A DNA stretch of 64,000 nt from an uncultured Verrucomicrobiae bacterium (GCA_963718565.1 OY970364.1:1760001-1824000); one strand, 5' to 3'. Counted from the first letter of the stretch, positions 1 through 64,000 are shown. Notes: a model not told the origin generated them from the sequence alone. Program-made: numbers and translations.

Positions 1-1372
1 AAAAAAGACGGTTGAGGGCTTCTACAAGAGGAGCTGTAGAACGGTAATTCGTATCGAGATATTTCTTAGAGAGAGGTCCCATCGCCTTTGCGGCATCGAG
101 ATAAGTGTAGACATCTGCATTGCGAAAGGCATAGATCGACTGTTTGGGATCGCCGACTAAACAGATGGCCTCGAGCTGCTCGAGGAACAATTTTTGAAAA
201 ATGTTCCACTGGATGGGATCTGTGTCTTGAAATTCATCAATGATGGCAGCGCGATATTTGTGACGGACGCAGGCGATAAACGGATCAGACTCAGCAGCCT
301 TTTCTACTTTGAGTAAAAGATCATCGGGAGAAAATTTTTCTTTTTTCCCCAATAGCGCTTGGCTTTTTTCTTTGAGATCACGTGCAAGACGAAGAAAGAT
401 TGCAGAGGGATCTTTTGCCTTTTCGATAATCGGGAGCAATGTCTGCCGGAGGTTTTCGAGAAGGTCTGGGTAATGTAATGGGCCGGGAACCTTAGCTCGG
501 ACTTTAAGCTGTTCAGGCCCCATTTTGGCAAGAAAGAACTCTCCTTTCAATAATCTGTCGAACTGAGGAGGATCGCATGTCTTGGATCCGAGAATCTCTC
601 CGAGCATATCGATCTGTTTGCTCACTTGTTTTTCATCCATTTTCTTGAATGCTTGCCGTAAAAGATCGATATCGGATTTAAATCGTCCTTTTTCTATCCC
701 CTGAAAAGAACCTATTTCTTTGTTAAAGATTTCCAAAAGTTCGGCAAAATTTAGAATGGGGGCGATCTGTTTGCCATTGCTAGCCACTTCCACTAAGGCT
801 GAAACCAATTTCCGATGGTTTCCCCGATATCTGCCCAGCAAGATCTTGATTTGAGTCGCGCTAAAATAGGGAAGTGTCACCTCCTCTTTCAAATGATCTT
901 TGATCATCCTTTCTAAAAGGAGAAGATGCTCCTGTTCCTCCGGACTCGAAATTTCAAAGCCCACATCTGCTTCGAAGGCAAACTCATTTAAAATGCGATG
1001 GCAAAATCCATGCAGCGTATAGATTTGCGCAGAATCATAGTTGATCAGTGCGGCTTCAATCTTCTCGAGTGCCTCTTTAACGGCTTTTTCGCCCTGTTCC
1101 TCAATCGCTTTCAAATAGTCTATAGAGGGAGTGTTTTGGAGTTCTGCTTTGGCACGTAATAGATTAGAAAAGACTCTTTTCTTGAGTTCCCGCGTCGCCG
1201 CCCGGGTAAAGGTGACAATGAGAATTTGTTCGATAGAAAAAGAGGATTTTCCTTCGATAAGCAAACGCGTGACGATATGCTCTATTGCAAATGTTTTGCC
1301 CGTCCCTGCGGAGGCTTCTAAAAAATGACGATCGAAAACATTGAGATCGCGGCTGAGCACATCAAAAATCAT
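1..1372 (-). CDS. recB: Exodeoxyribonuclease V beta subunit RecB (5' part; runs off the window start)
   Basis: Not in the ORF track. Manual translation from ATG at 1372 gives MIFDVLSRDLNVFDRHFLEASAGTGKTF (Walker A), then IIDEFQDTDPIQW and VGDPKQSIYAFRNAD (UvrD/RecB motifs). Overlaps the recC stop. Confidence 0.95.
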   Translation of the reverse strand, partial: MIFDVLSRDLNVFDRHFLEASAGTGKTFAIEHIVTRLLIEGKSSFSIEQILIVTFTRAATRELKKRVFSNLLRAKAELQNTPSIDYLKAIEEQGEKAVKEALEKIEAALINYDSAQIYTLHGFCHRILNEFAFEADVGFEISSPEEQEHLLLLERMIKDHLKEEVTLPYFSATQIKILLGRYRGNHRKLVSALVEVASNGKQIAPILNFAELLEIFNKEIGSFQGIEKGRFKSDIDLLRQAFKKMDEKQVSKQIDMLGEILGSKTCDPPQFDRLLKGEFFLAKMGPEQLKVRAKVPGPLHYPDLLENLRQTLLPIIEKAKDPSAIFLRLARDLKEKSQALLGKKEKFSPDDLLLKVEKAAESDPFIACVRHKYRAAIIDEFQDTDPIQWNIFQKLFLEQLEAICLVGDPKQSIYAFRNADVYTYLDAAKAMGPLSKKYLDTNYRSTAPLVEALNRLF

Positions 1373-4300
1373 CTTTACCTATTGCTTTTAGCAAGGGTGC
1401 AAAATATCTTCGTAAAGGCTGGCTCCACAAAGAAAAAGTTTCTTTAGGGTCGAATAAACCTTGGCGGCGTTGCAAATAATCGAGATAGGGATCCTCATAG
1501 CTCAACTCTTTAGACATTACCTTGGAAAAATCTGCTTCCGTCTTTTGTAATAGAGCGCTTGCCCATTCGGGCATCAGCGGCGAGGGGGAAGTCTTGGCGG
1601 CAAGAAAATATTCAAGATAAGAACATAAAGATGCTTTCACATCCGGCACGGGAAGCTCGAGCTCTTCTCCATTTTTTGTGAGGAGGAGTTTCGGGTTTTC
1701 GGGATTCACATACAGATAAACAAGATAAAGCGGCCAGATTTTCACCAGATGTTTTAAGTCACTTTCTCCATGAAAAAGCAATCCTTTGGGAGTGAGATCA
1801 TCGAGCTTGCCCACAATGTAAGCCTTCTTAGAACTGCTCAAAGGAACGAGCAATGGGGGCACCATCGTCATCTCATTTCTTTCATCATCGCGGCAGTGCG
1901 CACAAAATCGGACAGAGCTGATTTCTTCAGGACGCACCCCAAAGAGATTTAAATGATGTAAGAGATCTCCGACCTCCTCCTCAAGTTCTTGGCAAGCAGC
2001 ATCCTGGAATAATCCACTAGGGAGCTTGCCCTCAGCTCGTGATTGGCGCAGGGCTTGCGGAACTGTTGTTCTTATCGCCTTTTTACGCAAAAGCGATTTG
2101 CGCAAAAATGAAACGAGGAACTCCTTTTCTTCTTCATCTTCCTCCTCTTTAAGATAAATCTTTAACATCTCATTAAAATAAAATTGCAAGGGATGGCGTG
2201 CTAATTTTTTAAGCTGACGGATATCGATGAATATCTCTTCCTCACAATCTGCAAGGGTATTCAAAGTCTTTAAATGAAGAAAGGGATCAGGCTCGACATG
2301 AGAAAAATAATGGGCTTTGGCGGCTAAAAAATCACTTTCCGACCATTTTTTTATTTTCCCCTCCGTTGAAAAATAGATCTGATCAAAAGGGAAAGCCGGA
2401 TGATCCAGATGCTGCAGCCCTAATGTGATTCCGCGCTTGCACACATATTGGTTCAGCTCTTCGATCAAAATCGAGAATCCTTGCGGTTTTCCATCATCAG
2501 GGTTAAGACGTTGATAACTGAAAATGAGGTAATCACGTGCTTTAATGAATAGATCAAGGAAAAGGGCGCGGTCCTCATCTGTTTCACTAGGGTAATAATC
2601 CTTTACTTTTAGCCTGCTCATTTCGCAAAGAGAGCGATGGGAATCCAATCGAGGAAAAATCCCTTCATCCATTCCTAAACACCACACAATCCTCGCCGTC
2701 CGAATATTTCCATGGCGCAAAGAGGTAAAAATGATTTTTTGCAATTGCGAAGAAGAAGTTTCACCCGAGGGGTTTTGAGCGAAATGAAAAAGGATGCGCT
2801 CAATACTTTCGAAGCTCCACACTTGAGATCCTAGAGTACGACACGATAGAGAAAGTGCCCGAAGCTGCTGAAAAAATATTTCCTTGTCCCATTCCAAATG
2901 AAAATATTTGTCTGCCAATTGCAAAAAAATATCCAACCATTCGCTTGCGCTTTTTTTTCCAGAGAGCGCACACAGGTCATTTTTCATGTTTTCAAACAAC
3001 TCGAGAAAACGGCTGAACAGATCGATTTCAGATTGGGGAATACAAGCAACCGGCCAAGAGGGGAGAACTTCTTCTTTCTCAGCTGGAATCAGCGTTAATC
3101 CACAAAGAAGTCGGTCGATGCCCTCTTCCCAACTATTCGCATGCGCTGTGAGTTTCTCTCGAATTTCAGCGTGCTTGAACCATGTGCACAATGGATGGAC
3201 TTCATCGAGAGCAAATCCCTGTTTTTCTATAAAGGGAATGCACTGCAATAACTTAGCCACCTCGGGAAAAGCAAACCGTTTCTCTTTAAGTTTGAGCAGT
3301 TGAAAAAAACCCTGAACAGCTGGTCGGGTGGAAGAAATAGGAATTCCTTGAATAGCAAAGGGCAAGGGACTTTCTGCAAAGATGATTTGAATGTAGGGAG
3401 CATAAAGAGTGATATCAGGACACACAATCAGAATTTCCCGTGGCTTGATGGGATCGCCTTTTTGCGCATGGGTTTGGAGCAAAGTTTCAAGAGCATCGCG
3501 CAAAATTTCCACTTCTCTTAAGCGAGAAGTCGCACTGTGCGTCTGAATCGAATCATCGAGTCTCAATGGTGCCATTTCATCCAAAGTCAACATCGATTTT
3601 TTTAGGTCGGCGAGTAAAGTTTTTTCTTGCGGCTCCTGATACACTTCTTCTTCGATAAGCTCAAAAGCATCTAAGGACTTGAGCATCTCTTTGCCGAGTT
3701 TTCCCCAATTGCCAAGAAGGGAGTGACCCTGTTGCATATAACGATCGATTTCTTCACGAAAAATCTCTTTAGCTCCTTTCTTCTTGAGAGTTCTACGAGT
3801 AAAGAGACGTTCTTTATCGGAGACTGTATCTTCCCAAAACAAGGCGCTAGGAGAAAGTTGATAAAGAGTCGCTTTGCAGGAAGAGAAAAAGGAAAGATGC
3901 ACTGGAGCGAGATAAGAAAAACCAAAGAGGGCGATCTTCCCAGACAATTGGGCCGTTGAAGCGGCTTTGAGGACACTTAAGGGATAAGTCCAGGGAGATG
4001 CGTCAGAGTAAATCTCATGCCATAAGGCTTGCTGCCATCCCTGATTTTTTTCATGGAGCCATTTTGGCAAAAAGGACGCTCCATAAAGCCCATAACGGGT
4101 ATAAAGTTTCGCAACCTGCTCACTGAGCGAAGAGATCCGCTTCTGCTGCTTTTCTTCATCACCTGTATCGAGATATCGGATCAAAGTTTCATCATTCCTT
4201 TTTTCTGAAAGAAAACAATAAAGTTTTTCTTCGATGGCAAGGGAGAGTTCCAAAAAAGATGGAATGCGTTTTTTGACTTGAGCACGATCTGTTAGCGCAG

Positions 4301-4589
4301 AACACTGGTCCAGGATCTCCATCATCGCCTGATGCAAAGGAAGGATCTTGACCCCAGCGGCTATTTTTAAACGCGGATGATCGACAAAACAACGAAGTAA
4401 AAATTCTTTAAGCGAAATATGGGGAACAACGATGAGACGCTTTTCAAAGGGATGCGTTTCTTTCGAAAAGAATTCTTCTCCTAAGTGGTGCGACAAAGAA
4501 TGCATATCGTTACTGAAAACGATGCGCAAGGGGAGTCCCAAGGCATCTTCTTGGAATAGGCTCAACTGGGCTTCAAGATTTCGTTGCAT
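1362..4589 (-). CDS. recC: Exodeoxyribonuclease V gamma subunit RecC
   Basis: 1075 aa; motifs HSLLGNWGKLG, SRLREVEILRDAL, ILIVCPDITLYAPYI, LGMDEGIFPR; directly upstream of recB. Confidence 0.92.
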   Translation of the reverse strand: MQRNLEAQLSLFQEDALGLPLRIVFSNDMHSLSHHLGEEFFSKETHPFEKRLIVVPHISLKEFLLRCFVDHPRLKIAAGVKILPLHQAMMEILDQCSALTDRAQVKKRIPSFLELSLAIEEKLYCFLSEKRNDETLIRYLDTGDEEKQQKRISSLSEQVAKLYTRYGLYGASFLPKWLHEKNQGWQQALWHEIYSDASPWTYPLSVLKAASTAQLSGKIALFGFSYLAPVHLSFFSSCKATLYQLSPSALFWEDTVSDKERLFTRRTLKKKGAKEIFREEIDRYMQQGHSLLGNWGKLGKEMLKSLDAFELIEEEVYQEPQEKTLLADLKKSMLTLDEMAPLRLDDSIQTHSATSRLREVEILRDALETLLQTHAQKGDPIKPREILIVCPDITLYAPYIQIIFAESPLPFAIQGIPISSTRPAVQGFFQLLKLKEKRFAFPEVAKLLQCIPFIEKQGFALDEVHPLCTWFKHAEIREKLTAHANSWEEGIDRLLCGLTLIPAEKEEVLPSWPVACIPQSEIDLFSRFLELFENMKNDLCALSGKKSASEWLDIFLQLADKYFHLEWDKEIFFQQLRALSLSCRTLGSQVWSFESIERILFHFAQNPSGETSSSQLQKIIFTSLRHGNIRTARIVWCLGMDEGIFPRLDSHRSLCEMSRLKVKDYYPSETDEDRALFLDLFIKARDYLIFSYQRLNPDDGKPQGFSILIEELNQYVCKRGITLGLQHLDHPAFPFDQIYFSTEGKIKKWSESDFLAAKAHYFSHVEPDPFLHLKTLNTLADCEEEIFIDIRQLKKLARHPLQFYFNEMLKIYLKEEEDEEEKEFLVSFLRKSLLRKKAIRTTVPQALRQSRAEGKLPSGLFQDAACQELEEEVGDLLHHLNLFGVRPEEISSVRFCAHCRDDERNEMTMVPPLLVPLSSSKKAYIVGKLDDLTPKGLLFHGESDLKHLVKIWPLYLVYLYVNPENPKLLLTKNGEELELPVPDVKASLCSYLEYFLAAKTSPSPLMPEWASALLQKTEADFSKVMSKELSYEDPYLDYLQRRQGLFDPKETFSLWSQPLRRYFAPLLKAIGKDDF

Positions 4590-4627
4590 TTTCGATCAAA
4601 ACTATGAAAAAAATATAAAAAATGACA

Positions 4628-4641
4628 TACTGCGCCCAGTA
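4628..4641. repeat. Collapsed footprint of palindromic family C (TACTGCGCC...CAGTA)
   Basis: tactgcgcccagta joins the two ends seen in the elements at 12383 and 43895, and is followed by TA. Confidence 0.5.
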
Positions 4642-4673
4642 TATCTTGTCGATTTTAAAAAGTGGAAAAGAAC

Positions 4674-6383
4674 ATGCGTTTCACGCCTTTGCTAAAAAGG
4701 GTTTACAATAAAATCCCCTCCTTTTCCAAGTCGGGCCGTCACTCCTTAGGCTTTCTCAATATCACTCAGTTTTTGGGAATCATCAACGACAATATTTTTA
4801 AATTTGTCATGGCCTTCCTGCTCATCGACACCTTAGGATTTTCGAAGGCGAGCAGCATCCTGTCGGCAACAGGAGCGATTTATGTGATCCCCTTCCTGCT
4901 GTTTTCTTCCTCAGCGGGGATTTTAGCAGATCGATTCAGCAAACAAAAGCTTCTTGTCGTCATGAAAGTCGCGGAAATGATTTTGATGGCGCTTGCCATT
5001 TTTGCTTTCGCTGGTAAAAGTATTTTTGGCTGTTATACCCTGCTTTTTTTATTATCGACGCACAGCGCAGCCTTCGGCCCCTCTAAATATGGCATCATCG
5101 CAGAGCTTGTTCCCAAAGATGCTGTATCAAAGGCAAATGGCTTGATCACTTCCTTTACTTACCTTGCGATGATCATTGGAACATTCTTAGCGTCATTTTT
5201 GACAGAAATGACTGGGCGTCATTTTACGTGGATCGCCATTTTCTGTCTGATAATCGCCATTGGAGGCTTTTTTAGTTCATTGGGGATAAAGCAAACTCTT
5301 GCTCAAAGGTCGGATAAAAAAATGAATCTCTTTTTTATCAGTGAAATCTATCAAACGCTGAAAGAGACTCGCCGTATCCCGCATCTTCTTCTAGCGATCT
5401 TTGGTTCGGCTTATTTTCTGATGATCGGGGCTTTTACTCAATTAAACATCATCCCCTTCGCGCTGCAATCATTAAACTTGAGCGAGGTTGCCGGAGGCTA
5501 TCTTTTTCTCGGCTGCGCTCTTGGAATTGCTTTGGGATCTTTTATTGCGGGAAGAATTTCGCGGAAAAGAATCGAATTGGGACTCTCTTGCTTAGCAGGG
5601 TTTGGAATCAGCCTATTCTTTATTTTAGTCTCGATTTTTTCCTGGAATCTCTATGCAGTCCTCCTCTGCCTACTGTTTATTGGAATCTTAGGGGGCGCTT
5701 TTATTGTGCCCTTGGACACCTTCATTCAACTCGGCAGCGATGGCGTCAAGCGGGGACAGACCATCGGAGCGGCCAATTTTTTAAGCTTTATGGGAGTGCT
5801 CCTGGCTTCTTTTGCCCTCTACTTTTTTAATCAGATTTGCGGGTTAACAGCTGCCGCCAGCTTTGCCGTGATGGGATTGACCACCTTCTGTTTTTCTATT
5901 TTTCTGTCCTTGCGTTTTTCAGGCCTCTTTTTTTCTTTTTTTTCGCGCATCATTCTCTATCCCTTGCTTGGCTTTAAGCGGCCCGAGGCCGAAGAGATCG
6001 AAAAAGCCTCGGAATCCATTCTTGTTCTTGAGAGCGCCACGTGGCGCAATGCTCTGTTATTAGGAGGGCTTTTTCCAACCATGCATCTGTTAATTCCTGC
6101 GGACAGTAAAAAATGGCGTTGGTACCTTCCCTTCTTTTTTTCCATTCATCGCGCACCCGAGGAAAAGAACATCGAAGAGATCATCTCTCAAGCAAAAAAA
6201 TTTCAGGAAGAGGGAATTGTCTCTTGTATCATGCTTAGCGGCACGCTATCAAAATCCCAGATGTCTACCTCAAGCCCTTTCCTTAAGTTTTTTAAACGCA
6301 GTTCTCAAGTCTCTTACGTGCGTTTTATCAAAGATCCGGCCACTAGGAAACTCATCGTACAGTATGAATTTCTTGTTCTTTAA
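4674..6383 (+). CDS. MFS transporter, LplT/YgeD-like, with degenerate soluble C-terminal domain (CT641-like)
   Basis: About 12 hydrophobic segments; TQFLGIINDNIFK, AGILADRFSK, FGPSKYGIIAELV; divergent from recC. Start ATG 4674 chosen over GTG 4662. Confidence 0.85.
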   Translation: MRFTPLLKRVYNKIPSFSKSGRHSLGFLNITQFLGIINDNIFKFVMAFLLIDTLGFSKASSILSATGAIYVIPFLLFSSSAGILADRFSKQKLLVVMKVAEMILMALAIFAFAGKSIFGCYTLLFLLSTHSAAFGPSKYGIIAELVPKDAVSKANGLITSFTYLAMIIGTFLASFLTEMTGRHFTWIAIFCLIIAIGGFFSSLGIKQTLAQRSDKKMNLFFISEIYQTLKETRRIPHLLLAIFGSAYFLMIGAFTQLNIIPFALQSLNLSEVAGGYLFLGCALGIALGSFIAGRISRKRIELGLSCLAGFGISLFFILVSIFSWNLYAVLLCLLFIGILGGAFIVPLDTFIQLGSDGVKRGQTIGAANFLSFMGVLLASFALYFFNQICGLTAAASFAVMGLTTFCFSIFLSLRFSGLFFSFFSRIILYPLLGFKRPEAEEIEKASESILVLESATWRNALLLGGLFPTMHLLIPADSKKWRWYLPFFFSIHRAPEEKNIEEIISQAKKFQEEGIVSCIMLSGTLSKSQMSTSSPFLKFFKRSSQVSYVRFIKDPATRKLIVQYEFLVL

Positions 6384-6384
6384 A

Positions 6385-6401
6385 GAGGGAATTGCAAAAC
6401 T
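6385..6401 (+). repeat. Family A terminal-repeat remnant
   Basis: gagggaattgcaaaact, identical to the family A left end, immediately after the MFS stop. Confidence 0.75.
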
Positions 6402-6407
6402 AACGCG

Positions 6408-6472
6408 AAAAGGACATTTTTTCGGGGTCTTATTTGCTAAAACCTGTTTCAGACCCGAAAAACCATCCTTTT
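6408..6472. terminator. Imperfect hairpin between convergent genes, possible bidirectional terminator
   Basis: aaaagga..ttttttcggggtc pairs with gacccgaaaaa..tcctttt. Confidence 0.3.
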
Positions 6473-6529
6473 TTGGACAAGATCCCGCTTCTAGAGTCGC
6501 AGCGATCAGGGCTTATTTGAATGATCCGC

Positions 6530-7801
6530 TCAAAAACCATAAATGAACTCTATTTCATATTGCTTATAACGGTGGAAAGGCCCAATGGCATCATCTAAAG
6601 TGACGGACTGTTGCCAGCTTTGTTGCATGTTGAGTTGATTTGTCAACAAATAGTCCAAGGTCATTTGAAAACCGCGATAATTGACATTTCCTCCTGCAGT
6701 TCCGCGTGTGGTTGGCCCTCCGCCTCCTTTGATGTTGTTGGTGTAAAATCCTCGATCTGCGGCATTCCCTAAGCCGATTCCTTGGACGTCAAAATCGGGA
6801 ACGCATTGCGCAGCTAATATCTGGTAGTTAATATCGAAGGCCCAATCTCCTTTTCTTCTCAACTCGCCAATGGAAAAGCCAATGTAGCCGCCCCAATTTG
6901 CGCGTTTATGATTTGTGAGTTTTATTTTATGCGCAGCGCTATTCCAGAGGCCTGCGAGATAGATCTGGACGATTTTTTTCAATCGGCTTGGCAAAAATTT
7001 ATAACCAAAAATCAGCTGGGAAACGACAAAATCAAAGCGTTGATTTTTAATCTTATTGTGAAAATCTTTGGTGTCCCAGTCGATCAATGAATACTTTGTA
7101 TAAAAACCGGTGCCGCCGACATTAAGAATACCGAATTCTCCTAAGTAGCCGAATTGATTTTTGTTTTCGTTAATCACAAAAACTCCAGCGTGCAGATAAA
7201 GATCTCCAATGGGGTCATAACTTTGATCATATTTAAACCAGATCCCATCGAAGAAGCTGTTAAATTCAAGCTTGGAATCAACGATTGTCGATATCCTTCT
7301 GCGGCCGAGCTCCGATTCAAAGGTGTATGTGTCGCCATCGATCACGCGGACACCCCAATAGGCGCGCTCTAGCTTCAATTTATTAAAAGTTCCACTATCG
7401 ATACCCGCATCGTTATCGAATTCGAGTTTGATCGAAGCCCAAGAAGCATCGCTACGATAGTCCAGCATCAGGTTGACTTCGACATCGAAACCATTGGTCG
7501 GGAAAGGATCGCCATCTGGTCTGAGTACAGCCCCACCCGTTCCTCTTTGTTTAATGCCGTCGAGAACCTCTGCCGTCGATTGAAACTCGGTGCGGACCTC
7601 ACCGCTGATGGAAAGGGCGCCGCCTAATTCACGGACGGTGACTTGTCGTTTTGTGTTGATCCATTCGCGCACAGCATTGACATCTTTTTGGTCGATATCA
7701 TGAGAACTGTCAATTGTCGATGCAGAAAGAGAAAGCGTAGAGGAGAGAAAGCATGTCGCGCATAAATAGAAAAATCGACGTAAATGTGGGTCTTGTTTCA
7801 T
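6530..7801 (-). CDS. Chlamydial outer-membrane beta-barrel protein (CT623 / 76-kDa C-terminal-like putative porin)
   Basis: Signal peptide, C-terminal Phe; motifs LSISGEVR, LDYRSDASW, GELRRKGDW, VPDFDVQGIGLGN, NYRGF resemble CT623 as recalled. Confidence 0.8.
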   Translation of the reverse strand: MKQDPHLRRFFYLCATCFLSSTLSLSASTIDSSHDIDQKDVNAVREWINTKRQVTVRELGGALSISGEVRTEFQSTAEVLDGIKQRGTGGAVLRPDGDPFPTNGFDVEVNLMLDYRSDASWASIKLEFDNDAGIDSGTFNKLKLERAYWGVRVIDGDTYTFESELGRRRISTIVDSKLEFNSFFDGIWFKYDQSYDPIGDLYLHAGVFVINENKNQFGYLGEFGILNVGGTGFYTKYSLIDWDTKDFHNKIKNQRFDFVVSQLIFGYKFLPSRLKKIVQIYLAGLWNSAAHKIKLTNHKRANWGGYIGFSIGELRRKGDWAFDINYQILAAQCVPDFDVQGIGLGNAADRGFYTNNIKGGGGPTTRGTAGGNVNYRGFQMTLDYLLTNQLNMQQSWQQSVTLDDAIGPFHRYKQYEIEFIYGF

Positions 7802-7914
7802 AAACTGGCTCCTAAAACTTATGACTGTCCTGCGCAGATTCTTAGCAAAAACATGTGGGGATCAAGAAGGTGATTCGACTGTTCTAATACAAGCTTGCAC
7901 AGTTCGTTTTCTTA

Positions 7915-8127
7915 TACCGAAACAACATGAAGAATCGGTTTTTGGCTGCGCTGGACATCCCAGCTTTTGATCCCGCCTGCATCGCACAACTTGTTCAAGT
8001 TGCGCCTGCTTCCCTTACAAAAGAGCAATCGTGCTCTTTTGCAAGTGTCCGCAGCAACGCCGCTTCGCTGGTTCAAACTCCGGGCGCCAGCTTTGCCAAA
8101 ATTTCGATTCTTCATATTGTTTCGGCA
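7915..8127. mobile_element. MITE-like palindromic element, family F (213 bp)
   Basis: About 32-bp imperfect TIR (taccgaaacaacatgaagaatcgg.. / ..cgattcttcatattgtttcggca), TA on both sides, nested internal hairpins. Confidence 0.8.
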
Positions 8128-8223
8128 TATAAAAATTGCAAAAACAACGTAGAGCTTTATAATAAGAACGCCATTTTATTGCAAACGAAAAGCCTTTTGC
8201 AATTCATAAAAAGTCTTGAAACC

Positions 8224-9030
8224 TCAAAATTTGAAATCAGCGCTTACAGATACGGCATTCTCATTGATGAAGCGGGCTTCCATGTTGACATTAAACCCTT
8301 TCTCAGGTGACAGACCGAATCCGAAGAAAATGCCGAAAGGATAAACCTCTTTAAAAACAACGTGATTGCGATGAAAAAGGAATTTCAGCGAATTCAGATG
8401 CTCGATTTTCGTCCGAAAATCGGAATAATCAAATCCCAAATAAGGAACAAACCAATCCCATCGATAAGAGACGCCAGCTCCAATCTGCCACTCTCGAAAC
8501 TTAGCTTCTGCATGCTTTTTCCCATAAGAATGATCATTGACCTTGACAGACGAGAAGGGAAGGTCGGATTGCAGATAGGCTGCATTGAGAGCAATTTGAA
8601 CATTTCCCCAGTAGGCTAAAATCGCCCGACCTCCAACGCCCCAGGCAAAATGCGTCTGAGTGTGGCAGGAAACTTTTGTCCCTTCAAACGGCCGCTGCGA
8701 AAACTCAAAGGACATCGCCCCTAAAGTTCCGAAGATTTCCGCTCGATCATTGAAATTGAATGTTAAGACACCTTGGTTGCTAAGAGATGTGTATTCTTGG
8801 ACTTTTCTTTTTTGGCCATCCACATGGCAATGGGCCATCTTCAGCCGGCGATCGTAAACATCGTCACATTGATAGCCAATTTTTATTCCAAACCAATCCT
8901 CCTGAGACATGAACAGCCCTTGTTCAGGCATCATGGGAAAGCTAGGGTTGCCGTTATATAAGGCAAATCCCTGGAAAGGCAACATTAAAAAAAAAGAAAG
9001 TCTTAGAGTGTGTTTGTGAAAATTTGTCAT
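8224..9030 (-). CDS. MOMP/OmpA-like chlamydial porin family protein
   Basis: ALYNGNP, GYQCDDVYDRRLK, NDRAEIFGTLGA, FAWGVGGRA, EWQIGAGVSYR, EARFINENAVSVSADFKF parallel MOMP conserved blocks. Likely start ATG 9030, which gives a signal peptide. Confidence 0.85.
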   Translation of the reverse strand: MTNFHKHTLRLSFFLMLPFQGFALYNGNPSFPMMPEQGLFMSQEDWFGIKIGYQCDDVYDRRLKMAHCHVDGQKRKVQEYTSLSNQGVLTFNFNDRAEIFGTLGAMSFEFSQRPFEGTKVSCHTQTHFAWGVGGRAILAYWGNVQIALNAAYLQSDLPFSSVKVNDHSYGKKHAEAKFREWQIGAGVSYRWDWFVPYLGFDYSDFRTKIEHLNSLKFLFHRNHVVFKEVYPFGIFFGFGLSPEKGFNVNMEARFINENAVSVSADFKF

Positions 9031-9253
9031 TTGATTTTTGATGCATTTTTTTGCAGTTTTTGAAATTATTCCGCAGGACATAGTTAACTTAACTAGGCCA
9101 AGGAATAATTTCATAAAATGCGGAAAAAGGCGCAAAAAGCAAAAACAAATTTTCACAAACACACTCTTGCTAAACGCATTGTGTTTAGTAACCTAGCAAA
9201 AGCGGTGATGAGTTTCTATGAAAAATTTAAATGCAGCGCCATGGACTCTCATA

Positions 9254-9287
9254 GTACGTCCTTAAAAACTCATGGCAAAAGTTGAAG
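9254..9287 (+). repeat. Family B element end fragment
   Basis: TA + gtacgtccttaaaaactcatggcaaaagttgaag; same as 47146 and the reverse complement of the 59337-59467 right end. Confidence 0.85.
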
Positions 9288-9363
9288 CAGATAACAGTCA
9301 ATAAGTCGCTAACCAACTTAAAGTAAGCAACTTAAAAATGGCATTAAAAGACCATTGAATGAA

Positions 9364-9401
9364 TAAGTAAGTCCGCTTAAATATTTAAGCGGACTTACTT
9401 A
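9364..9401. repeat. Perfect 38-bp palindrome containing the stop codon of the CT590-like gene (family H footprint / terminator)
   Basis: taagtaagtccgcttaaat|atttaagcggacttactta; the end taagtaagtccg recurs at 39518-39529. Confidence 0.75.
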
Positions 9402-12262
9402 GCGCTCATTTCATATTCAAAAGGACGAGTGTAGATCGACCAGGGTTTACGATCGCTTCCATTGAGCCAATGTTTCCACCCACTCATTGGCATCCCTTGA
9501 GACGATGTGCGATCAAGACGCCAGAGTTCTAAACGCCCATTTCCGGGATTGACGACGAACCCAAAAAAATTGTTTGTCCAATTCGCGTCTGCAAATAACA
9601 AGGGAGTGGGCGGTGCGATCCCGACAAAACGAGCGTGCATGGCAACAAATAGATGCAAATCGAAAGGAAGGGCGAATTTTCTTTGAGACAGAAGATAGCA
9701 ACCTTTCGCTGCATCCCGAACCTCTTTTGCTGTCATCAAAGGTGGGGGAACATCTGAAAAGAGCTGTAAAGTATGCTCCACCTCATCGCTCATCAGGTCG
9801 GAAAGAATGCGGCGCACTAGCACTTTCCATTCTTTTCCGGGGACAAGAGGCAATGTCGAAAATAAGAATACGTCAATTCTATCTGCAAGTGCCCGCTGCT
9901 GCTGGGAAGAGTGGGGCTGGGTGCGCTCAGCCCATGCATCGAGAAGCATTTTATGCCATTCTACAACAGAAAGCTTCTTGTCGGATGTCATAAAAACTTG
10001 ACTTAAGTAATGCCCAAGCAGTGGAGGAAGTTCTTCATAGAACCTCGAGAGCAAAAAAGATTGTTCTTCTGGGCTAAGACGCATGTCAGCGTAAAAATGG
10101 TGGCTAGGTAAAAAGAGAGAATCACGGACCCATGTATAGGTAAACATCTCTTCTTGCCACCCCAAACGAAAAAACTCTTGACCAGGAAGAAGGAGGAAAG
10201 CGTGAGAAGGGGAGGCCATCAGCATGGCTTTGCGCGGATCTTTAAGAAAAGCGTCTGTGATTTTAGGCGGGAGATTTTTTAATGCATCGAGAATAAAAAT
10301 TAGCAATTCACTTTCACTTTCTACCCACTTTTCTTCGGATGTCAGCTCGCTTTCTCGACAGTAATATGTTTTTAAGAGGGTCGTCATGGTCCCTCCTGAA
10401 GGATAGGCCCATGGTTTCTTTTCAACCGCTTGTAAATTTTTTAAAGGAGCTTGCGTGATGGGCGCTCGATGAACTTTCGCCATGCGCCGAAAAGCTGTTT
10501 CCAAAAAAACGGGGGTTCTTACATGCGCAATGATCGATGAGGTGATACTTAAAACTTCTTCTTGGCCACCCTCCCAATCACACTCTGCAGCAATGTGCGA
10601 TTCTGTTGCTGAGAAAAAATTAAGCAGGGCTTCAATATACCTTTCAGCATCATAAATCAGCGTCCACGTAGAAGGATCCGCCCGTCCATGTTTGTAGACC
10701 AATCGGAAACCCGCGGGGCTGTCATCGTACATATCCCCTTGAAAATCCTGCATCTCCGCGTCATATATTTCCTGAAAATATTCAGGAAATTTTTGATCGT
10801 ACGCTTTGATGAGAAACGACAATAAATTGGAGTAATTTGACCCACGTGCATACACAGTGTCGCGCATTTCCAAGCACGTGCGCATGTGATAAGCACGAGA
10901 TTGATATTCCGCTTGAAGGCGGCGGGCATCCGATTCTGAGCTAACATTGCGGAACAATGCTTCCGTTGCTCTGACTTGATCAAAGGCAATCTCATATTGC
11001 TTTTGATACTCTTCGATCTTTTTATTCAGCTCTTTGATTTTTTCATCCATCTCGCGATGGATCAACTGGCCGATGCCTCCCTGTTCTTCTGGAGAAAGCC
11101 CTAAGCTTACATAGAGATTCCAGCGCGAGAACTCCATTTTGACCTCAGAAAAAGAAGCAAGGGTAAATTCCCAACATTTGAGCAAGGCATTCTCGCACAT
11201 CCCATTAAAGGCCGCTCTAGCCTCCTTTTCTTTTTGTTTGAACGCTTCGATCTGTTCCAGTTTACGTGAAACATTGGCATCAGGACCTCCTAGAATCATT
11301 TGAGCGCTTTTGAAATGTGCGATTTCCAGGCTTCGACTTCTTTCAATGTCCTCTTCTGTTAAAAGCAATTTTTCAAGCAAGACTTGACGGATCAGATCTG
11401 CGGAAGTCAGTTGATTTTTCCCAAGAGCATAAGATTGAATCAGTCTCTCTACTTTTTCACCCAGCTCTTCGATGGGCAAATTCGATTCTGTTGCGCCAGA
11501 GACTTGCATCGCAGCAATCAAACCGGGGCAAAAGCCCACTCTAGCCTTGGAATCTTTTGCGATTAAATTTTTTTTAAGATCTCCAATTCCCGTACTTGGA
11601 CTTAAAGGAACTGCATATTCCATTCCCCCAAATGTCCGCTTTAATTTCCCCGTAGATAGAAGTTGGTAAAGGTCGTCAAGAAAAAGGGAAACTTGCTCTT
11701 TCTGAATGATAATTGCAGGTGCAGTGGCAAAGCACGACCCTACATTTTGACGCAAGGGCGTTAAGCAGGCGCATAGGACAGCTGCCCTAATCTGAGCATC
11801 CGTCAATGTCGATGTAGGATTTAATCCCAAGGTTTCGAAGACAAGCTTTTCCGCCCATTTGTGACAAAGAGGTTTTTGAAACCTTTTAAGCAGCTTGAGA
11901 ATCTCTTCCTGGCTCAACATACGCAAAAATCCCATGATGTGCTCCTGAATAACCCCATCATTGGAACCTTGCGGAAAGAAAATGTATCCTTCTTGCTCAA
12001 AAACTGTGATTATTTTTTTTAAAAGGTCTTGTTTGAGATCTCCCTTCTCATCGATCAAAGCAAGAGAGAGACGCCGCGCCCGATGAAGTGCTCTGAAACG
12101 AAAACTCTCTTGAACAGATGATAGGTCGAACAAAAAAGAAAGCCTTGCTTCACTTGGCAAATCCAAGAGCTGGACAAAAAAATGATCTTTTTTCTCATCC
12201 AGCAAATGTAAGAAGATATGAGCCAAAAACTGAGGATCTGTACAAGGAAGATGAAACATCAT
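9395..12262 (-). CDS. Conserved chlamydial hypothetical protein (CT590-like, 955 aa)
   Basis: Long ORF with PLRQNVGSCFATAPA and FADANW motifs recalled from a chlamydia-wide protein of similar length. Confidence 0.75.
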   Translation of the reverse strand: MMFHLPCTDPQFLAHIFLHLLDEKKDHFFVQLLDLPSEARLSFLFDLSSVQESFRFRALHRARRLSLALIDEKGDLKQDLLKKIITVFEQEGYIFFPQGSNDGVIQEHIMGFLRMLSQEEILKLLKRFQKPLCHKWAEKLVFETLGLNPTSTLTDAQIRAAVLCACLTPLRQNVGSCFATAPAIIIQKEQVSLFLDDLYQLLSTGKLKRTFGGMEYAVPLSPSTGIGDLKKNLIAKDSKARVGFCPGLIAAMQVSGATESNLPIEELGEKVERLIQSYALGKNQLTSADLIRQVLLEKLLLTEEDIERSRSLEIAHFKSAQMILGGPDANVSRKLEQIEAFKQKEKEARAAFNGMCENALLKCWEFTLASFSEVKMEFSRWNLYVSLGLSPEEQGGIGQLIHREMDEKIKELNKKIEEYQKQYEIAFDQVRATEALFRNVSSESDARRLQAEYQSRAYHMRTCLEMRDTVYARGSNYSNLLSFLIKAYDQKFPEYFQEIYDAEMQDFQGDMYDDSPAGFRLVYKHGRADPSTWTLIYDAERYIEALLNFFSATESHIAAECDWEGGQEEVLSITSSIIAHVRTPVFLETAFRRMAKVHRAPITQAPLKNLQAVEKKPWAYPSGGTMTTLLKTYYCRESELTSEEKWVESESELLIFILDALKNLPPKITDAFLKDPRKAMLMASPSHAFLLLPGQEFFRLGWQEEMFTYTWVRDSLFLPSHHFYADMRLSPEEQSFLLSRFYEELPPLLGHYLSQVFMTSDKKLSVVEWHKMLLDAWAERTQPHSSQQQRALADRIDVFLFSTLPLVPGKEWKVLVRRILSDLMSDEVEHTLQLFSDVPPPLMTAKEVRDAAKGCYLLSQRKFALPFDLHLFVAMHARFVGIAPPTPLLFADANWTNNFFGFVVNPGNGRLELWRLDRTSSQGMPMSGWKHWLNGSDRKPWSIYTRPFEYEMSAK

Positions 12263-12304
12263 TTTTGCCTTTATATTTTGGACAGCAATGATTTACAATT
12301 AATA

Positions 12305-12640
12305 ACCTGAGTTTTGGGTTCATTTTATAGTAAATTGTCGTAGGTTTCGAGGCAATTTTTGCAAATTTTGGCGCGTTCAATATACTGCGCCCGCTTAGGT
12401 TTTGCGAATTTTGACTCTGCGAGACGAAGCAAAATCGAAGCGAAGCGGCCGAACGAGCGAGACCATTGCTGAATAGCAAGGCGAGCGAGAAGGATCGATT
12501 TGGCAAAGTCGCAGCCTGTCAAAATTCGCAAAACCTAAGCGGGCGCAGTATAGCTGGAGGCACCTATGGACGCGCCAAAATGTAAAAAAAGTGCCCGAAA
12601 GATACGGCAAGGTACTATGAAAGGGACCCAAAACTCAGGT
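12305..12640. mobile_element. MITE-like long imperfect palindrome, family D, containing a nested family C element
   Basis: acctgagttttgggt.. / ..acccaaaactcaggt with TA flanks; about 70-bp imperfect arms. Confidence 0.8.
12383..12550. mobile_element. MITE-like element, family C (168 bp)
   Basis: Perfect 33-bp TIR tactgcgcccgcttaggttttgcgaattttgac, TA duplication. Confidence 0.9.
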
Positions 12641-12673
12641 TAATGACAAAAAGACCAGAGGATTTTTTTTAAA

Positions 12674-14602
12674 ATGCGGATCAGAATCAATAAACAAGAA
12701 ATCGAGCTTCCAGAAGGAAGTTCCGCCAAGGATTTAGCCGAAAAACTCAACTTACGCGGCCCCGATCAATCTTTTGCCGCAAAAATCAATGGCGCAATGT
12801 GCGATCTTTCCATCCCATTAAAGAATGGCGACGAAGTGGAACTTGTCCATTTTGAGGACCCGCGAGGGAAAGAAGTCTACTGGCACACTTCTGCACATGT
12901 TCTCGCCCAAGCCATTCTGCGCCTCTATCCCAACGCCAAACCCACCATTGGCCCCCCGATCGAACAGGGCTTTTATTATGATTTTGCCAATCTTACCGTC
13001 TCTGAAGAAGATTTTGAAAAGATTGAAAAAGAGGTTCAAAAAATCATCGATGAAAATTATCGCTCCGAGCGTCATGTGCTAAAAGGGAAAAAGGAGGCCT
13101 TGGAAAAATTTAAGGACAATCCCTATAAATGTGAATTGATCGAAGGATTCAAAGACAGCGATGAGATTTCCGCCTACTCGCAAGGGGAGTTCTTTGATCT
13201 TTGCCGGGGTCCTCATCTGCCCAACTTAGGAAAAATCAAAGCCTTTAAAATTCTCAAAACCTCTGGCGCCTACTGGAAAGGAGATTCCAACCGCGAAATG
13301 TTAACGCGGATTTACGCCATCTCCTTCCCTGATCGCAAACTTCTTAAAGAATATCTTCATTTCCTAGAGGAAGCCAAAAAACGCGATCACAAAATGATCG
13401 GACCCAAACTCGATCTTTTTTCTTTGGAAGAAGAAGGGCCTGGCATGCCCTTTATTCATCCTAAAGGAATGATCATTTGGAACCATTTGATCGGATTCTT
13501 AAGGCAGCTGCACGATAAGGCAGGCTACGTTGAAATCAAAACTCCGCAGATCCTCAGCCAAACACTTTGGGAAACTTCCGGACACTGGTTCCACTATCGA
13601 GAAAATATGTACGCGTTCAGCATCGAAGATCGCCACTATGCGATCAAGCCGATGAACTGTCCAGGCTGCATGTTGTATTACAAGTCGCAGACGCATAGCT
13701 ATCGCGAGTTACCTCTGCGTATTGCTGAAATTGGCCATGTGCACAGACATGAAGCATCTGGAGCCCTAAGCGGCCTATTCCGGGTGCGCAGTTTTCATCA
13801 AGACGATGCCCATCTTTTTATGCGTCCATCGGATATCAAACATGAAATTATGAGCGTGATTGGCCTTGTCGATGAGATCTATTCCACATTTGGATTGCCC
13901 TATCGCTTAGAATTGTCGACGCGTCCAGAAAAAAGCATTGGTTCAGATCAGGATTGGGAAATCGCTATAGCCGGTTTGAAAGATGCCCTCGATGCTTGGG
14001 ATCAGCCTTATCGCATCAATGAAGGGGATGGCGCTTTTTACGGTCCTAAAATCGATATCCATATCAAGGACACACTGGGTAGATCATGGCAGTGCGGGAC
14101 GATCCAGCTTGACATGGCGCTTCCCGAAAAATTCCAACTGGAATATATGGATAGTGACGGACAGCTGAAACGCCCTGTAATGATTCATCGCGCCCTGTTT
14201 GGCTCCATTGAGCGTTTCATGGGGATATTGATCGAGCATTTTGCCGGCAAATTTCCATTGTGGATAAGTCCAAGGCAAGTCTGCGTCATTACAATCGCAG
14301 ATCGACATCAAAAGTATGCGCATCAGATTGCTTCAGAAGTTAAAAAGGCCGGTTTCTTGTGCGACGTCGATGACACCTCAGAATCGGTCAATAAAAAGAT
14401 CCGCAATGCTCAGCTCTTGCAATATAACTATATGCTGACCGTCGGTGATAAGGAATTTGAAAAACGAACAATCAATGTGCGCACACGTGATAATGTTGTC
14501 CACGGCGAGCTCGAATTGAAAAACTTTATCAGCACGATTGAAAAAGAGAGCACGACAAAATCGCTGACATCCGCTTACGCCAAAGAGGAAGCTAATGCAT
14601 AA
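12674..14602 (+). CDS. thrS: Threonine--tRNA ligase
   Basis: TGS N-terminus; HTSAHVLAQA, DLCRGPH, KPMNCPGC, GAFYGPKID, WQCGTIQLD. Confidence 0.98.
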   Translation: MRIRINKQEIELPEGSSAKDLAEKLNLRGPDQSFAAKINGAMCDLSIPLKNGDEVELVHFEDPRGKEVYWHTSAHVLAQAILRLYPNAKPTIGPPIEQGFYYDFANLTVSEEDFEKIEKEVQKIIDENYRSERHVLKGKKEALEKFKDNPYKCELIEGFKDSDEISAYSQGEFFDLCRGPHLPNLGKIKAFKILKTSGAYWKGDSNREMLTRIYAISFPDRKLLKEYLHFLEEAKKRDHKMIGPKLDLFSLEEEGPGMPFIHPKGMIIWNHLIGFLRQLHDKAGYVEIKTPQILSQTLWETSGHWFHYRENMYAFSIEDRHYAIKPMNCPGCMLYYKSQTHSYRELPLRIAEIGHVHRHEASGALSGLFRVRSFHQDDAHLFMRPSDIKHEIMSVIGLVDEIYSTFGLPYRLELSTRPEKSIGSDQDWEIAIAGLKDALDAWDQPYRINEGDGAFYGPKIDIHIKDTLGRSWQCGTIQLDMALPEKFQLEYMDSDGQLKRPVMIHRALFGSIERFMGILIEHFAGKFPLWISPRQVCVITIADRHQKYAHQIASEVKKAGFLCDVDDTSESVNKKIRNAQLLQYNYMLTVGDKEFEKRTINVRTRDNVVHGELELKNFISTIEKESTTKSLTSAYAKEEANA

Positions 14603-15347
14603 AATCGCTGTGAGCAGCTTTAAGGGAGGCACCGCTAAAACTTCAACCTCCTTGCATGTTGGAGCGGCTTTAGCAAAATTTCATAGACAAAAGGTATTGC
14701 TCATCGACTTCGATGCGCAGGCAAACTTAACCACAGGCCTTGGGCTAGATCCTGATGCTCAAGACAGCATGGCGCCTGTTCTCCAGGGACAAAAAAACAT
14801 TCAAGATGTGATCCTTCCTACCTCCTTAAAAAATCTTGATTTGATTCCCGCAGATACTTGGTTAGAACGCGTTGAGGTCACAGGTCCGCTCGCTGCAGAC
14901 CGTTACTCTCACGAACGCCTAAAAGAAATTTTAAAACCTTTAAACTATGATACGATCATCATCGATACTCCGCCATCGCTTTGCTGGTTGACAGAGTCCT
15001 CTCTCATTGCTGCCAATCACTCTTTAGTGTGCGCCACTCCTGAATTCTATAGTATTAAAGGGTTGCAGCGCTTATCACAATTTATGGACAGCATTGCACA
15101 GCGGCATCCCTTCAATGTCCTTGGAGTTGCACTCTCATTCTGGAATCCTCGCGGCAAAAGCAATGAAGCATTTTTGGAAGTGATTGAAAGTACGTTCCCC
15201 GGAAAACTACTCAATTCCAAAGTACGCCGAGACATCTGTGTTTCCGAAGCTTCCGTGTATGGGAAGCCCATTTTTGAGATCGCCCCTAAAGCCCGTGCCT
15301 CGGAAGATTATATCGCACTCACTAAAGAAATCTTGAAACGAATGTAA
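14595..15347 (+). CDS. ParA/MinD-family ATPase (CT582 / pGP5-like)
   Basis: KGGTAKTS deviant Walker A, LIDFDAQANLT, IIDTPPS; sits between thrS and pGP6-D. Confidence 0.92.
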   Translation: MHKIAVSSFKGGTAKTSTSLHVGAALAKFHRQKVLLIDFDAQANLTTGLGLDPDAQDSMAPVLQGQKNIQDVILPTSLKNLDLIPADTWLERVEVTGPLAADRYSHERLKEILKPLNYDTIIIDTPPSLCWLTESSLIAANHSLVCATPEFYSIKGLQRLSQFMDSIAQRHPFNVLGVALSFWNPRGKSNEAFLEVIESTFPGKLLNSKVRRDICVSEASVYGKPIFEIAPKARASEDYIALTKEILKRM

Positions 15348-16094
15348 ATGCGCATGGCCAAAGTCAATTCACTCCTCACACAACGCCTCAAAATGGCGAC
15401 GGAAAAGTTCTCCAAGATGACACATCTTGTGGAAATGTCCTCCAGTGGCAATCTTTCCAGCTTTTCTGGGGTATTTCGTGTCGCAGAATTGAATGAAAAA
15501 GAAAAAGAAGTGCTTCTTTCTTTGCTCACGCAATACAACAATGGCAACCAAGAAATCGGCAACGACCTTTCCCAGCTGTCTGTTCTTACTGCCGAGGTAA
15601 AAGCGATTAACAACCAAGCGGTCATTCTTCATGGGGAAAGAATTAAAAAAGCGCAGGAAATTTTGAAAAATTATCGCGATGGCGCATTCAGTGCTTGGTT
15701 AATCGCCGCCTACGGAAACCGTCAGACGCCTTATAATTTTCTTCAATACTACGAACTATATACGACTCTTCCAGAAAAACTTCATCCTAAGCTCGACGAA
15801 ATGCCTCGCCAAGCCGTCTATAGCCTCGCAAGCAGAAATGGAGACCAGCAGCAAAAACAATCGATTATTCAAAATTATAGCGGCGAGCCAAAGCAGGAAT
15901 TGCTCAAACTCATTCGCGAGACTTTTCCACTCGCAGAAAATGATCGACGCGCACAAGATGTGGCGGATTCTGCCATCGGCGCCCTGCGCCGTTTGCAATC
16001 ACAGCTTTCCACACCCGCGTTTTCCCCATCGCCAAAACAAAAAACCCAGCTGCTTCACATGTTAAAAGAGCTCAAAACGCTCATTGAAAGATGA
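15348..16094 (+). CDS. Chlamydial pGP6-D-related protein (CT583-like)
   Basis: EVKAINNQAVILHGERIKKAQEILK, GAFSAWL, YGNRQTPYNFLQYYE, MPRQAVYSLASR. Confidence 0.9.
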   Translation: MRMAKVNSLLTQRLKMATEKFSKMTHLVEMSSSGNLSSFSGVFRVAELNEKEKEVLLSLLTQYNNGNQEIGNDLSQLSVLTAEVKAINNQAVILHGERIKKAQEILKNYRDGAFSAWLIAAYGNRQTPYNFLQYYELYTTLPEKLHPKLDEMPRQAVYSLASRNGDQQQKQSIIQNYSGEPKQELLKLIRETFPLAENDRRAQDVADSAIGALRRLQSQLSTPAFSPSPKQKTQLLHMLKELKTLIER

Positions 16095-17530
16095 TGGATG
16101 ATCTCAAACACTACCAATCCCCACTTTCAAATCGCTATGCAAGCGATGAGATGTCCTATCTTTTCTCTCCTCATTTTAAATTTTTAACATGGAGAAAGCT
16201 TTGGATCGCACTTGCTGTTGGACAAAAGAAATTAGGGCTTCCCATTTCCGATCTTCAAATCAATTCAATGTTAGATGCCCTCGAGAAAATCGATCTTTCC
16301 CGAGCGGAAGAATATGAGAAAAAATTCCGCCATGACGTGATGGCGCATATCCATGCCTTTGGCGACCTTTGCCCAGATGCGCGAGGGATTATTCATCTTG
16401 GAGCAACCTCTTGCTTTGTCACAGACAATACCGACCTTATTCAAATCAGCGAAGGACTGAAGATTATCCGCAATAAAATCTTGCAGGCAGTCCGTCAACT
16501 GCACTCCTTTGCCCAAGAATATGCCCCCCTGCCTTGTTTGAGCTATACACACTTCCAAGCAGCGCAACCGACAACTGTCGGCAAACGCGCGTGCCTTTGG
16601 CTCCAAGACCTTTTGATCGACCTTTCCGATGTCGAGAAGGTCCTTGAAGATATCCGTTTTTTAGGCGTCAAAGGAGCGACGGGCACTCAAGCCTCATTCC
16701 TATCTTTATTCGAAGGCGACCACCATAAAGTAAAACAACTGGAGGAGTTTGTCGCTAGAGAGATGGGATTCTCACGCCCGTTCTCCGTCACAGGGCAAAC
16801 TTATTCTCGCAAGCAAGACATTCGCATCCTTGCTGCCTTAAGCAGTTTCGCGGCCTCAACTCATAAGTTTGCCACTGATCTCCGCCTTCTAGCTCATTTA
16901 AAAGAGATTGAAGAACCTTTTGCTGAAAAGCAGATCGGTTCATCAGCGATGCCTTATAAGCGCAACCCAATGCGCAGTGAGCGCATTTGCGGCTTAAGCC
17001 GTTTTTTAATGTCGCTGAATGAAAATGCTCTTTATACCGAAGCGACACAATGGCTGGAACGCAGTTTAGATGATTCCGCAAATCGCAGGCTATATCTGCC
17101 CGATGCCTTTCTAACAGCGGATGCCATTTTAAATCTCCTGTGCAATATCACCTCTGGCATCATCGTTCATCCTAAAATCATTCAAAACCATCTCAACGAG
17201 GAACTTCCCTTCTTGGCAACAGAACAGTTTCTCATGGAAGCTGTCAAGAAGGGGAAAGACCGTCAAACTGTTCATGAGCGACTAAGAATCCATAGTTTCA
17301 AGGCTAGCCACCGCATCAAAGAAGAAGGAGGATCGAATGATTTGCTTGAGCGAATCAGCCAAGACTCTGAAGTTGGCCTTTCAAAGATTGAGATCGATAC
17401 ACTCATGGACGTCAAACTCTTTATCGGCCGCGCTACCCATCAAACGCATGATTTTCTCAATGAAGAAGTCGCTCCAGTGATTAAAAAGTATCAAGGCATT
17501 GCCACTTTCATCGCAGAGATCAAATTATAA
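16091..17530 (+). CDS. purB: Adenylosuccinate lyase
   Basis: RHDVMAH, IHLGATS, GSSAMPYKRNP signature, QWLERSLDDSA. Confidence 0.96.
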   Translation: MMDDLKHYQSPLSNRYASDEMSYLFSPHFKFLTWRKLWIALAVGQKKLGLPISDLQINSMLDALEKIDLSRAEEYEKKFRHDVMAHIHAFGDLCPDARGIIHLGATSCFVTDNTDLIQISEGLKIIRNKILQAVRQLHSFAQEYAPLPCLSYTHFQAAQPTTVGKRACLWLQDLLIDLSDVEKVLEDIRFLGVKGATGTQASFLSLFEGDHHKVKQLEEFVAREMGFSRPFSVTGQTYSRKQDIRILAALSSFAASTHKFATDLRLLAHLKEIEEPFAEKQIGSSAMPYKRNPMRSERICGLSRFLMSLNENALYTEATQWLERSLDDSANRRLYLPDAFLTADAILNLLCNITSGIIVHPKIIQNHLNEELPFLATEQFLMEAVKKGKDRQTVHERLRIHSFKASHRIKEEGGSNDLLERISQDSEVGLSKIEIDTLMDVKLFIGRATHQTHDFLNEEVAPVIKKYQGIATFIAEIKL

Positions 17531-18469
17531 ATCAGCAATGAATCCGATGGATTTGAGATAGGCAAAATTTCTTTGCACGTAAATAGGAAAGCTTTCATCA
17601 ATGGGCACGACAGGGTGGCTGTTAATTAATTGGTCCAATGCTTCTTCTGGGGTGCTTTCTCCATCAGAGTGGCCTTCTACGATGCTGCTGATTTTTTTTC
17701 TAATCTTGTCTTTACCTCCCATCCAAGTAAAATGCCATCCTCCATTGTAAATCCTAGGAAATTTCCAGCGATAATCGCGGAAATGCTGCACTCCAAACTT
17801 TTGAATCATGCTATAAGTTGTCGCAACTGTTCCCACCCAAGGCCCTCCTCCCCAAGATTCTCTATTCGATGTTTGCCGATTCAATTGAAAAAAATAGATC
17901 GACATTTCAAAGGCTCTGGCCCCATTGAGATAAAACATTTTCTCCGCCTTGCTCAATCCCTTTTTGCGTTTATTGTGCTTCTTGAAATGTTTCGTCTTTC
18001 CCTTTTTCAATAATCGCGCATTGCGTGCAGGAACCATTAGAATCAACTCTTTAATCAATCCTGGCCGAGGAATTTCATCCAAATCAGAAATGATGATGAG
18101 ATCCGAAGGATCGCAATGTTGCAGTCCACGAGCGATGCAATTGCGTTGAAAATTTTCTCGCCCCCATAAATCCATCTCAGGATGCCGCTCATCGACAATG
18201 ACATGGATAATTTTACTTAAATGTTTCTCAAAGAGCCCGCGATTTTCATTAAAATAAAGCGGCTTAGGATCTCCACGCTGCGTTTCCGCTGATTCAACAA
18301 GGACAAAGTGATCGACAACTTCATCCAGCTCTTCCAAACGCATTTTTAGCAACTCCATTTCATTGAAGAACATGAAACAGTCATAGATTTTAGAATGCGC
18401 AACCGTTGAAATGAAAAACAGAGCAAAGGAAATGAAGTAAAGGGAGATTTTTTTGATCACTATACCCAC
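17525..18469 (-). CDS. Glycosyltransferase family 17 protein with signal peptide
   Basis: IYDCFMFFNEMELLKMRL, HFVLVES, SDLDEIP, GGWHFTW. Start may be GTG 18460. Confidence 0.85.
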   Translation of the reverse strand: MGIVIKKISLYFISFALFFISTVAHSKIYDCFMFFNEMELLKMRLEELDEVVDHFVLVESAETQRGDPKPLYFNENRGLFEKHLSKIIHVIVDERHPEMDLWGRENFQRNCIARGLQHCDPSDLIIISDLDEIPRPGLIKELILMVPARNARLLKKGKTKHFKKHNKRKKGLSKAEKMFYLNGARAFEMSIYFFQLNRQTSNRESWGGGPWVGTVATTYSMIQKFGVQHFRDYRWKFPRIYNGGWHFTWMGGKDKIRKKISSIVEGHSDGESTPEEALDQLINSHPVVPIDESFPIYVQRNFAYLKSIGFIADL

Positions 18470-18490
18470 CTGAATTTTGGGTTTATTTTA
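18468..18490 (+). repeat. Family D left-end remnant
   Basis: acctgaattttgggtttatttta matches 21/23 of the element starting at 12305. Confidence 0.65.
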
Positions 18491-18672
18491 GAGGGAATTG
18501 CAAAATTCCTCGCCGCATAAAATCGCGCTTTTGGCACCTGTCGCCTTGGCGGCGGCTCTCCTACTTATCCAAGTATGCTTTCGCCGCCGCTAACCGAACC
18601 CGCTGTGCGGGTTCTGGCAACAGGTGCCAAAATCATCGATTTTCTGCTGGCGAGGAGTTTTGCAATTCCCTC
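18491..18672 (+). mobile_element. MITE-like element, family A (182 bp)
   Basis: TIR gagggaattgcaaaa.tcctcgcc; TTTA direct repeats; near-identical to 37198-37379. Confidence 0.92.
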
Positions 18673-18799
18673 TTTATACTGCGATTCTAATGAAAGAAAC
18701 CAAATGATTCCATACGTGCTTACCTCGATTCCTTATAGGTAGGGATAAGGCGACAAAAGGCATGTGAAGATTCAAGCTGAGGCAACTCCCTACGACCCA

Positions 18800-19148
18800 G
18801 AATACCAAGAGTATTTTCGAGTTGATCCTACCAGTATTATTACCAGGAGCTCCGCTCCTCGCCTTGGGGTTTCCTCCTCCTGGCCTGAATTTAGGTCTTT
18901 TAGGCGTTTTCGTTAGACGTGTGATTTCATCTTTGAGTTCTTGCACTGTCTTCTTCAAAGAGACTATTTCCTCGCTCTGCTCCTGAACAAGGACGACGAT
19001 TGTCTGAAGCCAAAGAACAGCGTGCAGTTCTGAAGGGATCTTAGAAAGGCATTTGTTTGAGTTCATGCCATAGCAGTCTAAATATAGGGCGCTCTGTTAT
19101 CAAGCGAAAGTTTTATTAATGGGTCTGGGCGTTTTGTTCTGACTTTAC
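18800..19148 (-). pseudogene. Transposase N-terminal remnant (IS66-like)
   Basis: Coiled coil plus QELKDEITRLTKTPKRPKFRP within ORF 18674-19066; possible GTAA terminus at 19148; no DDE domain. Left boundary approximate. Confidence 0.45.
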
Positions 19149-19162
19149 AAGCCGCTCAATTC

Positions 19163-19293
19163 ATACTTCCTCGGAGACCTGTGGCAAGCACTGAATGTCA
19201 TTTGGATCCATGCCTGATTGAGATCGATAAATGCAAAGCCTGGCATGGATCCAAATGACATTCAGTGCTTGCCATAGGTTTTTGAGGACGTAC
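19163..19293. mobile_element. Family B element (131 bp), arm-homogenised variant
   Basis: Perfect 33-bp stem 19182-19214 / 19242-19274; same length as 59337-59467. Confidence 0.88.
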
Positions 19294-19433
19294 TCTATCG
19301 ACAGGGTTCTCACAATTCTTTATCTCTTCGTTTTTCATAAGAGCTTTTAACTTTTCCCTCTCTTCCATTAATTTTGCCTCCTCCCAGGTAATGCCAAGGG
19401 GAGCCCATAAAAACTAAAAAACTTCTCTTCATT

Positions 19434-28232: not shown

Positions 28233-28403
28233 GGCATCGTAAGCCAATAACGGTCGCGTTTCCGCTGCGCTGGCATCTTCACCTTTGCACCCGGCTGCAT
28301 CGGCCATGTGCTTGCACATGGCCTGTTTCGCCGCCGGCGAAGCCTGATGCAAATCTGAAGCGCTAGCTTTGCGGAAACGCGACGGTTATTGGCTTACAAT
28401 GCC
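28233..28403. mobile_element. MITE-like element, family E (171 bp)
   Basis: 33-bp TIR (31/33) ggcatcgtaagccaataacggtcgcgtttccgc, TTA direct repeats, central 10-bp hairpin. Confidence 0.88.
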
Positions 28404-28441
28404 TTAGACAAAAATCTTCATTCAATGTACTTCTATGATTA

Positions 28442-28512
28442 GAGGGAATTGCAAAACTCCTCGCCGCATAAAATCATCGATTTTATGCGGCGAGGAGTTT
28501 TGCAATTCCCTT
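28442..28512. repeat. Family A derivative: perfect 33-bp hairpin
   Basis: 28443-28475 pairs with 28479-28511, loop ATC; ATTA on both flanks. Confidence 0.9.
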
Positions 28513-28537
28513 ATTAAAAAAGATTAACTCCTTTGGA

Positions 28538-29512
28538 GTGGGAATGATTCTTGCAGGAGACATCGGTGGAACAAAGGTGAGACTTGCCCTTTTTGAAGAA
28601 AAAGGCAGAAATTTTATCCATGAGGAAAAGTTTGCAAGCAAGGAATTTCCTGATTTTGCTTCACTGCTTAAGAAGTTTTTGGCCCAAAAAGGAGAAAAAA
28701 ACATCTCATCGGCTTCATTCGGGATTGCAGGACCTATACACGATGGGGTCTGCCAAGCGACGAACTTGCCATGGGTAATTTCAGCTAGAGCACTTGTCAA
28801 AGAATTGCACATCCCCAATGTGCATCTGATCAATGATCTAGAAGCAAACGCTTGGGGATTGCGCTGTCTTCCAGATGAAGAATTTTTTACGATCAATGCT
28901 GGCGAGAAAATGTCAGGGAACCAAGCACTGATCTCAGCGGGGACAGGATTGGGAGAAGCCGGACTCTACTGGGATGAGAAGACCCATTATCCCTTTGCTT
29001 GCGAAGGCGGACATTGCGATTTTGCTCCGACCGATGAAGAACAAATTGAGTTATTGAGATATCTTAAACTCCAATATAAACATATCTCTTATGAACGGAT
29101 TTTATCGGGGTCTGGCTTATATTTACTTTATCGCTTTTTGATCGATACCAAACGCGAATCAGAAATTTTTTGCGTCAGTTCACTCTTTGGCCAGAAAGAA
29201 CCGCAGCGCATCATTACAGAAAATGCAGCAGATGGTCAGTGTCCTGCTTGTGTCAGAGCTTGTCGTCTATTTGTTTCGATCTACGGCTCTGAAGCTGGAA
29301 ATTTGGCGCTTAAATTTTTAGCGGTGGGAGGGGTCTTCATCGGCGGAGGAATTGCTCCGCATCTTCTGGAATTTTTCAAAGAAGGGAAGTTTATTCAATC
29401 CTTCAGCGACAAGGGAAGATTTTCATCACTCCTCATGAAGGTTCCTCTAAAAATTGTTCTCAATGAAAAAACGGCTTTGATAGGAGCTGCACGTTATGCA
29501 CAAGAAAAGTGA
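28538..29512 (+). CDS. glk: Glucokinase
   Basis: LAGDIGGT, GIAGP, TNLPW, INDLEANA, GTGLG, EGGHCDF, GGVFIGGGI. Confidence 0.95.
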   Translation: MGMILAGDIGGTKVRLALFEEKGRNFIHEEKFASKEFPDFASLLKKFLAQKGEKNISSASFGIAGPIHDGVCQATNLPWVISARALVKELHIPNVHLINDLEANAWGLRCLPDEEFFTINAGEKMSGNQALISAGTGLGEAGLYWDEKTHYPFACEGGHCDFAPTDEEQIELLRYLKLQYKHISYERILSGSGLYLLYRFLIDTKRESEIFCVSSLFGQKEPQRIITENAADGQCPACVRACRLFVSIYGSEAGNLALKFLAVGGVFIGGGIAPHLLEFFKEGKFIQSFSDKGRFSSLLMKVPLKIVLNEKTALIGAARYAQEK

Positions 29513-32168
29513 AAGTGCGACTGAGGAAGCTCGTCGTTTACAACAAAAACGGAAAGGACCTGTTCCTGAATGGCATAAATGGGGCCCCTATGTTTCTGAA
29601 CGATCTTGGGGAACGGTCCGAGAAGATTACAGTTCCAATGGAGATGCTTGGAGTTATTTTCCTTTTGATCTTGCCCATCAAAAAGCTTATCGCTGGGGAG
29701 AAGATGGAATTGCAGGATGGTGTGATCGTTATCAGATTCTAGTCTTTGCGCCAGCTTTTTGGAATTGCCGTGATCCGCTTCTCAAAGAGCGTTTATTCGG
29801 AGTGAATGCATGGGAGGGCAATCACGGAGAAGATGTGAAAGAATGTTATTTCCATCTCGATGCGACGCCCACGCATTCTTATATGAAATATTTATATAAA
29901 TATCCTCAGGCGGAATTTCCTTATCAAAAACTCCGCGAAGAAAATCGACGGAGAACATCATTCGACACAGAATATGAACTGATGGATACGGGGATTTTTG
30001 ATGAGAATAAATATTTCGACATTTTTATCGAGTATGCCAAAGCGTCTCCTGAAGACATCTGTATTAAAATCGAAGCCTTTAATCGTGGAGATCATCCGGC
30101 ACCTTTACATATTCTAGCGCAATTGTGGTATCGAAACAGTTGGGCTTGGGGGGAGGCCAGAACCGCCTCGCCTCGCATTACCGCGGGGACAAAGAAGGAA
30201 ACAGAGCTCTTTTTGATCGCTGAGGAAGACAATATGCCTCCTCCGCAAAATCTGGGATTTAAATACCGACTTGGCAAACGGTATCTTTACGGGAAAAAAG
30301 AAGCCGAGCTTCTATTTACAGATAATGAAACGCATGAATTTGGACATGAAATTCCCAGCCATTATTACAAAGATGGATTCCATCGCCATTTAATCCACAA
30401 TGAAAAAACCATCAATCCTTCGAAAGTAGGCACAAAGGGATGCCTTCATTACTTTTTGGAGGCTATCCCTCCCAAAAGCTCTGTTGCCCTGTATTTTCGC
30501 TTAAGCGACAAAGAGATGAAGAATCCCTTAGAGAACGTCGAAGAGATGATCGCTTTAAGAAAAAAAGAAGCAGATCATTTTTATGAAACGCTCTATCCGA
30601 AAAAAGCAACTCCTGAAGAAAAGATGATCCAAAGGCAAGCCATCGCCGGCGTGCTTTGGAGCAAGCAGATTTATTTATTCGATGTCAATGTGTGGCTTAA
30701 AGGCGACAATCCCCTCTACCCTCCACCTGTTTCACGCGAACAGATTCGCAATATCCATTGGCGCCATCTCAATTCGATGCGGATCTTGTCGATGCCGGAC
30801 AAATGGGAGTATCCCTGGTTCGCTGCTTGGGACCAAGCATTTCATTGTTTGGTGTTAGCGCTTGTCGACATCGAGCTTGCCAAAGAACAGCTCTGGCTTC
30901 TTTTATTTGATCAATTCCAACATCCCAATGGGCAAATTCCCTCTTATGAATGGGAGTTTTCAGATCTGAATCCTCCTGTTCAGTGCTGGGCGGCTCTGCA
31001 TCTTTTTCACATGCAAAAAGAGAAAGATGGAAAAGGGGATCGCGATTTTTTGGAGCGTTGCTTCCATAAGTTATTGATGAACTTCTCCTGGTGGGTCAAT
31101 AAGGTGGATAGTGAAGGAAACAACGTTTTTGAAGGAGGCTTCTTGGGGATGGACAATATCAGCATCCTCGATCGCTCCCAACGCCTTTCGGGGGGAATCA
31201 AATTACAGCAGTCTGATGGGACAGGTTGGATGGCTCTGTTTTGCTTGAACCTGATGCGGATTGCCCTAGAGCTTGCCAAGGAAAACCGTATTTATGAATC
31301 GCTCGCGACAAAATTTTTTGAACACTATGTCTACATTGCACATGCAATGAAAAAACGAGGAAATCAAGATTATGAAATGTGGAGCGAGCGCGATGGGTTT
31401 TTCTACGATGTGCTCACTTATCCGAATGGAAAATTTGCCAAATTCCGGGTCCGGTCACTGGTGGGGATCATTCCACTGTATGCCACAGAGGTCATCGAAG
31501 AAGAGGAGCTCGCCCAATTTCCAGAATTCAAAATCAATTACGATTGGTTTTTAGAGAATCGCAAAGATTTGGTCGAACAATGCATTATTCCTCTCGAAAA
31601 GAAGGGCAAGAAAGTCTATTTGCTCACCTTAATGAATGAAAACCAGCTCAAAAGTGTGTTGCGCTACATTTGGAATCCCAATGAATTCCGATCTCCCTAC
31701 GGCTTGCGCAGCCTGTCTAAATTCCATCTTGAAAATCCCTTTATTTTTGAAAATAAAAAAATTGGCTATGAGCCTGGAGATTCGATTGAAAGGATCAAGG
31801 GGGGGAATTCGAATTGGCGTGGACCGATCTGGATCCAGACCAATTTCATTTTAATCGATGCTTTTAAAAAAATGGCAAAGGTCGCTCTCGATGAGATTGA
31901 GATCAAAGTCGGCGAAGAGCAACCGGCCAATTTGGACCAAATTGCACATTTTTTTGCAGACGGGATCATTTCCATTTTCACCAAGAACAACGAAAATATC
32001 CGTCCCGTTTGGGGTAGTTCCTTCCGCTTCAAAGACGACCCCCATTGGAACAATTACATCGAGTTTTACGAATACTACAATCCCGAAACGGGAAAAGGCC
32101 TCGGCGCTTCGCACCAAACAGGATGGAGCGCCCTTGTCGCTAATTTGATCTCAGAATTCAGAAAATAG
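29496..32168 (+). CDS. GH63/MGH1-like glycoside hydrolase (glucosidase)
   Basis: WGPYVSERSWGTVREDYS, MPDKWEYPWFAAWD, GNSNWRGPIW, GLGASHQTGW; start overlaps the end of glk. Confidence 0.88.
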   Translation: MHKKSESATEEARRLQQKRKGPVPEWHKWGPYVSERSWGTVREDYSSNGDAWSYFPFDLAHQKAYRWGEDGIAGWCDRYQILVFAPAFWNCRDPLLKERLFGVNAWEGNHGEDVKECYFHLDATPTHSYMKYLYKYPQAEFPYQKLREENRRRTSFDTEYELMDTGIFDENKYFDIFIEYAKASPEDICIKIEAFNRGDHPAPLHILAQLWYRNSWAWGEARTASPRITAGTKKETELFLIAEEDNMPPPQNLGFKYRLGKRYLYGKKEAELLFTDNETHEFGHEIPSHYYKDGFHRHLIHNEKTINPSKVGTKGCLHYFLEAIPPKSSVALYFRLSDKEMKNPLENVEEMIALRKKEADHFYETLYPKKATPEEKMIQRQAIAGVLWSKQIYLFDVNVWLKGDNPLYPPPVSREQIRNIHWRHLNSMRILSMPDKWEYPWFAAWDQAFHCLVLALVDIELAKEQLWLLLFDQFQHPNGQIPSYEWEFSDLNPPVQCWAALHLFHMQKEKDGKGDRDFLERCFHKLLMNFSWWVNKVDSEGNNVFEGGFLGMDNISILDRSQRLSGGIKLQQSDGTGWMALFCLNLMRIALELAKENRIYESLATKFFEHYVYIAHAMKKRGNQDYEMWSERDGFFYDVLTYPNGKFAKFRVRSLVGIIPLYATEVIEEEELAQFPEFKINYDWFLENRKDLVEQCIIPLEKKGKKVYLLTLMNENQLKSVLRYIWNPNEFRSPYGLRSLSKFHLENPFIFENKKIGYEPGDSIERIKGGNSNWRGPIWIQTNFILIDAFKKMAKVALDEIEIKVGEEQPANLDQIAHFFADGIISIFTKNNENIRPVWGSSFRFKDDPHWNNYIEFYEYYNPETGKGLGASHQTGWSALVANLISEFRK

Positions 32169-32172
32169 TAGG

Positions 32173-32988
32173 TTATCCCATGTTGTCGGGATGCCATCGC
32201 CTGATGACGAATCGAGGGCCTTCGCTTTCGTCCCATTGATTGACAGGTTTTCGATCTTTCATGATTTCAATCAGGCGCTCAGAGAACTTGGCTTTAATGA
32301 CTCCTTTTGGAGCTCTGCTTTCGATCGTTGTTTTTTCATCGAAAACGCCGACAACGTGTCCTTCCCAGACAATCAAATCAAGGTCGTTGACTTTCTTAAT
32401 GATCCCGCTAACACTCAACCCCTCGATGGGAACAGCCTTCCCAAAATGGATAAGACTTGAAGTATTGCGCGGCGTATAACCTGCGGAGACGTAGTGAAAT
32501 AGCCCAGAGCAATCCAGTCCTTTGAATTTCCATGTGTCTTGAATGAGAGCAGACAGTTGATGCAAAGGGGTTCGGCTCGGATACAATAGTGGTACTAAAT
32601 CGATCCCTTGCGGCCAATTTCCTCCCCAAACATAACGCGTTCCCATGAGCCGTTCTAATTTTGAAAGGATTGTTGGCATGGCAGGAATCACAATCGTTCT
32701 ATTTGCAGGAATATGAGGAACAAGTTGAACAAAGCGGGCATCGATATAGTAATTGCCTCCATAGTCATATTCATGAGTGCTTATGCGCCAGATGGAAGAT
32801 TGGGCGACCCGTTCGAATAGTTGTATTTTGGCGTGAGGGAAGAGTATGGTTTCAACCGTTCTCATCAGACCTTGTTCGTCTAGAGGAAGAGTATCGCCGT
32901 CCTTGCCTCCAAAACAATGAGGAACATGAGGAGTGTTAAAGACTGGAGTGGGCCATTGTGTGACTGCATATTGCATGTTAACACTCAC
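32173..32988 (-). CDS. NlpC/P60 (C40) cell-wall peptidase
   Basis: YVWGG, GLDCSGL, GHV. Start GTG 32988 (GGAGG RBS) or ATG 32976; the longer ORF runs into a MITE. Confidence 0.85.
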   Translation of the reverse strand: MSVNMQYAVTQWPTPVFNTPHVPHCFGGKDGDTLPLDEQGLMRTVETILFPHAKIQLFERVAQSSIWRISTHEYDYGGNYYIDARFVQLVPHIPANRTIVIPAMPTILSKLERLMGTRYVWGGNWPQGIDLVPLLYPSRTPLHQLSALIQDTWKFKGLDCSGLFHYVSAGYTPRNTSSLIHFGKAVPIEGLSVSGIIKKVNDLDLIVWEGHVVGVFDEKTTIESRAPKGVIKAKFSERLIEIMKDRKPVNQWDESEGPRFVIRRWHPDNMG

Positions 32989-33001
32989 ATTTAACCTCCA
33001 A

Positions 33002-33260
33002 GAGGGAATTGCAAAATTTCTCGCCGCATAAAATCGCGCTTTTGGCACCTGTCGCCTTGGCGGCGGCTGCCTTCGGCCCCGGTTCGCTCCTTCGCTCACC
33101 TGCTTTGCTACTTACGAAGGTTCCCCGGACCTTCTCGTGTCTTCGCAGCCACTTATCCAAGTATGCTTTCGCCGCCGCCAACCGAACCCGCTGTGCGTGT
33201 TCTGGCAACAGGTGCCAAAATCATCAATTTTCTGCTGGCGAGGAGTTTTGCAATTCCCTC
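33002..33260 (+). mobile_element. Family A element, long form (259 bp)
   Basis: Same TIRs, TCCAA direct repeats, extra arm 33069-33150; a second right end lies at 33286-33307. Confidence 0.9.
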
Positions 33261-33362
33261 TCCAAAAAAAAGACTTTTATGTTATAGAAGGGTTTTGCAA
33301 TTCCCTCTATAGACAAGACTAAGGGAGCATATTAAAAGGCGAATAAAAAGAGAATCTAATTT

Positions 33363-34991
33363 ATGGGTCGCTATTTGATCTTGATAATCAGTGTAATTTT
33401 GTTCGCGATTGGATCAGGATGTCAATCTCCGAAAAAAAGCCAGAAAGAGACCGTTTCTCAAACACTGCGGATTAACATTCAGAGTGAGCCGCAAACTTTG
33501 GACCCACGCAAAGCACGCAGCTTAAGTGGACAAACTCTTGTTCGGATGCTTTTTGAAGGGCTGACGCGCGTGAACAAAGAAGAAAAACCTGAACTTGCTC
33601 TTGCAAGCAGTGTGGACATTTCTTCTGATCTTAGGATCTATACCTTTCACTTAAAAGAGAGTGTGTGGTCAAACGGGGACTCTGTATTAGCCTCAGATTT
33701 TATTTACGCATGGAAAAAGATGCTTTCTCCTGATTTCCCTTCGGACATCGCCTTTCAGCTTTACGTGATTAAAAATGGCAAGGCTGCAAAAGAAGGAAAA
33801 GTACCCATAGATCAGATTGGCGTGAAGATCCTGAGTGATAAGACATTAGAGGTTGAACTGGAAAATCCCACGCCTTATTTTTTAGATCTGGTTGCCTGCC
33901 CCGCTTTTTTCCCCATCCCTCAAAAGGTCGATGAGCAGAATCCCTTTTGGCCTCAAAACGCTTCCACTTATGTTGGCAACGGGCCCTTTCAACTCATCGA
34001 ATGGAAACACCAAGACCATTTGACTTTGGTCAAAAATCCTCAATATTGGGATGCGCCAGCTGTTAAAATTGCATCTCTAGAGTTGCAGATGCTCCAAGAA
34101 GAGACTGAACTCAACTGTTTCGAGAAACAAAAAATTGATTGGGCGGGATCTCCACTTTCCCTATTACCTGTAGATGCTCTCGATTCATTAAGAAAAGAAA
34201 ACAAGCTCAATACCAAAGAGCTTCTTGGAACATATTTCATTCGAGTGAACACGGAAGCTTCTCCTTTTAACCATCCTTTGATGCGAAAGGCTTTTGCTCT
34301 TGCTATTTATCGGAGCGCTATCGTCGAGCATGTCACTCGCGGGGACCAGATTCCTGCAACAGGTCTTGTCCCTATTTTCTTAAAATTGCAGAAACAGCCC
34401 TATTTTCAAGATGGCGATTTAACAGAAGCGCGACGATTGTTTGATGAAGCCCTTAGAGCGCAGCAACTGACCAAAGAGAACTTGCCTGAAATTTCTCTCC
34501 TCTATCGAACAGAAGAGAGAAACCATCTGATTGCGCAAGCTATCCAACAGCAATGGTTCGAAGCCTTTGGTATCCGCGTGAAATTGCAATCTGTAGAAGG
34601 CAAAGTTTACTTCGATCGGATATCCAAACAAGACTTTCAATTGTCTTCAGGATCCTGGGTTGCCGATTTTGCTGACCCGATTAATTTTTTAGAAGTTTTC
34701 AAATTTAAAAAGAGCGGCTCGAATAATACTCTTTGGGAAAACCCTCGTTATATCGAACTTCTCGATCAATCGTCAGAAGTTATCGATTCTCAGCAACGCC
34801 TTGAACTCCTTGCGCAAAGTGAACAAATATTGATCGATGAAATGCCAATGATTCCAATTTTTTATTACACTATGCTATATGTCAATCAACCCCACCTAAA
34901 AGATGTTGTCCTGTCCTCGATGGGGCAAATCGATTTTAAATGGGCCTATTTTGAAGAGGCAGGAAAATGGATTGCACAAGAGGAGAATTAA
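33363..34991 (+). CDS. oppA: Oligopeptide ABC transporter substrate-binding lipoprotein
   Basis: Lipobox GSGC; EPQTLDPR, LFEGLTR, WSNGD, GNGPF, WVADFADPINFL. Confidence 0.92.
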   Translation: MGRYLILIISVILFAIGSGCQSPKKSQKETVSQTLRINIQSEPQTLDPRKARSLSGQTLVRMLFEGLTRVNKEEKPELALASSVDISSDLRIYTFHLKESVWSNGDSVLASDFIYAWKKMLSPDFPSDIAFQLYVIKNGKAAKEGKVPIDQIGVKILSDKTLEVELENPTPYFLDLVACPAFFPIPQKVDEQNPFWPQNASTYVGNGPFQLIEWKHQDHLTLVKNPQYWDAPAVKIASLELQMLQEETELNCFEKQKIDWAGSPLSLLPVDALDSLRKENKLNTKELLGTYFIRVNTEASPFNHPLMRKAFALAIYRSAIVEHVTRGDQIPATGLVPIFLKLQKQPYFQDGDLTEARRLFDEALRAQQLTKENLPEISLLYRTEERNHLIAQAIQQQWFEAFGIRVKLQSVEGKVYFDRISKQDFQLSSGSWVADFADPINFLEVFKFKKSGSNNTLWENPRYIELLDQSSEVIDSQQRLELLAQSEQILIDEMPMIPIFYYTMLYVNQPHLKDVVLSSMGQIDFKWAYFEEAGKWIAQEEN

Positions 34992-34998
34992 GATTAAG

Positions 34999-35358
34999 AT
35001 GAATTACGTATTGACTGTCATTTTTATTTTGGCCTGCGGGATGGGTTGGGCCAATTCCGTCACTTTGATGAACAATTCCACCTATACTTTGCAGGCCACA
35101 ATTTACGATGCCAATGGAACGCTTCTTGGGCAATTTGTGCTCAATCCCAGTGATGCGACATTGTGGAGTGATAATGACGAAGATTGGGGGACTCAAAGCC
35201 AATATGCTTCCCAAACGCCCTATACGGTGAATTGGATGTGCATGAATGGAAGTGCTTATGGCACTTGTGATAATGTTGCTGCTGGAGCTGTTGTCACAGC
35301 GCAAGGTTGCGGTGGCGCTCAGGAATGTCAGCAACAGCAGCAACAGAGCCCTTATTAA
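34999..35358 (+). CDS. Small secreted 4-Cys hypothetical protein (paralog 1)
   Basis: AGGAG RBS, signal peptide, similar to the next gene. Confidence 0.8.
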   Translation: MNYVLTVIFILACGMGWANSVTLMNNSTYTLQATIYDANGTLLGQFVLNPSDATLWSDNDEDWGTQSQYASQTPYTVNWMCMNGSAYGTCDNVAAGAVVTAQGCGGAQECQQQQQQSPY

Positions 35359-35392
35359 CCCTGTTAGGAGGAATGTGGCTTTTATACCGGAA

Positions 35393-35842
35393 ATGATTCA
35401 AAAGCTGGCTTTTTTGATATTTGGCCTGATGATTTCCCCTTGTTTGCTTCATGCCGGCACAGTGCGTTTAGTCAACAATAGCCCTTATGATCTTCGAGCC
35501 GCTATCCGTGGCAGCGATGGCTCTTTTTTAGGAGAACTTGTCATCAAAGCCCAAAAAGAAACTGTTTGGACAGATACTTATGGGCAATATGGACTATATG
35601 GCGGTGCTAATGCGTCCGCAAACTCAGATTATCAATCAAAGACTCCTTATACTGTGTTGTGGTATTGCCTTGATGGAGCGGATTATGCCGTGTGTGATAC
35701 CGTTTCCACAGGGGCTCTTGTCATGGCGCAAACTTGTTCAGGCGCGCGGATGTGCAAGCCGAACCGAAGGGAAGTGTATCCACAGGAGTCCGAAGGAAAT
35801 TATCTCTATAAAAATCCAAAGACCCCGCCTCTAAATCAATAG
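35393..35842 (+). CDS. Small secreted 4-Cys hypothetical protein (paralog 2)
   Basis: Signal peptide; shares V.L.NNS.Y.L.A.I, TPYTV.W.C..G..Y..CD.V..GA.V.AQ.C.GA..C with paralog 1. Confidence 0.8.
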   Translation: MIQKLAFLIFGLMISPCLLHAGTVRLVNNSPYDLRAAIRGSDGSFLGELVIKAQKETVWTDTYGQYGLYGGANASANSDYQSKTPYTVLWYCLDGADYAVCDTVSTGALVMAQTCSGARMCKPNRREVYPQESEGNYLYKNPKTPPLNQ

Positions 35843-35856
35843 TGGGATGTTCAATA

Positions 35857-35917
35857 GACATCTTGCATAACCTCATTCACCTGCTAAAATCGCCCTTTTC
35901 CCGGCCTTTTGATCCTC
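35857..35917. repeat. Family G single-arm copy between convergent genes
   Basis: TA + gacatcttgcataacctcattcacctgctaaaatcgccc.., matching the reverse complement of the 24155-24315 right arm. Confidence 0.85.
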
Positions 35918-37416
35918 TAATGGATAGGGTCATGGTTGAGTTGTGGTTTTCCTTTTTCGTAGGTCACTTTCTTTAGAAAAATGCCGTCACTTGTATATAA
36001 CGAGGCGATTCCTTTTCCCGACTCGATCTTTGAGACGATTTTTTTGTCTCCCTTTTTATAATAAGAAGCTTTGATCAACAGATCATTTTCGTACTCTTCG
36101 ACTAGCATGAGATCTCCATTTTTATACCAAGCAAAACAGACCCCTTGCTTTTTGCTGCCGTTGAATTCGCGCTGGCTTTCAATTTGGCCATTGGAATACC
36201 AGGTTTTTACTTGTCCTTGGATCCGATCCTCATTCCAATGTAAACAGAGCTTTGGCATAGGCCGCTGGCCTTTTTCTGAAAGGTAATATTCCCATTCCTC
36301 GCCATTCTTTTTTCCATCTTTGACGACGTAGGAGCATTTAAGAGTTCCATTAGAATAAAACAACTCGACATCGCCTTCAGGAATGCCGCATGAAAAATGG
36401 ATGAGTGCGTAAAGTTGGCCCTCTTTAAATTGGGCTTGCTTGCCTTGTCCGTCGTTAATTTCGGCGATGGATGTTCCATCGGGAGCATAATAAGAAGCGT
36501 GGATCAGACGGCCATGTTCATAAAATTCTTTCGACAAGAGATGCTTAGGCGTCCAAAAAGCAGTGGCGCTTCCCTCTTTTTCTCCATTGACATGAGGAAT
36601 CTCTTCTAGAAGATTTCCATGTTCATCGAAAACTTGAAGCATGCCATGGATCTCTCCTTGGCGATAAGGGATCATTTTTTGCAGCTGGCCATTGGGGAAA
36701 AAATATTGTGCCGGATTGTGCAAAAGACCCTTTTCATAAGAAAATTCAGCAATCAGGTTTCCTTGATCATCCCAAACTTTGCTTGCCCCTTCAAATACCC
36801 AAGTGGCTTGGGCGAGATCGTGGATGTCTGCCATCCCTTCGATAAGATGGGTTTCAATTTTCATACGGCCATTAGGAAACCATTCTTGATAAATCCCATG
36901 CGCCCTGCCGTCTACAGCTTCCAGGTACTGCCAAAGGTGACCGTTATCGTGGTAACTCGTAATTTTGGACAGACTCTGACCGGCAGAATTTCGACCGAAG
37001 ACGCGCAGTACTTTTTGATAGGGCTGCGGTGTGGAAAAATTCACAGATTTATAACTGGAAAGGCGCTCTTTATTGCTCACTGTCTCTGTGAACCCATTGC
37101 GGTCGACGATTTGCATGCTGACAACAGAATCGCTTTTGTCAGAGGAAGTTCTGGAAGCGCAGCCGGAAAGAACCGCCAGGCTAATCAGTAGAGTTAAGAG
37201 GGAATTGCAAAACTCTTCGCCGCATAAAATCGCGCTTTTGGCACCTGTCGCCTTGGCGGCGGCTCTTCTACTTATCCAAGTATGCTTTCGCTGCCGCCAA
37301 CCGAACCCGCTGTGCGGGTTCTGGCAACAGGTGCCAAAATCATCGATTTTCTGCTGGCGAGGAGTTTTGCAATTCCCTCCTAATTGTAAAATTCGACGCC
37401 AAAAGATTTTTCTCAT
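35917..37416 (-). CDS. MORN-variant/YwqK-repeat lipoprotein (CT648-like) with an in-frame family A insertion in its signal peptide
   Basis: G..HG....WFPNG-type repeats, lipobox LSGC, ATGA overlap with the upstream gene. Confidence 0.85.
   Translation of the reverse strand: MRKIFWRRILQLGGNCKTPRQQKIDDFGTCCQNPHSGFGWRQRKHTWISRRAAAKATGAKSAILCGEEFCNSLLTLLISLAVLSGCASRTSSDKSDSVVSMQIVDRNGFTETVSNKERLSSYKSVNFSTPQPYQKVLRVFGRNSAGQSLSKITSYHDNGHLWQYLEAVDGRAHGIYQEWFPNGRMKIETHLIEGMADIHDLAQATWVFEGASKVWDDQGNLIAEFSYEKGLLHNPAQYFFPNGQLQKMIPYRQGEIHGMLQVFDEHGNLLEEIPHVNGEKEGSATAFWTPKHLLSKEFYEHGRLIHASYYAPDGTSIAEINDGQGKQAQFKEGQLYALIHFSCGIPEGDVELFYSNGTLKCSYVVKDGKKNGEEWEYYLSEKGQRPMPKLCLHWNEDRIQGQVKTWYSNGQIESQREFNGSKKQGVCFAWYKNGDLMLVEEYENDLLIKASYYKKGDKKIVSKIESGKGIASLYTSDGIFLKKVTYEKGKPQLNHDPIH
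37198..37379 (+). mobile_element. Family A element (182 bp), intragenic
   Basis: Near-identical to 18491-18672; flanks TTAA/CTAA. Confidence 0.93.
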
Positions 37417-38048
37417 CGTAGGGCCTCTAAGTTTTCTCGTTTGATCAATTGCATCGTCACGACATACACTTTTTCATTGGGCAAGAGCTCTTTCCTCGCC
37501 AACTTGAAGTCTTGGATGATCAATTGTGATCGGCCCTCTTTGGGACCGTATGGCCAAATCGTGACTCCCTCGATCAGGCAGAGAAGTTGTTTAAGATCTT
37601 CTTCATTGAGCTCAATAGGTTGTTGCTGTTTTTCCTCAGTTTCTCGAAAAAGCTCATTGGCGCGGATCTGTTCTTCGGAAAAGCGCAGGCGATTACCCCC
37701 ATCCTTGAGCTGTTGTAGACGTTTGGCAATCTGTTCTTCTTCAGGACCTTCTAATTGAATCGTCTCGAGTTTTTTGATTTCAGGCAGTAGAAAAGTCAAT
37801 GTTTCCACGTGCTTGTCGAGATAGTGTGGATCGGGATTTTTCAAAGCGGACAAGAGAATGCTTTCCTTTTTTTGACTTTCTTGCATGACGACCATTTTTG
37901 TATGAATTCTTTCCATTTCCTTTTCGAGTTGTTCTAATTTTTGCAATCCAAAGAAGAAGTTAAAAAGAAAAATTAAAAAAGGAACAGGGGCTGCTACCAA
38001 TACAAGGCAAAGGGAAAAGGGAGAAAGCTTACAAGAGAATTTCCTCAT
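37413..38048 (-). CDS. Conserved chlamydial membrane-anchored hypothetical protein (CT647-like)
   Basis: N-terminal TM helix plus coiled coil; ATGA overlaps on both sides. Confidence 0.75.
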   Translation of the reverse strand: MRKFSCKLSPFSLCLVLVAAPVPFLIFLFNFFFGLQKLEQLEKEMERIHTKMVVMQESQKKESILLSALKNPDPHYLDKHVETLTFLLPEIKKLETIQLEGPEEEQIAKRLQQLKDGGNRLRFSEEQIRANELFRETEEKQQQPIELNEEDLKQLLCLIEGVTIWPYGPKEGRSQLIIQDFKLARKELLPNEKVYVVTMQLIKRENLEALR

Positions 38049-39466
38049 GAACCTCTCTCTTTGTTGAGTTCAAAAGAGGTCTGGTACGATTGATTGTGCG
38101 TTTGCCATTTCACTTCTTTTTTCGCATTGACGATCTGATCACCTTTAAGCAAAGCTTCATGAAAATCTCGTGCGCTCCGCGGAGTCAGCGAAGTAAATTC
38201 TAGTTCCATCTGTGCAGTATAAGGGGAAGTTGCCTCTCCGATTTTAGGGTACTTTACTAAAGTGTAATGGAGAGATTTGATGTCCATCCCCTCTTTTTGG
38301 CCGCCTTCTTCGGTTGCAAAAGAGGGATGGGCGCTGAGCCATGCCAGAACATCGCTGACCTTGGGAACAGTTGGCACAAAAGCAAAGGAATTTTTTTGTC
38401 CGCGTAAGGAATTTTCCCACTCATAGAGTTTTTCTTCCATATGGTGAATGGAAGAAAGAGGATCTTTGGATGAAAGATAACTTTGTAAATTCTCAATCAG
38501 CTTGTGTTGCTTTCTGTGGAGGACAACGGATCCTCCAATGGACATCAGCAATGCTGCTCCTAGGCATAACCCGAGATAGTGGAGCATTTTTTTCTTGCGC
38601 AATTGCCATACATGTTCTGGAGTAAATTCTTTTTGACAGAATTGAACGCTAAGCTTATCTGCAGCAAGCGCATCCAACGCACATCCGATGGGAGTGGCAT
38701 AAAGAGCTAAACCCTCTTCAGAAATTTCTAACTTGTTCCCCATAAAAATTTTGCTGATGACCTCTGTGAAATCTGCGGAATCTCCTGTCAATATCCAAGG
38801 AGTCTGATCATCCACAACCCCTTTTTGTTTGAGAAAGATGGAGAGTTTTTCAAGGTCTAAAGCGAAATTTTCTGGGTTATCGACAAGGCTGGACTGCGAA
38901 AGGACGAGGTCGTTACCTTCTAAAAGTACACAGGAAAATTTTTTGTCGCGAACATCAAAACAGAGAATCCGAAACTCTTGAGGAAATTTCCATCTGGCAA
39001 ATCGCAGAAGAGCAATGGGGTCGCATGAAACGGTATCCGGTTCGATATCCATTTCTTTCCACTTTGTGAGATGAGAAGAAAGATGCTCTTGAGTGGTGGC
39101 GATCACTGCCACAGCAGTCATCTGCTTGCTTAAAGGTTTCAAAAGGGGGCAAATGATAGGGTTCTCGCTTGAAAAAGGAAGCAAGGATTCAAGCTGGAAG
39201 GGCAATGCGTCGAGGATCTTTCGTTTGTCCCGAAGAGGCAGATGAAGTTTGCGGATAAAGACATCGGAGCTCATCAGCCCTGATGCAATCTGGATCTCTT
39301 TTCCCGTATGGAAAGGCAGAAGATTGTAAAATAGCTTTACATTGTCAGAGCCATAAGAAAATGTGTGTAAAGACTCGATGGCAATCGATTTTTTTTCTTT
39401 TTTTAAGATGGCAACTCTAAATGTTTCCTTGTCGAGAGTCAGACCAATGATAAACATAATTCCCAC
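38045..39466 (-). CDS. GspL/PilM-like protein (CT646-like)
   Basis: FIRKLHLP..KKILDALPFQLESLLPF actin-like segment, then a single TM helix and periplasmic domain. Confidence 0.7.
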   Translation of the reverse strand: MGIMFIIGLTLDKETFRVAILKKEKKSIAIESLHTFSYGSDNVKLFYNLLPFHTGKEIQIASGLMSSDVFIRKLHLPLRDKRKILDALPFQLESLLPFSSENPIICPLLKPLSKQMTAVAVIATTQEHLSSHLTKWKEMDIEPDTVSCDPIALLRFARWKFPQEFRILCFDVRDKKFSCVLLEGNDLVLSQSSLVDNPENFALDLEKLSIFLKQKGVVDDQTPWILTGDSADFTEVISKIFMGNKLEISEEGLALYATPIGCALDALAADKLSVQFCQKEFTPEHVWQLRKKKMLHYLGLCLGAALLMSIGGSVVLHRKQHKLIENLQSYLSSKDPLSSIHHMEEKLYEWENSLRGQKNSFAFVPTVPKVSDVLAWLSAHPSFATEEGGQKEGMDIKSLHYTLVKYPKIGEATSPYTAQMELEFTSLTPRSARDFHEALLKGDQIVNAKKEVKWQTHNQSYQTSFELNKERGS

Positions 39467-39572
39467 TGAAGAATAGGAGTGGGATTGTATCTTAGAAAAG
39501 TAATTCAGAAAAGACTATAAGTAAGTCCGAGTGTAAATAAAAGTGTTGAAGCGGTCCAATTTAGGGGGCCAC

Positions 39573-41588
39573 TCAAGGGCAGGAGACGTCCGCCTCTGTA
39601 AGAGTGATAGTCCCCGATGCGTTAAACGGCGCGCCAACATTTCCCACAAGAGGCGACAAAATGAATGTGCTGCCACCTGTTTCATTTAAAGAATAACCCG
39701 ACGAACTAGAATTATCAGTAAGTTGTAGCTGAAGTGTAGAGGAGGCATCCGATGTTGATAAAACGCCAAAAGAAGCGGCGTTAGTTATCGTATTGTTCTC
39801 TACATTCGCTGAAACCAAAGCACTAAATAAGCTGTCCACAGTTATTCCTACGAACAGTGCTTGATTAATTTGATTTTCAGAAATTGTACCACATACATTA
39901 GTTCCTGAAAAACCTCCTGAAAGATTAATTCCATTATCGCAATTGATGATCAAATTATTTTGGATACTAGCATTAGTATTAGCTCCGAGAGTCTGCGAGT
40001 CAACAGTAATCCCAAAACCATTGTTCACAACGGTATTTTGCACAAGATTATTTGTAACAACAATGGAAGAAGTCACAGGAAGGGTAAAATTAAAAATACT
40101 AATGCCGTTGATTAAACCGGCCATAGTTCCATTTGTTGTTACTGTGTCGATGATGTTATTTTCAATCATCAAATTTCCCTGGCAATTATGCAGAGAAATC
40201 GCTCCGCTGATCACCGCGCAATTGGTGAAGATATTGTTGTGAATATAAGTATTAGTAATTCCTAAAAAAGTGGGAAGAACCGAGGGATCGCCGCCATTAA
40301 TTCCATTCCCGCCATTCGTATTGGAAATGTAGAGACCTGAAACTTCACAATCATTGCCTAAATTGACGCCGGATGTATTGAGGATTGCATTTGTGATGTT
40401 GGGAAAGGTTTTGCTTTGGGCGGGCACTGTAATCGAACCTTGCGTCGTTGGGAATACTTGGCTGATCCCTGATCCGAAAAGCTTTTGCCCGTCCTGCAAT
40501 ACAATGCCCGCATCCATCCCTTGGGTTGTGCCATTCCCCGGAAATACATAAATGGCATCCCATGGAGAGGAGGCATTCTGGGCCTGAACCAGTGTCGGGA
40601 AGGGACTTTCAATGCTTCCAGCAGAGCTGCTCGTATTGTCTACGAACCACACTTGCCAAGGGTTGCCTGTTGCAGGATTGATCGCTTTTTCCCTTCTTGT
40701 CACTTTTTTTACCACTGGAATTTCAAAGCGATAAGGGGCAAATGCAGCACGTGAAAGAGCAAGATTGGTTTGGGATGAGCACTCTTTTCCTCGGCTTTGC
40801 AACCTTTTTCCAAAAGGAAAGTTAAAAGCAATTGTCCCTTGTACAACGCTGCGGAAAAGATGGTCATAAGAATAAGAAGCTTCTAAAGCAATGTACTCTT
40901 TATAACGGCCGAGCAGACGTGTTTTGCCTCCCCAGGAGGAAGCATGCGGAGAAGAAAAATAATAGGGGCCAACTCCTGCATAGAGATCATATTTTGTACT
41001 TTGTGTGAGATGAGCACCCACTTCCGCATCTCCTCCAATCATCACATCTCTCTGCTTAGCCTTTAAGATAACGTGATGTCCCTTAAAACTGTCGAAATCA
41101 AAATGGTACTTGTGACTTTTCTGATTACCAATGGGGAAATACCCATTCATACGGTATTCCATGCGGTTACCGAGTAATTCGATGCCAGGGCTCAATTGTT
41201 GAGGAGTCAGATGATGCCTGTCTTGGCGCACATCGTAATAGAGATAATAGCCTAACACGTGGCCAATCGAACAGAGAAGGGAGCGGCCGCCCACTCCAAC
41301 ATTTCCACCAAACTTGCCGTTATCAAAAACATGTCCGCGCAGATCGATAAAAGGCATGAAAGAGGTATTGGCATTGTAAATACCGAATCCTTCTAACGTG
41401 GTATACCCCTCTTGATATCCTACTCCTCTTGCTTCCGTATGTCGTAGCCCCGCATGCATGACGTGAAATTGTTTTTTATTTTCTGGGGAAGGATTGCTCT
41501 TTGGAGATGTTGGCTTTTTTTTCGGCTCATCAACGAAGGCTTGATTGCATAACAATGAAGAGAGAAGAAGAAGTGAATAAAATTTCAT
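39573..41588 (-). CDS. Inverse-autotransporter (invasin-type beta-barrel) protein with beta-helix passenger, copy 1
   Basis: Signal peptide; PFIDLRGH, GNVGVGGR, YYDVR, RMNGYFP; WFVDN..GSIESPF.TL..A linker; Asn-rich repeats. Confidence 0.8.
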   Translation of the reverse strand: MKFYSLLLLSSLLCNQAFVDEPKKKPTSPKSNPSPENKKQFHVMHAGLRHTEARGVGYQEGYTTLEGFGIYNANTSFMPFIDLRGHVFDNGKFGGNVGVGGRSLLCSIGHVLGYYLYYDVRQDRHHLTPQQLSPGIELLGNRMEYRMNGYFPIGNQKSHKYHFDFDSFKGHHVILKAKQRDVMIGGDAEVGAHLTQSTKYDLYAGVGPYYFSSPHASSWGGKTRLLGRYKEYIALEASYSYDHLFRSVVQGTIAFNFPFGKRLQSRGKECSSQTNLALSRAAFAPYRFEIPVVKKVTRREKAINPATGNPWQVWFVDNTSSSAGSIESPFPTLVQAQNASSPWDAIYVFPGNGTTQGMDAGIVLQDGQKLFGSGISQVFPTTQGSITVPAQSKTFPNITNAILNTSGVNLGNDCEVSGLYISNTNGGNGINGGDPSVLPTFLGITNTYIHNNIFTNCAVISGAISLHNCQGNLMIENNIIDTVTTNGTMAGLINGISIFNFTLPVTSSIVVTNNLVQNTVVNNGFGITVDSQTLGANTNASIQNNLIINCDNGINLSGGFSGTNVCGTISENQINQALFVGITVDSLFSALVSANVENNTITNAASFGVLSTSDASSTLQLQLTDNSSSSGYSLNETGGSTFILSPLVGNVGAPFNASGTITLTEADVSCP

Positions 41589-41680
41589 AAATCCCCATGG
41601 CGTGTGGAATGCTCGAAAAATGTAAAAGTAAATCTTTTATTTGTTTTCTGGCAAGATCATTCCGTTTTAAAAATGTGAAT

Positions 41681-41696
41681 CAGGCCTTAAGGCCTG
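41681..41696 (-). terminator. Hairpin after copy 2
   Basis: caggccttaaggcctg immediately downstream of the stop at 41700. Confidence 0.4.
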
Positions 41697-41699
41697 GGT

Positions 41700-43784
41700 T
41701 CATTGTCCAGGGCAGGATACGTCCGTCTCTGTTAGAGTAATAGTCCCCGCTATGTTAAACGGTGCTCCAACATTTCCCACAAGAGCTGACAAGATGAATT
41801 CACTGGATCCTGTTTGAATTAAAGAATACCCTGACGAACTAGAATTATCAGTAAGTTGTACATGGAGTGTAGAGGAACTATTCGATATTGCTAAAACGCC
41901 AGAAACAGCTGCGTTAGTTATCGTATTGTTCTCTACATTTGCTGAAACCAAAGAACTTAATGTGCTTACCATATTTACTCCTGCAGACAGCGCTTGATTA
42001 ATTTGATTTCCAGAAATTGTAGCACATATATTAGTTCCTGTATTACTTGCGAAAATATGAATTCCGTTAACACAATTAGTGATCAAATTATTTTGGATAC
42101 TAGCATTAATATTATCTCCGAGACCCTGCGAATCAACAGCAATCCCAGCACCTCCATGCCCATTCGCAGCGGTATTTTGCACAATATTATTTGTAATAAC
42201 AACGGAAGAAGTCACAGGAAGGTGAAAATTAAAAATATTAATGCCGCTGATTAAACCGCCTAGGCTTCCAATTGTTACTGTGTCGATGGTGTTATTTTCA
42301 ATCATCAAATTTCCCTGGCAATTATGCAGAGAAATCGCTCCATTGGTCACCGTACAGTTGGTGAAGATATTGTCGTGAATATAAGTATTAGTGATTCCTA
42401 AAAAAGTGGGAAGAACCGAGGGATCGCCGCCATTAATTCCATTCCCGCCATTCGTATTGGAAATGTAGAGACCTGAAACTTCACAATCATTGCCTAAATT
42501 GACGCCGGATGTATTGAGAATTGCATTTGTGATGTTGGGAAAGGTTTTGCTTTGGGCGGGCACTGTAATCGAACCTTGCGTCGTTGGGAATACTTGGCTG
42601 ATCCCTGATCCGAAAAGCTTTTGCCCGTCCTGCAATACAATGCCCGCATCCATCCCTTGAGTTGTGCCATTCCCCGGAAATACATAAATGGCATCCCATG
42701 GAGAGGAGGCATTCTGGGCCTGAACCAGTGTCGGGAAGGGACTTTCAATGCTTCCAGCAGAGCTGCTCGTATTGTCTACGAACCACACTTGCCAAGGATT
42801 GCCCGTTGCAGGATTGATCGCTTTTTCCCTTCTTGTCACTTTTTTTACCACTGGAATTTCAAAGCGATAAGGGGCAAATGCAGCACGTGAAAGAGCAAGA
42901 TTGGTTTGGGATGAGCACTCTTTCCCTCGGCTTTGCAACCTTTTTCCAAAAGGAAAGTTAAAAGCAATTGTCCCTTGTACAACGCTGCGGAAAAGATGGT
43001 CATAAGAATAAGAAGCTTCTAAAGCAATGTACTCTTTATAACGGCCGAGCAGACGTGTTTTGCCTCCCCAAGAGGAAGCATGCGGAGAAGAAAAATAATA
43101 GGGGCCAACCCCTGCATAGAGATCATATTTTGTACTTTGTGTGAGATGAGCACCCACTTCCGCATCTCCTCCAATCATCACATCTCTCTGCTTAGCCTTT
43201 AAGATAACGTGATGTCCCTTAAAACTGTCGAAATCAAAATGGTACTTGTGACTTTTCTGATTACCAATGGGGAAATACCCATTCATACGGTATTCCATGC
43301 GGTTACCGAGTAATTCGATGCCAGGGCTCAATTGTTGAGGAGTCAGATGATGCCTGTCTTGGCGCACATCGTAATAGAGATAATAGCCTAACACGTGGCC
43401 AATCGAACAGAGAAGGGAGCGGCCGCCCACTCCAACATTTCCACCAAACTTGCCGTTATCAAAAACATGTCCGCGCAGATCGATAAAAGGCATGAAAGAG
43501 GTATTGGCATTGTAAATACCGAATCCTTCTAACGTGGTATACCCCTCTTGATATCCTACTCCTCTTGCTTCCGTATGTCGTAGCCCCGCATGCATGACGT
43601 GAAATTGTTTTTTATTTTCTGGGGAAGGATTGCTCTTTGGAGATGTTGGCTTTTTTTTCGGCTCATCAACATGTCCGAGCAGATCGGTAAAAGGCATGAA
43701 AGAGATATTGGCATTGTAAATACCGAAAACGAATGCCTGATTGCATAAAAATGAAGAGAGAAGAAGAAGTGAATAAAATTTCAT
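41700..43784 (-). CDS. Inverse-autotransporter protein with beta-helix passenger, copy 2 (tandem paralog)
   Basis: About 430 aa identical to copy 1, divergent C-terminus, 20-aa insert near the N-terminus. Confidence 0.8.
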   Translation of the reverse strand: MKFYSLLLLSSFLCNQAFVFGIYNANISFMPFTDLLGHVDEPKKKPTSPKSNPSPENKKQFHVMHAGLRHTEARGVGYQEGYTTLEGFGIYNANTSFMPFIDLRGHVFDNGKFGGNVGVGGRSLLCSIGHVLGYYLYYDVRQDRHHLTPQQLSPGIELLGNRMEYRMNGYFPIGNQKSHKYHFDFDSFKGHHVILKAKQRDVMIGGDAEVGAHLTQSTKYDLYAGVGPYYFSSPHASSWGGKTRLLGRYKEYIALEASYSYDHLFRSVVQGTIAFNFPFGKRLQSRGKECSSQTNLALSRAAFAPYRFEIPVVKKVTRREKAINPATGNPWQVWFVDNTSSSAGSIESPFPTLVQAQNASSPWDAIYVFPGNGTTQGMDAGIVLQDGQKLFGSGISQVFPTTQGSITVPAQSKTFPNITNAILNTSGVNLGNDCEVSGLYISNTNGGNGINGGDPSVLPTFLGITNTYIHDNIFTNCTVTNGAISLHNCQGNLMIENNTIDTVTIGSLGGLISGINIFNFHLPVTSSVVITNNIVQNTAANGHGGAGIAVDSQGLGDNINASIQNNLITNCVNGIHIFASNTGTNICATISGNQINQALSAGVNMVSTLSSLVSANVENNTITNAAVSGVLAISNSSSTLHVQLTDNSSSSGYSLIQTGSSEFILSALVGNVGAPFNIAGTITLTETDVSCPGQ

Positions 43785-43894
43785 AATCCCTCTAGCGCAT
43801 GCTATGCTCGAAAACTATAAAAGTAAATTTTTATTTATTTTCCAGCAAGATAATTCCGTAATTTTCAATTGCATCTACTCTCTGAAAGAAGGTA

Positions 43895-44067
43895 TACTGC
43901 GCCCAGTCTAAAAATGTGAATTTATGGGGCCATTATAACAGCCCATCTTCGAACGATCGCTTCTCGGAGGTATTATTTAATACCTCCTCGTCACGAACGC
44001 TTTGCTTCGTTCAAACTTGGACTGTTCTAAGACCTCCTAAATTCACATTTTTAGACTGGGCGCAGTA
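43895..44067. mobile_element. MITE-like element, C-type ends (173 bp)
   Basis: Perfect 30-bp TIR tactgcgcccagtctaaaaatgtgaattta, TA flanks, central ggaggtatta-tt-taatacctcc hairpin. Confidence 0.9.
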
Positions 44068-44102
44068 TAAAATGTCCATAAACATCATCGAAATGGGTTC
44101 TC

Positions 44103-44363
44103 ATGCTGCTTTTTTTAGGAAACATCATTCATTGGATTTTTCTAATCTATACTCTTTTTTTATTAGTGCGCATTATCGGCTCTTGGTTCCCTGCGTTTGC
44201 TCAACATAAGTTGATGCGCTTTGTCGCTTTTTACACGGATCCCTATCTGAATGTGTTCCGCCGTTTTATTCCGCCCATTGGGGGAGTATTAGATCTTAGC
44301 CCCTTATTAGGCTTTTTTGCGCTTCAAATTATGGAAAATTTAATTTTATTCCTTCTTCTTTAA
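44103..44363 (+). CDS. yggT: YggT-family membrane protein
   Basis: RIIGSWFP, TDPYLNVFRRFIPPIGGVLDLSP. Confidence 0.9.
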   Translation: MLLFLGNIIHWIFLIYTLFLLVRIIGSWFPAFAQHKLMRFVAFYTDPYLNVFRRFIPPIGGVLDLSPLLGFFALQIMENLILFLLL

Positions 44364-44385
44364 AAATTTTTTATACCACTCCATC

Positions 44386-45690
44386 GTGTTAAAACGCCCT
44401 TTCCAACTCGGTTCTTTGCGATTACCCTCTAACATCTTTTGTGCTCCTTTGGCTGGATGTTCTGATTTGCCCTTTCGTAGAATGACCGCAAAATATCGTC
44501 CGGGTCTTATCTTCTGCGAGATGGTCAAGATGGAACCTTTGATTCGCCAGGATCCCAACACTTACCGCATGCTTGACTACGAGCCTTCTATGCACCCGAT
44601 CGGCGGTCAGATTTGTGGAAGCAAACCTGAAATTGCAGGCGAGTGTGCAAAAATCATTGAGGACCTGGGCTTTGATGTCGTGGACTTGAATTGCGGATGT
44701 CCGGTCGATAAAGTCACCAAGGATGGGAGCGGTTCGGGAATGCTGAAGACGTTGGATCTGATTGGTGAAGTATTGTCTAAAATGGTTGCAGCTGTAAAAA
44801 TTCCTGTGACAGTAAAAATCCGTGCTGGTTGGGATTCCAGTCACATTGTGGGGCCGCAGGTCACACGTATCGCCGAAGAAGCAGGTGCTTCCGCAATCTG
44901 TATTCATGGACGCACGCGGGCTCAAGGGTATAAGGGTCCGGCGAACTGGGATTTTATCCGTGAATGTAAAATGGCGGCAAAGCGTATCCCCGTGATTGGC
45001 AACGGCGATGCATTCGATGGGGGAAGCGCGAAAAAATTGTTCGAATATACCCATTGCGACGCGATTTTGCTGGCACGCGGGACGATGGGCAAACCATGGC
45101 TAGTTGAAGATATTTATCGTTATCTCTCTGATGAAGCTCCGATTGAGCGCACTGGAATGGACTATCGCGATACTCTTTTAGAACATTTAGATCACATTAT
45201 TTCTTACCAAAACGAACGGCGATCCCTTCTGGATGCGCGCAGGATCGGCTGCTGGTTTTTGCGCGGCGGTAAAGGGATGCGCCATCTTCGGGAATCTCTC
45301 AATCGCTCAAGCTCTGCGCTAGAAGTTCGGAAAATGATCTGCGATTACCCCTGGCATGAAATCGATCTCATAGAAGAACAAAAGGAAGAAGAAGCTTGCG
45401 AGGTGGAAAGTTTGTTAGAATTATCAGCAATTGTCACAGGGAATGTGCAAGGAGTGGGATTTCGCGCCACTGCAAAGTTGCTTGCCGATCGCTTAAAGTT
45501 AACAGGCTTTGTTCGCAATCTTCCCGATGGCAATGTCGAAATTTGCGCTCAAGGCAGAAAATTTCAGCTAGAAAAACTTCTCTCAGAACTCAAACAAGAG
45601 TTCCCTTCTCGTTATATCGATGAAATTGTTTGTGACTTTCACCCAGCGACCACTGTCTATTCTGGCTTCCGAATTATGGGGAGTCTTTAG
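44386..45690 (+). CDS. dusB: tRNA-dihydrouridine synthase B fused to a C-terminal acylphosphatase
   Basis: APLAG, DLNCGCP, VTVKIRAGW, HGRT, IGNGD; then GNVQGVGFR and GFVRNLPDGNVE (45403-45690). Confidence 0.9.
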   Translation: MLKRPFQLGSLRLPSNIFCAPLAGCSDLPFRRMTAKYRPGLIFCEMVKMEPLIRQDPNTYRMLDYEPSMHPIGGQICGSKPEIAGECAKIIEDLGFDVVDLNCGCPVDKVTKDGSGSGMLKTLDLIGEVLSKMVAAVKIPVTVKIRAGWDSSHIVGPQVTRIAEEAGASAICIHGRTRAQGYKGPANWDFIRECKMAAKRIPVIGNGDAFDGGSAKKLFEYTHCDAILLARGTMGKPWLVEDIYRYLSDEAPIERTGMDYRDTLLEHLDHIISYQNERRSLLDARRIGCWFLRGGKGMRHLRESLNRSSSALEVRKMICDYPWHEIDLIEEQKEEEACEVESLLELSAIVTGNVQGVGFRATAKLLADRLKLTGFVRNLPDGNVEICAQGRKFQLEKLLSELKQEFPSRYIDEIVCDFHPATTVYSGFRIMGSL

Positions 45691-46180
45691 TTAAGTCTTC
45701 GAGCATGCGTTTTTCAAAAATCAACAAGAGGCGGGTGATTTCGGGATCCGAATCGCCAAAAGTGCGTTCATGAGAGGTTTTTAAGCGCTTTTTCTTGATT
45801 TTCTTTTTAGAGAGAAAATGCAGGAATTCATCGATGGTCATTGTTTGTGCTCGATGCTGATGGCAGCGCCCTGAGAGTTCGCGGTCGTTTGTGACGACCG
45901 TGAGTTGAGCAGGCGATTGTGAAAGAGTGACCTCTTCGTAAATATATTCATCGGCAGTTTGAGCTTTGGAAGTATAAACAATTTCAGTGGCATCGTAATG
46001 TCCTCTTGTCGGCAAAGGAAGATGTTCTTCTGCCCCATCAAAGACGAGAGTGACATGGAGGTTGAGCTCGGCAACAGCCGTATTGAGCTCTTCGATTAAG
46101 GATTGGCGACTTTTTTCAAGCGAACTGCGTTTTTTTAAAGTTCGGAAGAGGAGATTGTAAGCATCAACGAGGTAATGCAT
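45674..46180 (-). CDS. NYN-domain (YacP-like) ribonuclease
   Basis: LVDAYNL, LVFDG, TADEYI, VVTNDREL. Confidence 0.88.
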   Translation of the reverse strand: MHYLVDAYNLLFRTLKKRSSLEKSRQSLIEELNTAVAELNLHVTLVFDGAEEHLPLPTRGHYDATEIVYTSKAQTADEYIYEEVTLSQSPAQLTVVTNDRELSGRCHQHRAQTMTIDEFLHFLSKKKIKKKRLKTSHERTFGDSDPEITRLLLIFEKRMLEDLTKDSP

Positions 46181-46784
46181 CGCTATTTTCTTGCAGAATG
46201 GCTTCTAGCACAGGAAGAATTTTATCAATAGCTTTACGTCGATGAGAGATGCGATTTTTAGTTTCTTCTTCGAGTTCAGCAAATGTTTTTCCATATTCGT
46301 GCTTGATAAAGATCGCATCATAGCCAAAACCGAGGCTGCCGCGCTCTTGTTCTGTAATCATGCCTTCGGAGACACCCTTGGAAGTTTTTTTGAGGCCTTC
46401 AGGTGATGCGAGGGCAATCCAGCATTCAAAGTATCCTTGCCGATGAGGTCCTTGAATGTGCTGCATTTCGGCAAGAAGCTTTTGGCGGTTTTCTTTGTCT
46501 GTCGCATTCTCCCCTGCGTAACGACGTGAATGTACTCCGGGAGCGCCTTTTAAAGCAGGGATGATAAGCCCTGAATCATCGGCAATGACCCAGCGTCTCA
46601 AATGTTGGGCAGCATGGGTCGCTTTTAAAATAGCATTTTCTTCAAAGGAGTTGCCTGTCTCAGGAACTGGGACATATTTGGGAAAATCGTTCAGGCTGAA
46701 AAGATCAAACGCGCTGATCTTTTTTAAAATAGAACGAAATTCTCTGATTTTGTGGATATTGCGGCTGGCGATGACGAGTTCCAT
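46164..46784 (-). CDS. rdgB: Non-canonical purine NTP pyrophosphatase
   Basis: SRNIHKIRE, ADDSGL, APGVHSRRYAG, GFGYD, SHRRKA. Confidence 0.95.
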   Translation of the reverse strand: MELVIASRNIHKIREFRSILKKISAFDLFSLNDFPKYVPVPETGNSFEENAILKATHAAQHLRRWVIADDSGLIIPALKGAPGVHSRRYAGENATDKENRQKLLAEMQHIQGPHRQGYFECWIALASPEGLKKTSKGVSEGMITEQERGSLGFGYDAIFIKHEYGKTFAELEEETKNRISHRRKAIDKILPVLEAILQENSDALPR

Positions 46785-46801
46785 GAGTCTATCTCATTAT
46801 T

Positions 46802-46821
46802 GAGGGAATTGCAATTCCCTC
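46802..46821. repeat. Family A minimal footprint
   Basis: TATT-gagggaattgcaattccctc-TATT. Confidence 0.85.
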
Positions 46822-46929
46822 TATTTGATAATGAAAATAGCGGAAAGCAATAAATATTGTATATCCAAACACTTGAAAAGTTGGGAATTTCCGTTACTTA
46901 TACGTCAAAGATATTATATCGTATGTGGA

Positions 46930-47135
46930 GACAACATGTACAACCCGCCTATGGATGGATCAAAAAAGGGGTTCGTAAAGAGATCCCAGCTAACACAGGC
47001 CGTTCAAGACTCAACCTTTCAGGGGCCATCGATGTTGTCTCTCACAATGTGGTAATCCAGGAAGACCAAACTTTAAATGCAGAATCTACGATCCGTTTTT
47101 TTCAAAAGATCGAGGAAGCCTATCCATGTAAAAGG
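46930..47135 (+). pseudogene. IS630-family transposase fragment
   Basis: YGWIKKG..IPANTGRSRLNLSGAID..NAESTIRFFQKIEEAYP resembles an IS630 DDE-domain segment; boundaries approximate. Confidence 0.7.
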
Positions 47136-47145
47136 CGCAGGTTTT

Positions 47146-47205
47146 GTACGTCCTTAAAAACTCATGGCAAAAGTTGAAGACCATTTTGATCCATGCCTGA
47201 TTGAG
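47146..47205 (+). repeat. Family B partial copy
   Basis: gtacgtccttaaaaactcatggcaaaagttgaagaccattttgatccatgcctgattgag. Confidence 0.9.
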
Positions 47206-47260
47206 GGCGTTACAGGGGGCTAAAAAACCAATTTTTGAAGTTTCTTCAGTATACTGACTC

Positions 47261-49420
47261 TTAAAGATAGCTACGGATGGAACTAATTGTCAGCTCATCT
47301 CCTTGCACAACAAATTTATCTCCGATCGACTTTCCAGTTAAGGATTGAGCAAGTTTAGATTGGAACGAGAGGATATTTTTTTCAGGATCAGCATCCCAGG
47401 GGCCAAGAAGAGTATAAGTAATCTTTTCCCCTTTCTTATTCGTACATTCAGCGATGACGCCAATGCCAATCTCACGTGTTACAATATCGTCTTTGGTAAT
47501 GATGCGTGCGCGATTGAGTTGATCGGAAAGAAATTTGAGCTCTGATTGCAAGCGATCGCGCTTTTCAAGGGCTGCTTTAAATTCAGCATTTTCTCGCAAA
47601 TCGCCATGAGCGCGGGCAATCTCAATTTCTTTCGCATTTTGCACGGTTTCCACGGTGGCGATCTGTTGGATACGCTGCTGCAGCTTTTGATAACCTTCAG
47701 AGGTTGTCCAAATGACTTGCTCTTCTTGCGTGACTGATGGTTGTAATTTTTTGCGCGACTTAGCAAGAGAAGGGTGGGCAACTTCAGCAAGAGAATGGAA
47801 AATTTTTTGATCATGGTCGCTCAAGGAATGGCATTTTGAAGCGAGCAACAAGAATTCTTTAACGTCTTCAGTAGAGGATTCTTGCATCATTTGTCGTACA
47901 ATCACAAAGCGGCCGCCGGAGAGAAGGGCATGGATTTTTTTGACCATTTCGCGCTGTTCAGGATTATTTTCAATGTGGCTCAAGAGAATGAGAAGGCCTT
48001 CGAAAAATCGTGTCTTTCCTTGTTTGTCACTAAATGGAATTTTGTTTTGAGTTTGGAGTTTTTGAAAATACCACATGAAGGCTTCAGGATAACGAGCTGG
48101 ATGTGTGTAAAGGTCTTGAAATTTTTGTTTGAGTTCAGCGTTGAGTCCAGCAGAGGTTAATTCGGAAAGAATGTAATCTCTAAGTTGTGCTTGATCGACT
48201 TTAAACAATAAATCGAGAAAGCTTTCTTTCCAATCATCCCGATGTTTTCGTACTTCCATCAGTACGCGTTTTTTGAAACTAAGCACTTCGATGTTATTGA
48301 TGATCTGTTCCGCTGTTTCGAAACGTTTGATAATTTCAGGGATAACAGGATAGTCTTTAACATTGTTGAGATCTTGCAAGAAGAAATGGATTTGGAGTTC
48401 CTGAGAAGAGTTGATTTCTTTAAAAGAGAGGATCTCCGTTAATTTTGTGATCAACGTCGCTTTGAACTCACTGTTCTTGAGCGTTTCTGGAAAATCTCTC
48501 AAGAATGTGTAGACCATTTGAATGAGCGTATTAGCATCTGGCTTATTTTCCAGAACCTGCTGCAGGCGTTCTTCATGGGTCACTTCGATCTTAAGAATGC
48601 GGAACGGTTCTCGAATATCATCAGGGGTTGCAATCATCGTGTCTTTTTTTACTTTGGCCCTCGCCGTTTGCCACCAGCGCGTCCATTCATTGACGGGAAT
48701 CACGAGATCGCAGAGCTCATCTTTAATTTCAGCAGCCGTTTTAGGCCCAAGGTCGCGGAGCAGCATCCGGATGACTTCGACCGGACTTTCCTTGGCTTTC
48801 TTTTCGAGAAGGTCGGGATTGCCAAATCTTAGCGAGAGGAAATGATCATCGGGAATAGGAATTAAAGTTTTGAAAGCAGTTGCGAACGAGAGCTCCTTCT
48901 TCCCGGGAACGTAATCGAACTCTAAACTCAGCTGTTCGCGGACGACAGAAACATCGACAATTTCGCCGACTCCCCACCCGCCGGTGTGAAACACAAACTT
49001 CCCTTTTTCCATATGCGAGAGGAGTTCATAGTTGCTAATCACTCCCTGACACTTGTCTCTGCCGCGCAACCCGATCAGGCGAATCTTGTCGTTAAAATAT
49101 TTTTGATCCCCGTAGCGTTTCCTCAAATAATTATAGGCAAGTTCGATAAGATGTTCGCTGTTGCTTGTCTGGATATCAAAAATGAGTTTAATCGTTTCAT
49201 GAGATAAGAGATCTTCTGGAAGTTTTTGCCATAAGGGGAGAATTCTATCTACATGGCGTCCAAATGGTTCCGCAATATCAGAGAATTTAACGGCGCGTAG
49301 GATGTCGCAGAGCTCTTCCGCTTCCACTTCGTCTCCCGAACAGTATTCTTCCCAAAGTTTCAGGAAGGAGGGATAGTCGTGATTAGCGATGTGAGTCTGA
49401 AAGTCCTTTAGATAACTCAT
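47261..49420 (-). CDS. greA: Chlamydial long-form transcription elongation factor GreA
   Basis: C-terminal ARAHGDLRENAEF and LGPWDADPE..LSFQSKLA behind a long N-terminal domain; start ATG 49420 likely. Confidence 0.92.
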   Translation of the reverse strand: MSYLKDFQTHIANHDYPSFLKLWEEYCSGDEVEAEELCDILRAVKFSDIAEPFGRHVDRILPLWQKLPEDLLSHETIKLIFDIQTSNSEHLIELAYNYLRKRYGDQKYFNDKIRLIGLRGRDKCQGVISNYELLSHMEKGKFVFHTGGWGVGEIVDVSVVREQLSLEFDYVPGKKELSFATAFKTLIPIPDDHFLSLRFGNPDLLEKKAKESPVEVIRMLLRDLGPKTAAEIKDELCDLVIPVNEWTRWWQTARAKVKKDTMIATPDDIREPFRILKIEVTHEERLQQVLENKPDANTLIQMVYTFLRDFPETLKNSEFKATLITKLTEILSFKEINSSQELQIHFFLQDLNNVKDYPVIPEIIKRFETAEQIINNIEVLSFKKRVLMEVRKHRDDWKESFLDLLFKVDQAQLRDYILSELTSAGLNAELKQKFQDLYTHPARYPEAFMWYFQKLQTQNKIPFSDKQGKTRFFEGLLILLSHIENNPEQREMVKKIHALLSGGRFVIVRQMMQESSTEDVKEFLLLASKCHSLSDHDQKIFHSLAEVAHPSLAKSRKKLQPSVTQEEQVIWTTSEGYQKLQQRIQQIATVETVQNAKEIEIARAHGDLRENAEFKAALEKRDRLQSELKFLSDQLNRARIITKDDIVTREIGIGVIAECTNKKGEKITYTLLGPWDADPEKNILSFQSKLAQSLTGKSIGDKFVVQGDELTISSIRSYL

Positions 49421-49498
49421 GGATGTTCCTTGCTGTGAGTGAATGTGAAATGCAGGCATATTCTTTCCTTAGAGTCTGTCTGTGAAAAGCTATTATTA

Positions 49499-49519
49499 GA
49501 GGAGTTTTGCAATTCCCTC
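49499..49519. repeat. Family A collapsed footprint
   Basis: ATTA-gaggagttttgcaattccctc-ATTA. Confidence 0.8.
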
Positions 49520-49745
49520 ATTAGACAATTTTTAAAAGATCGCCTTTATTAACCTTAAGTCTCGATTTTCTCAAAAAACAGATCGATGCTTTCTAGCATT
49601 TACCGAGTATAGGTCGGCCTGTAATTATCTTCAATTAAAACCCTAAGTCAGCCCAGGAAGAGGTTTCTTGCCAAAAACAAACTTTCTCTTTAACTTTCTC
49701 CCTTGATTCGATTCGAATTTTCTCTTTGTCTCAAATGCTTAGAGT

Positions 49746-51929
49746 GTGTTGGTGAATTTTTTCTTACGAAAATCTGTTATTCTCTTTTTATTCAGCTGTA
49801 TTAGGGTTGCAGCCCTCGATCCGTTTCCTGAAGGCAGGGTTCTTTTTGAGCCTGAAGAGACCACGCTCTTTCGCGATCTAGAACTCATTAGAAAAATCGA
49901 TGCTAAAATTACAGATGAATTGCCCATTTTCTATGATTATTCGATGGTCGTGGGATATTTTAATATGCCGTCTGCGCGCATGATGAAAACAGGTGTCTTA
50001 GGTGTTGGCGCGGCTGCTGTAAAACCCTACAATATTTACGGCGCCAACTTTCAAATGTTCGACCGCTTAGAATTTGCTTTGAACTATCGTGTTTATCGAG
50101 GAATGATCGAACGTAACTTTGGACATGAAGGATTTGGGGATGATGCTGACCGGATCGGAAATGTTAAATTAGGCCTGCTCACATTGCAAGATGGTTTTCC
50201 CAGCTTGCCGCAAATTTCTATTGGTGTGGAAGATTTTATTGGGACGAAAAGGTTCAACTCAAAATATATTGTGGGAACAAAACAGTTTCTCGACTGGAAT
50301 CTCGAATGCTCATTAGGCTGGGGAAAGGGAAGAATAAAAGGGTTTTTTGGCGGTCTTGCCTGGAGTCCATTTCGAAAGTGGGATATCCCTGTTTTAAAAG
50401 AGATCTCATTTCTTGCAGAATGGGATGCGATCAATTATAAAAAACATCCTCATGAACACCCTTCCGGAAGAAAGGTAAAATCACGGGTCAATGGCGGGGT
50501 TTCTTTTCTCGGTTGGGATACACTCCAATTTTCCGTAAGTTCTGTCCGCGGGACCGAGATCGCAGCTTCGGGCTCATTGCGCTACCCTATTGGAACGACA
50601 AATGGGTTTTTCCCAAAAATGGGCGATCCTGTTCCCTATCAATCCCCCATCGATACCGAGCCGCTGGGGGTTGTGCGCAACGAGCAAGATTTTTCTCAAG
50701 AGCTCGCGTATGCATTGAGTGACCAGGGACTCGATTTGTATTCTGCCTTTCTAGAATACGATGAAGCGGGTCAAAAAGAACTTTGGTTGAAAATCGTCAA
50801 TAACCGCTATCGCGAAGAACGTATTGTCCGCGAACGGGTCCAGCATGTTCTCGTGGCGCTGACTCCTTCCGATGTGAAAACAATCATTGTCATCATCGAA
50901 GCTGATGCTCTCCCGTGCCAAGCTTATCGCTATCGTAATGAAGATCTCAAACGGTGGCGGCTAGGCCAGATCAGCGATTTCGAGTTGGAAACAGTTTCTC
51001 CCATGCGGGAAGCTCCTCTCATGCCAAGCGAATACGACGCTGCTAAAATCTTCCAAAGGCGCAAAAGGATCTGGACATTTACCGTTCGTCCGCGTTTATT
51101 AACATTTTTTGGCAGCACTTCTGGAAAATTTAAATATAATTTCAGCGCAGTTGCTTCTCCAGAAGGGTATATATTAGACCAAGTGTACTACAAATTTCAG
51201 GTCAGCTATTCCATTAAATCGAGTATGCAAGGACTTGGCGGTCCAGACCGCGCTAATCCTTCTCGATTGCTGATCGTGCGCACAGATTCATTAAAGTATT
51301 TTCAAACCAATACATTTTCGATGGAACAAGCTTATTTCCAAAAGGGATGGAATCTTGGAAAAGGATGGTTCTATCGGCTCGCTCTGGGATATTTCGAAGC
51401 GGCATATGGCGGCGCTGCCACGGAATTGCTCTATTATCCGGTTAATTCCCGTTGGGCAATCGGCGCAGAATTTGCCGCTATCCCCAAACGGCATTACCAC
51501 GGCATCGGGTTTAAAAGAACGACGCTTCAATTAAGAGGAGATCGCTATGTTAAGGAGCCTTTTGTCGGCATCCAATATTTTTTAGACTTTTACTATGATT
51601 ACAAACCTTTGAACATGGATTTGCTCCTGTCCGCCGGCCAATTTCTTGCCAAAGACAAAGGAATCCGGATCGATATTGGGCGTTACTTCAAAAGCGGGAT
51701 GCGTTTTTCACTGTGGTGCACCTTCACTAACGGACATGATCACGTCAATGGCCACACCTATTTTGACAAGGGTTTCGCTTTCATTATCCCCCTCGATATT
51801 TTCTTAAAACAAAGCAGCCGCAATTACATCAGTTACGCGATGGCGGCATGGCTTAGAGATGTAGGGGCTCGCGCTGAAACAGGCAAGAAACTTTATTGGA
51901 CCTTAGAAGAGGAGAGATATGATTATTGA
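49746..51929 (+). CDS. YjbH/GfcD-family outer-membrane protein
   Basis: GYFNMPSARM, PQISIGVEDFIGT, GYFEAAYGG..E.LYYP, AGQFLAKDKG, DKGFAFIIPLD. Confidence 0.8.
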   Translation: MLVNFFLRKSVILFLFSCIRVAALDPFPEGRVLFEPEETTLFRDLELIRKIDAKITDELPIFYDYSMVVGYFNMPSARMMKTGVLGVGAAAVKPYNIYGANFQMFDRLEFALNYRVYRGMIERNFGHEGFGDDADRIGNVKLGLLTLQDGFPSLPQISIGVEDFIGTKRFNSKYIVGTKQFLDWNLECSLGWGKGRIKGFFGGLAWSPFRKWDIPVLKEISFLAEWDAINYKKHPHEHPSGRKVKSRVNGGVSFLGWDTLQFSVSSVRGTEIAASGSLRYPIGTTNGFFPKMGDPVPYQSPIDTEPLGVVRNEQDFSQELAYALSDQGLDLYSAFLEYDEAGQKELWLKIVNNRYREERIVRERVQHVLVALTPSDVKTIIVIIEADALPCQAYRYRNEDLKRWRLGQISDFELETVSPMREAPLMPSEYDAAKIFQRRKRIWTFTVRPRLLTFFGSTSGKFKYNFSAVASPEGYILDQVYYKFQVSYSIKSSMQGLGGPDRANPSRLLIVRTDSLKYFQTNTFSMEQAYFQKGWNLGKGWFYRLALGYFEAAYGGAATELLYYPVNSRWAIGAEFAAIPKRHYHGIGFKRTTLQLRGDRYVKEPFVGIQYFLDFYYDYKPLNMDLLLSAGQFLAKDKGIRIDIGRYFKSGMRFSLWCTFTNGHDHVNGHTYFDKGFAFIIPLDIFLKQSSRNYISYAMAAWLRDVGARAETGKKLYWTLEEERYDY

Positions 51930-52011
51930 GGGAATGTTTTCTCTTGATTGAACGAGAAGAATATGCCACCCTTAGAGACGTTCTCTTTTTTTTAATCTTG
52001 AGGTCGTCGAA

Positions 52012-53658
52012 ATGATAGAAGGCTACGAGGAATTCACTGAGAGCCAAATAAAAATTTTACAACGTTATGTGACCAATACTTCCAGCAATATCTTTGCTCT
52101 TCGCAATCTTCCTGAAGTGATTAAGGGAGCGCTTTTTTCCCGCTATTCGCGATCAAGCCTTGGCTTGAGGTCATTGCTATTAAAAGATTTTATTCTGAAT
52201 GAAGAAACGGCTTTTAATGCCATCGCTGGCACTCATACCGGTGAGCAAGCGGAACATGAGCTTGAAGACCAGATCATGGCGATTAAAAAAGCGCAAAACT
52301 TTTACGATCGTATTTTAGACGGGTATGGCGATGATTCCATTGGCGAATTAGGAGGAGCCCATTTGGCAATTGAGAATGTCTCAATGATCGCGGCCAAAAT
52401 TGTTGAAGATTGCCGCATTGGCGGTTCTCCTTTGGAAAAATCGACCCGGTATATTTACTTCGATCAAAAAGTGGATGGAGAATACCTTTACTTTCGTGAA
52501 CCGATCCTGATGACGTCGGCCTTTCGTGAGTCTTATCTTAACACATGTAATTATCTTTTCGAAACTTACTCTTCCTTAATTCCTCCCTTGACTGACCTGA
52601 TGGAGAAAAAGTTTCCGAAGGAACACGACGTTTCCAAAGTCGCTTACACCGCTGCCTTGCGCGCAAAAGTCCTCGATTGTTTACGAGGCTTGCTCCCAGC
52701 AAGTGCTTTGACCAATATGGGCATGTACGGCAATGGGCGCTTCTTTGAAAGTTTAATTCAGAAGCTCAATGGTCACAACCTCGCAGAGATGCAAGATGTC
52801 GGACGAAAGTCTTTTCAAGAACTATCGAAAGTGATCCCTTCCTTCATCCGACGTGGCGATTCTACACATAAATATCAACGGTCATTTTCTCAATTCCAAG
52901 AGCAAATGAGCAACGACCTCAAACTGCTTGCTGATCGCCATACTCCTTCGATTGCCAAAATGCAGAATACAGGTGTCCGCTTGATCAACTACGACCCCGA
53001 AAGTCCTGCTAAAATCGCTGCGGCCTTACTTTTCGAACATTGTGATGCTGGCCTGCACGAACTGCAAGAATACTGCCGCACTCTCCCCGAAGAGGAGCTC
53101 AATCGTATCCTCGACTCTGCGTCCAATTTTAGGGAAAGCCGACGTCATAAATCTCCGCGGGCCCTAGAACATGCACCCTTTGCCTTTGAGATCGTTGCCG
53201 ACTTTGGCATCTACCGCGATCTTCATCGTCATCGCATGCTTACCCAAGAGCGGCAGCTGCTTTCTTGCGATTTTGGTTATTTCGTTCCCCATGAGATTTT
53301 AAATACAGAGATGGAAAAACAGTATCGCGAAGCGATGGACGAGGCCAAAAAAGTTTATGAGCTGATCGCAGAAGAACTTCCCGAAGAAGCTCAGTACGTG
53401 GTGCCCATGGCATACAATATGCACTGGTATTTCCATGTGAATTTGCGTTCGCTTCAATGGCTGTGTGAGCTCCGGTCATCCCCAGCTGGGCATCCCAGTT
53501 ACCGTTTTATTGCCCAAGAATTGGCCAAGCAGGTTTCCAAAGTCTTCCCTTCTTTTGAAAGATTTTTCAAATTCGTGGATTACGAAGGTTATGAACTCGG
53601 AAGACTTGGGCAAGAGATTCGCATCATTGAAAAACGGTTAGCAAGGACATCTTCTTAG
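52012..53658 (+). CDS. thyX: FAD-dependent thymidylate synthase, double-domain chlamydial type
   Basis: LFSRYSRS, GYGDDSIGE, LEKSTRY, RDLHRHR, ELRS..AGHPSYR. Confidence 0.9.
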   Translation: MIEGYEEFTESQIKILQRYVTNTSSNIFALRNLPEVIKGALFSRYSRSSLGLRSLLLKDFILNEETAFNAIAGTHTGEQAEHELEDQIMAIKKAQNFYDRILDGYGDDSIGELGGAHLAIENVSMIAAKIVEDCRIGGSPLEKSTRYIYFDQKVDGEYLYFREPILMTSAFRESYLNTCNYLFETYSSLIPPLTDLMEKKFPKEHDVSKVAYTAALRAKVLDCLRGLLPASALTNMGMYGNGRFFESLIQKLNGHNLAEMQDVGRKSFQELSKVIPSFIRRGDSTHKYQRSFSQFQEQMSNDLKLLADRHTPSIAKMQNTGVRLINYDPESPAKIAAALLFEHCDAGLHELQEYCRTLPEEELNRILDSASNFRESRRHKSPRALEHAPFAFEIVADFGIYRDLHRHRMLTQERQLLSCDFGYFVPHEILNTEMEKQYREAMDEAKKVYELIAEELPEEAQYVVPMAYNMHWYFHVNLRSLQWLCELRSSPAGHPSYRFIAQELAKQVSKVFPSFERFFKFVDYEGYELGRLGQEIRIIEKRLARTSS

Positions 53659-53659
53659 G

Positions 53660-54919
53660 ATGGGTCAGAAACAAGGAAGTGTGATCGGGGGCATGCTGCT
53701 CATTGCCGGAAGCTGCATCGGTGCGGGAATGCTCGGGTTGCCAATTGTCACGGGAATTTCAGGTTTTTTTCCTTCATTAGCCATGTTTTTTTGCGCCTGG
53801 GTATTTATGACCTCAACCGCATTGTTGCTTGTTGAGGCCAACAGCTGGTTTTCGCGACGGGTCAATCTATTGTCAATGACGGAACATGCTCTTGGAAAAT
53901 GGGGAAAAGGGGTCTGTTGGATCACTTATCTTTTTCTGTTCTATGCCCTGCTTGTCGCCTATATTTCAGGTATTGGGAATTTGTGCAGCACATTCTTTAA
54001 ATTCAATGTTCACATCTCTTTTCCAGAGTGGTTGGGAAGTGTTATCTTTGTTCTGGTATTCGGATGGGTCATCTATCTTGGGACACGCAAAGTCGATCTG
54101 TTCAATCGCGGACTCATGGTAGGGAAGATCGGGTTTTTTGTTCTTCTTGCCTTTGTCGGCGTCTCTTATGTGAAACCCTGGCTGCTACTGCGAACGGCTC
54201 CCATTTACGCTCCTTCAGCGCTTCCTCTTTTGGTCATTGCCTTCGGATTTCATAACATGATCCCTAGTTTGACGGCATATCTGAATGGCGATCTAAAAAA
54301 AGTTCGGATCACAATTATTGGCGGAAGTTTAATGGCCTTTGTGATTTATCTGATTTGGGAAATTCTCGTCCTCGGCATTGTCCCGATGGGTGGGGTCAAC
54401 GGCTTGCTCTACAGTCTAACTAAAGATCAAGAAGCGTCTCAATCGATCGCAGCGATGATCAGCTCTCCTGCTGTGCGGATCTTTTCACAGGGACTGGCCT
54501 TTTTTGCGATTTTGACTTCATTTCTTGCCCAAGCTTTAAGTCTTGTCCATTTCTTGGCTGATGGATTCAAGATCAGTGGTAAAAAACGAGAAAATATCGG
54601 CTGTAGCATCCTTGGCCTTTTTCCTCCTCTTCTCCTCTCGATGATTTACCCCAAACTATTTTTTAAAGCCCTCAACTTTGCAGGCGGTGTATGCGCGACA
54701 ATCCTTTTTGGGCTTCTTCCTGTGGCTATGGTCTGGGTCGGACGCTATCGCAAAGCGACACCTGCAAATTACCAAGTGTCTGGGGGCAAACCTGTTTTGG
54801 TGATGATTTTTTGTTTTGCATTGTTTATCCTGTTTTTACAACTTTCGACAATGATCGGAGCTCGCTATATCCCAAAAATTCCTAATGACTACCTCACTAT
54901 GAGCGAGCAGAAGATCTGA
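53660..54919 (+). CDS. tyrP: Aromatic amino acid (Tyr/Trp) permease
   Basis: LLIAGSCIGAGMLGLP, AFGFHNMIPSL, FAILTSFL. Confidence 0.88.
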   Translation: MGQKQGSVIGGMLLIAGSCIGAGMLGLPIVTGISGFFPSLAMFFCAWVFMTSTALLLVEANSWFSRRVNLLSMTEHALGKWGKGVCWITYLFLFYALLVAYISGIGNLCSTFFKFNVHISFPEWLGSVIFVLVFGWVIYLGTRKVDLFNRGLMVGKIGFFVLLAFVGVSYVKPWLLLRTAPIYAPSALPLLVIAFGFHNMIPSLTAYLNGDLKKVRITIIGGSLMAFVIYLIWEILVLGIVPMGGVNGLLYSLTKDQEASQSIAAMISSPAVRIFSQGLAFFAILTSFLAQALSLVHFLADGFKISGKKRENIGCSILGLFPPLLLSMIYPKLFFKALNFAGGVCATILFGLLPVAMVWVGRYRKATPANYQVSGGKPVLVMIFCFALFILFLQLSTMIGARYIPKIPNDYLTMSEQKI

Positions 54920-56920
54920 ATGGGGATGTTCCACTTAAAAACTGAATTTTCTCCGCGTGGAGACCAGCCTCAAGCGATCGAACGTATCGTTAGCGGAATT
55001 CAATCGGGCAAAAAATCGCAAGTCTTATTAGGTGTGACAGGTTCAGGAAAGACATTCACGATGGCAAATGTCATTGATCGCATCAAGCGACCTGCCCTGA
55101 TCATTGCGCATAACAAAACTTTAGCAGCACAACTTTATCAAGAATTTAAATCTTTCTTTCCTGACAATGCCGTTGAGTACTTTGTTTCCTATTATGATTA
55201 TTACCAGCCGGAAGCTTATATTGCCCGCACCGATACCTACATCGAAAAGGACCTTGCTATCAACGATCAGATCGACCGAATGCGGCTCAGCGCCACACGT
55301 TCATTGATCGAGCGCAATGATGTGATCATCGTCTCCTCTGTCTCTTGTATCTATGGCTTAGGCTTGCCAGAATACTACGCCCAAATGTTGCTGATTTTTA
55401 AAGTGGGGGAAAAGCGCCGCCGCGATGATGCCTTACTTCACCTTGTTGAAATGCGTTACAAGCGCAGTGATCTTGACCTGATGCGTTCGACATTTCGCGC
55501 TCGCGGCGATATTCTTGAAATTTTGCCTGCCTATGAAGAAGACATTGCCTATCGGATCGAATTTTTCGGCGATGAGATCGATCGCATCAGCGAAATCGAT
55601 CCTCTCACAGGCAAAGTGCGGCAACGTTTAGAACAGGTCACCATCTATCCTGGATCTCACCATGTGACTCCCGAATCTGTCCGCCTTATTGCACTGGAAA
55701 CAATCAAAACGGAGCTCAAAGAGCGAGTCGCTTTCTATGAGAAAGAAAAACGTTACGTAGAGATGCAACGCATTCATCAACGCACGACCTACGACGCGGA
55801 GATGATCAAAGAAATCGGTTTTTGCAAAGGGGTCGAGAATTATTCCCGCCATTTCAGCCGCCGCTTGTCAGGGCAGCCCCCTCCTTGCCTTCTCGATTAT
55901 TTCCCTAAAGATTTTCTGCTATTTATCGATGAGTCCCATCAAACATTGCCGCAATTGCACGCGATGTACAACGGCGACCGTTCGCGCAAAGAATCGCTTG
56001 TCGAATTTGGTTTCCGTCTTCCTTCTGCTTTCGACAACCGTCCGTTGAAATTTGAAGAGGTTTACCAACGCATTGAGCAAGTCGTCTATGTCTCGGCCAC
56101 GCCTGGAATGTGGGAAGTCCAAGAAGCGCACGGGGATGTGATCCAGCAGATCATCCGGCCTACGGGGCTTCTCGATCCTGAAATCACAGTGAAACCTGCC
56201 GAGGCGCAAGTCGACGATTGTCTAGAGCAAATCCGCCAAGAAACCGAAAAAGGCGGCCGAGTCCTCGTCACGACACTCACTAAAAAACTCTCCGAAGATT
56301 TGAGTAAATATCTCACGGAGATTGGCGTCAAAGCAAAATATCTCCATTCGGACATCGAGACCCTTGAGCGCGTCCAAATCATCAATGATCTGCGTCGCGG
56401 CCAATTTGATGTCCTTGTCGGCATCAACTTATTGCGCGAAGGACTAGACATTCCGGAAGTGTCTCTGGTTTGCATCCTTGATGCCGATAAAGAAGGATTT
56501 TTACGGAGTGAGACTTCGTTGATCCAGACCTGCGGGAGAGCTGCGCGCAACCTCAATGGCCGTGTCATCATGTATGCCGACAAAATCACCAAATCGATTC
56601 AAAACACGCTCGACATTACTTGTGAAAGACGTGCCTTGCAAAAAAAATATAATGAAGAACATGGGATTACGCCTCACACAGTCCGACGCGGGCTCATTCA
56701 AGATCTTGCGGAAACTTTTGGCGAGGTTGTACAAACCCTCCAAGAAGAAGAAAAAGAAGTTCCCTCTCAACTTTCGGCAGATGAAGTGGAAGATAAAATC
56801 AAAGAATACGACATGGAAATGCGCCGTGCAGCCAAAGAGTTGCGTTTTGAAGATGCAGCCCATTTCCGCGATCTGCTAAGACATTATGAAAAGCTGCGCA
56901 TTCTGGAAGATAAGCTATGA
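54920..56920 (+). CDS. uvrB: Excinuclease ABC subunit B
   Basis: GVTGSGKT, YYDYYQPEAY, DESH, GINLLREGLD, C-terminal UVR coiled coil. Confidence 0.98.
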   Translation: MGMFHLKTEFSPRGDQPQAIERIVSGIQSGKKSQVLLGVTGSGKTFTMANVIDRIKRPALIIAHNKTLAAQLYQEFKSFFPDNAVEYFVSYYDYYQPEAYIARTDTYIEKDLAINDQIDRMRLSATRSLIERNDVIIVSSVSCIYGLGLPEYYAQMLLIFKVGEKRRRDDALLHLVEMRYKRSDLDLMRSTFRARGDILEILPAYEEDIAYRIEFFGDEIDRISEIDPLTGKVRQRLEQVTIYPGSHHVTPESVRLIALETIKTELKERVAFYEKEKRYVEMQRIHQRTTYDAEMIKEIGFCKGVENYSRHFSRRLSGQPPPCLLDYFPKDFLLFIDESHQTLPQLHAMYNGDRSRKESLVEFGFRLPSAFDNRPLKFEEVYQRIEQVVYVSATPGMWEVQEAHGDVIQQIIRPTGLLDPEITVKPAEAQVDDCLEQIRQETEKGGRVLVTTLTKKLSEDLSKYLTEIGVKAKYLHSDIETLERVQIINDLRRGQFDVLVGINLLREGLDIPEVSLVCILDADKEGFLRSETSLIQTCGRAARNLNGRVIMYADKITKSIQNTLDITCERRALQKKYNEEHGITPHTVRRGLIQDLAETFGEVVQTLQEEEKEVPSQLSADEVEDKIKEYDMEMRRAAKELRFEDAAHFRDLLRHYEKLRILEDKL

Positions 56921-58368
56921 CATCCAAAATGGTTTTCGGAAATCTCCGAGAGAAAATCACAGAAAATAGAACGATCGTCTCTCTTTTATCACTGTTATTC
57001 ATCATTTTCCCTTTCCAAAGAAGATTTCATGGATGCATAGATTCATGGTCAAGAAGGTTAGCTCTTCCCGACTTCCCTCTTCCTCCATTTTTTTCCAAAA
57101 AGATCCATCTCTTTATCACTGATCCACTCTTTGTCATCTTAGCGCTCATTCTTCTTTTCCGCTTTAAAGTCAGTTTCCGCGAGCTTTTTTGGGATGGTCC
57201 CTCTAAATATTTGACACTTCTTTTTTTCACAGCGTTGACTTCTCTCTATTTTTCTATCACAAGCCATTATGCGCTCCAATATTTGCGCCTCTTTCAATTT
57301 TCATTGATTTTTTTATTTTTTAATTCGATCTGTTGTGTTCGAAAAAGAATCGACTTGATCTCTTTCACTCATCAACTCGCCTGGATCCTCGTTATCGTTT
57401 CCTGTTTCCAGTGCGCTCTTGGCATTTATCAGTATTTCAATCAGCATTCCCTGGGCTTAAGCTTTTTGGGTGAGCTTAATATGCGCCATTTTCCCTTCCT
57501 CAATCCAGGAAAGCACAGGTGGCTTTTCGATAAATCCCAATCATGCGAGCTCTTATATCGCGCTAGCGGAACATTTACACATCCCAACATCTTAGGTGGA
57601 TTTCTGTTCTGCTCCGTTCTGGCGTCTTTTTATTTGTTCATTAAAACCGAGGCCAAACTTAAGCTCATCCTCTTAATCAGCGTGATTTGTTTGCAGGTCT
57701 TTACACTTTACGTTGTCTTTTCCCGTTCTGCAATCTTAGCGCTCGTTTTGACGATTTTTATCTGGGGAGTTCTTCAATACAAAGCTATCCTAAAACAGAA
57801 AGATTTTCGCTCTCCGGCAGTCCGTAGATTCGCAATCCTCGCTTCCACAATTCTTGTGAGCGGTGTGTTCGGCATCGTGCTTTTCTATTCGCAACTCACA
57901 GCAAGGGGCGGGATCATCAATTACAATGGTGTAACCAGTTATGCCGATTCAGAGCGCATTCAATACTTAAGAATGGCCATCGACATGATTAAAGAGCATC
58001 CTCTATTCGGCATTGGATTCAATAATTTTCAGCTCTATGAAGAGCCGATCCAGCCCGACTATCCCGGTCATGTTTTCTTTTCCAAGGTTCATAATATCTA
58101 TCTTCTCATCGCCTCTGAAATGGGCCTGATCAGCGGCGGGTTTTTTTTGCTCTTTATCTTTTCGATCTTAAAAAAGTCATGGAAGGGCATTTGGCAACAA
58201 GAAGGCTCTCAAGAAAGGATTTTTCTTCTTTCCGTCTTTTTGGGGTTATTGTTTATAGGCGCATGCGACTTTTATCTCGTCCACACCCCACACGGGAGAA
58301 TGTTATTTTTTGGCTTTGCTGCGCTGCTTTATTCTATTAATAAGACAGCGGAAGATAGATCATGTTAA
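56917..58368 (+). CDS. O-antigen ligase / Wzy_C-family membrane protein
   Basis: Many TM helices; RASGTFTHPNILG, FSRSA, HPLFGIGFNNF, VHNIYL..SEMG. Confidence 0.85.
   Translation: MTSKMVFGNLREKITENRTIVSLLSLLFIIFPFQRRFHGCIDSWSRRLALPDFPLPPFFSKKIHLFITDPLFVILALILLFRFKVSFRELFWDGPSKYLTLLFFTALTSLYFSITSHYALQYLRLFQFSLIFLFFNSICCVRKRIDLISFTHQLAWILVIVSCFQCALGIYQYFNQHSLGLSFLGELNMRHFPFLNPGKHRWLFDKSQSCELLYRASGTFTHPNILGGFLFCSVLASFYLFIKTEAKLKLILLISVICLQVFTLYVVFSRSAILALVLTIFIWGVLQYKAILKQKDFRSPAVRRFAILASTILVSGVFGIVLFYSQLTARGGIINYNGVTSYADSERIQYLRMAIDMIKEHPLFGIGFNNFQLYEEPIQPDYPGHVFFSKVHNIYLLIASEMGLISGGFFLLFIFSILKKSWKGIWQQEGSQERIFLLSVFLGLLFIGACDFYLVHTPHGRMLFFGFAALLYSINKTAEDRSC

Positions 58369-64000: not shown

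Follow-up and report, generated by a model that had tools for sequence, protein, structure and literature searches.

A palindromic element of 182 bp stands where a conserved chlamydial lipoprotein gene encodes its signal peptide, and leaves the reading frame of the gene open. The element is a MITE by its inverted ends, its target duplication and its small, multi-copy, non-coding form, and it belongs to a family of dispersed repeats referred to here as family A. From the sequence, we infer that the insert is probably translated as a long, positively charged leader, which would be discarded by cleavage during lipoprotein processing. An initial annotation had described the in-frame insertion; what is added here is the ancestral start of the gene, as judged from conservation, indications that the leader is a repeated landing site kept readable, and a likely older remnant at the same site.

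The window, i.e., the whole 64-kb stretch of DNA that was analysed, corresponds to G000:C1:1760001-1824000, G000 being the code of the source genome, and the features that bear on the insertion are collected in Table 1. The predicted host precursor consists of MRKIFWRRILQL, followed by 62 element-derived residues, LTLLISLAVLSGC and the part with MORN-variant repeats, the mature lipoprotein being predicted to begin at Cys86. The element lies 12 codons into the host gene (codon 12/13). As the initial annotation had computed, its 182 bp and the 4-bp duplication add 186 bp, or 62 codons, to the host ORF, and because this length is divisible by three, the downstream frame is kept. Read in the minus-strand host frame, the element gives GNCKTPRQQKIDDFG...GEEFCNSL without stops; it is also open on the other strand, as had been claimed, where an ORF at 37073..37444(+) reads through it.

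Table 1. Coordinates of the features in and around the interrupted lipoprotein gene (positions in the window).
Feature	Position	Strand	Basis or remark
Host gene, conserved chlamydial lipoprotein with MORN-variant repeats, 499 codons	35917..37416	-	ORF; PF07661 E = 6e-21
Ancestral ATG start, overlapping the upstream TGA (ATGA)	37414..37416	-	conserved upstream frame in relatives
Intact predicted hydrophobic core and lipobox, LTLLISLAVLSG-C	37159..37197	-	hydrophobicity scan; orthologues share core and Cys
Family A MITE, 182 bp	37198..37379	no strand	alignment of 27 full copies and consensus
Target-site duplication, left, TTAA	37194..37197		flank of family A copy
Target-site duplication, right, CTAA	37380..37383		flank of family A copy
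Probable remnant of an older element end, encoding WRRILQL	37382..37401		16/20 bases match element end
Upstream gene, 211 aa, no Pfam family	37413..38048	-	adjoins lipoprotein gene in 103/129 family genomes
Intergenic sister copy, family A	18491..18672		TAG where the 37198-37379 copy has TGG
259-bp family A variant, same ends, ~75 extra internal bases	33002..33260		genome 1793002-1793260

The ends of the element, GAGGGAATTGCAAAAC and GTTTTGCAATTCCCTC, are mutually inverted, and its arms pair over most of its length. In all 27 full family A copies, one end is GAGGGAATTGCAAAAC and the opposite end is its complement. The 4-bp target duplication is perfect in 22 of the 27 and has one mismatch in the other five, including the copy at 37198-37379, with TTAA on one flank and CTAA on the other; the duplicated target bases are 85% A+T, against 56% genome-wide. 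A BLAST search of the element against its own genome retrieved the 27 full-length copies at 93-98% identity, and a query with the consensus detected family A-related sequence at 137 loci of this single-contig genome (2,284,058 bp). Pairing of the ends separates exact 182-bp copies (n=23), copies of 257-259 bp that have family A ends and ~75 extra internal bases (n=18) and copies of 70-72 bp (n=7), in addition to many fragments. When the 4-bp duplication is added, the 182-bp form and the 257-bp form (7 of the 18 copies sized 257-259 bp) come to a whole number of codons, but the 258- and 259-bp copies do not; the family A consensus is stop-free in three of its six frames. Folding of 271 nt of RNA around the element gives -134 kcal/mol, compared with -77 +/- 4.6 for shuffled sequences (z = -12.5); an Rfam search of the element returned no match. 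The 259-bp variant in the window lies at the beginning of a 308-codon ORF (32173-33099, minus strand) that starts within it, which may be an N-terminal case or an over-extended ORF.

The insertion is recent, since the copy differs from the family A consensus at only 3 of 182 positions (98.4% identity), and the three differences are private to it. Because the copy is young, its open frame alone is no sign of selection. The initial annotation had drawn attention to a TAG in the intergenic sister copy (18590-18592, CTA on the given strand and TAG on the minus strand) where the copy in the lipoprotein gene has TGG. The difference is real but carries no information on selection: TGG is the consensus state and T is present in only 2 of 27 copies, so the open codon at 37198-37379 does not testify to selection either. 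The private differences, together with the copy's own target duplication, also bear on whether a repeat copy could have been misplaced in the single-contig assembly. The repeat is abundant, and contigs from four public short-read DNA runs are short at the locus and end at repeat edges, neither crossing the element nor showing an empty-site join; however, the flanks, when joined, make a plausible signal peptide, inserts of this kind occur in independent assemblies of relatives, and an assembly artefact is hardly credible.

A family A transposase gene bounded by GAGGGAATTGCAAAAC-type ends was not found in this genome among end pairs 0.4-4 kb apart. The candidate autonomous parents in that range proved to be either ordinary genes flanked by two copies or MITEs with a nested IS of ISAs1-like, IS3-like or possibly IS66-like type, the latter two labels coming from ORF reading and not from Pfam. 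Among the candidates was a 1740-bp unit with family A-like ends (locus L084, genome 1624273-1626012), which is instead another MITE carrying a nested 1301-bp ISAs1-like IS; this different MITE has the 18-bp end GAGGGAATTGCAAAACTA in common, as well as a 4-bp duplication (TGAA). The 1301-bp IS is present in 12 copies at 99.8-100% identity and encodes a 424-aa transposase with DDE_Tnp_1_assoc and DDE_Tnp_1 domains, and an additional copy at 635510-636785 matches over 1276 bp only. A 20-bp perfect palindrome, GAGGGAATTGCAATTCCCTC, occurs at 46802-46821 of the window and at genome positions 922454, 361110 and 1426097. It corresponds to two family A ends abutted without an interior, perhaps an empty shell or the footprint left by excision. 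Other long inverted-repeat pairs of the window (12303-12642, 19160-19293, 24150-24320 and 28228-28408) look like further MITE families, one of which, with ends like those in G351/P0064, also precedes a PBP4-type gene (genome 1736650-1736787).

On the evidence of conservation, the ATG at 37414-37416 is the ancestral start and the element lies inside ancestral coding sequence. This follows from 18 related loci, in which the frame ahead of the Met is conserved as '...SVCR.DA.DQKRK.G..M', i.e., over the stretch shared with the 3' end of the upstream gene, and in which the Met is directly followed by a short lipoprotein signal. The ATGA overlap that had been taken earlier as support for this start is thus the same one that relatives conserve, and the start of translation is placed upstream of the element. 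Between codon 1 and codon 101 of the host ORF there is no in-frame ATG, GTG or TTG, near-cognate codons only. The next and sole other canonical in-frame start is the ATG at codon 101, and translation could in principle begin past the element, yielding a protein without a signal peptide, or Met101 could be the true start of the gene. Both variants of a downstream start are very improbable, because Met101 follows the lipobox Cys by 15 residues and falls within the best-conserved block of the family (VSMQIVDRNGF), nearly all listed family members have a signal peptide, only near-cognate codons stand in between and a promoter-like site was not found. More generally, no promoter or terminator was found on the strand of the host gene. 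Further upstream in the same cluster lie two tandem paralogues of 671 and 694 codons (39573-41588 and 41700-43784, both on the minus strand), whose DNA is 83-97% identical in parts and which have no Pfam match. A type II secretion operon context was considered and set aside, the gene two upstream matching T2SSL at E = 0.004 only, below the Pfam cut-off.

Within the first 100 residues of the predicted precursor, the only hydrophobic windows are at 69-88, with the core LLTLLISLAVLSG, and end in L-S-G-C86. The insert itself has no hydrophobic window and contains 10 K+R against 4 D+E, for a net charge of +6. The predicted n-region, composed of MRK..RR and the insert, would therefore be hydrophilic, net positive and ~70 residues long, far outside the usual range. 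The lipobox of bacterial lipoproteins follows the pattern [LVI][ASTVI][GAS]C, and the host leader agrees with the overall lipoprotein layout by its positive n-region, its hydrophobic core and its lipobox L-S-G-C86. The genome encodes the enzymes expected to act on such a precursor, namely lgt (LGT E = 4e-63) and LspA (Peptidase_A8 E = 5e-30). For the mature lipoprotein, a search for solved structures resembling it found none at E <= 0.001.

The initial annotation had also proposed that removal of the insert restores a typical lipoprotein signal. The signal peptide restored in this way is 24 residues long, ~8 more than in orthologues, and the surplus corresponds to the WRRILQL stretch encoded at 37382-37401. 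A level of agreement with the element end as high as that of these bases is reached by 5 of 1500 random genome windows, and the stretch resembles the right end of the element in G004, a related genome described below. It is probably the remnant of an earlier insertion. A plausible history of the site would be an old insertion, perhaps shared with G004, then an in-frame deletion of most of it, and finally the new insertion into the remnant.

Most orthologues carry no such segment, in agreement with what had been anticipated. Of the best 120 homologues, ~115 are 399-439 aa long with a short M..(L)(A/S)(G/S)C signal (e.g., MRKIFLSLILAVLCGC) and no inserted segment, and a search with 65 residues from the beginning of the mature part recovered the lipoprotein gene in 378 of the 400 genomes that were sampled across the order. 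Long N-termini with palindromic inserts are found in five of the best 120, i.e., the host gene itself, P0003 (G004), P0028 (G006), P0048 and P0064. As this homologue set consists of gene calls and is biased towards open frames, inserts were also counted from the DNA between the two genes in the same family (129 genomes). The C-terminal 80 residues of the upstream protein were matched in 104 of these genomes and the N-terminal 65 residues of the mature lipoprotein in 117, and the gap was counted in the 103 with both matches on one contig and strand, leaving out G478 (upstream match only) and 14 genomes with the lipoprotein match only. The distance from the upstream gene to the Cys codon region is 14-62 nt in 96 of the 103 genomes (median of all 103, 37 nt) and exceeds 100 nt in seven: G000 (254), G455 (231), G004 (227), G006 (209), G105 (192), G436 (185) and G462 (110). 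In G000, G004, G006 and G462, the extra DNA lies past the ancestral ATG, inside the signal peptide, and in 4/4 it is in frame and open. In the remaining three it lies ahead of the start codon, in the spacer before the ATG in G436 and G455 and, in G105, as a palindromic element with the ends GGCTATCCC and GGGATAGCC between the upstream gene's ATGA and a second TCATGA (L081, G105:C19:32400-33100). The target duplication of the latter copied the start codon, and thereby kept the lipoprotein start directly after the element.

Two further in-frame signal-peptide inserts, in G351 (another family) and G148, came to light through inspection of long open frames, a search that is biased; G447 and G448 also have long leaders, yet an element was resolved in neither. 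At least three element families are represented at this leader. The first is family A, with G000, G148 and a diverged relative in G004; the second has ATACCGAAATCGTTTCAAAAATTGG ends and is present in G006 and as a remnant in G462; the third has ACACATCATGTTTCAAAAATTGG ends and is present in G351 and seemingly also in P0064. Compared with the G000 consensus, the G004 element shows ~80% identity; it is inserted the other way round with respect to the gene, and its junctions differ. The identity of the G004 copy to the best sibling in its own genome, just 82%, points to an old copy, with the proviso that this genome is 74% complete and that repeats assemble badly; for the G006 copy, a sibling at 97% identity exists. 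Of the six frames, 3, 2, 1 and 2 are free of stops in the respective inserted segments, and the chance that all three unbiased cases with clear ends would be readable is 0.5 x 0.33 x 0.17 ~ 0.03, for genomes that are related to one another. With four unbiased inserts in related genomes, the sequences are suggestive, not strong, evidence that the same leader was hit repeatedly and kept readable. The mature parts of G000 and G004, the closest pair and both insert-bearing, differ by dN 0.072 and dS 0.643, and their ratio of 0.11 resembles that of insert-free pairs (0.05-0.08), indicating selection on the mature protein. A separate case is P0108, an orthologue in another chlamydia that has a 62-residue insert (KSRLQNSG...GTGVLQPAL) at residues ~220-281, in the mature part between MORN repeats; it looks like a family A-type element in its other open frame.

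Altogether, these observations lead to a probable course of events in which a MITE with a 4-bp duplication recently entered codon 12/13 of the signal-peptide region and landed in one of its three stop-free frames, leaving the gene open from the ancestral start. Translation would yield a precursor with the ~70-residue hydrophilic, net-positive leader, followed by the untouched hydrophobic core and lipobox LSGC. This lengthened precursor would still go to the Sec machinery and be lipidated by Lgt at Cys86, after which LspA would cut it, so that the element-encoded peptide would depart with the signal peptide and the mature protein would be the same as before. Two features run counter to such a discard: the ~70-residue leader far exceeds that of any orthologue, and a very stable hairpin begins 36 nt past the ATG. 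As RNase III (rnc) is encoded in the genome, a message with such a hairpin could be cleaved or poorly translated; a search for RNA runs covering 36500-38000 of the window found none. It is therefore conceivable, although unlikely, that the insertion was a recent harmful hit, mild or strong, in which the hairpin or the over-long leader lowers expression or export and the gene is heading for loss, with decay not yet visible. The near-identity of the copy to the consensus fits such a course, and since the consensus frame is open anyway, openness costs nothing. Nevertheless, all four unbiased signal-peptide inserts are in frame and open, as are the two cases found via long open frames, the diverged G004 copy stands alongside an intact gene under the dN/dS given above, and the retention of the gene across the order suggests that its loss should be costly.

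The same hairpin, placed after a translationally coupled start (ATGA), might instead throttle or time the last gene of the cluster, e.g., via the RNase III encoded by rnc, and the repeated colonisation of the same spot among relatives would agree with a regulatory role of this kind. However, the occupants belong to different, unrelated element families, 96 of 103 relatives have no insert, the G000 copy is young and no copy-specific feature is conserved, all of which makes regulation an improbable explanation. Translation followed by removal of the insert with the signal peptide thus remains the preferred reading.

Family A is not confined to this gene. A scan of all copies gave 20 candidate open frames running through family A sequence, four of which are confirmed by Pfam as interruptions of known domains or proteins: an RluA-type pseudouridine synthase, in which the insert falls within the PseudoU_synth_2 match; MutY, where it follows HhH-GPD and precedes the second half of NUDIX_4; a MenF-like chorismate-binding enzyme, with the insert before Chorismate_bind; and an oligopeptide-type ABC ATPase, with the insert 17 residues from the start, before ABC_tran. 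About 12 more copies lie directly after the predicted starts of exported-type proteins (solute-binding and FKBP-type proteins, an outer-membrane protein, glycosyltransferases, NamZ and a D-Ala-D-Ala carboxypeptidase). Frame +1 of the consensus encodes a hydrophobic, signal-peptide-like helix (ALLAPVALAAALLLI), and the in-ORF copies read in this frame (135133, 923878, 1018889, 1182912, 1736469, 1881167, 2027781 and 2050868) lie, in 8/8 cases, at the beginning of proteins predicted to be exported or to reside in the membrane. Such proteins would have two consecutive hydrophobic segments and therefore a topology problem.

The four interrupted enzymes lend weight to the comparison with the RPEs of Rickettsia, which the initial annotation had put forward and which stands as an analogy. 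The original papers on RPEs are reportedly those of Ogata and colleagues. RPEs are presented, in a passage of a 2024 MITE review, as short palindromic repeats that interrupt many unrelated genes in frame (PMC10969869), and the term 'signal peptide' occurs 0 times in that review. Like RPEs, family A is a short, palindromic, dispersed repeat with many copies in frame in unrelated genes, to which it adds a family-specific peptide, and its host is an obligate intracellular bacterium. It differs in having clear terminal inverted repeats and a 4-bp target duplication, in belonging to a host of a different phylum and, here, in standing in a cleavable signal peptide. By analogy, family A appears to work like an RPE (RPE-1 to RPE-10) and is set beside them by behaviour, not by sequence, without being filed as a member.

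Two other known systems offer partial parallels. Correia/NEMIS, ERIC, RUP and BOX elements are short multi-copy sequences without coding capacity that are bounded by terminal inverted repeats, duplicate their target and give transcripts able to form hairpins, and these families are mostly intergenic. All four are listed as bacterial MITEs in the review mentioned above (PMC10969869). Family A shares their small, non-coding, multi-copy nature, inverted ends, target duplication and hairpin-forming transcript, but its length plus duplication is divisible by three in the 182- and 257-bp forms and half of its frames are stop-free. The extended signal peptides of autotransporters (ESPR) are N-terminal extensions of ~25 residues, a conserved and evolved motif that precedes a normal core and is removed with the signal peptide. 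The host leader resembles them as a long N-terminal extension before an otherwise normal hydrophobic core, with predicted removal along with the signal peptide; in contrast, the extension here consists of 62 transposon-derived residues with no sign of conservation for function. A search of the open-access full-text literature found no description of such elements in Chlamydiae or in signal peptides.

It is tempting, if tentative, to propose that chlamydial signal peptides serve as a safe harbour for translatable MITEs, and that this leader could have been colonised independently at least five to six times, by at least three families and in both orientations, with the frame always kept. The elements may in turn be shaped to survive in coding sequence, as their length plus duplication is divisible by three, half of their frames are stop-free and one frame encodes a signal-peptide-like helix. 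If this is true, the cut-off leader would act as a lasting reservoir that supplies elements to mature proteins, as in P0108. Apart from this proposal, the case would extend the Rickettsia-type phenomenon of selfish repeats read as protein to a second phylum of intracellular bacteria, and it points to a simple rule of survival, whereby inserts persist in the part of a protein that is discarded. The locus also provides a natural test case for how long or odd a working lipoprotein leader can be, and for ribosome read-through of a near-perfect 180-nt hairpin. For genome annotation, it carries the warning that a long N-terminus in a chlamydial gene may be genuine, and that true starts can be concealed by repeat-masking.
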